A stretch of DNA of 64,000 nucleotides from Zygnema circumcarinatum SAG 698-1b (taxonomy: Eukaryota; Plantae; Zygnematophyceae). Of the stretch, positions 1-64,000 are shown piece after piece; the first letter of the stretch is position 1, and every line of letters begins with the position of its first letter. The translations under genes were made by a program, and so were the position numbers. The stretch is from NCBI GenBank assembly GCA_037447605.1, contig CM074804.1, positions 62,001 through 126,000 on the forward strand, read 5' to 3'. A model generated the notes under the pieces. The model searched no databases. It was not told the DNA's origin and worked only from the letters and a program-made list of their open reading frames with translations.

Positions 1-121
1 ATTGTTTGCCATCCAAATTGTTCAAAAACACATGGTAACGCACGTCACATCACGTCACGTCACATTCTAGAATTTCAGAGTTTTGTTTGATTGAGATTCA
101 AATGGGGCCCTAGAGGGAGTA

Positions 122-232
122 GTGACTGAGGCTATGAAGGGGAAGGTGAGCAAGTTGGACCATCTAATGGAGCGGGCGAAGGAGTACTCCGACTTTCTGT
201 TTCAGCAGATGAACGGATTAAATCTTGCAAGG
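122..232 (+). pseudogene. Short fragment resembling the N-terminal coiled coil of DDM1/HELLS-type SNF2 remodellers
   Basis: Translation KVSKLDHLMERAKEYSDFLFQQMN resembles the recalled DDM1/HELLS motif KLDxLLxxxxxYSxFLxxKM. No helicase exons are visible downstream. Confidence 0.3.
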
Positions 233-1264
233 ATTCATCGTGGTTTTCCATATTGTGTTGTTGGTGTCTTCATTAGTGAAGTCGATGGATTGACTGTTGG
301 CAGCTTCGACTGTGTAGATTAGTTTGAATGGTATTGTGGTCGTGAATTGAGTCGGTAGCCAGCCAGTTATGTACGATCTGTATGTATGTATGTTATGTGA
401 TGGTATGTCAGTTATGCATCTTGTGCCTTCAGCCACTCGTGTAGTGTGGCTGAAGTTGAGTCTCTCCCCCTCTCCTTTTCCCTCTCTGTATCGGCATCGA
501 GCGAGGATCCTTCAGCCTGAGCCACAAGAAGTGGAAGCGCTAGCAGTAGGCAGGAGGTGCACGCAAAGGGGTCAGGCCACAACACACAATAAGCTGCATG
601 TTTTGCTCCACACGGCCTCGACCGCGGATCGCTGACGTCCTTGCCGCCGTCCGATGACTCCCGGGCCGACCGTCCGATGGCAGGCCCTCGCGCCCGCTCC
701 CGGCGTGCCCGGCACGGCGATGCCGCAGGGACCGTACGAAATGTACGGCCGCAGGCCCTGTAAAGCGTACGGGGGTGTACGGTCGTCCTGCCCGGCCTTG
801 ACCGCGCGCCTGGCCTCGACAATTCAATGGAATTCCTATACGTTTTTAAGGAAAATTTTGAGATTTTTCTAAGGGATTTTACGGGATAGTGCAAAGCACC
901 TAAGAAAAGCCCTAGTTATCGCGCCGTCCTCTCCCCGGCCCTCCACAGGCGCGCTGCCGCGGCATCGAGCAGTTCTCGCAAACCCTCTTGTGGGCCCGGC
1001 CCCACACATTTTCTCTAATTAATTCACTCCCTATTTTACTCCGTTGCAAAAGATGAAAGATTAACACAATAGAATTGCTGAAAAGAAAAGAATATAGAAA
1101 AACTCTTTATACATTAAAGAGAATCGTACAAACTAGGTGTACTTGGACATGCTCCTCCAAGGACCGCAAGCACCACCTTCAACTACACACAATGAAGTGC
1201 AGCACCTCTCTGCAAGCTTGAACACTGTCACTCTGCCAAACCAATGTCCTGTTACGCAATAATA

Positions 1265-1946
1265 AGGAGAACTATATACCGCCCCCCCCCCTTTTTTGGT
1301 TATCCCGCCACTGTTTTTTTGAAATCCGACCCTCCCATTTCGGCTATTCTGTCCCCTGTTTTGAAATATCCCGCCCCCCCCATTCTGGATATTTCCCCCC
1401 CGTTTTCTCCTTCTCACACATCAGCGCAACGTTCGAGAGTGAGAGCAAAGGAGAGAAAGAGAGTGAGCAGAGGAGTGAGAGCAAAGGAGAGAGAGACTAG
1501 AGTAGAGAGCACAGGAGAGAGCAAAGGAGCGAGAGAATGAGCAGAGGAGTGAGAGCAAAGGAGAGAGAGACTAGAGTAGAGAGCACATGAGAGAGCAAAG
1601 AGAGAGAGAGAATGAGCAGAGGAGAGAGAGTAGAGGAGAGAAAGACTAGAGGAGACTAGAGGAGAGAGCAAAGGAGAGAGCAAAGGAGCGAGAGAATGAG
1701 CAGAGGAGTGAGAGCAAAGGAGAGAGAGACTAGAGTAGAGAGCACAGGAGAGAGCAAAGGAGCGAGAGAATGAGCAGAGGAGTGAGAGCAAAGGAGAGAG
1801 AGACTAGAGTAGAGAGCACAGGAGAGAGCAAAGGAGCGAGAGAATGAGCAGAGGAGTGAGAGCAAAGGAGAGAGAGACTAGAGTAGAGAGCACAAGAGAG
1901 AGCAAAGGAGAGAGAGTAGAGGAGAGAAAGACTAGAGGAGAGAGAG

Positions 1947-1995
<49 letters not shown>

Positions 1996-2732
1996 AGAGT
2001 GAGAGCAGAGGAGAGAGACTGAGAGCAAAGGAGAGAGAAGAGAGAGAGAGAGAGCAAAGGAGCGAGAGCCGAGGAGAGAGAGTATAGAGGAGAGAGAAAG
2101 AGCAAAGGAGTGAGAGTAGAGGAGAGAGAGACTAGAGCAGAGGGCAAAGGAGAGAGAATGAGCAGAGGAGAGAGCAAAGGAGAGAGAGAGAGTGCGTAGA
2201 GTGAGAGCAAAGGAGAGAGAGACTAGAGGAAAGAGCATAGGAGAGAGCAAAGGAGAGAGAGAGAATAAGCAGAGGAGAGAGAGTAGGGGAGAGAAAGACT
2301 AGAGGAGAGAGAGCAGAGGAGAGAGAGAGAGAGAAAGAGAGAGAGAGAAGAGAGAGCAAGCAAGCCAACCATTACATCATGACAGAGCTTCACACCCACC
2401 AAAAGAAAAAGGATAAAAAGAGAATAAAAAGTTCCTAAATATAGAAAAAATCGCAAACCGAGGGGAAGAAGGGAAGGGAGGGGTGGGCAGGGGAGGGGAG
2501 GGGTGGGCAGGGGAGGGGAGGGGAGGGAAGGGGAGGGGAGGGGAGGGGTGGGCAAGGGAGGGGCGGGGAGAGGACGGGAGGGGTGGGAAAGAAATATTCA
2601 AAACAGGGGGGCGATCTCCTCCCTAAATATCCAAAATGGGGGAGGGGGGCAGAATAGCCGAAATGGGAGGGTCGGATTTCAAAAAAACAGTGGCGGGATA
2701 ACCAAAAAATGGGGGCGATATATAGTTCTCCT
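1265..2732. mobile_element. Non-autonomous TIR element (Mutator-like?) filled with a GA-rich minisatellite
   Basis: About 85-bp terminal inverted repeats: AGGAGAACTATATA..CGCCCCC..TTTTTGGTTATCCCGCCACTGTTTTTTTGAAATCCGACCCTCCCATTTCGGCTATTCTG at 1265, and its reverse complement ending at 2732. No clean TSD seen. Confidence 0.75.
1435..2360 (+). repeat. GA-rich minisatellite, 74-bp unit, decaying into (GA)n
   Basis: Unit GAGTGAGAGCAAAGGAGAGAGAGACTAGAGTAGAGAGCACAGGAGAGAGCAAAGGAGCGAGAGAATGAGCAGAG recurs at 1706, 1780 and 1854 (period 74), with degenerate copies on both sides. Confidence 0.9.
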
Positions 2733-2967
2733 ACTTATATTGCATTCAGCTAAAAGCACACCCCAATAACTTTATACCAAGTAATTTACAAAGAAAAAAA
2801 AAAGTAATTAAGTAAGTAATTCAGCGTCTTACAAATCTAATTACCACATTCCATTACCGCCTGCCCGCTCTAACTGTGACGGCCCTCCTCATGCCGACCG
2901 CCGTCACTGTACCCGCAGCCGCAACTGTCCTTTCTGTGACAGTCACGGTTATGGCATGGCTCATAGT

Positions 2968-4549
2968 CAGGGTTCGTCAAATAGGGGAGATCCCCTAAAT
3001 ATCGTAAATAGCTTATTTATGTAAGATTTTGAGATTAGTTTACGTGATTTCAACTTTAATACCACACAAGCCCCAAGAAAACATTTTTTTGGTTAAAAAC
3101 AAAAAGGAAATGAATTGCATTTGCAACCACGATAGCAATGATGTATATGAACTTTACTTGTTGGTATAACAACACAGCTTTAGAAACTGGTGCAACCTCT
3201 TCGACTATTATAGATTGGTAAATTTTACCAATCAATTAGAACAACTGTGCATTTGGCAATCACAACATATAGTTGCTTATTCAGAAACCCAATTGCACGG
3301 AAACTTTGTAGATCCAATCCTAAGCTCTCTATTTCCTTTTCCTTCCATCATTAATTACTCCAAGTATCACTTAAGAATCCATCATAGTCTTGAAATTTCC
3401 TCACAAAAACTCTATTCCAAATCATAACCTCTGAAATTCTAGGTGTAGTCACAAAAGAAAAACTGAAATAGGAACTAAAATTAGAAATGAAATGAAAAAT
3501 TGTCTCACTCCCTTAAGAGTTTTAGGCTGAACAAGACAGCTATAGAAGTGATGCAAACTACTCAAAGAGACCCTCGAAGAGCGGTCAAACTATCAAACTG
3601 TTTGCAGTGAAGAATGCCTTCCAATGAAAAGTCTGTCAACCAAGCGACAAACTTTCATCAAGTCTGTCAACCTCTTTTGAAACTCGTCTTTCTCCCATCC
3701 AATTACTGAAAAATCAGACTCGACGGTAGCAGTGCTGGGAAATGATGAACGTCCGTACGTGCACGGTTTCGTCCGTACAGTCCATATTTACGTGTTTTTA
3801 CAAGGAAAATTCTATTCTCACACCTTTTTTGTCTACACACAGACCTTTTTTCGCTGGGCAGATTTTACAATAGTAAAAAAAGGATTAACAGCAGAAAATG
3901 CTACTTTCACACTTTTTTTGGAATCGGCACACAGCCGTTGTCCGTCGGGCAAAATTTTTTTACAATCCGCGCGGAGCGGAAGATCCGTCCGCCACGAGAT
4001 CGGTCGCGGCTGTGCGGCCTTCACACGTGTGATTAATCCCAGCCGTCGATTCTTTCGTAGATCGCACCACGGCAGATCACCGTTCGATCTGCAGCCGGGC
4101 TCGGCCTCAGCGAATGGCACGCGTCCAAGGACCTTTGAGCCGACTTGTGTGTGACACGTGGGCGCGTGCCATTCGCTGGGACCGAGCCCGGCTGCAGATC
4201 GAACGGTGATCTGCCGTGGTGCGATCTGCGAGATAATCGACGGCTGCGATTAACTGCAAGTGTGAAGGACGCACACCCGCGACCGATCTCGTAGCGGACG
4301 GATCTTCCGCTCCGCGCGGATTGTAAAAAAATTTTGCCCGACGGACAACGGCTGTGTGCCGATTCCAAAAAAAGTGTGAAAGGAGCATTTTCTGCTGTTA
4401 ATCCTTTTTTTACTATTGTAAAATCTGCCCAGCGAAAAAAGGTCTGTGTGTAGACAAAAAAGGTGTGAGAATAGAATTTTCCTTTTACAAAACCAAGTTA
4501 GGGGACAGTCCCCTATCCTAAGCCGAAATCCCCTATTTGACGAACCCTG
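2968..4549. mobile_element. Non-autonomous hAT-type DNA transposon
   Basis: 21-bp TIRs CAGGGTTCGTCAAATAGGGGA ... TCCCCTATTTGACGAACCCTG. Perfect 8-bp TSD CTCATAGT at 2960-2967 and 4550-4557. CAGGG ends with an 8-bp TSD are typical of hAT. Confidence 0.88.
3804..4482. mobile_element. Foldback/Mutator-like MITE nested in the hAT element
   Basis: About 320-bp near-perfect inverted repeats starting GGAAAATTCTATTCTCACACC and ending GGTGTGAGAATAGAATTTTCC, with a ~30-bp loop. 8-bp TSD TTTTACAA at 3796-3803 and 4483-4490. Confidence 0.88.
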
Positions 4550-4964
4550 CTCATAGTCTTTATTTCTCCCTTATACAAGGGACGACCACGAATCTATTTA
4601 CGGCATAAGGGATTCCGTACACGAGTTCCTTAAATTGTAGAGGCCTGCCCGCGCGCCTTGATTTCGGTCTGCGGGAGGGAGAGGTGGGGAGAGGGAGAGG
4701 GAGAGGGAGAGGGAGGGGGAGGACGAGGGTTGGGAGGGAGTGGGAGAGGGAGCGGGAGAGGGAAAGGGAGCGGGAGAGGAAAAAAGGGTGTAAGAGAGAG
4801 CGAACGAGAGAGGGGGGAGAGAGAAGGGGAGAGAAAATAGGGCGGGAGGAGGCGCGTGGTCAGAAGGGGCGCCGCTGCTGTAAGGGTGACGAAGGGGAAA
4901 AATTGGGTCATAGGGCGCCTGCTCGGGAGTTGGGGGAGCGCGACCTCGGAGGTTAGAGTTCAGC

Positions 4965-6905
4965 ATGTCTACTCCGGCGAGAAAGCGGCTGATGCGAGAC
5001 TTTAGGCGGCTGCAAACAGATTCGCCAACTGGCGTGACGGGTACACCGCAGGATAATAATATTATGTTATGGAACGCAATTATTTTTGGGTACGTGTCCT
5101 CGGAGATGGATGATTGCCTGTATGGCTGCTCCGACTGCGAAGATTGATGTGCTGCGCTGTTTGAAGCATCGTGAAGAATGCATTCAAATCTTGATAAATT
5201 TGATAAAAAGTGAATGATGCGAATAGAGGGGAGCTTTTCCAATGATAATCATGTCATTTTTCACAAGCATGTGTTGTTATTCAAATTCACATGCGGTTAC
5301 ATGTGGTCTATAGCAGCGCTCTTGGTTGGAGTAGATGTTAGGGTTCGCCTTGTTGGCTGGTCTTGATAGATTTACGTCTGAGGAAATCGCTTCCAGTTTT
5401 TTTACTTCTCTGTCGCGTTAGCAATGAGCAAGTTTTATGAGAACTGATAGGTCTGTAAAATTGCTTGCTGATTGCAGACCCGAAGAAACGGCTTGGGATG
5501 GAGGTCAGTATGCTTCTCAACGTGTGACGTTTTGTTTAATTCCTAATACATGTGGTGTATAGGGCCATCTTGCCAAGCTCGTCGTGTTCTAGTTCCAGTT
5601 TATTTGTAGGGTTTTTCTATTCGCAGTTGCACTGTTTGGAACTCCAACTGTCACTTTGCCTTCTGCATCTTCTCGATTCAGACACGCGTCCTCTTTAAAT
5701 GCCGTCGTTGCGTTCAAGCTGATGATGAAATCAGTGTGACTTCACTCATTACAGCTGTTCGAAGTCAGGAACGACAGGTGTTTTGATGGAGGATGTGTTC
5801 GTGGCTGAGCAGGTACATTCAAGCTGACAATGCAGTTCACGGAAGATTATCCAAACAAACCACCTATTGTTCGATTTGTATCCAAAATGTTTCATCCAAA
5901 CAGTAAGGAAGCTATCAACCCTGAGGAATTGTCCCATTGTCAGCATCATTCATTTGCTGCTCAGCATTCCAGCATGTGCGGTCTGTATTATGATTATCAA
6001 GTGGACGAATGTGGGTCTTTCAAAAGAAGTAGGCAGACTTTCCCATCGACGCTAAGCAGTGAGCCACCCTTGTCTCTTTTCGGGTGAGGATGTAATACAG
6101 TTTATGCAGACGGGAGCATTTGTCTTGACATTCTTCAAAATCAATGGAGTCCCATTTACGACGTAGCAGCAATTTTAACTTCTATCCAGGTATGCTTCCC
6201 TTTTCAATGTGAAACGCAGCGACTAGCAGATGGGACGGTAGGATTAGGTTTTTGCTCTTGTCCTTCCCGATAATCTGGAAGTGTATTTAGGGTTAGTGCT
6301 CAAGGATCAGCCGTCAATCTACAAATATCATGAGGCAGTTTTCAGTACTACCTCCCAGCTCGCATTTCAATTCATGCCTGGTATTTATCCACTCTTGCGG
6401 TCAATACCAGGGAAATTAGTGTTTCTCTTTTTTTTTTTTTGTGTCAGGCTTTTGTACGTATATGATTCTCAGCGCGCCTAACCTTTGACTCAGATTATGA
6501 AGTACATCATTCCTGGCTCATTGTCTTAGTTTAGTTGCGTTTGTGCACATTCTGAGTGAGAAAGGATTCAGGGTTTACGTAGTCATTTAAGATCTGTGAA
6601 AGACATGCACATGTTTTTTGGTTTATTCGATATGGATCAGGTGCCAGGGACTTTGCTTCGTTACTGGCAATTGCCTTGGCTTTCAATTGTGATGTTACGG
6701 TGCCGAAGTTGCCTGCAAGGATGTACTAAGGAAATTGTAGAAGGTCGATGATCATTTTGCTGTGCTGTTTGCGCAGTCACTTCTTTGCGACCCTAATCCC
6801 AACTCTCCAGCAAACGCGGAGGCTGCAAGGTTGTACAGTGAGAATCGTGCTGAGTACCGCAGACGCGTCAGAAACATTGTGGAGCAGAGCTGGACAGCTG
6901 ATTGA
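4965..6905 (+). CDS. UBC2: Ubiquitin-conjugating enzyme E2, RAD6/UBC2 family (5 exons: 4965-5089, 5478-5503, 5813-5902, 6101-6189, 6777-6905)
   Basis: [17 protein letters not shown]...[10 protein letters not shown]...FHPN|[30 protein letters not shown]|[13 protein letters not shown]...VEQSWTAD*. Catalytic Cys present; GT-AG introns. Confidence 0.97.
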
Positions 6906-8051
6906 TGGCGGCCTGCACGGATGTGAGGTGTAGCGTACATGCTGCCACTTCCGGCTTTATTTTAGCCACAACAAGATCGCAATCACGGATCATATACAGA
7001 GGAGCATCGGCATTGTAGATGGACCAATGATAGGAGCGCTGGTCGGATGGTTACTCTTCACAGAATTTAGTTCGGCGGAGGAGTAATCGGCTGGTTTTGT
7101 TGATTGAATTGAATTGCATGGTGTGGGGGGCAAGGTGAGGGAAGGGAGAAAATGGAGATAGCTGGGAGTCGCTTTTGAACTGTCGGTCGTCCTGGTTGTA
7201 ACGCTTCAGGCTGAAGCCCTTCCAACGAAGAGCTATTCTGTGCAGCTCAGGCGGGCAGGAAGTACTGCAGCTTGTCATTGGGGTCATAGGTCCATTCTTC
7301 TGCGGAGTTGTTGTACCATTCGAGGTGTGCAGTTGGCAGTCAGAGCTGTGGACGCGACGGGATTTTCGTTCTATTTGTACAGTTTAATCCTCACAACAGC
7401 ATAGAGCCAATTTTCGCCCCCCCCCCCCCCCCCCCCCCCCCCCNNNNNNNNNNCCCCCCCCCCCCCCCCCCCCCTCCCCCTTTTCTCTTCAGCTTGATGC
7501 CACTGTCTATGTGTGCTGGGGCTGTCGGCTCACAATGGTGCGGATGCACCGCTTTGTGATTATTTAGCACGAGGGTCTGTGCAGACGGAGCAAGCCGGCG
7601 GGGTGCCTCGTGGTGATGCATCTGCTACTCATCGTGAATTGTTGTTAATTGTGCGTATCTTTCGTTGTTTCGTGATGGAGTTTTTGGTTGACTGGCTTTG
7701 AAAGTTTCTCCTGTTACAAATGAAGAATTGTTGCGCATTGAGAGTAAGTGTGCACGTGTGAATGAAGCGTCAATAGGATCTTTGTTGATTTTTCGCACCT
7801 ATCATCATGGTACTAGGCTCTGTAGGGGCGGAAAATAATTCTGCGTTAACAATCCGTTCACAATATTGCAGGATTTATTGCACCAAGAGCACAAAGCTGT
7901 GACACGTTTTTCTTAAGTGTCATTGTAACACTCGGGTTGGGAAATAACTCGTCAATATGTGTGCACTTGTGTGTACTCTGCTCTGATGAAGCACAGGCAG
8001 ATTATGAATACACAGTGTGTGTATTCTCCCTCGACGTTGCCAAAGGCAGCT

Positions 8052-9623
8052 CTACTGGCCGATTGGCCCCTCGTGGAACGCCCTGACGATTTTTCGCTTG
8101 AAGGTGTGTGAAATGAGGATGGAGGCGAAGCGGAGGGGTGAGGCGAGCAGCCCCTCCGTAATGGCGCCCAGCCATGTGCTTGCAGGAAAGAGCCCCCGCG
8201 ACAGTGTCTGTAAAAAGCCTCCAAGAGGCATCTGCGTGGTCACAAAGTAGGTGCCCCGCTTCACCGCCGTCATGGTGCACTTGGCGATGTGCTCCGGCGT
8301 CTCCACTTTGCTGCGGTCGTACGCGCTCGCGATCTTCATCATTTTGTTCAGGTTGGACCCCCCCAACTCCGCTGAAAATGGAGGGTCCATGGGTTGGGTT
8401 AGTACACCCGCGAGGCCTCCGTGTGCCCTCGCAGATGATTTCAGTTACATGAGTCTCAACTTGAACTACATTCCACTGCACCGTATGCAATAAAGGACCA
8501 ATGAGAGCATCGAGTAAGTGAGATTTTTTCCTCAGGCACGCGTTTTTTTTGGTGAAGTAAAGCTCACCCTCGTCAAGAAGAGGTGTCTCTGTGAAACTTG
8601 GGAATATGATGGAGACATTGATGTTGTACGGCAGGAGTTCAGCCATAAGTGTTTCTGCCAAACCTCTCTGAGCATACTTAGTTGCCGTGTACACGGCTGC
8701 ACCATACCAGAAACTCTGCGAGAATAACAGCTGCTTCTGTCAGCCCTTTCACTGGCCAATTCCAATTAATTCGGGACCATAGAGAAAGTGGGAGCATCCA
8801 CCAAGAAGAACAAAACGCAATAGACAGAAAAGATCTCGAATGTGTTCCTTTTGACTAACCGGCGTTTGCACTTACCAGAGCCGAGAGAGAGCTCATGATA
8901 ACAATGTGACCTGGACTTGCGTGGCTGCGCTGCTTCATGAGGGGGAGGAGCGCATGTAAGGGGTAGATTGTGCCCATTAAATTTGTCCGCACTTGAGACT
9001 CGATGTCTTCAATCTCACAAGCTTCAAAGTATCCTGTCTTCACAATGCCCGCGTTGCATATAAACACGTCGATCGGTCGTCTGCTAAAAATCTCGCGAAC
9101 CGCCATTTGTATGGCGATTTTATCCGTGATGTCAACAGCCTAGAAGGACGACGGGATCAAATGGAGTGAGGCAGGAGCTGGGTGCACAAAAATGACAAAG
9201 CAATATCCACACGGAATGTTGCAGCACCGCCTCTCTCCCCCCACCCCCCCCCTTCCCCTCCCCCGGGGGGCTCATCTCACTTGCGTCTCCACGGCCACGC
9301 AGGCCGCCTTCTCGCTGCAATCCTTCACCGCCGCCTTGGCCCTCTCGAGCCGCGTCCTGTCGCGCGCCAGCAGAGTGACGTGCGCCCCCTGCGGCAGCAA
9401 CGACAGCCACACGCATCCTTTTAAGCATTGCCTTTGGCGGGCCCCGGCGCACATGTATGCATCAGGGAGGGAGGGAGGGAGGAAAGGAGGGAGGGAGGGA
9501 AGGAGGGAGAGGGCGCACCTCCCGGGCGGCCTCCATGGCGCAGGCGAGGCCGATCCCGCTGGAGCCCCCCGTGATGACCACGTGGCGCCCCGCCACCGAC
9601 CGCAGGCCCATGCCCGCGCCCAT
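8052..9623 (-). CDS. TSC10: 3-ketodihydrosphingosine reductase, SDR family (exons 9519-9623, 9281-9388, 8876-9139, 8568-8715, 8052-8371)
   Basis: HVVITGGSSGIG Rossmann motif, CNAG, catalytic YTATK, ALRGLAE-like segment, FPSFTETP, hydrophobic C-terminus. Spliced frame is continuous. Confidence 0.85.
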
Positions 9624-11066
9624 GTCCGGGGGGGGTCCTTCTTGCGAGCGCACAGAGCGGCTTTAGAGGATCAAAGCGCGCAACAGAACTGCGTAGCATG
9701 GAGCGCCGCGGCGAGGCCGGCCGCCGCTTTATCGCGGGCAGCGGCCCGGACCGGACTGGACCCGCACGGACGGACCGACCGACCGCGGGACGGGTCACAA
9801 GTGTCACGAGTCGCGGTCGCCGTCGCGGTCGCCGCGGGACAGCCGCCAGCAGAGGCGGGGAGGGGNNNNNNNNNNGTTGAGGAGGGGAGGAGGGGGGGAG
9901 GGGGAGGGCAGGGGAGGGGAGGGGGAGGGCAGGGGAGGGGAGGGGGGAAAAGGGCAGGAGAGGGGAGGGGGAGGGGAGAAAAGGGGAGGAGGGGGGGAGG
10001 AAAGGGGAGGAAGCTAAGAGGCCTTTACAATGGATGTGCATGAATGCGGGCCTATGGTTTGATAACTCAACTACTCGGCGAGGATGTAAAGGCATAAATT
10101 GTAACTTGGGATGAACCCTACGGTGAAAACTACGTCGTACTGAAGCGCTTGAATTTGCGTTTGCACTCTCACGAGCAGGGAACATCGCAACAAGCGAGTG
10201 GGCGAGCAGGGGGGGCGCGCTCAATCATCGTTGACGGTAACCGCGGCTGAATCCGCTATTGGCGTAGCTACAAGGCCATCCAGCCCTGCCCGTGTTTCAT
10301 ATATGCGATTCGTATGGCCTGTATATATATTGTGAGCATCCCAACTTGGTCTAGAATGTAACGCGAGGTTGTGTAGGCAAGTATTGACAACCTTAACCCA
10401 TATGAAAGTTGGTGACTCGAGTCTCCTCCTGTCCATCACCACCACAGTGTGCCTTGTGTAGTAAGTGGCCGTGACGGGCGTAACTCGCAGAAGAGTATCG
10501 TCGTAAGGATGAGAAAGCAGTACCGCACAGGTCGGACCATTGGACAATGGATAATGGAAGCAGCTTCCGTTGCATGTGAGACATAAGTTCGAATCACCAA
10601 GTCGGCGTGTAATATTTTGCGCTTGTAGGTAACGATTCCAGGCATTGCAAAGGTCAACCATGTGGGAACCATCGATGGGTGGAGTAGCGAACCATTGCAA
10701 ATGGTTGTGAACCATTGGAACGAATCATCGATTGCAAATGGATGCAACCATTGGATGCCAATAAGTGTTCACCCTTCCAATGGCTGTGAAACAAGTCGGC
10801 ATAAGTCAGCCGTTGCCGTTGCCCGTTACCATTGCATGCCCAATGGTTCACAACCATTGGAAGGTCAACAATTGTCGTCTGATGATAAGCCAATGGTTGG
10901 CGATTCAACGACCGGACCTGTGCACCAGTCCAGGATTTCACTTGCCATCGATCTCCCGACAGCATGTCACCTGCACATGGGCGACGACAAAGCGCACAAC
11001 TCAACTGAAGGGAACAGCTCACAAATGACCTGCGGAGGAAACGACATTGCGACGAGCTCCCGTCCG

Positions 11067-11167
11067 AAAGAAAGGAGAAGAATAGAAAAAGGAAGGAAGA
11101 AAACGAAAAGGAAAAAAAGAAAAAAAAGAAAAGAAAAGAAAAGAAAGAAAAAAAAAGGAAAAAAAAA

Positions 11168-11198
<31 letters not shown>

Positions 11199-11250
11199 AT
11201 GGAAAAACAAAATGAAAAAAAAAAAGAAAAAAAGGACAAAAAAAAAATGA
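11067..11250 (+). repeat. A-rich low-complexity tract
   Basis: Interrupted poly(A), (AAAAG)n and (AAAAC)n runs. Confidence 0.9.
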
Positions 11251-11650
11251 AGGGAAGGGGGGGCGGTCTTCCTTTCCTTTTTTTTTTCTTTTCCTTTTCT
11301 TCCCCTTCTGTTCTTCTGTTTTCAGTCGCCAGGCACAGCCACTGGCACTGGCACCAGGCGAGCGTGGCAATGGCGTTTTCGCGCTACGCACAAACTGTGT
11401 GCCCCCCCGCACTGAACTGAACCAGTACCGCACCAAATCGAACAATACCATACAGTGCAAACAGGAACAAACAGGACAAACAGCAACAAATGCATCATCT
11501 GCCAGCAAAAGGACAGGCTCTCGGGGTAGAATGTGCCACATAGCCAGAAACATAGGATGTGTCCAATAAACCAGAAAGCGTAGCCACGTCCCGCAGCTCA
11601 CTAATTAGCAAAAGCAATATAAAAAAATTAATAGTACAATAAATGGACAC

Positions 11651-11782
11651 ACATGTTCCAGGACGATTGAGCATGCAGTCAGTAGTCCTGACGCTCACCC
11701 AGCCCCGGCTATACTCTGCTCAGCATTTGGGACGACTCCTCTACAAGGACCGAGAAGCCGTAGGGAGATATCAGCCGAGATT
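11651..11782 (-). ncRNA. Box H/ACA snoRNA (copy b, cluster 1)
   Basis: Hairpin CTCGGC..GCTGAG, H box AGAGTA, hairpin CCGGGG..TGAGC..GCTCA..TCCTGG, then ACA plus 3 nt. Confidence 0.75.
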
Positions 11783-12192
11783 ATCTAGTCGTCACTAAGC
11801 ACTGACCATAGATAATCCATAAAAGCGTGCAGCGAACAAGACACGCTTATCATCACATGCGCCTGCAAGCATTTACCACACATGACCTTTTCTCACATCT
11901 TTCCCTCACAATCGAGAGATGGAACTCACCTTTTGCTGTGATTACTGCTTCATGCTTCGAGCCCAGTCCCCTTCAGGCTTGACCTTCTCGCCATGAGAGT
12001 AGCCATCTGTACGAGACTGGCCAATTCTGTATCAAGAGCAGCACCACATCGACCCAGTCATTACACCAATACAACACCAAGACACCTGCAACAAATACCT
12101 ACCATCCCAATCACGATAGCCATTTTACAACATACTCCAGAAACGACATCGATGCAAAACTAAGGAATAGTAGATCTTCACAAGCAAATAAA

Positions 12193-12291
12193 TTGCACTC
12201 TCTTCAGTTCAGGTCTCCATGTTTTTCCGCAGCGTCATTGACGCATAGGTAGAACGAAAGTTTTAAAAGTACTCATCAGCAAGGAGTGCAA
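12193..12291 (-). ncRNA. Box C/D snoRNA, U59/snR54-like dual guide (cluster 1)
   Basis: Terminal stem TGCACTC/GAGTGCA, C box TGATGA, D box CTGA. Guides AACTTTCGTTCT (18S) and TGGAGACCTGA (25S). Confidence 0.85.
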
Positions 12292-12493
12292 AATCGAAGT
12301 CAGATACCAAGTACCTAGGGTTGTAGGATGAAGCAGCAGCATGTCAATCATCACGTACATCATAAAGTACCCTCAGAAACAAGCATCCCATCTAACTTTG
12401 ACGGTAATATATTGGCATCTGAAAACAATCAGAAACACTTGACTGCACTTGAAGAAAGTTCGAATTGACGTAGGAGCAATCAATATGAATCTC

Positions 12494-12583
12494 GAGCTTC
12501 AAAAGCGTTCCTCTCTCATTCATGACTGGCCGTGCCATGTAAAAAAGTGTCCTATGATTTGCTAGGAATCTCATCATCTGCCC
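12494..12583 (-). ncRNA. Box C/D snoRNA, snoR10-like (degenerate copy)
   Basis: ATGATGA C box, guide TAGGACAC, D box drifted to TTGA. Homologous to 46287-46378. Confidence 0.6.
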
Positions 12584-12656
12584 AAAGACTTTAAATCCGT
12601 GGTGCAAATGCATAACACATGACAGCGATCAGCAAAACACACTGAACTGAGAGTGC

Positions 12657-12748
12657 TTGTGGAGTCAGAAAGAACGCAGTGAAGTTTGAAATCACTGGAG
12701 GTGATCCTCATTTCAAGTGTTGGTAAGTTTTGACATCATCCTCCATAA
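12657..12748 (-). ncRNA. Box C/D snoRNA, snoR9-like dual guide (cluster 1)
   Basis: TGGAG/CTCCA stem, C box ATGATGT, D' ATGA, C' GTGATTT, D CTGA. Guides CCAACACTTG (25S) and CTGCGTTCTTT (5.8S). Confidence 0.85.
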
Positions 12749-13120
12749 CTAAAGATATAGCCGAATAAGGATCAGGATTGACCATAACAAGTCTTTCATC
12801 AGGAATGTTTCCCAGTACTTACCACTTCATTCAAAAGGATGAGATGAGGGATCGATCTGCATGGAGGGTGCCCTGCAAGTACGCAGAAGCAGCGGAAAGA
12901 AAATCAACTGAAGAACTTCACATTCTGTCAGGAGCAAACCTGAAATCAACTTAATTACCTTGAGACATCACCCTGCTTAGGACGAACAGATTGAGAACTT
13001 CTAAAACAAAACATGCCTCAAAGGCCGAAATAATAGGAAAAGGTTGTTAGCGCAGCAAAACTTCTCAAGCCGCTTTTGCAGCGATACCACAGTCAGCAAT
13101 CGAGTCATAGCGAGAGCGAG

Positions 13121-13253
13121 AGATGTTCCAGAACGATTGAGCATGCAGTCAGTGATCATGACGCTCACCCAGCCCCGGCTATACTTTACTCGGCATTTGG
13201 GACGTACTTCTCTATAAGCAACGAGAAGTCGTACGGAGATAGTAGCCGAAATT
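13121..13253 (-). ncRNA. Box H/ACA snoRNA (copy a, cluster 1)
   Basis: Hairpin - H box (AAAGTA) - hairpin - ACA plus 3 nt. Homologous to the three other copies. Confidence 0.75.
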
Positions 13254-13316
13254 CTCCGGTGCAGAGCCACCGGTAAGCATTCATAACAATTCAAGTATGG
13301 AAGCAGGGAGCAAGCG

Positions 13317-13757
13317 CTACGAATGAGACGCTACCTTCAACACGGCCGACTTCTCACCCTCCTCACCATTAAGCCCCAACTTTCCAACCGCCTCCTTCTC
13401 TCCGAGCACTACTTCCTCTCCCTTCTGCACCTCCCCAGCCTCGCTTTCAGCGACTTTCGTCACATCTCCTGCAAGCACTCTCTCTTCCTCCTTCCCTTCT
13501 CCCTCCCCGTCTCCCTCACTCTTCTTCCCTTCACCCTTCCCGTGCAGCGCCAGCACCAGGCGCCGTGAAGCAGTGTATGTCTTAGAGGAGGCGGAGCGGA
13601 TGAGCTGCACCGCAACGCTTTTACTCCCCTTCTTCTCTTCTTCGCCCCCCACCTGCATCTCCCCTTTCTCCTTTACCTTTCCACAAACCTCTGCCGAATC
13701 CCCTGCAACCGCCCCCTTCTTCCCCTCTCCCTCTCCCTTTCCCTCCCCCTTCCCCAT
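13317..13757 (-). CDS. Low-complexity G/E/K-rich ORF directly upstream of snoRNA cluster copy 1 (doubtful coding)
   Basis: ATG-initiated MGKGEGKGEG...LKVASHS*, ending at the duplication junction. No recognisable domain. Confidence 0.25.
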   Translation of the reverse strand: MGKGEGKGEGEGKKGAVAGDSAEVCGKVKEKGEMQVGGEEEKKGSKSVAVQLIRSASSKTYTASRRLVLALHGKGEGKKSEGDGEGEGKEEERVLAGDVTKVAESEAGEVQKGEEVVLGEKEAVGKLGLNGEEGEKSAVLKVASHS

Positions 13758-14189
13758 TTCCCAGCAACGGACGCCTTGAAACAATATAGAATCTGGAAAA
13801 CGCGATGCGGATGAGCCGCGCCCACATAGAAGGAGGGAGAGGGAGAGAGGGAGGGAGAAGGAGACATAATGCGCATAGCGCACATAGTCTAGCCATGTCC
13901 TATCAACTAAAAAACGATGTTTGGACTTGCAAACAGCGTTTCCTAGCTAACACGACATGACTGGAAATTGTGCGCAATGCCCACTATGTCCCCTTCCCCC
14001 TCCCCTTCCCCCTCCCCTTCCCCCTCCCCCTCTTCTTTTTCCTCCCTCTCTCTCTTTTTTCTCCCCTCTTCCCTCTCTCTCTCTCGTACTCCGCCAGCTC
14101 GTCTCTCGTCTCTTCTACTTCCTCGGACCTCGGGCCGGGCCGGGCCGGCCCGAGTGGACCCGCCTCGCCCTCCCGCCCGCTGCCGCACT

Positions 14190-14330
14190 CGCCACGTCGA
14201 CGGCGGCGCCGCTGCGGATTGGCGAAGCCGCCCGTGCCCGGTCCCCTTTCCCGCCACGTGGCCGCCGACAGGGGGCTGCTGGCACGCGCGGCGCCGGGAT
14301 CCACCTGGAAAGCGCACGTGCTGACGTGGC
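14190..14330 (+). promoter_or_regulatory. G-box/ABRE-like ACGT cluster upstream of the 14796 gene
   Basis: GCCACGTC, GCCACGTGGC, GCACGTGC and TGACGTGGC within ~140 bp of GC-rich promoter. Confidence 0.4.
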
Positions 14331-14795
14331 AGATGGCAGAGGTACAGGGCGCGCGTTCACACGGGGAGGCGCCCGAGCCCGACCCCGCGCCCGGCCGGGG
14401 GGGGGGGTCGAGGTGGGAACGCGCACGGGGTCGGGCCTGGCGGGCCGCCCTTCGCGGGGCGGGGCGGCCTTGCGCTGCCCGGGCGGGCGGGCGGACGGAC
14501 GGACGGATCGCGGTTGGTTTTGGGCCTGCCTGCGAGCGTCCGTGCGTGGGTGCGTGGGTGCTAGCGCCACCCGCGGAACCTGCAGCTATTCTTCCGCGGT
14601 TCCGCCCGCCTTCCCTCCCTCCCCCGCCGCGCGGCTTCCCACAGTTCCTGCAGGAAGGAGCCGCCCGCCGTACCTGCGTCGCGTGGTACATGCGGCGGAG
14701 CACCAGGTTGGAGGAGCGTTTTTTCGCAGGTCAAACTGGCGGTCGCGCAGCATCTCGCTGCGTTCCCTAGCGTCGAATCCAACGCACGGGGAGAG

Positions 14796-15975
14796 ATGCA
14801 CGAAAGATGGCGCGGGAGCAGGGCAGGCTGCAGAGGAGATGTGTCAGAAGAAGAAGTGGTGTTTCCTCGGGCTCGCCGAGTTGCGGCGTCTCCAGGGTGT
14901 ATTGCAGATGTTGTCAAGCCACGGAGGCGAAGAAGGTGAAGACCTATGTGGACGCCTTGATTATGTTTCCTGCTATGGCCGCGACTTTGTGGAACTGCTG
15001 CTCTTGCCCGTCGAATCATGCGGTTGAGATATTATAGCGTGTCTGATTTGTTGAATAGCGGACGTTTTTTACTTTTAAAAGTTCGGGTGTGCGCTGTGGA
15101 GGCTTTTTTTTTGTCGTTAACTGAAGTTGTTCTGAAGGATATCGTGCTAATCTGACAACAGCACCACACTGACCTGACCAACTCTTTTTTTACGATATTG
15201 AAATCTTTTTTGTTTGCCTGTTGCTCCTTACTCATCTGTCCTGTTTACAGTTTTGTCATTTCGTCGAATGTGTTGACACAGTCTTGGTTTGAGAATATGG
15301 GTGTTCGGGTTCATTGTTTAGTTTTTCGCTTTTGAGTGTCAGTGAGGTGAAGAACATGAACGTCGTCGTCCCTGTGGGCTGACGTGTGCTTTATTCTCGT
15401 GACCTGCAGTGCTCCAAATCGTTGTGATGCGGAGGTTGGCCGCGAGATTTTGGATATTTTTCTTTGTAAGGTGAGTAGAAGGCTGTGTCGTCGTCGCAGT
15501 AGGCGTTCTGAGTAGCTGCAGCAGGTTTGATGAGTGAGCAAATGACCGAGGGATGATCTGTTATAGATCTGCATCTACTTTCTACTTTCTTACGGCACGT
15601 GATTTCGTTTCTGTACTGGCGTCGTTCCTTTTGTTTCAGGGTTTTCTCTGGTGCTGTCATTTTTCTAATGGTCTGTCGTTTTCTTTTGCATATGCGCAGA
15701 ATAGTAAATGCAGTGACAGTGGAATGCAGAGTTTCTCACCCCCGCCCTGTGCTTCGCCGCCCAGCCGCTCTGGGAACCCCATAGTAAAGGACCTTCGCTT
15801 CACTCACGACCGGAGCACGCGGCTCTGCCCCCTTTCCAGCGGCCCTTCCTGTCAGGCCGTGTATGCGAGCTGTGCACCCGTTCGAGCAGTCCCTAGTGTC
15901 CGAGTGGAGGGATTCTTCTCTCCGGCAACGGCCAAGCCTTCCGAAGCGAGGTGCATGCCGCTGCAATGTGCATAG
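14796..15975 (+). CDS. Small plant-specific uncharacterised protein (At5g16110/At3g02555-like); exons 14796-14935, 15410-15470, 15700-15975
   Basis: Spliced frame MHERW..EEVVFPRARR..|SAPNRCDAEVGREILDIFLCK|..CASPPSRSGNPIVKDLRF..PSVRVEGF. Matches the recalled family motifs VCPKPRR, ELLDIIL, GSPPSRxxNPLxxDxRF and VRVEGF in the same order. Confidence 0.75.
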
Positions 15976-17112
15976 ATGATGACTTTTTTGTTTCTTCGAA
16001 GTCTTTTTTCGCGGAGGCGGTCGGCCTGATGTCAGCAGAGGAGCGAGCATGCTGCGGTGCGTACGCACATCGCGTGTGAGCCCCTGGTGAAGACGGGCCC
16101 GGGCCTGCGCAACCATTCTGCAACTTTTTGTTGGCAACAATACTCTTATTTTGAAAGGTGTACACTGAAGAGATCGCAAGCTGTCCGAGGAGGAAGATTG
16201 TAGGACGATAGGCAGCAGGCAAGAATCGGCTGGTGGTGGTGCCCTCCACATGTTGATATATATGAAGAGGAAGCAGTAACAAGGTATTCGTACTGTGTTT
16301 TTTGCTTCAGTGGTTTTGGTATCGCCTTTTTTATAGTATCGTTAATAATATGCAGGTGTAGTCATTCTTGCCGTTGTCAGTTGTATAAATGTAGATGCGA
16401 GCGCAGAAGTCTGCAATTCTTTAGCGAGTAGGTAGTTTGGGCGAAAGTCCTCGCCTGCCTCTCCATCGAGGTGTATTTGTGGCGGATAGGCGAGAATGGT
16501 ATCCTGTACGCACGGATTATCATTCCTCTGAGCAGTCGAGTCGAGTCCCTTTTTTGTCGACTAGGATGTGAGCTGTATTGAGCTCCGGCCTTTAATAACT
16601 ATAAAGCTCGTTGGTGTGCACAGCCCCTTGTCGCCCTCTTGTTGCCTGCCTGCTTGCCTGCCTGCTTGCCTGCCGTGCCTGGACTCTCCATCGGGTCGGA
16701 ATGCCATGGAATGCCCACAAGCCCATGAACAATGGCCGGCTCTGCCCTGCCCTGCCCTGCCCTGCCCTCAGCAGCGGCCATGGCGGCCGGCCGAGTGTGC
16801 CAGAGGGCGCGGAATTAGTCCTGGGGAGGGTATGACCAAGTTAGCCGACGCCGTGGTTGAACCCCTCCATCGTCCGTACAGGGCGGAGCGCAAATATCCG
16901 CCCGCACGCTGTGAGCCGTCCACCAGTCGCCGAGCGCCAGCTGGGCCTCGCACGCCGGCCGCCACGCCCCCATTGGCCGGCGCGCCACCCTATCCGCGCT
17001 GCCATCCGCGCAAGGGCGGCGACGCGGCGCCGCGCAATCCGGTGGACGGGAGGGCGCGGCGGGGCGTCACGTGACGTCACCCCTGCCAAAGGACGAATGG
17101 TATGTGTGACCA

Positions 17113-17275
17113 ACTGACTGACAGACTGACTGACTGACTCTAATGAAGCAACGGAGGTTTGCTGACCAGCTGACTAGCGGACTGTCTGGCGGACTGACTG
17201 ACAAACTGGTTGGAAGCAAGGGAGGTTTGCTGACCAGCTGACTAGCGGACTGTCTGGCGGACTGACTGACTGACT
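17113..17275 (+). repeat. (ACTG)n microsatellite with a ~50-bp direct duplication
   Basis: GGAGGTTTGCTGACCAGCTGACTAGCGGACTGTCTGGCGGACTGACTGAC occurs at ~17153 and ~17222. Confidence 0.85.
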
Positions 17276-18207
17276 GGAGGGAAGGAAGGAAGGCGGCCGC
17301 TGCCTGCCGAGTAGAAATTGGTTGATATGAAAAAAGCACCTCTCTCGCCCTCTCCCTCTCCCTCTCCCTCTCTCAAAACAAGTTTTTGTTGTCCGCGTGA
17401 TGGCCTCGCCGCCATGAGATGAGCGCCAAGTCATGGTCTTCCCTCGGAGGCAGACAATTGCGAGCTGTGGTTGAGGGCCGCATGGCGCACCACCTTCAGT
17501 TGCATCACCAGCCACTTATCACCTTTAATCTGGGCCAAACTATTGCGACCTCTCAACGTTGGAAGGGTCACGTGTGTAAGCATAGGTTAGTCTATAACTA
17601 TGCCGTGCTACGCTATGAATCCAACCCCTACCCCTCTTCTGCCCTCCTATCTCTCCAACTCTCCCCACATCATATTATAAATCCCGCTTAAGGATAATTA
17701 TTGGCGTGGCACATCCCGTCACATTTGCACAGACAGAAGATGGAACAACAGCCCACAAGCATGCGTAATTGCAGACACGTTGCAGCGCCCTACACAGATT
17801 CAGGACCTCACATGTACGATACACTCTGTCAGGCAACCCACTCGGAGGCAACTTGAATTAAAAAATAAAAGAACTACATCTTAGCTGTCAAGTAATAGAA
17901 AGAATACTTCTATGAAAACCCTACACGGACTGCCTCTACCCAAAGGCGCTTGGGCCTGTGCAGCCGATCACACGTGTGGTAACCACCGCATTGCAGGCCA
18001 TGCTGCGCGGGCTTCCTCCTATGTTACACTGACTGTCTACGTGACATGGCTCGCCGTGCGCGGATCACAACTTGGATCCCGACGCCATGGCCCGCACCTA
18101 CGGAGCACAAAGAAACCACTCTCCAGCAGAGGGAGGCCATCCATCCGCCTCCGCGCGCTGCCGCCCGACGGACGGACGGACGGACGGACGGACGGACGGA
18201 CGGAGGC

Positions 18208-19846
18208 TTAGACGGTGTCCGAGGGGAGCGCGAGCTCGGTCTGCGCGTAGCCCTGGTAGGCGGAGAAGGCGCAGTCCGCGTCCAGCACGCCGGAGGACAC
18301 GTAGTCGGAGGGCGCGCCGTCCAGGAAGCCCTTCCCGCTCTCGCCGTCCGCGGCGATGGAGTGATGGAGGAGAGCGGCCACGCGCGAGAACTCCATGGCG
18401 CGCTGCTCTCGGCCTTCGCGGTACGTCTGCCCGAGGACGCCATGGATGGAAGGAGTGCTCTGCAGCACGAAAGGCAAAGAGAGAACAGCATAAACCACCA
18501 GGAGAATGAAAGCAGAAGGATGGCTCTTCATTTTCAGAGAATGCACAACCTGGTCGTTGGCGAGCGATCAAAAAGTAAGCGGGTCTGTCAACAGCAGCGG
18601 CGATCGGCAATCGGCAGGGGGCGGAGCGCACATTGATCCAGTTGATGCCGAGGCTGAAGTGGACCTCCGCGTCGTCGGGCCTCTGCAGGAGCGGGTTGGC
18701 GACGCGGAGGCGCACGTCCATGTCCAGCAGGCCGTCGAGCTTGACCGTGTAGTAGTCCACGTCGTAGGGGCCCTTCTTCTCCAGCGCCTCGAGGCGGATG
18801 GCGAGGCCGCCCTCGTAGCGGACCTCGTCGCCCGCGCGGCGCATGGCGGGCAGCGCGTCCCCGTCCGCGGCCGCCAGCGCCAGGAAGCCCTCCTCGCCGC
18901 GCGCCGTGGCCGGCCCGCCGCGCGCCACGAGGCGCAGACTGTGGCCCCCGGCGGGGCCGCGCCAGAGCAGGCCCACCTCCTTGATCCACGTGCGCACCGC
19001 CTGCCCGCCCGCAGAGAGCAGCGAGGCGCTCTCCGTGCGGTTGTCGAGGTACCCCGTCAGCTTCATGTTCAGGTGCACCCGCCGGTCCGACACCAGGCAG
19101 AAGCTCTTCCCGGGCGCGCCGCTGAAGTCGTAGTGCGTGCCGTGCGCGCCCACCAGGTGCGGGTCGTCGTTTATCGTCGCCTTGCACTTGCCGCCCACCC
19201 TCGTCTTCACCAGCACGTCTGTAGTGCACTCGGGGCCCTTCCCGCCGCGGTACACGAAGCACAGGCCGCCATAGGCGCCCCTGCTCCCCCACCAATAAAC
19301 TGTCAGCATGAGCATAGGAGTAGGCGCCTTTGCGCAAGCATTAGGGAAAGATAAGGGAGGCAGGGCGAGAGAGAGAGGGGGGGGGGCGCGCGTACAGATT
19401 GAGCCACTGCCAGACGGTGCATTTGGAGGAGCTCTTGCATTTCTCGCAGCACTTGGCGGCCGACCTGCGCTGCGACGCGCGGATGTTGGATCCGACGGAG
19501 GTGTCGTCGGGGAGGTCACCCGAGAGGGCGAACGCGGCTGTGCCGTACCCCACCAGGAGCGGGCAGTCGGAGGGGATCTGCGCACCTCGCACACACACTC
19601 AGCGTCGAGCTCTCCCTCCCTCTTCACGTTATCATAAAATCAGCTTTAATTCAGATTTATCTAGCACTGGCTGCCTCCCGTGACCCCCTCCGCTTGCGGA
19701 CTTACCACAAACTTGCCCTTCATCCCGCCGTCCGAGCAGGACCCCGTGTTGCAGCCATCGTTGGCGCGGTAGTCGGGGCATTGCGCTGCAGCTCCGAGCA
19801 CGAGCAGGGCGCCGGCAAGAGCGAGGAGCATGCTGCTGGCGGCCAT
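18208..19846 (-). CDS. Secreted PAN/Apple-like + root-cap (vWD-like) protein, copy A; exons 19706-19846, 19396-19577, 18632-19280, 18208-18459
   Basis: Signal peptide MAASSMLLALAGALLVLGAAA, Cys module SAAKCCEKCK..CTVWQW..GGLCF, then DDPHLVGAHGTHYDFSG..FCLVSD..LNMKL and HGVLGQTYR...DYVSSGVLDADCAFSAY (root-cap/LEA-related family signature). Confidence 0.85.
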
Positions 19847-21486
19847 GGCCACGGCTTCTGCCTGCCTGGCTGGGAGGGAGAGAGGGAGGAAGGGAGGGAG
19901 GGAGGGGAGAAGGGAGGGAGCGAGCGAGCGGCGATGCTGGCCAGCTGGCCGCGCGCGCTACTTCACTGCCCGCCGCCGCCGCCGCGCCGAGTCGACACGT
20001 GACGCGTCTGTTTGGCCGCATCGAAGGCGACAAGCCGGCGGCGGTTGTCGTTTTGTCTGCGGCCAAACGGCGCGCGCCGCCCCCTGCCAATACGACAAAC
20101 GTCCGCCCCCTGCGAACGGAACGGCCATGATGGCGCATGGAGCGTAGCGCGCAACGGAACGGAGCGAGCATGGAGCGGCAGCGGCAGGGCCGCCTCCAGG
20201 TGGCCCCGCCTTCATTGCCGCGCCGCCCACAGCAGCGAAACTGCCCTCGGGCAGGGAGGGGGGAGGGAGGGAGGCAGGGAGGGAGAACGGGAGAGAGGCA
20301 GAGAGAGAGGCAGGGAGGGAGACAGGAAAAGAGGAAGGCAAGGAGGGAGAGAGGCAGAGAGGGAGGCAAGGAGGGAGAGAGTGAGGTAGAAGAGAGGGAA
20401 GGCAGGGAGGGAGAGCGGGAGAGAGACAGAGAGGGAGGGAGGGAGGTAGAGAGGGAGAAAGAGAGCCAGGGAGGGAGGCAAGGAGAGGGAGGGAGGGAGA
20501 GAGAGAGGAGAGCGCAATGCGCTGTTTGAGGAGAGATAGCAGCACATGATCATCGCAACGCACGTGCTGTGGTCTATGAATGGGACAGTACTACGGTGCA
20601 TCCGTGTTTTGTTTCTGCATATGTTCGCAATGCGGAACTCATTGCGGTCGCAGCCTCGGGCGCTTTTCACATCCCTCGCCCTATGTAAAATTTGATGTGT
20701 TTCTATGCATGGCTGCATGTGGACGGCAATGCTATGGCGTAAGCTGCAGCGAAAAAGCAGTTGGAATCGTTGATTGCAGGCAGCGAGGTAGCGGGGCTCT
20801 TTCTTACAGCGGCTCCATCTATCGATCCCTCTCGCTCGTTTTATCATGGACCTTGCATGCCATTTGGGAATAAAAAACAAGCTGGTTGAGATCAGTTGCT
20901 TTTCACATGTGCATCCAAAAGCGTGATCTCGACGTGTTTGGATCTGGCGGGGAAACAGAAAGCGTTTCAGAAGAGAGTTCGAGGCGACACCAGAAAGCCC
21001 GCACGGACGAGGAAGCATGTAATGCTTTCTTGCATCTGCTTCTGCTTCGCCTCCCGCCCCCCCCCATTCCCCCTCCCTCGTCCCTCCACTCGCTGCCCAC
21101 ACGAACAAAGAGTGCAGATGCGACCATCCCCCCATGGCCGCCCATGCATCCATCCATGCACATGAGGCGGCCTGCGAGGCGCCACGTGTGGTCCGTACAT
21201 GCCTTCCTGCCACGTGGTGTCCCAGAGCCAGACTGGCGCACCCCGTTCCGTACCGTACGGCCTCGCTCCACCCTCCGCGCGGCCCCGCGCGCCCTCTGGG
21301 CGACGGGCGATGGCGCCCCTGCGCTGTCTCGCACGTGCGACGGCCGCCCCCTATTGGCCCCCCGCAGGGTTCGGGGGGTTCAGGAGCTCCCTGCCACGCG
21401 CCACGCGACCCTCCTGCCACGTGGCATCGCGCTGGCCGCCCCACGCTGCCGCAGCTGCAGGCCGCTCCTCCGCTATCGCCGCATCC

Positions 21487-24450
21487 ATGGCGGCCTCAGA
21501 GAGGTTCTTCCCTAACACCCTTCCTGACTACGACCCGTCGCAGGAGGCAGCAGCGGAGGACCTCAGGAGGGCCACAGTGGCCACGGGGGGGAGGGTGCCT
21601 CTGGCGGCGGAAGGCATCGCGTTCAACACGACAGGAGCGACAAAGGACGGGCCGCCATACCCATCGTCGGAGGAGTTTCTGCACGCAGCTCTCGAGCTGA
21701 AGTCGAAGGTCTGACCGTGGCTGCCTGGAGAGGGTCGACGGAGTTAGGGTTTCTAGAATTTGAGGATTCGAAGTTTTCCGGGCCGTAATGTTGAAGGAGA
21801 GGGGTTGCGGATGGCATTTGGACCTGAGAGAATCGTCGCTGCGGGAGGGGGCTCGATGCATCTACGGGGAGGAGGGGAGGTCTTTGTTAGAAGAGCTACT
21901 TTTTAACTAATTGTCTATGCTGTGACGACCAGACAAGATTGGTCTGCATACATGCGTCAGCTTGAAACAGTAAATCTTTCTAAATGATTTTTTACTGGAT
22001 CAGATAAGCCGTCACCCAGCCGCTTTTCAACTGCATTTGTTAAGAGCTATGATTGGACGTGTCTGCAAGGATGATACCAGCATCATATAGCTCTTCAGGC
22101 TGGCAGGTTTCGAAGGGTGCGTAGAAATTTCCGCCTTTGAAGCGAGCACTCGCCCAGGTGACGTGCGCAGATTGTGGCGGCCACGTGGGAAGCCGAAGGT
22201 GTCGGAGGCGACCCCTTTGCATACGCGGGCACGCTCGGAACTGCGTTCGTGTGCCTCCGCTGCTTCATGGCGGCTGGAAACGCGGCCGACCTCGACCTCG
22301 CTCTCGCCATGGCCGACGCGTGCGCTAGGACCGCGGCTTCCATGCGCCAGTCAGTATGGTGAACGCGCCCCAAGGAAGCGTGCATAGATCGGCAATTGCC
22401 GTATACGGTAGGCTAGGTCATTTGGATTGTCTCCGACGCGGATTGTCTGAATGCTGTTGATAATGGATGATGTGAAGAAACCAAAAACTTGTCAACGGGC
22501 TGTGACTAATGTTTTGGTGCGTTTAAGGGAGTCCTGCGTCTGTGGAGCTCAGAGCGCGTGTGCTAGTGTTTGGGCCTCTGCGACTCCTTTCTGCCTTTTG
22601 CTGATTGTTCTTCCGCTCGGATTTGGGCCGAGGGTGTTTGAACCCTTCCAACCTTGTACAGAGTGCCACGTGGCATGTGGCAGGCAGGTGACGTTCCTTT
22701 GTGGTCAGGCCGGCATCTATGCGGTCGGGGCGGTGGCGTCACACCTGAAGGGTGACAAGGCGGGGCTTATGCGCTACCTTCGGCTCTTCCATGAGGTGGG
22801 TTCCGTATTTACTATGTCTTAACGTATCAACAAGTCTCCTCAATTCCAGTGACAGCAAAGTGTTGAAGGAGAATAGATAGAGGAGAACTCTCCTAGGCGT
22901 TGACTTCACGTTTCCTTTTGAAGTATTGGATTGGACACAACCAGGCAGAGTGTCAGCATCGAGACCAAAGTTCCCTGCCTCCGTTGTGAAAAACTGATTC
23001 CGTCAGTCCGAGGCTTTCCCATGATCCGCAGGTTTCCAGTGACCAGAGGCTCGCGCTCGGCCCTGACGAAGGCGGGCGAGGTTTGCCCAACGAGCTCCTC
23101 TACGGGCGGGCAGGGTTTCTATGGGCCGCCCTGTTTATAAACGCGCATGTTGGGCCTGACACAATTCCGTCGACAGTCACAGTATGTCGCCGTTCCATGT
23201 CATCCCGTAGGCATTCACGATTTGTCGTAATCAGCTCATCTTTTGAACCGTGTTCTTCCTTTCTCTCATTTTCTGTTATTCATTATCCCTTTCCCTTTCT
23301 TTCTCTGCCCCTTTCCACTTTCCCTAAAGGTCTCGCTTCTCACTCTCGCTTTTCCTCGTTCACTGGCCCTATCTCCCCCATCATCCCTTCTCCCACGCTT
23401 CTCTATCCCCCTCCGTAATCCCCCTTCTCTCCCTCCATCCCTATACGCTGACTTCCCCTCCCCCTCCCCCTCCTCTCCTCCCCTCGCCCAGGCCCCGGTG
23501 GTGGGCGCAGTGGTGCGTGCGGGCCTGGCGGAGGCGGGTCCCGCGGGCAGCAGTCCGCTCCTGTACAGCTGGCACGGCACGCCGTACTTGGGCGCGGCCC
23601 ACGGCCTGGCCGGCGTCCTGCACGTGCTAATGCACTTCGCCCTCTCAGAGCGCGACACGCGTCTCGTCAAGGAGGCGCTGCGCTTCCTCATAGGCCAGAA
23701 GCTGCCGTCGGGGAACTATCCGTCCAGTCTCGGGACCGGCAGGGACCTGCTCGTGCACTGGTGCCACGGCGCGCCAGGGGTCGCTCTCACGCTCTGCTAC
23801 GCAGCAAAGGTCAGAACGCTACCCGAAAATTCAATTCTGTTTCTGCTATCTTTGAGGAAATGCAAGAATCACATACACATTCGCAATAATTTTCCTCCAT
23901 TGGCCCTCTGTGCGGGCGTTCTGCAACACTCGGACTGACCCCTTCCTTCTCTCTCGTCTCTCTTGCTCCTTCGCCATTTCCCTGCCAGTCCCTCTATTTC
24001 TAACCCTTCCCCTTCCCCTTCCTCCCCCCACTTCCCTCCACGCACCTTTACCTTGATGCTGTGCAGAAGTTTCCAGACTCCCCGGAGTTCTTGAAGGCGG
24101 CCATGGATGCCGGCGACGTGGTGTGGGAGCGCGGTCTCCTGCGGCGCGTGGGGCTCTGCCACGGGGCGGGCGGCAACGCGTACGTGTTCCTCGCCCTGCA
24201 CCGCGTGGCGGCCGCGCGCCGTCCCCTCCACCGCGCGCGCGCGTTCGCGGCCTTCCTGCGCGCCAACTGGCAGCGCCTCGTGGCCTCCGGGGAGATGGCG
24301 GGGGGCGACCGCCCGCACTCGCTCTTTGAAGGCGCGGGAGGGCTCGTCTGCCTCTGGCTCGACGTTGCGGACGAGGAGGGCTCGTGTTTCCCGGGGTACG
24401 AACTCCCCCAGGGGGAGCATCCGCGTCTGAGAGCAGCAGCTGATAGTTAG
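21487..24450 (+). CDS. LanC-like protein (GCR2/LANCL); exons ~21487-21708, 22171-22349, 22684-22795, 23032-23181, 23492-23808, 24067-24450
   Basis: RFFPN, YAGTLGTAF, VTFLCGQAG, PNELLYGRAGFLWA, YLGAAHGLAG, HWCHGAPG, GLCHGAGGNAY, SLFEG, FPGYEL. Zn-ligand WCHG and CHG motifs are intact. Confidence 0.93.
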
Positions 24451-25045
24451 GAACAGTCAATGGGAAAGTGGGGAGATATAAGCAGAACAGAGTGACGTCC
24501 AGTGGGGACATGATGATCTTCATAATAAGTAGAGAATGCCCTGGAACATTTCCGGATTGCGAAGTTTTGCCTAAGTGCTCGCGTAGTTCCGTCGATAACC
24601 TCTGGCTCAGGAAGAACCGGGGACGCGAAACGCTGTTGAGGGTCTTGTAAAATGAAAATAAATCCCTCCTTCTGCGCAATGGCAAGCCGGCATTGTACAA
24701 AAGGCAGAAGGGAAACAGCCCTCGACCTCCAAATTTCGAGTGCGAACGGGAGAGGCCAACCGCGAGTCGGCGCTCCGTGCATGGCATTGCATGGCGCGCG
24801 GCAGTACAGTGCGCGCGCACGGAACTGCGCCGCGCGGCCGTCGGCCCTCGCCCGGTTCGCGCGCGCCCGCTCGGGCCTTCGCCGTTTTCAAAACGGCGCC
24901 GTCCCGCCAATCGGCGAGCGGGCCCTCCCTCCCTCCCTCCCTCCGCCGCTCGCCTTCCCTCCATTCGGCCCCCTCTCCCTCCCCTCTCGCCCAGCAGCCA
25001 CAGCATAATAGAGCAACGATTGGAGATAACAAACGAAGAGAATCC

Positions 25046-26685
25046 ATGGCTTTTCGAGATTTCGTCTGTCTCTCGATCGCAGCCGTAATATTGAGCGCAG
25101 GCGTGGCCGCTGGAAAGAAGAACGGTAACAATACCTGCCCCGACTATCGGGCCAACAGCGGATGCGACACGGGGTCCTGCAAGGGGGGAGGCTTAAATGG
25201 AAAGTTCATGGTGCGTATGAGTTCAATGAAAGGATGGCAAAACAATTCAATTCATTTTTTTAAACAGAGCTTTGAAGCATATAGTTTTGCGAATAAACGT
25301 AAGGCAGGCTGGTGTATGGGCCTATCTATGCAGGTCCCATCTGACTGCCCGCTCCTGGTAGGTTACAGCACCGGAGCATTTTTTCTAACTGGAAACCTAA
25401 GCGATGACACAGCGGTTGAGGCCAACATACGCGTGTCGCAACGTAAGACGGCCGCCAAGTGCTGCCAAAAGTGCAAAGAAAAGGCAAAATGCACCGTCTG
25501 GCAGTGGCTCGACCTGTGAGCATGCATTCCCTCCCTCCCCTCTCCTCCCTCTTTCCAATCCATCAGACTCTCTCGAATGCCACTGTCCGCACAATGACAA
25601 ACTGATTTCGCGTGCGCGCAGGGGTGCGTACGGGGGGCTCTGCTTTTTATACCAAGGAGGTATTGGCCCCAACTGCACTACAGACGTGCTGGTGAAGACG
25701 AGGGTGGGCGGCAAGTGCAAGGCGACGATAAACGACGACCCGCACCTGGTGGGCGCGCACGGCACGCACTACGACTTCAGCGGCGCGCCCGGGAAGAGCT
25801 TCTGCCTGGTGTCGGACCGGCGGGTGCACCTGAACATGAAGCTGACGGGGTACCTCGACAACCGCACGGAGAGCGCCTCGCTGCTCTCTGCGGGCGGGCA
25901 GGCGGTGCGCACGTGGATCAAGGAGGTGGGCCTGCTCTGGCGCGGCCCCGCCGGGGGCCACAGCCTGCGCCTCGTGGCGCGCGGCGGGCCGGCCACGGCG
26001 CGCGGCGAGGAGGGCTTCCTGGCGCTGGCGGCCGCGGACGGGGACGCGCTGCCCGCCATGCGCCGCGCGGGCGACGAGGTCCGCTACGAGGGCGGCCTCG
26101 CCATCCGCCTCGAGGCGCTGGAGAAGAAGGGCCCCTACGACGTGGACTACTACACGGTCAAGCTCGACGGCCTGCTGGACATGGACGTGCGCCTCCGCGT
26201 CGCCAACCCGCTCCTGCAGAGGCCCGACGACGCGGAGGTCCACTTCAGCCTCGGCATCAACTGGATCAATGTGCGCTCCGCCCCCTGCCGATTGCCGATC
26301 GCCGCTGCTGTTGACAGACCCGCTTACTTTTTGATCGCTCGCCAACGACCAGGTTGTGCATTCTCTGAAAATGAAGAGCCATCCTTCTGCTTTCATTCTC
26401 CTGGTGGTTTATGCTGTTCTCTCTTTGCCTTTCGTGCTGCAGAGCACTCCTTCCATCCATGGCGTCCTCGGGCAGACGTACCGCGAAGGCCGAGAGCAGC
26501 GCGCCATGGAGTTCTCGCGCGTGGCCGCTCTCCTCCATCACTCCATCGCCGCGGACGGCGAGAGCGGGAAGGGCTTCCTGGACGGCGCGCCCTCCGACTA
26601 CGTGTCCTCCGGCGTGCTGGACGCGGACTGCGCCTTCTCCGCCTACCAGGGCTACGCTAAATTCCCGCTTGGGCTTCCCTTTTAG
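25046..26685 (+). CDS. Secreted PAN/Apple-like + root-cap (vWD-like) protein, copy B (4 exons)
   Basis: MAFRDFVCLSIAAVILSAGVAA signal, CPDYRANSGCDTGSC, TAAKCCQKCK..CTVWQW, and the same DDPH and HGVLGQTY domains as copy A, ending KFPLGLPF*. Confidence 0.85.
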
Positions 26686-27288
26686 TCGCGCTGATCTCAA
26701 GGGGAGGCCCTCCTCCTAATTAGCAATAATGCTGCAATTGGTGGCCTTGGCTTGCGACTGCCAATTCTTCCATCCATTTTCCTCCGCACGGAGGCACAAG
26801 GTGAACTCGTCATGAGTTTATCCTGAGCGCGAACCATAGGCATTGAACATTGTTTATAGTGATGACAAGCATGGCTCACTTAGGAAGTTAAAATGAAAGT
26901 TAGATGCAAACGCAGGCAGTTCTGAAACGCAGTTCTCTGGTGAAGTCTTCATACTGGCAGTGCGTTATAATTATCTCCAACATGTACCAGTCATTTACCG
27001 TCGAGGGAGGCTCAGATAGATTGTTATGAACAAACAGACATTCGTCCGTCCGTGTGTCCAACAATATACGAACAGAGAAGGTTATTTCAAAGCATTCTCG
27101 CAAATGAGAATTTGCCGTAGTTCCAATAAGGAATTGCTTTTCAAGTGGACGAAGCCAATTCACTTACAATCAAACGTCATAACCCTAAATCCTGAAACCT
27201 TGGCTTCCTTCAAGAGACCGCTGCTCCTTTGACGAACGCCTTTTTGAACCAGGAACGCTATTTTCCTCTATTCAAACAGACTAATCCA

Positions 27289-30200
27289 CTACATGCTCGT
27301 TCTCCGTTTCAATGTTTTCAAACGCGCTTTCGACTTGCCCCCAGTATCACTACCATGTGCTTCATGCCCCCCATTCACTACTCGCTTACCCGCCTTTTTC
27401 TTCACCTTAGGACTTGGAAAAGTTCCGAGCCCGTGCCCACTCTGCTCACTCCTCTCACTGCCATCACCATTCTTTTTCCTCCTCTTCTTTTGAGACACTG
27501 TCACAGCCTCAACCGGCTCCTCTCCTTCTCTCAACACATCTCCTCCCCTTCCATCACCTTCACCTTCACCTTCCGCCTCCTCATTACTCAAACCAGCCGA
27601 GGCCCTAACACTTGGCTCAGTTCCATTCTCCGGCTGTATCTTCGAGTTTCTCTTCTTTCTCCTTTCTTTCGATTTCACCTCCTCTCCCTCTGAAACCTTT
27701 CCTTTCTCACCACTGCCTTCCATTCCGTCCTCCTCGTACTCCCCCTCTCCTCTGCTCGGCCCTTTCTCATTTTCTCTCTCGCCTTCCTTCATAGCACCTT
27801 CCTCCTCCATCACTCCCTGCAGCTTATCTTCAACTCTTTTAACGTTCTCCTCTCCCTCACCCTTGCCCTTCCCTTTACCTGTTTTTTTGCGCCTTTGCAC
27901 CTCCGTGTTCACTTGCCCATTAGTGCTCAACAGAGGGGCCCCAACTCCCTCATCTACAGGAGATAAGACCGCCATGGATGCGAGTGTGTAGTCAAGGAGA
28001 AAGGTGCTTCGGAGAAGACGATCGATTCGACTAAAATGACGCTGCGTATAGGGAAGGAGACCCTCTGCAATCTCACGAATTCCCGCCACCTGTCCCTCAA
28101 ACAGCACGTAGGTCAAATAGCGAATCGAGAAAGAAGAAGCTTCCCCACCTCCCATCCTCCCGCCTATTGGGGGAAGGGGGAGGGAAGGGAAACATGTGCT
28201 CAAGTTTTCCCTTGCAGAAGTTTTAGCTGAGCTCATCATCTACAGTATCCTTAGTTTTCACGTAAACTTCTACGCAAATCCTCAAGGAGGAGCGGCGCAT
28301 ACCTGAAGCAGGTCTGCGGGAGAGTGACAGCTCAGAAGGTTGAGCAGCACTTTTTGTGCCACGTGGCAGTGTTTAGCATTGCTGTTCCAGTCCCTCAGCC
28401 ACGTCAGCAGGATCCTCACCTCCTCACCCGCCATGGCTCCGAGCAGTCCTCGGATCTGCTCCTCTCCGTTCTCCACTCTGCCATGCTCCCCCCCACAGCA
28501 GTCCGCCCATGCGACGTTAGCCATTGAAAGGGTCGTATCATCGTTTCGCACCTTGACCAAACCAAACCAATTCCCAACGGGAGATTCAAGCATCGCAGCA
28601 AAAGCCGGCTCCTGCGAGCTCGACCAGTCAGCAGTCAGTTTCCAATGCTTCGACGGTACAGAGAGGGAAGGAGATCGCACTTGAGCAGCTCGGAGAGAAC
28701 CACGAGCATCTTTCCCGGACGGTTCAGTGTGAACGCAAGTTTCAGCGCCTGAGCGTGTTTTCCATCTTTGAGGGCGTTGGAGAGGGCCTGGGATTGCAAC
28801 AGCTCTTCTTCCTGCAATTGGAAGCGTGCACAGCAAAGGCTTCGACCAAAAATTCAGGATTTCTATTGTGTAGAGGTTTCAAAATGTTGTCGTCTAAGTA
28901 GATGGAGGTTTGAAGGAGGTTGCAGCATTCAAGTTTTTGGGATGTTAGCTCATCAGTGTTCTCAGGATTTTGAGAATTCCAAGTTCTTGGTTCTCTACCA
29001 ACTATTTACAGCCTCCACTGCAACCCCAAACTCTTCAAGGGCATTCTTGGGCGTTAGGGATGACAACTTCCCATTTCCCAGAACAGAGGAGCCTAATTGA
29101 AGTAAAACCTTCCTCTCCTATTTCCTAGAGTCATCAGATTTTTTTTTGGAAGTGTTGGGATCTTCAGGAAAGGCACAGTAAACGCGTAAGCACAAACATG
29201 TTTGAAAAAAAAAAGATGAAAGCAGAAAGTGCGGGGGGGCAGCCGACCTCCTGCTTGAGCGCCTCCTCCTCCTCCGCTGCCGTACAGTCGGTCCAAAGCG
29301 TCACCAATGAGTCGCTGCCACCTGTCGCCAGCAGCTCCGTCGTACTGCTTACGGCCAGTGCCCACACCTGGCGAGGGAGACACGTGGCACGTCAAGAGTC
29401 GAGAGAGACCTTTCTTCTTTAGCAGGCACCTCCATTCTTAAATCCCACTACCGTTGCAAACTTCACACAGGTTCGACCTGCCCCGTCACAACTGTTCTGA
29501 TCCCCACACGGTGACATGTACGCATCCCGTCGTACCTTGTCGTCATGATGCTCGAAGGTGTTCACACATTCCCCAGTTCGGAGAGTCCACAGCTTCACCA
29601 ACCCATCCGCTCCTGAAACACACATTTCATAATCTCATCAAGGTATCCACAAGAGCTAATCTGCCGAGTTCTGTTGAACGGAGTCCCACAAATGTATCTC
29701 CCAAACTTCATGCTATCATGCTAATCAGGATGAAAACTGGACCATCGAATACGACCCTCTGCAACCGCAGTGAGCTGCACCTGATGACACTATCTGCGCC
29801 CCCTTGGAGAGAAACGCGGCGCGCAGCACGCTGCCTGTATGGCCCTCCAATGTCTTGAGACATGCCCCGTCCGCGGTCGCCCACACGCGCACGGTCATGT
29901 CCCCGGACGCGGTCAGCACCAACTGCTCGGCGGGGGAAAACTCCACGCACCAAACTCCTCGCTTGTGGCCGCTCAGGGTGAAGGAAAGGGCCAGCTCGGG
30001 CAGCTTCCAAAGTTTTGCGGTGCGGTCCTGCCAGAACAGCGATGAAGCCCGGTTCAGCCCTCCTTTCGGCACAGCCTGCCCGGACGAGGGGAAGAATGAG
30101 AGCGCAGGTCCGATTGCGGAAAGGAAACGAAGACAATAAGCTTAGTAGAAACTAAGTCTTCTTTCTTTACCTGCGAGCCGGTGCAGGCGAGGCCGTCGTT

Positions 30201-32063
30201 GGGGGCCACGGCGAGGGCGTTGATGGCCTTCTCGTGGCCGCCCGCAGCGGCTTTTGACTTCAGCTGCAGGGGGCCGCTCCCTTTGGTCACTCCCTCCATG
30301 GCCCAAAATTTCAACGTCCGATCGCTGCCAAACCAATCAGCCCGATGGAAGACAAGAGAGGATGAAAGCAGCGACGACGGACAGGTGACATCATCTGGAT
30401 GCCCACATGACAAGTAGTTGACGTCATTGACGGTGCTCGAGAACAAAGATGACATCCGCAGGGCAGTCCTCGAAGCGCTGAGGGGTTTCTGCGAGAATCA
30501 CCTTCCGGCACTAAGGAGGAATTCTCCTGTTTTTTTGGAAAAGGCGACTCCTGTGACTGCCGCTGTGTGCCCCGTCGCGACTCCGAGGCAAGTGCCCGTT
30601 TCGATATCCCAAACACGAACCTGTAGGTGCATTTACGATGACATGAATGCCACAAATGGGTTATAGAGTTGTCAAAGTTGAGCTTTTTGAGCACCAATAT
30701 CCCAATTCTCTTAGAAGGAATAAGCGCAAGGGAAAAAAGGAGCCCGTGTGAGGATAAAATCGTCAAATGACTATAGCAACAAAATCTAAGTGAAAGGAAG
30801 ACAAGCATCTCACTGAGTTGTCCTTCGCGCCTGTGGCCAATAGCGGACGACCTTTTCGACCCAAATTGACGTCGAGACAGAGAACAGTGTCCGTGTGGCC
30901 CTTGAGAGAGGCCGCACATGCCCCCGTGGCAATGTCAAAAATGCGCACCTGCCAGACCCCCCCCCCACAGGGATCCTTCAGCTCATCCAAACAGGGCGAG
31001 GGAAACAACGAGTTTTTTTTTTGTTTTTTGAAAAAAGTGTCGATGAATAGTGAGGTGAAAAAATGAGCGGAGACTTTCTAGAATGAGCCTCTTTCTCTCT
31101 TTCTTGGCACATGCAGCACGTTACTCCGGCCGTGAACAAGGCGCACGTGGCACACCTGCGCACTATTGGTGGCTACCGCAAGACGTTTCTCCTCGGAGTC
31201 GACAAATCGGAGGTCCACAACTTCATCCATGTTGCCAATCAACTGACGAACCAACTTCAGTTTACTTTCCCCCTTCTCTCCTTTTGCCCCATCCTCCTCG
31301 ATTCCATTTTCCCCTTTTGTCTCATCAGCGCTTTCCTTACCCCCTTGCTCTCCCTCATAGATAAGAAGCCTCTGGTCTGCAGTGACACACATAAGTCGTG
31401 TCCCTCTGGGGTCCAACAGCAGGGCTGCAGTAAATCCACCAATTTCAGTGGAAGTTTCGCCTTCTTTTCCTTCAGGGGCTGCAGCATCGGAGTCCTTCTG
31501 CTCGTACACGCATGCACCACTGCATTCCTACCACCGTGGGAGAATAAAACTTGCATCATCTTCGATTAAAGTCAAGTCTAAGTTTTTGACTCCCTCTACG
31601 TGTTCCGCAAATTCTCAATACTGTTGCCCCAAGCCTCTAAAACAAGTCATTTGAGACAAGAACTGTGTAGTTTGTACGTATCATCAAATAACAGAGGGCC
31701 AACTGGCAGCGTACGATTGGCGCATACCTGTCGGATCTCCATACGCGGACAACTCCGCGTTCTCCAACCGTGAGGAAGCGTAACGACTCGGAGCTCTTTT
31801 TTGTCTTTTTGACAGGTGGGACGCTCTCTCTCAAGGCTCCGGGAAGACAGCTATCCTCCGGTACAACACACACTCCCTCAAGGGACTCGAACACGGGGAT
31901 TGTGGTTTGATGAGTATACTCCCTCAGGTTCCATACATTCACTACCTGGACCAGGGGCAATGTGCCATCTGTTTGGCCCGATAAGTGAGATAGTTCTAAT
32001 TCTGACAAATGCATCAGGAAAGCTGTGTTTCTTCAAAGCTAAACTCTCATTTCAAGGTCCATG

Positions 32064-32114
<51 letters not shown>

Positions 32115-32124
32115 NNNNNNNNNN

Positions 32125-32167
<43 letters not shown>

Positions 32168-33494
32168 AAGGCTGGCAGGCACAGACTGACCTTATCTCGG
32201 CCGGCGGAGATGAGCGTCCACCCAGAGGGAGAGAAAGCCATGTCGGCGACTGCAGAAAAGTGCTTTTCGAAACGGGCAACAGAACTCCGTGTGACCAAAT
32301 CCCAAACTTGAATGACTCCATCCTCCCCCGCAGAGAGGAGCTGCAGCATAACCAAAACATAGATTTCACCTTTCTGCCGAAAGGGAAAGAGGCATAGAGA
32401 GAAAGCGAGCAGCTAGAAACAGAGAAACATGTTCCTTGCTATAACCTTACCAGTAGGCGGTATGGGTCTGGATGGAAGGTGAGACAGCTGACGACTCCTC
32501 GGTGCCCCGAAAAGGAATGGGTGCAGAACGCCTTCTCCACATCCCACACTCGCACTTCTCCCATGGAGCTTCCCGTCGCCAGGAGGCCTCCGGAGGCATC
32601 CGCAGCCATGGCTGTCACCGGCCACTCGTGTGCCTGCAGGTGGATTGGAAAGTGATGTGCTCCAATTTTTAAAAAGGTTGCATGATTTTTAGGCTGCTTT
32701 GCTGCGAAATTTTGCATTTTGGGCTTTCCATAAATTCGACTTAAGCACTCCAAACATTTTTTTCCTTTGAAAAAAAAAATGGATGTAACAGGACGTGGAG
32801 AAGAAGGTATTTTTTGCCCATAGAGCTCACATAAAATATATGTTATTGAAATCTAATGTTTGAATGTTCGACGCGTATTAAATGTCATGAGGCACATGAC
32901 CTGGCATTAGTTATAGCCAATGTAATGGCTGCTTAATTGCCTTATCTGAGAAATCAGACACTAACCCTAGCTCTAGTTCTCACCAATTTCGTTCACTGTC
33001 ACGACCACCATGGTCCGCCCCTCCTTCCAAAACGCTCACGACTGAACCATCCCCTAAGCCTATTACTAAACCCCAGCACTAGTCCTACATTAACTCTGAC
33101 CATAACCCTCACCCTAACCCTAATCCTAGCCCTAACCCTAAACCTAAACCAGGCACCAAAAGCTCCTCACCTTCCACGATCTCTTGCACTCTCCGGACGC
33201 CACGTGCCACCAGCTGGTTTGCAGGCTGCGGCTGCTGCTGAATGCTGATTGGCCATCAGGGCTGACGGCGACAGCTGTGATGGCCTCGCTGTCCCCTCCA
33301 AGAGTGCGCTCTACGGCGCCTGATGCCAGCTGCACAACCTTCACGTCCTCCCCGCAGGCGCAGAGCAGCCGCTCAGCGGCGCGGGAGAGCGCGGGGCGTC
33401 CCCCTGTGAGGAACACCTGCAGCTGCGCCGTCGGCTTATAGCTCTTCTTCAGCGCCGCCGGAGGAGGAGGACCTTCCAGCGCCGCGGGAGCCAT
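27289..33494 (-). CDS. UTP13: Transducin beta-like 3 / UTP13 (SSU processome WD40 protein), multi-exon
   Basis: KKSYKPTAQLQVFLTGG start, many WD40 repeats (GHKRGVWCVEFS, ASGDMTVRVW, GADGLVKLW), Utp13 C-domain DWNSNAKHCHVAQ and LLPYTQRHFSRIDRLLRSTFLLDYTL, K/E-rich tail. Confidence 0.93.
33095..33150 (+). repeat. Degenerate telomere-like (CCCTAA) tract / telo-box cluster in UTP13 intron 1
   Basis: CATAACCCTCACCCTAACCCTAATCCTAGCCCTAACCCTAAACCTAAACC. Confidence 0.6.
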
Positions 33495-34142
33495 GGCTGC
33501 GCCCGAGCCCGAGCGCGGGCGAGAGAGGAACGAGAGAGAGTGAGCGAGGGTGGCGAGGGAACGCGTTTGAACAAGCTCCCGTACGAAAGGCGACGTTAAT
33601 AACACTCAGATGACGTCATCACACTGACCGCTTCTCTGCGAACGTGACGACAACAGCACGGGGAACTCCGAGAACCACGAAGAAGCAACCGCATGGAACC
33701 GCCCGCTGAGTGGCCGTTCTCTCGTGTGGAACAGCGGCGCTAACAGCGACATGGAACCGCCCGCGTGTTCGGGCCGACGCGTCGCAGCCGGCACCACCGA
33801 TTGGCTCCGCTGCGATGCCCGACCGGAAAATTTGAGCACTGCCCGCATTTCTCAATTTCTTTTTTTTATTTTACCCGCTGGCCATCTTGAGGCCCTCCAA
33901 TCCTTTCCTCGTCCCTACCCGTCGCGTGCTTACCTCGGCCCCGCCACTTTTTAAACTTTTTTTCCAGTTTCCCGTTCAAGCGGGCTCGGCCTCAGGAATT
34001 TTAATTTCTTTTCTGTCCTTCACGGCCGCCATCTTTAGGGTTTGTTGGTTCCAATTCTGTCCTCCGCCCTCCTCCAGGGCGAGTGCGAGGGAGGAGAGAG
34101 GTAGCATAGAGGAAGTGGGTGAGAAGGCACAGAGCTGAAGCC

Positions 34143-35585
34143 ATGGCGGTTGCTTCCCGGAAGGGAGTACGTTCCTTCGCGAAGCTGTTTGCTACCTCCT
34201 CCTCCCTCCCCTCCTTCCGCACTCTTTCCTCCGCTGCCGCTGCTGCCCCTCCCCCTCCCCCTCCTCCTCCCCCCCCTCCCGAAAAGACTGTATTTGGTGG
34301 CCTGAAGGACGAGGACCGAATTTTCACGAATCTTTATGGCAAACATGATCCTTTTCTCAAGGGCGCCTTGAAGAGAGGAGACTGGTACCGCACCTCCGAG
34401 TTGGTGCAGAAAGGCTCCGATTGGATCGTTAATGAGATTAAGAAGTCAGGACTTCGGGGCCGAGGAGGCGCAGGTTTTCCCTCCGGCTTGAAGTGGTCGT
34501 TCATGCCCAAAGTTTCGGACGGGCGCCCTTCGTACTTGGTCGTGAACGCGGACGAGAGTGAGCCGGGCACATGCAAAGATCGCGAAATTATGCGGCACGA
34601 CCCGCACAAACTTTTGGAAGGATGTTTGATTGCAGGAGTGGGTATGCGGGCACGTGCAGCTTACATTTACATTCGCGGAGAGTATGTGAACGAGAGGCTT
34701 GCCCTGGAGAAGGCACGGCAGGAGGCGTATAAGGCGGGGCTTTTAGGAAAAAATGCTTCTGGAAGTGGTTATGACTTTGATGTATACATTCACTTTGGGG
34801 CAGGAGCATATATTTGTGGAGAGGAGACGGCGTTGATTGAGAGCTTGGAGGGAAAGCAGGGGAAGCCTCGCTTGAAGCCGCCTTTTCCGGCAAACGTTGG
34901 GCTCTACGGGTGCCCGACAACCGTCACAAATGTCGAAACCGTGGCGGTTTCACCAACGATTCTTCGGCGAGGGCCGGAGTGGTTTTCAAGTTTTGGAAGG
35001 AAAAATAACGCTGGAACAAAGCTTTTCTGCATTTCTGGACATGTGAATAAGCCCTGCACGGTGGAGGAAGAGATGAGCATTTCTCTGCGAGAGCTTATTG
35101 ACAAGCATGCGGGCGGAGTTAGAGGAGGATGGGATAATCTGCTGGCCGTTATTCCTGGAGGGTCATCAGTACCTCTCCTTCCGAGGCATATTTGTGACGA
35201 CGTCTTGATGGATTTTGACTCGCTGAAGGCAGTGCAATCTGGGCTTGGAACAGCAGCTGTTATCGTTATGGATAAGTCGACAGATGTTGTCGATGCTATT
35301 GCGAGGCTCGCATATTTCTACAAGCACGAGAGCTGCGGGCAGTGCACTCCCTGCAGGGAGGGAACTGGCTGGCTGTGGATGATCATGGAGCGCTTGAAGG
35401 TCGGAAACGCCCGCTTGGAGGAGATTGATATGCTGCAGGAGATCACCAAGCAGATTGAGGGGCACACCATCTGCGCTCTGGGAGATGCTGCAGCGTGGCC
35501 TGTGCAGGGCTTGATCCGCCATTTCCGGCCGGAACTCGAAAAGCGCATTAACGAGTATCAGGACTCTCTTGCAGTTGCGGCATAA
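34143..35585 (+). CDS. NDUFV1: Mitochondrial complex I 51-kDa flavoprotein subunit (single exon)
   Basis: Transit peptide, [63 protein letters not shown], 4Fe-4S motif [18 protein letters not shown]. Confidence 0.98.
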
Positions 35586-36365
35586 TAGATGATATACTTC
35601 TTTAAGATAGCTGGTCGGTGCCACATGTAGGTCACGTTGTCATTTGTGCTGTGAACGTCAGCCAGGCAGCCATGCCATTTAATAGTTCAAATTGGATGGG
35701 AGGTGATAAAGGGGAGGGAAACTTTGAGGGAAGCAAATCGGCATCATGCTGTTGACTAGAGCGTCATTATTCGTCCAGGCAGAGACCCGGTGACTTTCTG
35801 GACCCTGACTCGTTCAGGCCGGTCGATAGGCACATACGCCTGAACCTGTAACCGCGTATCCATAATGGGGGGCAGTTCTCGACGATGGACCAAACCTGCT
35901 GTGTTCGTGTTGCCTTCAATCTTTTTTTGTTTGTCTTCTCATCCTTCTGCGTGGGTTGTTTGCTGGCTAACCCAGTGACAGTGAAGTAGACCGGATAGGA
36001 ACAAGATTCACGACGGATGCGCCTTCACGTTCTTTGAGTGATTACCCTGCTCGGGCATCTTCGCTCCCACGCCAGGCATGTGATTTTGCGCCTGTTTTTG
36101 CGCGAAGGGTCTCCTTCCACCCCGCTTAACTGCTGACAGGACATGGTAACGGTCTGTAATTGGGTTGCATGATATTTCACATCCCACCTTCATGAGAATC
36201 GAGGGAAACACACCTCAATAATCTCTCATAAGATCTCTCTCTCTCATCTCTAATAAGCTCTCAAACTTTCCAAGCAATTAGTAACGACATCAAATCTCCA
36301 CGCAGACCACGCACGAGAGAACCATGGGAAGAGAGAGGCACGCTCGTCTCGCAATTTATTCTTGA

Positions 36366-39300
36366 TCACTCGGCCTCCTTTGTCTTCGGCGCCTTTGCTT
36401 TCTTGCTAACGCCTACAACTTTTTTTTTCTCGCCATCTCTAAGCCTGCCAGTTGCTGCAGCAAGGGGAGGCTCCCCTTGCGGCACTTCTGGGTTGCCCTT
36501 CGTCCTTTCTAATTTGCCGCCAGATTTCGTTTCCCGTTTCTTGGTCGCCTGTTTCTCTGTGTTCTGTTTCCTCGCTAAGCGCAACTGCTCTCTCTTTCGC
36601 TCCCTGCATACGGTGACCCCAACATCAATGTCAGCATTCCACTCTGAGAAACCATCGAACGATCGCCATATTGATTCAACCATGAAATTCACCAATGCAT
36701 GCCAAGGCAGTTCCACAGGGCTGTAAGCAGCAGATTCGAACCAAGTAAAAGCATCTAAGTATTAATAGTTCAGGAAAAAGGAGCTTTCTCCGCTCAATTG
36801 ATCTGCGCGCAGATGCCCAGGAGTCCACCCGCCTTTTACCTTTGTTCCGATATCTCCACTTTTGAAGGCAGTAGCTTCCGTGCCTTCCGGCCCTTAAGCT
36901 TCACTTCTTTCTTCACCTTCTTCTGCTTCTGATGAATAGCTGCACTTTCCTCCTTTCCACCATTGGCTTCACCATCCATAGCAGCACTCCCAACCATCTC
37001 GTCCTCCACGTCCACCTCCTCAGCCTTTTTCTCCCCGTCTACTGCTCCATCCGCCTCCCTTCCAGCATCCGCTGAAGCTGCATCCTGTGATGATTTGTTG
37101 CTCGACTTCTTATTACTCATCTTCTTCAACTGCCGTTGCAATTGCATCCATCCAACACGTAAAAATAGGTCAGAAGGTCAATAGGTCAAAAGCCTGCTGA
37201 GAGTTCCTCATCCAAGACCCACTTACCGCCAAAAAAAACGATGATCAAGTATCTACTGAAAGGACTAAATAATAGCCAATGATTGACATTCAGTTACAAA
37301 TACAGCACAAGGGCTCCAACTATGTCTGTCTAGTAGATTTGAAACATCTCGTAGACAGTTGGAAAATGTGGGGGCTCCCACTCATCAAGTAGTGCCACTC
37401 ACCTTTGCCACAAAGAATCCATCCATGTTATGCGCATGGGGGTAAAAGCGGCGTGTGTTCTCTACCGAGGGATGAAACCGATGTTCGCGGAAGCGAGTGA
37501 ATCTGTTTCAACCCCAGTACTGCAACAGGTTACTCAAGCAATTGCTCGTTCCCTGATGCATACATGCTTAATAGGTAACTGATTCTGACTTGTCCAGCAA
37601 TCACCATACAAATCATAAACAATTCTTACACTAGCACTAGCACTAGTCGATCAGGTTATTATGATAACATGTGTCCATGGACCAGCTATATAACTGCAGC
37701 TTACCCTGGCCGTCCAAAGTCTAGTCCACAGGGCACCACCTTTACATCACGCTTCCGGAGAGCATAATCAATGACAGCCTCGTTCTGTTGGAGCAAGAAA
37801 ATAAGAGGAAATCAGCAAACAACAACAAGAGCTTTAGACAACTCCTTATCAGCCAGCACATTCCTAACTATGAGTGCATTTTCAGATTAACTAGCTTACA
37901 AGACCCTCTAAACCAACAAGCATAATTTCATTTCTTGCAGAAGAAATACATACGTATGAGAATCATAAACCAAAAGGGGCGCCAGGTTTAGCAATATTTT
38001 CACGTCCTTTAGCAATGGCTATTTCAATATCCCTTACATCCATGCAAACGTTTCCAGGCATGGTCATCAAGGAGAGTGAACCGGCGCGATGAAGTATGGA
38101 CAACAAAGATAGTTTTCTAAGTCGCAAGAAAATCTGATAGTGAGAAAGACGTTCTAGAGCATTATGGTGCAACTCACCTCCGCCACCATGACAGAGCAAG
38201 TAGAGTAAACAAGAAAGCCTCCTGACTTTGAAGTTGCATCCACAAGATCTATGGCAGCTAAGATAAGCTCCTGCACCACTTTTCCCAACTTCAGCCGTCA
38301 GGGCTTCGCATGAAACCTCTTTCATAGGAGAATAGTTCCAATGGTGAACACATAGGCTTGTAATACAGCAACGCTTGACACGCCTTGGCACGCACGCAAA
38401 ATGTAACTCGTAACTCGTATGCTAAGCGTCACACACACAGCAACTTAAACGAGGTCTAATGTCACTTAAACATAAATGGCAGCTAGCTGAATCTCGCCTC
38501 ATTGTGTTACCTTCAAGAACTTCAAAAACTGAACGACTGTAGTTACGACAGGACAGAATGCACACTTACTTTTTGCAGATGAGCACAGCGCTGAATGTCG
38601 TCGTGCGATTTGCTCACTTTGACAGAGGGATCCTTTGCAATCACCTGCAGCAAAAAAAGAGTCGCAACACCAGAAACGAGTAAGGCACTAAACCCCGCAT
38701 CGTCCTTTATCCTTAGAGAATTGTTCAGAGAGGTCCTCCCATTCTCCTGCTGCCCACTGCCTGCTCACCTAAGTTCGCATAGTTCCCTTCAGAACTTGAA
38801 AAACAATAAGAATTCAACCTATGTATGCCAATTTACCTGAACATCACAAAAATGGAGTTGAACAAGGAAACTCACCCCAGTGCCACTGCAAGGAGCGTCT
38901 AGAAGGACACGGTCAACCGAATGAGCGCCTAATATTTTGGGTAGCTGAGGTCCTACCCATGGCCCATACGCCCCATCTCCGTCAAGCAGAGAGCAGACCC
39001 TCATTGCTGCATACATAGCGAGTGTATACAGTACATATACATGTGCACCTAACATGAACTGGATGTCAACACTACCAAGTAGCCAGCTGTCGCCTGTTCA
39101 CTGATCTGAATGGAAATTGATGCAGAATAATTTGCTTATGTAGGTGTTGGATAACCTTAGATGGTGCAAAATTCCCTCGCGCACTCGAACGCATAGAGAT
39201 AATCTGGCACCATCGAGAAACGGCATACTCACTACAACACTACTCATAGCTTTTAGAAAAGTGCGAATGCTGCTCAATACACATCACGCTTTGTTCAAAT

Positions 39301-42300
39301 TCATCATTCCCTTGCAAGGTTCTCTTGTCTCCACCTCGCGGCCATCATAGCTAGAAACTATGGTGTTGGTGACCCCCATTCGATAGATATTAGCGGTAAG
39401 GGATTTGACGCGCGACTCCTTCAACTCATTGGCGTAAATAACCCCTGCATGCATCAAGACACCCGTTTGATTTATTCTCCAAAATGGCCTTACATTACAG
39501 TTCAAACACGTGTTCAAAGTTACCATCGAAACTCGTGGCAAAAATAAAGACCTCCAAGGGCATGAATCGCTACCTAATACGTAAACATGGATCACAAGGG
39601 AAAGCCACACACAACTTCGCAAGAGGCATCTCAAAAAGACCTACCTAATGCAAGCACTTCAGAGTTAGTTAACTAACAACTGCATAACCATGTACAATTC
39701 AATAAAGTGTCACGTTCCAGAAAGTTTCGCGTTTCGCGATGAGCAAGCCAACCCATACAGTATATGCTTTTAAGATTGTAGATGACCACCAACAACATCA
39801 AGCCTGTCATTGAACAGCCACAGTAACACTGTCAGGACAGTCCCATGATAACAACAAGTACACGGCACCCATCAGTGTAACTATGACATATACCCCGTCT
39901 CCGTGGCCAGAACAGCCACATCCGGTGGATACAGATGTCATCATTTGGGCCCTCAACATGACCATCTCCGAACTTCCCAATATGTTTAAATTGGCCACAT
40001 TTCACCTCAGCGATCCCAGATAATCTATATTGAAAAAGTACTTTGTGCATAAATTCACACTAAGGACAACGAAATTAGAACTGACACGGAAGCTAACCAA
40101 CCTGTGTTTTTCATCAGAGCTCCAGCGTACGTTGTTTTTCCTCCCGGGGCTGCCCTGTTATGGACCCACCATCATCAAATGACCAGCCCTGTCAAAATGG
40201 CCCAGTGAAACAATATAAATCCCACAGCTCCATCGTCCAAGGAGGGTCGATAAATAACAGAGCTTTCTTCCAACGATCTAATGAAAACACTTCTAAGACA
40301 AACATCTGGCAAGGAATCTCATAACCACAACGTGGAAAAGCACCAAACTTACGCCATATCCACTACACGCTCCTTCTCCTGTGGTGCAAGCGCCATTACA
40401 GGTAGAAACGATGATGCACTTTGAAGCTGCATGTGACCCCAATTGCTGAATTTCAGTGGGCAAACATCTTCCAGAAAAAACTAGAGTGACATCTGTAGGT
40501 CTCATCCTTCCTCTGACCAATTTCAACATTCAATGGGCGTAGTCGGGGGTTCATGAAATGATGGCCAAGAAGGATTTGATTGCTGGTAGTTGAACACAGG
40601 AGTACGGCTGAGATACGAACCATGTAATGCCCAGCCATGTATTCTGGAGTTGCTCCCACTGGCACCTGCGAGTCATACACCACCAGTCCCACCTGCAATG
40701 ACCCTAGCCCAAGGAGCAAACTATCAGCATCTCACCACAGGAAGGAATGGGAGAATTGTTCATGCGACTTGAGGGCAGATGAAGTCTTGCCCACCTTGGA
40801 CCACTTGCTGAGAGGATCCAAATTAACTCCGCGATTGATAAGTGTTGCAGCAAGGTCCCTCCGTTTGGTCTGCAAGACCCTCAGCCCAAAGTCACAGTGA
40901 ACACCACTTGAGGGTGAAGAAACGGTCATACAGGCTTTGGGCATAGAACCCAATCTCTGAAGCATAGATTGCACATCAGATGGTAGAAAAATGGGCATCA
41001 GCTGACTGACACGTACTGACTTCTGTGCCCTTGGCAGGAGAACTTTAACTTGAGCTTGTAAAAGTAGAAGCACACCTTCAATGTGTTGGCACGCAGACAA
41101 ACGGGTCGAGGTGTCTCATTTGCTTCCAAAAACTCAATCGTCTCCGCCACAGGAAACATCTGTACCGTTCATCAAACAAATCATCTCCACAACTCAGACT
41201 CACACAGCCCCCCACTTCTCATTTTTCCTCTGTCGCAAAGAAACAGTGCCATGTAAGCATAAAAAAAGCTATATACTTTCCAGCTAGCAGGATACCTCTA
41301 AACATATCTCGAATAACCAAGTCCCTGATGAAAAATAGCAAGACCATCGACCTTAAACTCTCCTTCGGGGTTAAATGAGGTGGATAGCGGTCCCTGCCCC
41401 ACACGTCCAGTTATAAACATAGATACGTTTTCATAAGACCACATGAATTAACTACAGTAGTACTTTGTCCTAAAGTAATACCTGCATAAACGCATCAAGT
41501 AGAAACTCATTGTAGCCATAATATGTGGCAAGGTCAGCTGCGAGCTGCTTTATGTAGGCTGCGCGTGGTACACCCTCCTTTCGCAATGCACTAAAGCTTG
41601 AGAGAACTCGAACAACTGCAATTCACCAAAGTAAAAAAAAAACCATAAGAAAACTACTCACCAAGTGGCACAAGTTCTCGTTCAATCTTTTTTTCCAACA
41701 CTCCTTGTTGACTAAATGCCACTTCAACACGTAAAAAAAAACTTTGTTCGAGCAAACTCTTCACCACGGTCGACTAAACAAATAGATCGAAACGATATAC
41801 TAGAGCAGAAAAAACAACAGCTGCCTTCAAAAAACGTACTCTCTTTCATGCGTCCTTGAATGTGCGGAAGATTCGGTGGTCTTTTCGCCTCTTCCTCCAA
41901 CTCCTGCATTAGGCGAGTGTGATTGATGAAAGAATGGACCCAAAAAAGCTTGTTAACGAACAACCTAAACCAAATCTCGACAGACTACCAGATGAACAAT
42001 CATTTTCGGAGGACTTTCTCGCATTTCCAGAGCATCCCACCTCCTCTGTCGGCAGTTCAAACACCTCCTTCGTATCCACAAGATTAGTCAACAGCTCTGC
42101 CTGCGCATCCGCTTCATCTTTCTCCTTTTGCGCATCCAACTCCCGTGCCTTCCTCTCCACTTCCATCTCTTCCTCCTCCCCTTCTGCCCAATTCACGCGA
42201 TGACTTCCAACAATTAGCAAGGGCGTCCTCAGCTCCTCGTCTTTGCAGCTAATCAAATGCCAAAAGATTGAGCACATCCAGTAGTGTTTAAAGTACAGCA

Positions 42301-43102
42301 AGAATGGAAGATAGCTACCAAACTCTCAGGATAGCCAAGTTTGTTCGAATCATTAGGGCCACAGAGTCTACCAACCAGAGCCAAGAAATTCATCGTCCTC
42401 GAAATCGTCATTCTCCTCGTTTTCTTCCTCATCCTCTCCCATCCGCGTCCCCGCCTTTTTCAACCATTTCCGATTTTCGTCGGTAAAACCGGAGTCTCCC
42501 TTCACCTTCACCTTCTTCTGTTCGGGCTTCTTCGAGACGGTTTTCCGCTTCTTGAAAAGGCCATTTTTCTGCTTTGCTCCACCGTCTTCTTCCTCCCCAA
42601 CATCATCCGCGGAGTCCCCGAAATGGAATACATTCCCTCCTTCCTCAGGCTCACCTTCGTCGGCGAAAAGATCCTGCTTCCTCTTTCTGTAGCCGCCGGC
42701 TCCAGAAACCGAACTGAATGCTTCAGTTTTAAGTGCGTACATTCTATAACACGATATACTTATGGCGAAAAAAATTAAACAGATTTTATAGTAAATAGCG
42801 ATTGACACAAACAGGAAGCACAAAAAAAGTGCGGGCAATAGCCCCCCCGAAACTCACACAGATTTTGGTTTTGAAGCTCGCGATTGCAGCTGCGGCTGCT
42901 CCTCCGCCTCTGCGGAGACAGCATGTTTATTTTTCACTTTCCTCTTCTCCCTGGCGTCTCCCTCTCCAACAATTTGAGAAACGACATTTGCCTTAACTTT
43001 CTCTTTCTTCTTCTTGACCACCTTGCTGTTTTCCCCACTCCGCACAGACAATGCGCTCTTCTTTGCCTTCACCGCCGCTGGAACTCCAACAGGTTTCGCC
43101 AT
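36366..43102 (-). CDS. NOP2: 25S rRNA m5C methyltransferase NOP2/NOL1, multi-exon
   Basis: [14 protein letters not shown]|[73 protein letters not shown], basic/acidic termini. Confidence 0.95.
39867..39950 (-). ncRNA. Intronic box C/D snoRNA, snR63/U46(U40)-like, in a NOP2 intron
   Basis: Reverse strand reads GCCCA-A-ATGATGA ... GTCATAGTTACA-CTGA-TGGGT. 11-nt complement to LSU helix 69 GUAACUAUGAC; D+5 rule gives yeast A2256. Confidence 0.85.
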
Positions 43103-44092
43103 TCTGCCGAGCCTGAACACTAACGAATGCAAGCAGGCTGCTGCTGCTGCTTCTCTCCTCCCAGTGCCTGGCCTCCCCGCATCCCCTCTCTACATCACAC
43201 GCACACAAACACACACACAAACACACACACACACGCCGCCGAGCGCAGAGCAAGCAGCTCCTGCGACCACTCAAAGCAGAGGAAAAGAGAGGCGCCGGCC
43301 GTCTCTGAACCCTCACCCTCCCTCTCTCCCCCCGCGCCGCTGGTCAGCGCACGCCCCAACTTCCGCCAGCCGCCATTTCGGCGCTTGTACGGACGGACGA
43401 GGACTGAATGACCGTACAGGGGTGACGTTGGATGTCTATATCGCGATATATTGAGACAGACCGGATGTATCGCGGTGTATCGCAAAAAGGCAGCTGTACG
43501 TAGCTCGGGGAGGTTGGGGTTTTGGAGGGAGGAAGGGGCTTTGGACGGCGCCGCGACTTTAAAACGGGGGCGCCGCCACGACTTCTTCTCTTGAGAGGGA
43601 GGGAGGGAGAGGGAGAGGGAGAGGGAGAGGGAGAGAGGGAGGGAGAGAGGGAGGGAGGGAGGGAGGGAGGGAGGGAGGGAGGGAGGGAGGGAGCGGGAGA
43701 GGGAAACTGCACTGCGGGCGATGGCGGAAGGGGGCCCGGGCCTGCCGCGGCGCCGGCCCGATCAGGGCAAGCGCCTGTCGGTGGAGGGGGAGGACGCACT
43801 GCTCACGAGGATAGCGGCGTCGGGCCGTTGTTTGAGGACTGGAAGGCTTTCATCATGACCCGACCCATAGTGTAGTGCGGTGCGGTGCGATGTGCCGGTT
43901 GAATGCGGTGCAGGTAAGGGGGGGTGTCTCTCTATAATTTAAGATGGCTTTTTGAAGCTGGCTTCAAGCTGAATATTCTGCTCGAAGTGATTGTCCATTC
44001 AATGTGTGATCTATTTGTGAAATTCGTAGCGCTTGCTTCCTGCTTCCATGCTTGAATTGTTATGAATGCTTACCGGTGGTTCTGCACCGGTG

Positions 44093-44225
44093 AATCTCGG
44101 CTACTATCTCCGTACGACTTCTCGTTGCTTATAGAGAAGTACGTCCCAAATGCCGAGTAAAGTATAGCCGGGGCTGGGTGAGCGTCATGATCACTGACTG
44201 CATGCTCAATCGTTCTGGAACATCT
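44093..44225 (+). ncRNA. Box H/ACA snoRNA (copy a, cluster 2)
   Basis: CTCGGC..ACTTCTC/GAGAAGT..GCCGAG hairpin, H box AAAGTA 44159-44164, second hairpin, ACA 44220-44222. Confidence 0.78.
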
Positions 44226-44598
44226 TTTGCACTCGCTATGACTCGATTGCTGACTGTGATGTCGCTGCAAAAGCGGCTTGAGAAGTTCTGCTGCGCCAAC
44301 AACCCTTTTTATATTATTTCGGCCTTTGAGACATGTTTTGTTTTAGAAGTTCTCAATCTGTTCGTCCTTAGCAGGGTGATGTCTCAAGATAATAAAATTA
44401 ATTTCATGTTTGTTCCTGACAGAATGTGAAGTTCTTCAGTTGATTTTCTTTCCGCTGCTTCTGCGTACTTGCAGGGCACCCTCCATTCAGATCGATCCCT
44501 TATCTCGTCCTTTTGAATGAAGTGGTAAGTACTAGGAAGCAATCCTGATGAAAGATTTGTTATGGTCAATCTTGATCCTTATTTGGCTATATCTTTAG

Positions 44599-44690
44599 TT
44601 GTGGAGGATGATGTCAAAAATTACCAACACTTGAAATGAGGATCACCTCCTGTGATTTCAAACATCACTGCGTTCTTTCTGACTCCACAA
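44599..44690 (+). ncRNA. Box C/D snoRNA, snoR9-like dual guide (5.8S and 25S)
   Basis: GTGGAG/CTCCAC stem, C box 44608, D' ATGA, C' GTGATTT, D box CTGA 44679-44682. Guides CCAACACTTG and CTGCGTTCTTT. Confidence 0.88.
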
Positions 44691-44926
44691 AAACTCTAAG
44701 TTCAGTGTGTTTTTGCTGATCGCTGTCATGTGTTATGCATTTGCACCACGAATTTTAAGTCTTTGGAAAGTGTTTCTGATTGTTTCCAATGCCAATATAT
44801 TGCCGTCAACGTTTGGGATGTTTGTTTCGGGATGTTTGTTTCTGAGGGTACTTTATGATGTACGTGATGATTGACATGTTGCTGCTTCATCCTAGAACTG
44901 TAGGTACTAAGTATCTGACTTCGGTT

Positions 44927-45024
44927 TTGCACTCTCTGCTGATGAGTACTTTCAAACTTTCGTTCTACCTATGCGTCAATGACGCTGCGGAAAAACATGG
45001 AGACCTGAACTGAAGAGAGTGCAA
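44927..45024 (+). ncRNA. Box C/D snoRNA, U59/snR54-like dual guide (18S and 25S)
   Basis: 11-bp terminal stem TTGCACTCTCT/AGAGAGTGCAA, C box TGATGA, D box CTGA 45010-45013. Guides complement 18S AGAACGAAAGUU and 25S UCAGGUCUCCA. Confidence 0.9.
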
Positions 45025-45434
45025 TTTATTTGCTTGTGAAGATCTACTATTCCTTAGTTTTGCATCGATGTCGTTTCTGGAGTATGTTGTAAAATGGCTA
45101 TCGTGATTGGGATGGTAGGTATTTGTTGCAGGTGTCTTGGTGTTGTATTGGTGTAATGACTGGGTCGATGTGGTGCTGCTCTTGATACAGAATTGGCCAG
45201 TCTCGTACAGATGGCTACTCTTCCGGCGAGAAGGTCAAGCCTGGAGGGGATTGGGCTCGAAGCATGAAGCAGTTGTCACAGCGAAAAGTGAGTTCCATCT
45301 CTCGATTGTGAGGGAATGATGTGAGAAAAGGTCATGTTTGGTAAATGCTTGTAGGCGCATGTGATGGTAAGCGTGTCTTGTTTGCTGCACGCTTTAATGG
45401 ATTATCAATGGCTAGTGCTTAGTGACGACTAGAT

Positions 45435-45567
45435 AATCTCGGCTAATATCTCCGTACGGCTTCTCGATCCTTGTAGAGGAGTCCGTCCCAAATGCTGAGT
45501 AGAGTATAGCCGGGGCTGGGTGAGCGTCAGGACTACTGACTGCATGCTCAATCGTTCTGGAACATGT
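45435..45567 (+). ncRNA. Box H/ACA snoRNA (copy b, cluster 2)
   Basis: Paralogue of 44093-44225, with H box AGAGTA and ACA at 45562-45564. Confidence 0.75.
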
Positions 45568-46122
45568 GACTATTTATTGTATTTTTTTTATATTGCTTTT
45601 GCTAATTAGTGAGCTGTGGGACGTGGCAACGCTTTCTGGTTAATTGGACACATCCTATGTTTCTGGCCATGTGGCCTATTCTATCCTGAGAGGCTATCCT
45701 TTTGCTGGCAGATGGTGCATTTGTTGTTGTTTGTCATAGGAGTATGACTAAATTGCCATAGTACGCCTTTGCTCTTGCATCCTTGTATTGAGCTCTCTTT
45801 CTGTTTGTGTAATTGTTCTGTTCAGGCCCTTTTTTCAGTTGTACAAATGATTTCGGGTTTTCGTACACGAGAGCACAATGAACTTTCAAATGCACCTTTT
45901 GGATCTGCACCTTTGGATTGAAGCATGAAGATAAGGATGATATTTGGAGATTACTTCATGATGTACGTGATGATTGACATGTTGCGGCTTCATCATGAGA
46001 AGTTTTGTTCCACCAGTTTCTTGAGATGCATATCGGCTTCTCTTTATGCGGTCATCTCCAAGCAACGACTACGTTTCTCAGGTGACGTTCTCTCTATAAG
46101 GAAGGGCTCTATGAAAATCACA

Positions 46123-46212
46123 TGTGGAGGGTAATGAATGATTTTACCAACACTTAAACTGAGGATCATTTCTGGTGATTTTACCTATCACTGCGTTCCT
46201 TTTGAATCCACG
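46123..46212 (+). ncRNA. Third, diverged snoR9-like C/D copy
   Basis: GTGGA/TCCAC stem. Retains CCAACACTT-aaa-CTGA (D') and CACTGCGTTC; C and D boxes are degenerate (GTAATGA, TTGA). Confidence 0.6.
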
Positions 46213-46286
46213 ATATATCACTACTGCACTGCACGTTAGTGTCTCATGATTTACATCTCTGTTTCAGGTCTATGCTATAGAGCCTC

Positions 46287-46378
46287 TGAGCAAATGATGA
46301 TATTCCAAGCAAATCTTAGGACACCTTCTTACATGGCACAGCCAGCCATGGATGAGAGAGTAATGCTTCTGAAGCTCA
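46287..46378 (+). ncRNA. Box C/D snoRNA, snoR10-like (25S guide)
   Basis: TGAGC/GCTCA stem, ATGATGA 46294-46300, CTGA 46369-46372. Guide TCTTAGGACACCT complements LSU AGGUGUCCUAAGA. Confidence 0.85.
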
Positions 46379-47366
46379 CGAGGCGTAATGGCTTATCTTA
46401 TTTTCAGTACTTTGCTGTCAGTAGTCCTTGTGGGTGAGTCGATGCAACGTGGTGAAGTATGGTTGAGCATTCACTTTCTCTTCTGCACTAGCGAGGAACC
46501 CCCTGCCCTGCAAGGCTGAAACGTGACCCTCTATTTGGGAGCTATGGCTGATGCAATGCTGTTCCTCTTTGCAGGTCTTCAGTTTGGGAATCTTTTGTGA
46601 CTTCGTCGCGCCATAGGTCTTTTCGTTACTTCTGTACATGACACTTTGCCTTGTGCACATGTACAGGGCAATGCCCTTGTGCCTGTGCGCCTTGCTTATT
46701 GAGCAGTGCACTTGAGTTATTCGAGTTGTTTGCTTGGTCCTTTCATCCTGGAAAGAGGTTTGTCTAGAATCTGCATAGTCTTAAAATGCACTGAAGGTTA
46801 GCATGCACGGGATTGTGATGACCGAAGGAAAACATAAGGCGAAAAAGAAAAAAAATTCAAGCGTGTAACCAGGAAGAGTAATGACATTGTAAGGCATGCT
46901 GGAAGGTTTAAAAAATGCCTTTAAACTATTTTATGTGTTAAAATGCAAAGCAGTCGATTTCACGTCTATTTGAGAAATGAGTATGGCGAGGACTATTGCA
47001 TAATGCAAATGATGAGTAAAAAAAAACATATGCGTTCAGTATGTAGGGTGACGATTATAATGAAAAAAATGAGAGAGGGTCAATCATGGTAAGCAGCCTG
47101 ACACTATTGACAAACTCATTAATAAAAAACTACAAGTTGTTTCTCTGAAAGTAGCGAAATCTAAAAATGGAAAAGTGATTTAAAATTATGTATGTACACC
47201 GTCCTTATCTGTATAACCCGATGTTAACATTCTGCCCATTCTGCACACATCCTGAACTAAAGAGTACGGAAAAAACGTCTATGCCACTGTGGTTTTTCTG
47301 GCGAATAAAGCTGCTATGATATATAAGCTTTGAAAATTGGCTATTCACAAGAAAGGGAATGATGAG

Positions 47367-50300
47367 CTAGAGAAATGACGGCCCGCCACCAGCGTAGTAC
47401 CCGTAAGGGCCGTGATAAAAGTAACTGTAAATGAGCGCAGCCTGGTGCACCTGCTGCTGCGTTCCGGTCGTATGCATCAGCGACACCTGCCGCTCCGCCA
47501 TTGGCAGCGGAACTCCAAGTTGGTGAGTCCCCATGTTCAATTGGTTGCCCCAATGGGGCAGCCCTCCTGGTTGCGGCAACGCTAGCTGGGGGGCGGCCAT
47601 AGTTCCAGGTGCTCCAAGCAGGAGGCTTCCAACTGCACTAGAAGGTACAGACATTTGGGCGACCATCATATTGAAAGGGGACCCCATCTGAGGAAGGGCG
47701 AGGTTGGCAGGCGCCATGAGGTGCGGCATGACGATGGGAGACCCCTGCATGTGGAAGAGCAGGGTTCGGGAAGGATACGGCAAAGGATCAAAGGAGGCTT
47801 TTCGTTTACGCTGTCCAATCAGAATCATGCAGCTCGTGATGATTCTGTCAATGCTGGGGCGGCCAATTGCTTCAGCAGCCTGCAAGGAAGGTGGTGCGCA
47901 ACAGCTGAATGACGTCAGTCGAGTTCTAACTGGACGTTACTATGGCCTGCCTCTGTAGATAGGAGATGATTGTGGGTCCACAAACAAGTGAACTTACAAG
48001 AGAAATATTTAAACAAAGCAATGCAGAGAAACGAAGAAAAGGGACGAACAATTGAAGCACAGGTATGAGCGTGAAAGACCAACCTGCTGTGCCATTACGA
48101 CACCCTCCTGGATAGCCTTAGCATACAGGGGACACTCCAAACAGCCGGGGCGGCAATCTTCGTCCAGCTGTCGATATCCAGGTCTTCTAGGGCATCCTCT
48201 GTCCATCTTTCTCCTCAAAGCTGCGACCGCTTCTCGTATCCTTTGATCCTGCACGACAAGCTCTCTTGCATCCATCGCTGCCTGAAAGAGCAGCGACAGT
48301 CCTCGAAGCCAGGCTGCTCTCGCAACAGCCGGCCAACAAGAGTAGGCCACCTCTGCCAGCGCAAGTGCTCTCTCACTTGTCTCTAACCCGCGAGCAACGG
48401 TTTGCAGCTTTACACTGGCTGCAGGCCCAAGGTCCAGCCACACCTCTAAAGCCCAAAGCAGGTGGTCTCCCTCCATCTCCTCCATGTTATAAACATGAGC
48501 AAGAAGGACAGTTGCTGCCTCTGATGCCCGTTCTGGATCTAACTTCGACAAGGGCGAGGCTTTGGGTGTCAATTCTGAGCAGCTGCTTTCTCGAAGCCGA
48601 ATTTCTCCTCTTAAGCGGACACCACGGGACGTAGTTGCGGAGGCAGAGTCTATAATGTCAAAAAAGGGAGAAGCGAGTAAATTAGCAGGTGAACTGATAG
48701 TCTCCTCCGAAGCAGGAGAAGATGAACGACAAGCCGAGTTGTCGTTAATAGCTGCTGTAACGCGTAGGGCTAAACAGAAGATGACACACATCCGAGTTTC
48801 CGCATTTATGGGCCGGCTCGTTAGGAGGTCAACCAGGGCTCGGCCTGCATAACAATGTGTCTCAAGGAGAAAAGCTGCTGCCCAATCGAAGGCTGGGTCG
48901 TATCTCTTGAACTGTTCTGTTGTGACAAAGAGACGCCAACCTGGGCATTTGAAAAAGTCCCATCCTCCATATTGAATGCTCTGAAGAGCAAGTTCTCTAG
49001 CAAGAGATAGAAAGCCCAAGGATGTAAACCGCTCCCCAAGCCGGGCCACCCACTCGCGGTTCACATTGGGAGCAGCCAAAAGCCGTTTAAGTTTGGACAT
49101 GATCTCTGCTTCATCTTGCTTACCGCTCAGCCACCCTTCTACTATCAGGTCTCCACATCGGGAAATGCTTGGCTGCATGATTAATCGAGGTGCGTAAGCT
49201 CTTCTCCTGCGCTTACTAAGACGTTCATGAAACACCAACCAAGCAAGGCGTCCAGCTGCTTCAGCAGCACCTGCAATAGATAATCGTTCAGCAAGAGGCC
49301 AAATTTGTGAGAAGAAATTGGGTTTCACACGTAGAGCCCGTTCTATTCTGGATTGTCGTCGAATAGCTTCACTGATCACGTCTACAAGGAGGCTCGCTCT
49401 CTGGGAAAGAGGTTTTACACCGGGCTGAAACAATTGCTCAGCTACTCGACAAAATGACTGCTTTCCCGTTGCTCCTAAAGCTATAGCTGCAAGCCCAGCT
49501 CGAAAAGCCGCCTCCTTGAACCCGATTGCTCGCATGTCTTTCGCAAGCTGCACTGCCACAGTGGGTCGCAAGCTTCGCAAAACGCCAAGCTCCATGGCCA
49601 TCCAAACCGCAAGAAGTCCCCTGTTAATACTCACATCGTACACTCTATCTATCATCTCTGCTCTGCGCTTCTGAATAGGCTCTGTGAAGATAGCTTCAGC
49701 AGTGACCCATTCTGTTACCTCTCTTAAGCTCGGAGGAGGCCCGTAACTACCACCCATAGCTTGGACAACACCAACTGTGCTAAACAATCTAGCAGGCCTT
49801 CCAACACTACCCAAAACCGACTCACCTCTCTCTCCCACTATCTCCCCATTTTCTTCCTCTTCCTCTTCCTCTTCCTCCCCTTCCTCCTCTTCCTCCTCCG
49901 TATCGTTATCCTCCACGTCATCATCATCATCATCTTCATCCTCCTCTTCCTCTTCACCTTCCAGACTATCCGCCTCCATTCCCGACTGCCGCAGCATTCG
50001 TGAACACCAGACCGACGAAATATTAACAGTGCTGCTTATAACCGATGGCGCTTTAACCCCCTGCAGGATTGAAGCTAACACCTGCACCGCTGCAGCATCG
50101 CACAAAGCAAGTGTCTCCAACCCCCCTGCTTCACGAGTCTGCCACCGAGCGCCTCTATCTGACATCTGCATGGAGTCGAGAAGTTTCAAAAGCCATAAGG
50201 TTGCGCCACCTGGCAGTCTCTCACTTACTGTACACGCCATAGCGATATGCTCCACTACCTCCTGATGTCCCATACAAAATAGCACCTCTCCATCAATGCA

Positions 50301-50921
50301 GCTATGCATACTTTCCCCTAAGGTAGCCCCAAAGCCCCTCCCGACCTCTCCTCCTGCTGCCTGGCACTCCCAATGTCGCCGCCAACATGCCAGCTCAGCC
50401 TCAAAAATGTCCTTCACTCCTCCCCATTTCAACTCAGCGACCCGCTGCAAAATGACAGAAAGCTTCCACGCAAGCGTTTCGTACCCTCCGTCTGCGCCGC
50501 TTCTTCCTTCAACTCCTACTGCTACATTCCCGCTCCGGACAGGTAACCCCAAATCAAGCGCTTCGCGCATCAGCCTGCCAAGGGTCGCCATGTCGCGCAC
50601 CCGCTTCCCCCTCCCTGTAAGTAGAGCCTCCATGAGCATCTCCAGAAAGTGAGGAGCTCCGGCATCCCTTGACCTAACCATGGCTTCCGCGTCTGCGACG
50701 AGCCCGGACAGGAAAGTAGCCTCCGCTTCGGCGGCAGCTGTCGATCCGCCATGGCTTCCCTGACGCGAAAAGTTTGCAAGCTGGGAGAGGACTTCATGCT
50801 TCCTCAGCCGCCCAGAACCCGGCATGGCTCCTCCCACGAGCGAGGCATCTCCTTCTCTCCTCCCCGGCCTCCCTCTCCCGCTGTCCATGCTGCAAGCTTC
50901 GTCCTCTTGGCAAAATGCCAT
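47367..50921 (-). CDS. ~1,116-aa alpha-helical protein with ZSWIM4/5/6/8-like core; exons 48084-50921 and 47367-47879
   Basis: 971-codon open frame plus an in-frame GT-AG-spliced 3' exon. Colinear motifs match the recalled ZSWIM family (see findings). Central D/E tract, CxxGCxxCP near the C-terminus, M/P/Q-rich tail. Confidence 0.7.
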
Positions 50922-51539
50922 CACATTTCTAGCAGAATGTCACTATTTTACACACCAATCTGAGTATCTGAGCCTTCATTTTCTTACCATTACGTGCCAC
51001 AAAGCAAGGAAGAAACGACCACCTACATTCAATTCCAGATTACCTCAATGGGCTGACAAAAATTCACAAAAAGCAAATAATAGTGACCCGGGAGCCAGCC
51101 CTCCCCTCCCCCGCTGGCACTCGAGCGGGCACTCGGCTCTTAAGTAGACCTTTCGCAAGGACCGTCCGAAGGAAACGTTTAAAAGGACTCTTACCCATCC
51201 GCCCAACGGACGCTGTCATGGAGCGCAAGTGCCAGCGAATCGGTACGCGAATGAGGTACTCCCGGTACTGCACTGGCTGCTGACCTGGCCGTGCCTGTGC
51301 CATGCCCATCCATGCATGGCTATGACTGCCCTCCTGCCACGCCATGCAGCCTCCTCCCTCTCGCGCTGCGCCCGCGTCGACCCTCCCTCCCTCCCTCCCC
51401 TGCAAGCAGTTGCAAGCAGTGAGGGAGGAGAGAGGGGAGAGAGGCAGGAGGCGGCAGGCAGCAGCCGCCGGAGGCTTCAAACGACCACCGGCAGACAACC
51501 AGAGCGGGTGCTTCCTATTTTTCCGGCGGAGAGGACGCC

Positions 51540-54500
51540 ATGGCGGAGGCGGAGGTGCATCAGCTTGCAGCGTGCATCTCCTGCCACGCATGGAATGCCG
51601 ACTTTTCGCGTGTGCCTCCCAGCCTAAAGCCATGGAGTCGTGCCCTTAATCCCAAGAAAGCGGGAAAATCCTAGTGTTGCCAACATCTTAACAGCCATGA
51701 AATCAAGCAATGATCCTTAAAATCTTGAAATGATCGAATTCCTAAGGGTGCTGACTACCTTGAAATTGCAGAAACCATAAATATTTCGAAACTTTAAACT
51801 CCAAGAAGGGTTTTGCATTTACAGTCTGGGGAACCACAAATAGCCGGCATGTGCGGATGATCGCAAATATTTAAAAAAAACATGGAACCTTTAGAGAACT
51901 TGTAAACTTGTTCTAACTGCAGCTCAACCATCAGAATGAAACTAACGAGATGTACTCGAGAAATGGATGGGTTCAGTACTTGCGCTGTGCCCAAACAACA
52001 AGGAAGTACATATTTTTTCTGCCCCAAACTGGGAGCGGCAATATGTTTTAAGCAAGGTTTGGCATGGCTCCTTCCAAATGCCTAGACCATCCTATAAACG
52101 TTAACCGATATTTAAACTTTATGGCCTCAATCCATAAATAGTCTGAACATTGAGAAACTTAAAACTGGCTTGCTTGATCTTTCTTAGCAATGTGTTAACA
52201 GTAGGCTATGCCAGCCTCTGCAATTCATCGCAAATGGTTCATCGGGGATTTAGAACTGGCTTTGGAATTCTGCAAAGGGGAAGAAAATATTACTTTGACC
52301 CGTAATTGAAATTGATTGATTGATTGAATTTATTCTTATCCTAAGCTTTGTAAAATATCAACCTAAAATTTTAGCATTTATTCAAGATCTTTATGTCCTG
52401 CAGCACGACCAGCTCGTTTCTGGCATTGACTGGGCTCCGCAGTCCAACCGTATCGTCACATGCTCTCATGATCGCAACTCGTAATGTTTCTGACCTTGCT
52501 CAACACTCTTCCTTGCCCATCTCTCTCTAATCCCTCTCCTCGTCCCCGTCCCCGTCCCCCTTCCCCCTCCCCCTTCCCCCCTGTCCTTCCATGTTACGAG
52601 TAAGATTTCTTGATGTTGGATGCAGCTACGTGTGGCATATGGAGAATGGCCAATGGGAGGCCACTCTCGTCATTCTACGGATCAACCGGGCTGCTCTAAG
52701 TGTGGACTGGAGTCCTAAGGGTGAGCTTAAGTGCTTTCCTTGTTATCGGGAATGAGGTTTCTACAGCCAAACAGAGGTAATCCTGTAATGCTGGAGTTGG
52801 AGGAAGTATTCGTTGCTCAAATTCCATCAGTTATTCATTGTTCTTGAGGCAGAAAACAAATTTGCCGTCGGCAGTGGAGCAAGGAGCGTTTGTGTGTGCT
52901 ACTATGAGGCAGAAAACAACTGGTAGCCTTCTTAACCTCTTGCTCTAGGAGAAGATGGTAGATAAGGGGAAGGAGAAGGTGGAGGGACGGGGACGGGGAC
53001 GGGGAGGAGAAGTGGGGCTTTTGGAGAAGAAATCCATAGGCATAACGTTGTGAGAGAAGTAGGGTGGAAAAGTGGAGGCACGGTGAGGAATGGCGGAGGG
53101 AGACAGGTGGGAAGGTGAGGGTAACAGAGGGAGGCGGAAAGGTAAGTAAAGGAGGCGCGAGAAGGTACAAGAGAGGAAGGTGGGGGGATATGCAGAGTCA
53201 AAGAGAGAGAGGGGGAGTCTGTGAAGCGGCAGAGGAAGTTGGGGTGGGGGCTAGGTGGGTGAGCAAGCTGATAAAGAAGAAGCACTCCTCCTCCGTCACC
53301 AGCGTGGCCTGGCACCCCAACAATGTATGCGGCATAGCCCACTAATTACATCACTGTGGGCCTCTACTGCGATTCCATTGCACTGCAGCTGCCTATGCTC
53401 CCTTCCCCCTCCTTCTCTTCCCCCCCCCTCTCTCTCTCTCTCCCGCTCTTTCTCTCTCCCTTTCTCTCTCACACGCACGCTGTCTTTCTTCAGGTCAACT
53501 TCTCACCCCATGTCTCCATTCCCTGTTGGCTCTCCCTCTTCTCCTCTCCTCCCTGTCTCAGCTCTCTTTCTCTCACTTTCTCCAACCCCCATCCTCCCCT
53601 CCCCCTTCTTTCTCCCAATCCACTCTCTCCCTTCCGCCCCCTTCAATCGCTGCCACTGTTCTCTTTGACACTCTCTCGCTTGACTCCCTCCCCTCTTTCG
53701 CTACCTTTTTTCCATCGTCACCATGGTAACCTCGCCTCCCTTTCTTCGTAAACTTCAATTGATGGGAAGCAGGTAATGCTGGCAACCACCTCCACAGACG
53801 GAAAATGCCGAATTTTTGCAGCTGGCATTAAGGGCGTCGATTCCAAGTGAGCTTGTTACAAATACCAGATCCTTTTGCCGGAACTGAAAGCTACTCAAAG
53901 TCAACCCCTAAAGTTCGTATGGTGATACGCTTTACTCTCTGACATGTAAAAACCATGGAACTCATTATACCTTATGTTATGCCGATTTTCATTTCATGAA
54001 TGTATGCAGAGCAGACCATGCATCCCCTTTTGGAGAGAGCAAGTTTGGAGAGGTAATAGCCTTCCCAATTCTCCCTTCCGCGATGGCATGTTAAACTTAG
54101 GCGCAGTTCTACCTTGCGAAGACCTATACTTCAATCTATACCCCCTCCTCCCCCCCCCCTTCCCCCCCCCCCGGTTTTTTCTGTGCAGCAATTGCTCCAA
54201 TTAGATTTGGCGATGGGATGGACATTTGGGGCTCGCTGGTCACCTTCTGGAAATTCACTCGCATTTGTAGGTCAGTCCTTTTCCAAAAAAAAAAAAAAAA
54301 AAAAAAAAATTCCGAGGTTATCAACCCTGAAACCCAAAGACTGTAAAAGGCCAGGGAAAAGCTGTTTTGTTCTTACAACCTTAGCGTATATTAGTGAAAC
54401 TCAAATGAAACGATGGATCTCAAGTAGGGACTGAAAAGGTACCTCGCCCTTTTCCTGTTTTCCATGCTCACTGTCGTCCTTGTGGCTCCTCAGTTCCACG

Positions 54501-55959
54501 GCCTTCTCAGTCCTCTGCTCATGTTCTACCTTTTCGGTTTCTTATGACTGAGCATTTGTTTTCGGACTGTCGTAAGAAGAAGAGTTACCTCACTTGATTG
54601 ATTTTTTTGAGAATGTATTCAGGACATGATTCGAGCCTTCACATCATATGTGATATTGGCCCTTCACTGACCCCTCATTCCCTCCGGCTTCGACATTTAC
54701 CTTTACGAGATGTAAGGCGCCTTTCTTTTGCATTGTTCTCTTTATAGGTCCTGGGGTTTATAGAGAAGCGATGGAAGGTCATCGAGGGGAATTGATACGT
54801 TATGCTCAACTTCTGGCTACCATGAAGCCCCCCCTTCCTGTCTAACTCCCACCTCTCTCCCTCGCTCCCTCTTTTCCTCTCCCTCTCCCGCTCTCCGTAT
54901 TTTCTGAAACTTTCGGGTCCTCCTGATGGTGATACTGGGTGCACTGGACAGCTTGTCTTCTTAACGGAAACAAATCTGGTCGCCGTTGGATACGACTGTA
55001 ACCCCCTTCTATTTTCAACCGATTCCCAGGGAAACTGGTACTCTTGTCTTCTCTTGTCGTACAGCTTGTCTTGTGTTCAATGGAACCTTTGCTTCTTCGC
55101 CATACTCCATCCTTTGGATGTGGCGCAGCATGCATGATGACTGGCCGTGGAGAGGAATATCCCCTCACATTTTAGTACCATTTTGTGCTCCATTTTACTG
55201 CAGGAATTTTGTACGGCAGCTCGATGAAGTCAAAGAAGTTGTCGAAAATGCGCGTGGGAGCACACAGGTGGGAGTGCGCATGTTGTCAGAAGTATAATAA
55301 TCACTTATTGCGCAACAAATTACGTTACGTTTCATCTCATTTTCATTGCAATTCCTTAGCTGACTTATGAAATGGACTTCGTTTCCTTGTGTCTGTTGCC
55401 AGTTTTTGGATGCTTTTGGAAAGTTTGACGCGCAAACGAGTAGAGGCGAAAATGCAGAGAGTGTGGAGCCGACCCGGCCGCCTTCCACCCGCCATCGGAA
55501 CTGCATCACGTGTGTTCCTTGACTCCATTCCGTTGACTTGTCCTGAATGTCCCTCCCGCCACATAGTGTGGGAGAGACAAAGTAGGAATGGTTGAGAGAG
55601 CCTTGGATTGTCGTTTACTCTTCATACGTGTGTATTGCTACACAGATGCGTGGTGCCTCTTCCTAGTCCGGGTGCGCACAAGTTCTCCACCTCGGGTGAG
55701 TGGGCGACTCAGTAGGGAAGCAGCCTTTGATTTCCACTCGGTGGGACTGCTTTATTCCACGTTGAGGGATTATGTCTAGACAGATGAGCCTAAAAATAGC
55801 CTCTAAAGCTGAAATTTTTTGATCTGGATGACTAAGGCGAGTTCCTTACCTAGGCTGCCGTTCATCGGGGAGTGGGTGACAGGGTTGGACGGCCGCGTTG
55901 TACTGTGGGACATCAGCAAGCTACTTCTGCAAACGTCACTTGCTGCTGCGCATATCTAG
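51540..55959 (+). CDS. ARPC1: Arp2/3 complex subunit 1 (WD40), ~15 exons
   Basis: [23 protein letters not shown]|[14 protein letters not shown]..|[16 protein letters not shown]|[13 protein letters not shown]..|[24 protein letters not shown]|[23 protein letters not shown]|..GYDCNP..|[10 protein letters not shown]. Confidence 0.95.
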
Positions 55960-56823
55960 ACAGAAACACTTCACCTCGACCCATTCTAGTCACAAGTGTT
56001 AGTGCTAAGAGATAAGACCTGGTTATTTGGCGCCGGTTGTACATGCACTGCTGACGAATACTGGCAAATTCAAGAAGAAACAAATTGAATTCAATGAGTG
56101 CACGGCCTTCTCCTGGCATAGAATCACTACTTGCCATTTGTTGATTCCTTCAGGCCCTTTAGATTAAGACACTCTAAAATTTGATTGAAACGGTAACACA
56201 GAACCACTACATTTCGCTCATAACTCCATCACTTTCCCTGTTAGCTAAAAGGGCACATAACGGAAGTAAAAAGGGATTGTTTTCGAAAAAGGAGAAATCA
56301 AGGAGAGGCAAGACAACTACATGGATGGCACCACAACGCAAATTCGCAGGTTTTCTTGACAAGATCAAAACGCATTCAAAAGGGGCCGGGTATGTATTAA
56401 CAGGCTCTCGCTTTCACATATCAAAAGCTGAGCCCTGGCTGCCCCTGAACCCCGTCTCTGAAAAGGCCTTCACTATGCGTCCCCTTCCTCTTCCCCAACT
56501 CCCGCTAGTCCTCCCCTTTGCATAAAAGCTCCGATTTCATCGGGTCATGGCTGCAAAATAACAGATCTTTGCGCTCCACGCCCAAAAGGCATCATAGACT
56601 GTAACTCCTGCAACACAAATACACGCCTGCTCAATGACCTCATAAGAACTCCGCAACGCTCGACTCTTTCTAACTCGAAAGCGTTAAGTTTCAGCTACCT
56701 CTGCTTTCAATTAGCGAACAGAATAGGAGGATAAGGGTTACAAATTTACAAGATGTTGCCCCATCAGTGCCTCACAATTGCGGAGTAGTAAAAGGAAAAG
56801 GAAAGAGCAGCTAACCATCATCT

Positions 56824-57673
56824 TTATGATGAAGGCTTCTCGGATGAGTTCGGTCCACGCTTCTTGCCAAATCCCACAACTGCATTGATACCGCCCCCCG
56901 CGACGAAACAGCTTAGATACCAATTCAAGTTGCTTATTCAATTCGTGTCCTGAATATCCATTTACACTCAAATAGATGCAATGGACGCATTAACATGGGC
57001 ATATTCAACACCCGTCCAATTCTTTAATTTCATTCCTTCACAGACAAGGTTCTCCAGTTCGAGATTACAACGCCAATGACTCCGCAAAATCCATCAAGAA
57101 GATAATAGGCATATTCAGATAATAATCAGCAAAAGTGCAGAGTAATTTCAGTTACCAGCTGTGACAAAGCGTCGGGTGTACTGCATGCGCTTCCACGCTC
57201 TGCCCTTTGGCCGCTTCTTCTTGTCCTGCTTCGCCACCTTCGGCGTCTGCCCTCTCACTTTCCCCGCACGAGCCAACGATCCATGGACCTTACCTGCACT
57301 CCATTGCCTTTCCCGTCCCTCTCAGCACACTCTCTACTGCCCATCGACGACGTCCCCCACCCTTCCCTGCCTCTCCCTGACTTAGCCTCCTAGCATCCTC
57401 CCTCCCTCCTCCTCCTCTTTGCTGTTCAAACCTCCCTCTGCCAGCTACATCTCCAGCGCGTCCAACCTCAACTCCCTTCCCTACCCTTCTATGCACAATC
57501 CCTAAAAACATGTCAACGCACCAGCCCGTCCCTCCCCACCCCTTCCTGAACCCCCTTCCCGCTTTCTGCAGCACGCCAGAACCTCTCCTTTCGCTCTCCC
57601 CTCTCTCATCCCTGCAGAACCCTCCCTTTGCGAAACCCCAGGTCTAGCCCGCATGCGTGAGGAACTCACTCAT
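56824..57673 (-). CDS. RPS30: 40S ribosomal protein eS30; exons 57670-57673, 57156-57293, 56824-56879 (missed by the ORF track)
   Basis: [65 protein letters not shown]. Upstream telo-box TTTAGGGTT (~57808) and site-II TGGGCC (~57893). Confidence 0.95.
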
Positions 57674-58015
57674 GGCTGCAGGAAGAGCGAATCCTCGTCC
57701 CTCCCGGGTACCTGAGGCTGCGTGCGCGCAGAGCTCGCAGCCGCGTGGCTATGGCGGCGAGGAGGCCGAGCGGCAGGAAGAGAGCCCCTGCACGCCGCGC
57801 ACTGGACTTTAGGGTTCGCGCGTCCGTCCACGTGCGTCACCATACGTCATCGTCGGTCAGAACGGTAGCAGATACTGTTACCGCCCGTCGGTTGGGCCCA
57901 AATAGCCAATTTGGGATTGCCAATTGCGTTGGAGTGCAATGCCAATTCTTTCTCCCCAGATTCTGAATCAGGTCTCGCACTCTCGTGGCCTCGTGGGCCT
58001 TCGCACGTGCACTCA

Positions 58016-58332
58016 GAGGGAGAGGGAGAGGGAGAGGGAGAGGGAGAGGGAGAGGGAGAGGGAGAGGGAGAGGGAGAGGGAGAGGGAGAGGGAGAGGGAG
58101 AGGGAGAGGGAGAGGGAGAGGGAGAGGGAGAGGGAGAGGGAGAGGGAGAGGGAGAGGAGGGAGAGGGAGAGAGGGAGAGGGAGAGGGAGGAGGGAGAGGG
58201 AGAGGAGAGGGAGAGAGGGAGAGGGAGAGGGAGAGGGAGAGGGAGAGGGAGAGGGAGAGGGAGAGGGAGAGGGAGAGGGAGAGGGAGAGGGAGAGGGAGA
58301 GGGAGGAGAGGGAGAGGGAGAGGGAGAGGGAG
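58016..58332 (+). repeat. (GAGAGG)n hexanucleotide microsatellite
   Basis: About 50 near-perfect units. Confidence 0.97.
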
Positions 58333-58806
58333 ATGGGCACCGGCCAACACTGCACTACGTTAAGACGCGCAGGGTCAAAACCTTGTACATTAAGTTCCAA
58401 AAACACGTTACTTTTTACTTTTGTTTCGAATCGTGTGGTCAATCTCCAAACGCTTATTGCTCAGCTTCCACGCCACATGCTCCATGTACATGATTCCAAG
58501 AACATCACTTTCCGTTATGTTCGAGCCAATTGCACATAGCACAACTTCAGAGATTCAACACCGCATGTGCAAAGGAACGAAGCTGTTCTATGCCCAATGG
58601 TAGAAATCAACCATGGAGCTTGGTATAGGCATGACCGTTTGAAGTGCTGCGACTACATCCTGTGACTGTGCGCTGAGCCACTACGGCCTGTCACGTCCCA
58701 TAGTAGCCTTCCATGAGCCGCATCCGCCCTATCATCCTCAATAGCCTAAATCTCCATCTATGACAGCATCCGTCCTGTTCAGAAGTGCAGGAAAAAAATA
58801 ATTGGT

Positions 58807-61596
58807 TTAATTGATGGCATCCACAATGAGCCTCCGAGACTTGATAGGCGACCACTTCCAGCGCTTGTAATAGATCGCCGTCACGTAGACCAGCGAGAGG
58901 ATAAAGATCCACTTGAGGCCCATCTGCATGCAGCAGCCGTGGAACAAATATGGAATCGTAAGCTCCAAAAAAACCTGGCATACCTAGAGGAAGCGTAAAG
59001 CTATCGATGTTGGCAGCCAAGTCAGTCATTCTTGACGGAACAGGGCGGTTCACGGTTGAACAACTGCAAATACTATGCAGAGGATCCACGAGCCTATGCA
59101 GTCAAGCATGAGCTGAATCTATGCATGAGGTCCGAAAGTTAGAGGATTTAGTCATTTGAAGATTTGTAGCCGGTTCTTATGAATGAACGTCAGGGTGCCC
59201 TATTCACACATGTCGGTGAGGAGGCTGAGCCCATACCAGCTTGCGTTCATCCATTTCTGGCTCTGCTGCCCAAGAGAGATAGGTCACAACATCCTTGGCC
59301 ATCTGCATCAAGCCATTGATAGCCGATGTTAGAGAATTGCAATTTCAAAACAATGCAATTCAAAAAACTGGCAATCTTGAGCGAAATGAGGCCACAAAAA
59401 AAATGGAGCTTGATCGAATTCGACAATCACCAATCTCAGAAATTACAAGTCCCGGTCAATTTCTCCTGTGGACGCAGAGCGCTCGCACAAACATTGACCC
59501 TATTTACTCGACAACCATCTTCTATGATGTAAACTACTTAGAGGAGTGGACACATACTTGCGACTCTGTGGCAGGGGTTCCATCCTCGTACTCGACTCCA
59601 CCATCATTGAGCTGCTTGGGCATGGCGATAGCTCCTCCAGGGAAGTAAGGGTTGTAATACAAACCCTCCCTAATCTGCACAATGATCCACATATCAGACG
59701 TGCCCTGAAACTGTTCTTCCATTCAGCCACTCGTACATATTGCAAGGATATAATTACAAAAAAGAAATTCGTTTCTTTGTGCCCAATGGACATCCAACTC
59801 TCAAAACCATTGTGAGCGAAAAGTTACAGTCCACTTACATGGACACCGGCAGGGGGCTCGCGGTATCCAGTGAGTAGGGCAAAAACGTAATTCTGTCCAT
59901 CATGCCGGGCCTGCAAACACAAAAGCAGATGAGCATTATTGATACATCGAGGTCTTAACTTGCAAAGCAAAGAGACGTTACTGGTATATAATGTGTACAA
60001 TTTAGAAATTCTTTAAAATTGGATGGACTGAATCTGTAAGTTGTTCCAAAAGAATAGATCAGTGTGGTACCTTTGTAATCAGACTGAGGTCGGGCGGGTA
60101 AGCCCCTCCGTTTGCAAAACGGGCAGCTGCCTCATTGGCATATGGGCTTGGAAGATGATCACTGGGCTTTCCAGGCCTTGAGAACATCTCTCCTTCATCG
60201 TTTGGCCCATCCTCGACCTCCACTTCTGCAGCCAAAGTTTTCACTTCATCCTCTGTGTATGCGACTCCAATAAGGTCACGGTAGGCCACCAAGGACATGC
60301 TGTGACAGGAGGCGCAAACCTGCTGGTACACCTGGTGGCCTCTTCGGATGCTGCAATTGAAAATTTGAAATGGATATACGAGGTAAGGACCTCAGCATAG
60401 ACATTGCTTGTTCAAATAGGTCCAAGACTTCCAGATCTTCTACGACGAGAATCGATCTAAAAAGCAACAGCCTGCTGATCACATTCTAAGGAATCACCAT
60501 GCACAAATACGATGCAAAGGTTTTCGGCTCATTAAAAAAACGACAGGAAAATCAGCCCTAGAACCGCGCAGAAAAAAAACGTCAGAATTCCGGCAAAATC
60601 CTTTCTGGCCTTTCACAAGGAGTCCGCTTGCATTCTTGGCTCAGCAGTATACGAGGCAGAACATCGCAGCATGCTCAAGCTGAAAGTCTGCATTCAACAG
60701 TCTGATCATAACCAAAAAAAAATGGTCTTTGGTTCAGCTCTAAACATGGGAAGTCACTGAAGAAGCCCACTGGCATCAAAAAGATTCCAAATAGTTTGTA
60801 AAACAAGAGCCAGGTATTTCCAAAAAAACCAAAGGGATAGGCCAAACTCACGATGCATGATCATAGGAGCTGAGAATGCCATTGTGTGGCCAGGGGTACG
60901 ATGGAGCGTGGAGGCCGTGTTCTGCCTCGTCCGCATATGTGACCTCTGCGAGGCCAGCAATGGCTACAGCACTGCCTCCTACCAGCCCAAGCGCCCTCAG
61001 CATCTTTCCTCCGAAGCTCTCATCGCTGCATTGCTGCTGAGTGCCCGCAGCTGAAGCAGCAGGGAGCACCTGCTCGGAAAAATGCAGAGAAAGGAAACAG
61101 AAAAAAACTTGAGTTACAGCTAGGGTTCCCAATACACGTGAATCCAAGAAAGTGTCCCTGCTTGTCATTCACCAGAGTGTGGCAGATATCATCATATATA
61201 CACCCGAAACAATGCCTCACAATGATTTATTGTAAGGGATCATCATCGAAAAACGCTGAAGCTCCAAAGCTAGGAAAACTGCAGCAATGCAATTGATTAT
61301 TTTCCTCATTTTACCAATCGTTTACACAATCAAGCGTAGCCAGAACCCTAAGGGATCCTCATCCCAGCCCATGTTCTCTAATCAGGTTGCAATAAGGGGC
61401 CTGCTTTAGCCTTTTCACTCCTCTGGTCGCCGTAACCCTAAAAAGACCTCAAACCCTAAAAGATCATCATTCAAATCTGCGAGTCCCATGCACGAGCAGG
61501 CAGGCTGCAAGAGGACACCTGCGTGAGTTCCTGCCCTCCCTTGGCTGCGCGAGCCTTGATAGCTGCGCCCGCAAGAGCGCTCGTCCTGCGCCACAT
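58807..61596 (-). CDS. CYC1: Mitochondrial cytochrome c1 (complex III), multi-exon
   Basis: DEAEHGL..YPWPHNG..SYDHAS|[16 protein letters not shown] (haem motif), [41 protein letters not shown]-terminal TM and KWSPIKSRR. Confidence 0.96.
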
Positions 61597-62648
61597 GGCT
61601 GCCCCTGCGCTCGCCTTCAAGAGCCCCCCTCCCTCGGCTGCCCTTCTCTCCCCCTCCCTAGCTCTCTCTCGCGAGCAGGAGAGCGTCCAGGGAGAGCGGC
61701 TGCTCGCCGAGTTGGCCTTCACATGTGAGAAACGCCGTCTCGCCGTTTGAACTTGTACATTGTATTGTGCACATGTGAGCGCGACTAGGTGAAAATAGCA
61801 ACAAAAAAACTGCTGCTGCGGGTACAAAGGGGGTACAGGGGACGGTCTCGATCCAGATGCAGTGGCCGTCCCGTCCCATCGAAGGGCTGGCGCGCCCCCT
61901 GAAGCGAAGCGCGCGGGCGGTGGCCGCCACGAAAGGAAAGTACGATTTCTGCATGCATGCATGCATGCGTGCATGCCGGCGAGGTCGGACGGCCGCGATT
62001 GTGCCAAGCATCAGATCGGGCAGCGCACGCGCCGCCACGTGGCCCACAAATGAAGGGCTCCTCGTACCACCTCGTTCGTTGGTATGAGGTACGAGGAGCC
62101 GCGGCGGCTTTCATCGTGGGTCGGGGAGGAGGAGGAGGAGGGGGAGGAGGAGGGGGAGGGGAGGAGGGGGAGGGGAGGAGGGGGAAGGAAGGAGCAGGAG
62201 GGGGAGGGGGAGGAAGAGGGGGGGGAGAAGGAGGGGGAGGAGAGGAGCAGGAGGGGGAGGAGGAGGAGGAGGAGGAGGAGGAGGAGGAGGAGGGGGAGGA
62301 GAAGGAGGAGGGGGAGGAGTAGGGGGGCCAGCAGCCAGAGGGCCAGGGGCCATAGCTCCTCTTCTTCTCCCACGAGTTCGGAGGCAACCATCAGATATGG
62401 GGAAGTGTTTTGGAAGACATGGACGTTTTGAACAAGTACCGAGTCATTATGTAGGACCTCATGGGAGCATACAGGTGAGAGAGTGAAGCTTCCCATTCGT
62501 TTATCTCGTTGGAAAGTTCTGCTTTTTCCTTTTTATTTGGTAGGTTCAGCGCTCTTATGTTTTTGGGGTACTTTTTGAGTGCAGTACAATGCGGAGGGCA
62601 TCAACTTCCAGCTCTATAGCACCCTCCATGGCTACGCAGACGAACATT

Positions 62649-63607
62649 ATAGGCATAAAGTTGTGAGAGAAATAGGGTGGAAAAGTGGAGGCAGGGTGAG
62701 GAATGGCGGAGGGAGACGGGTGGGAAGGTGAGGGTAACGGAGGGAGGGGGAAAGGTAAGTTAAGGAGGCGCGAGAAGGTTCAAGAGAGGAAGGTGGGGGG
62801 ATATGCAGAGTCAAAGAGAGAGAGGGGGAGTCTGTGAAGCGGCAGAGGAAGTTGGGGTGGGGGCTAGGTGGGTGAGCAAGCTGATAAAGAAGAAGCACTC
62901 CTCCTCCGTCACCAGCGTGGCCTGGCACCCTAACAATGTGTGCGGCATAGCCCGCTCATTATATCACTGTGGGCCTCTACTGCGATTCCATTGCACTGCA
63001 GCTGCCTATGCTTTCCTTCTCTCCCCCTCTTCTCTTTCCCCCCCTCCCCCTCTCTCTCTCTCTCCCGCTCGTTCTCTCTCCTTTTCTCCCTCACACGCAC
63101 GCTTTTTTTCTTTAGATCAACTTTTCACCCCATGTCTCCATTCCCTGTCGGCTTTCCCTCGTCTCCTCTCGTCCCTGTCTCACCTCTTTTTTTTCTCACT
63201 TTCTCCAACCCCATCCTCCCCTCCCGCTTCTTTCTCCCACTCCTCTCTCTCCCTTCCGCCCCCTTCAATCGCTTCCACTGTTCTCTTTGACACACTCTCT
63301 CGCTTCTCCCTCCCCTCTTTCGCTACCTTTTTTCCATCGTCACCATGGTAACCTCCCCTCCCTTTCGTCGTATTTTCAATTGATGGGAAGCAGGTTATGC
63401 TGGCAACCACCTCCACAGACGGAAAATGCCGATTTTTTGCAGCTGGCATTAAGGGCGTCGATTCCAAGTGAGCTTGTTACAAATACCAGATCCTTTTGCC
63501 GGAACTAAAAGCTACTCAAAGTCAACCCCTAAAGTTCGTATGGTGACATGCTTTACTCTCTGACATGTAAAAACCATGGAAGTCGTTATACCTTATGTTA
63601 TGCCGAT
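62649..63607 (+). pseudogene. Partial duplicate of the ARPC1 interior (homologous to ~53036-53986: two exons with flanking introns)
   Basis: Repeats the [23 protein letters not shown] and [21 protein letters not shown] exons and their introns with scattered substitutions. Upstream ARPC1 exons are absent. Confidence 0.85.
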
Positions 63608-63619
63608 CATCCCATCCGT

Positions 63620-64000
63620 ATTTATCCCATCCCTATCCCATCCCCATCCCTATCCCACCCCCATCCCCATCCCATCCCCATCCCATCCCCATCCCATCCC
63701 CATCCCATCCCCATCCATCCCATCCCAATCCCCATCCCATCCCCATCCATCCCATCCCAATCCCCATCCCATCCCCATCCATCCCATCTCCATCCCCATC
63801 CCCATCCCCATCTCCCCATCTATGCCATCTCCATCCCCATCCCTCCCATCTCCATCCCCATCCCCATCCCCATCCCCATCCCCATCCCCATCCCCATCCC
63901 CATCCCCATCCCCATCCCCATCCCCATCCCCATCCCCATCCCATCCTCATCAGCTATCCATCCCATCCCCATCCCCATCCCCATCCCATCCCCATCAGCT
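63620..64000 (+). repeat. (CCCCAT)n microsatellite
   Basis: Imperfect CCCCAT/CCCAT tandem repeat running to the window end. Confidence 0.95.

Follow-up and report, generated by a model that had tools for sequence, protein, structure and literature searches.

A two-exon gene next to ARPC1

The minus strand of the window, by which we mean the whole 64-kb stretch of streptophyte-alga DNA analyzed here, bears a gene with one exon of 946 codons and another of 170, just as the earlier note had read it; the coordinates and the spliced contigs agree on this structure. All features of the gene given below lie on that strand. The coding part of exon 1 occupies 48084..50921 (2838 nt, 946 codons without a stop), that of exon 2 occupies 47367..47879 (170 codons and a TAG), and a phase-0, GT-AG intron of 204 nt separates them (47880..48083). 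The computed chance of 946 codons being free of stops is ~2e-20. The intron is precisely skipped in contigs of the runs X14 and X17 and still present in a contig of X2; the neighboring gene is spliced in the same runs as the two-exon gene. The records of X14 and X17 carry no RNA label, and it is the spliced joints that provide the evidence for their transcript origin. The X14 contig is collinear with 47197-51144 and unspliced 5′ of exon 1, and one from X20 extends to 51246. Such transcript-type contigs delimit a 5′ untranslated region at 50922..51144 and, where the X14 contig ends, a minimum 3′ untranslated region at 47197..47366; in mapping them, 49843-49964 in the acidic tract was passed over as a repeat. 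The two-exon gene is real, transcribed and spliced.

At its 3′ side (46572-47366), single contigs in X17 and X20 join the end of the gene to a convergent spliced transcript of a snoRNA-cluster region, which suggests that the 3′ ends of the convergent genes overlap; the transcripts stay separate in X14, ending at 46956 and 47197. On its 5′ side lies the divergent gene for ARPC1 of the Arp2/3 complex (51540-53345; E 3e-11 to ARPC1A), with confirmed splicing of its first intron (51610-51976). The ATGs of the two genes are ~620 nt apart (50922-51540), close to the ~600 bp previously estimated, and their transcript contigs nearly meet at 51144-51255, those of ARPC1 starting at 51255-51375. This interval is a compact bidirectional promoter.

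Proteins of the ZSWIM4/5/6/8 family, to which the earlier note tentatively assigned the gene as an N-terminally truncated member, mark Argonaute, among other targets, to be destroyed; the ZSWIM4/5/6 group we take to be PTHR22619. An in-frame TGA (50942-50940) lies 7 codons upstream of the ATG, the 5′ leader has several short upstream ATGs, six in all, and two strong splice donors (51194 and 51043) and an acceptor (50929) in it look unused. Neither CxC nor CxH occurs in the protein of either exon, and the CxC..CxH finger that had gone unseen upstream is indeed absent from every frame of 50900-51620. A family profile of the BC-box, SWIM and D-domain found no match in the protein or among the ORFs of the window, and loose BC-like patterns are present solely within the helical body. 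The N-terminal truncation is thus supported by the in-frame stop, the collinear contigs and the lack of CxC/CxH, with the caveat that contigs lose rare isoforms. An upstream coding exon was also considered and rejected in view of the collinear transcript contigs and the upstream stop; 0 of the 12 listed hypothetical in-frame 5′ splices add a CxH.

Features of the protein and standard searches

The exon 1 product is predicted to be an all-helical solenoid. Near its start is a four-helix bundle (aa 39-125, 50547..50807), the sole part modeled at pLDDT 60-80, which putatively corresponds to the helices that directly follow the SWIM belt in the family and contains an M-x-R-x-R-D motif (aa 81-98, 50628..50681). 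Further along are an EH-x-x-x-AC segment (aa 216-236, 50214..50276), the best place in the protein for positions 477-497 of the ZSWIM4/5/6 profile (P 0.013), an acidic tract (aa 317-362, 49836..49973) with Asp or Glu at 34 of 46 residues, and a basic run resembling a nuclear localization signal (NLS) (aa 570-574, 49200..49214). A C-terminal block (aa 824-861, 48339..48452) aligns with profile positions 948-990, the start of the ZSWIM4-8_C region, and is followed by four cysteines spaced C-x12-C-x3-C-x2-C (aa 910-930, 48132..48194). This cluster is a possible metal site and not a SWIM finger; its end, RP-x-C-x-x-CP, resembles a portion of the iron-sulfur motif of endonuclease III, although the algal cysteines are spaced differently and the last one is missing. 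The product of exon 2 consists of a short helix, a basic patch and then a low-complexity tail rich in Leu, Gly, Pro, Ala, Gln and Met with a Tyr/Gly-rich end (47370..47759); its basic run (aa 24-27, 47799..47810) is likewise NLS-like.

The proteins of the two exons were searched separately. Pfam, queried with the whole proteins and pieces of them (about 20-22 queries), gave no match to ZSWIM4-8_C or TPR_ZSWIM8, both confirmed to be present in the library used, nor to the PPR, TPR and HEAT repeat families or any other model. A phmmer search against 1.84 billion protein representatives returned no ZSWIM and four matches, all on the acidic tract, which lies behind all the spurious database matches. 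No ZSWIM was matched among PDB sequences, ZSWIM8 included; the best such match of the middle part is a designed PPR protein (E 1.5e-4 summed over repeats). NCBIfam, a word search and the ESM Atlas features and structures were blank for the protein, as were the phage and plasmid collections and the search for related loci in metagenomes. The exon 2 product matched nothing in any library searched, pairwise BLAST to three ZSWIMs was not significant, and the 64-kb window holds no paralogue. Relatives in other algae or plants were not found either, in a collection from which an exact look-up showed the protein itself to be absent, so that little weight attaches to the absence of close relatives among algae. 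A prokaryotic source was considered and rejected: in 596 Gb of genomes the motif pattern had 10 matches, all of them unrelated and due to chance, and in viral contigs it had 0.

Comparison with the ZSWIM4/5/6/8 body

A wildcard DNA pattern made from aa 81-98 retrieved 43 metagenome loci, ~36 of them from one eukaryotic family, and the long loci are ZSWIM4/5/6/8 by Pfam. Because the wildcards had been chosen with the family in mind, there is some circularity in this retrieval, and we do not count it as evidence. Nine possibly human, vertebrate-type contigs (L001, L008, L010, L014, L021, L025, L031, L041 and L043) and unnamed proteins of uncertain origin were left out of the reference set; with the remaining loci as seeds, a protein search recovered 120 animal ZSWIM4/5/6 proteins. 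Two loci from plant-associated metagenomes, L018 and L033, carry divergent intronless ZSWIM4/5/6 genes that are probably animal rather than plant sequences, since one of their relatives is from Aceria, an eriophyid mite. In the metagenome contig L011, the frame of a ZSWIM8-type protein has a stop (1276-1278) where its relatives have Trp, reflecting either an error in sequencing or a genetic code that differs from the standard one.

An HMM of 111 ZSWIM sequences scored the algal protein at P 0.017 (reversed control 0.08) and placed its ORF outside the top 8 among the 1902 ORFs of the window; the best hhalign block (P 0.19) equals the reversed control, and a mini-profile of ZSWIM8 only had no significant match. 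With profile chains allowing long gaps, 0/300, 2/600 and 1/500 shuffles scored as high (P 0.002-0.01, values that are optimistic because many parameter sets were tried), as did 0-1/400 real bacterial protein decoys, and the best chain works without the retrieval motif. Reversed ZSWIM decoys, which are deliberately hard, match the algal score in both the chain and the global tests. Block order reaches significance in a single setting (4/400) and stands at ~0.1 in another; global alignment reaches z ~2.4 against shuffles with no collinearity signal, the windowed best matches are not collinear (Spearman 0.14), and in mid-protein several mutually incompatible registers score equally well. The motifs that are best in the protein follow the order of the family (aa 39, 70, 216, 643, 836 and 850), and the exon 1 body measures 910 aa against a family median of 945.

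The earlier note had proposed six motif pairs, and the algal motifs it quoted are all in place (aa 39, 214, 456, 644 and 675). When tested against a profile of tool-derived, non-human ZSWIM4/5/6 sequences, pairs 1-3 fall at their best place in the protein (P 0.021, 0.005 and 0.013), the LALQ pair is best-placed yet weak (P 0.30), and the AVQLAKD and AFDW pairs are unsupported (P 0.94 and 1.0). The C-terminal register proposed with them gives way to aa 824-861, which places better. Neither the sensor/TPR region (PF25572) nor the C-terminal domain (PF21055) has a Pfam match; for the former, the motifs at aa 39-103 are best-placed (P 0.005-0.02) and the structural register agrees, and for the latter, aa 824-861 is the strongest chain block (parts at P 0.025 and 0.094). 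On sequence alone, ZSWIM homology is suggestive, not proven.

Single-sequence models with pLDDT 42 (full exon 1) and 47 are all-helical and poor outside aa ~40-125. Unbiased Foldseek and wide VIA fold searches with them return generic TPR/HEAT/PPR solenoids. Human ZSWIM8 (9RWZ_M) lies within the Foldseek top 1000 of 350,542 chains for the full exon 1 model; it is not among the matches listed for the N-terminal model alone. In VIA it takes rank 48/955 at an unremarkable Z of 5.9 (rmsd 29.3, 200 residues aligned), the alignment spanning model residues 38-940 and ZSWIM8 289-1831. Its identity over these residues is 16%, a figure that could be affected if VIA draws on sequence signal; for the other 49 rows taken together it is 8.1% (binomial P 4e-4), and the 30 rows of at least 150 residues reach at most 11%, placing ZSWIM8 5 SD above them. 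The leucine of the W-x-L-D motif, which lies 103 residues past the first SWIM cysteine in the ZSWIM8-type protein (~ZSWIM8 290), pairs with algal L39; hence, the structural start fits the register of the sequence motifs. Because ZSWIM8 was fixed as the target beforehand, this match is the strongest single evidence, within the limits of a low-confidence model, a residue-level alignment that is not displayed and a Foldseek preselection that uses amino-acid similarity.

We accordingly consider homology to the ZSWIM4/5/6/8 body likely, though too remote for any standard profile search to pass its threshold: the family assignment of the earlier note stands as probable on the register and identity of the 9RWZ alignment, whereas the profile side of it (Pfam, phmmer and hhalign) drew a blank. 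The alternative that fares best is that of a lineage-specific orphan helical-repeat protein, whose ZSWIM likeness stems from the generic amphipathic pattern of solenoids and chance motifs. The blank standard searches, the equally good reversed decoys, the windowed matches without collinearity, the generic solenoids of the fold searches and the designed PPR protein as top PDB sequence match are all in its favor. However, it leaves unexplained both the outlying identity of ZSWIM8, sole among the 50 structural rows, and an end-to-end alignment that begins at the predicted residue, and we regard it as rather unlikely.

The missing ligase module and the proposed role

The E3 superdomain of ZSWIM8 comprises the BC/CUL3-box (71-111), SWIM domain (172-208), D-domain (225-268) and belt (269-290), with the belt ending and the sensor domain starting at 289-290; its activity requires the SWIM domain and dimerization, the monomeric form being inactive, and its TDMD sensor element (309-345) enters the PAZ pocket of Argonaute while HEAT repeats touch the N and MID domains (10.64898/2026.01.05.697729). 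ZSWIM4 requires its residues 1-99 to bind Elongin B/C (PMC10897318). The BC-box, CUL3/CUL2-box and SWIM finger are absent from the algal protein, and so are the D-domain and belt (ZSWIM8 225-290), as the alignment starts at 289 and just 37 low-confidence residues precede it. The spacing from the first helix to the RD motif is 42 residues in the alga, 35-37 in ZSWIM4/5/6 and 68 in the ZSWIM8-type protein, too short a stretch in the alga to accommodate the insert that senses Argonaute PAZ. With the E3 superdomain (71-290) and that insert missing, the earlier reading of the protein as a cullin adaptor in a small-RNA (TDMD) pathway is unsupported.

On balance, we favor the explanation that the gene, from a conjugating green alga (probably Zygnema), codes for a diverged, ligase-less ZSWIM4/5/6/8 body that acts as a client-binding solenoid. 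This highly diverged substrate-binding body would combine the sensor-type helical domain with HEAT-like repeats, having gained the acidic insert and low-complexity tail and lost the BC-box, cullin-box, SWIM and dimerization domains and belt. With the known route to Elongin C, a cullin and a ZSWIM dimer closed, it would be a monomeric alpha-solenoid whose repeats bind a client, either a protein or a ribonucleoprotein, without ubiquitylating it, in the role of a scaffold, chaperone or sequestering factor and not of a ubiquitin-ligase receptor. The two basic runs would make it probably nuclear, and the acidic tract and tail might engage chromatin or ribonucleoprotein partners, client and location both being conjectural. 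As the SWIM, BC-box and D-domain are all absent, we class it as a probable ligase-less variant and not as a member of the family in the functional sense.

We think it improbable that the protein is an ancient ZSWIM4-8 clamp kept by the sister lineage of land plants, cut from the ligase at a domain boundary and still binding a client (Argonaute complexes or some other), whether as a regulator free of the ligase or as one half of a split receptor; if so, the family would predate the animal-plant split. Less likely again is that the body operates in a cullin-RING ligase with the BC-box/SWIM module supplied by a separate polypeptide or a replacement adaptor, and in this way brings protein clients to ubiquitylation: the break at the ZSWIM8 289-290 domain boundary and the full-length substrate-binding part fit this, but no BC-box/SWIM/D-domain ORF exists within the 64-kb window and the belt by which body and E3 superdomain are tied together is absent. 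Least plausible of all is a plant-lineage counterpart of ZSWIM8 that recognizes complexes of Argonaute, small RNA and target and thereby speeds the turnover of small RNAs, since, despite the ZSWIM8-like features of the aa 81-101 motif and the HEAT repeats touching Argonaute N and MID that it would have kept, it has no room for the PAZ-sensing insert (42 versus 68) and no dimer domain in a family where monomeric ZSWIM8 is inactive, its match to the ZSWIM8-only mini-profile is not significant, and Arabidopsis relies on HAWAIIAN SKIRT (HWS), an unrelated protein of the F-box type (10.1101/2025.11.08.687406).

The ZSWIM4/5/6/8 proteins are regarded as belonging to animals, and our literature search found no paper linking ZSWIM to streptophytes or algae. 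A homologue in a streptophyte alga, if true, would mean that the family arose much earlier or was transferred in ancient times, and from a natural form without the ligase part one could learn what the solenoid is capable of apart from ubiquitylation; if the homology is wrong, the gene joins the other orphan helical genes that are expressed. Plant TDMD has been described as an independent, non-homologous invention (10.1101/2025.11.08.687406). HAWAIIAN SKIRT and FBW2, the Arabidopsis SCF receptors for AGO1, share with the algal protein only the hypothesized pathway, being F-box proteins unrelated to it in sequence and architecture. Generic TPR/HEAT/PPR solenoids share its predicted fold class and fill the fold-search lists at Z 6-9; unlike the ZSWIM8 row, they lack a register running from end to end, and their structural identities are 4-12%. 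ZSWIM8 (EBAX-1, Dora; PDB 9RWZ) can be structurally aligned from 289 to 1831, whereas the algal protein is ~700 residues shorter and without the E3 superdomain and the TDMD-sensor insert. In comparison with ZSWIM4/5/6 (PF21055, PF25572), the algal protein is without the BC-box, cullin-box, SWIM domain, D-domain and belt and escapes the Pfam models, and the acidic insert, cysteine cluster and low-complexity tail are additions of its own. The two are probably homologous in the body, both are all-helical and of similar body length, and the loop that joins the first two helices of the sensor region, putative in the alga, is short in both.
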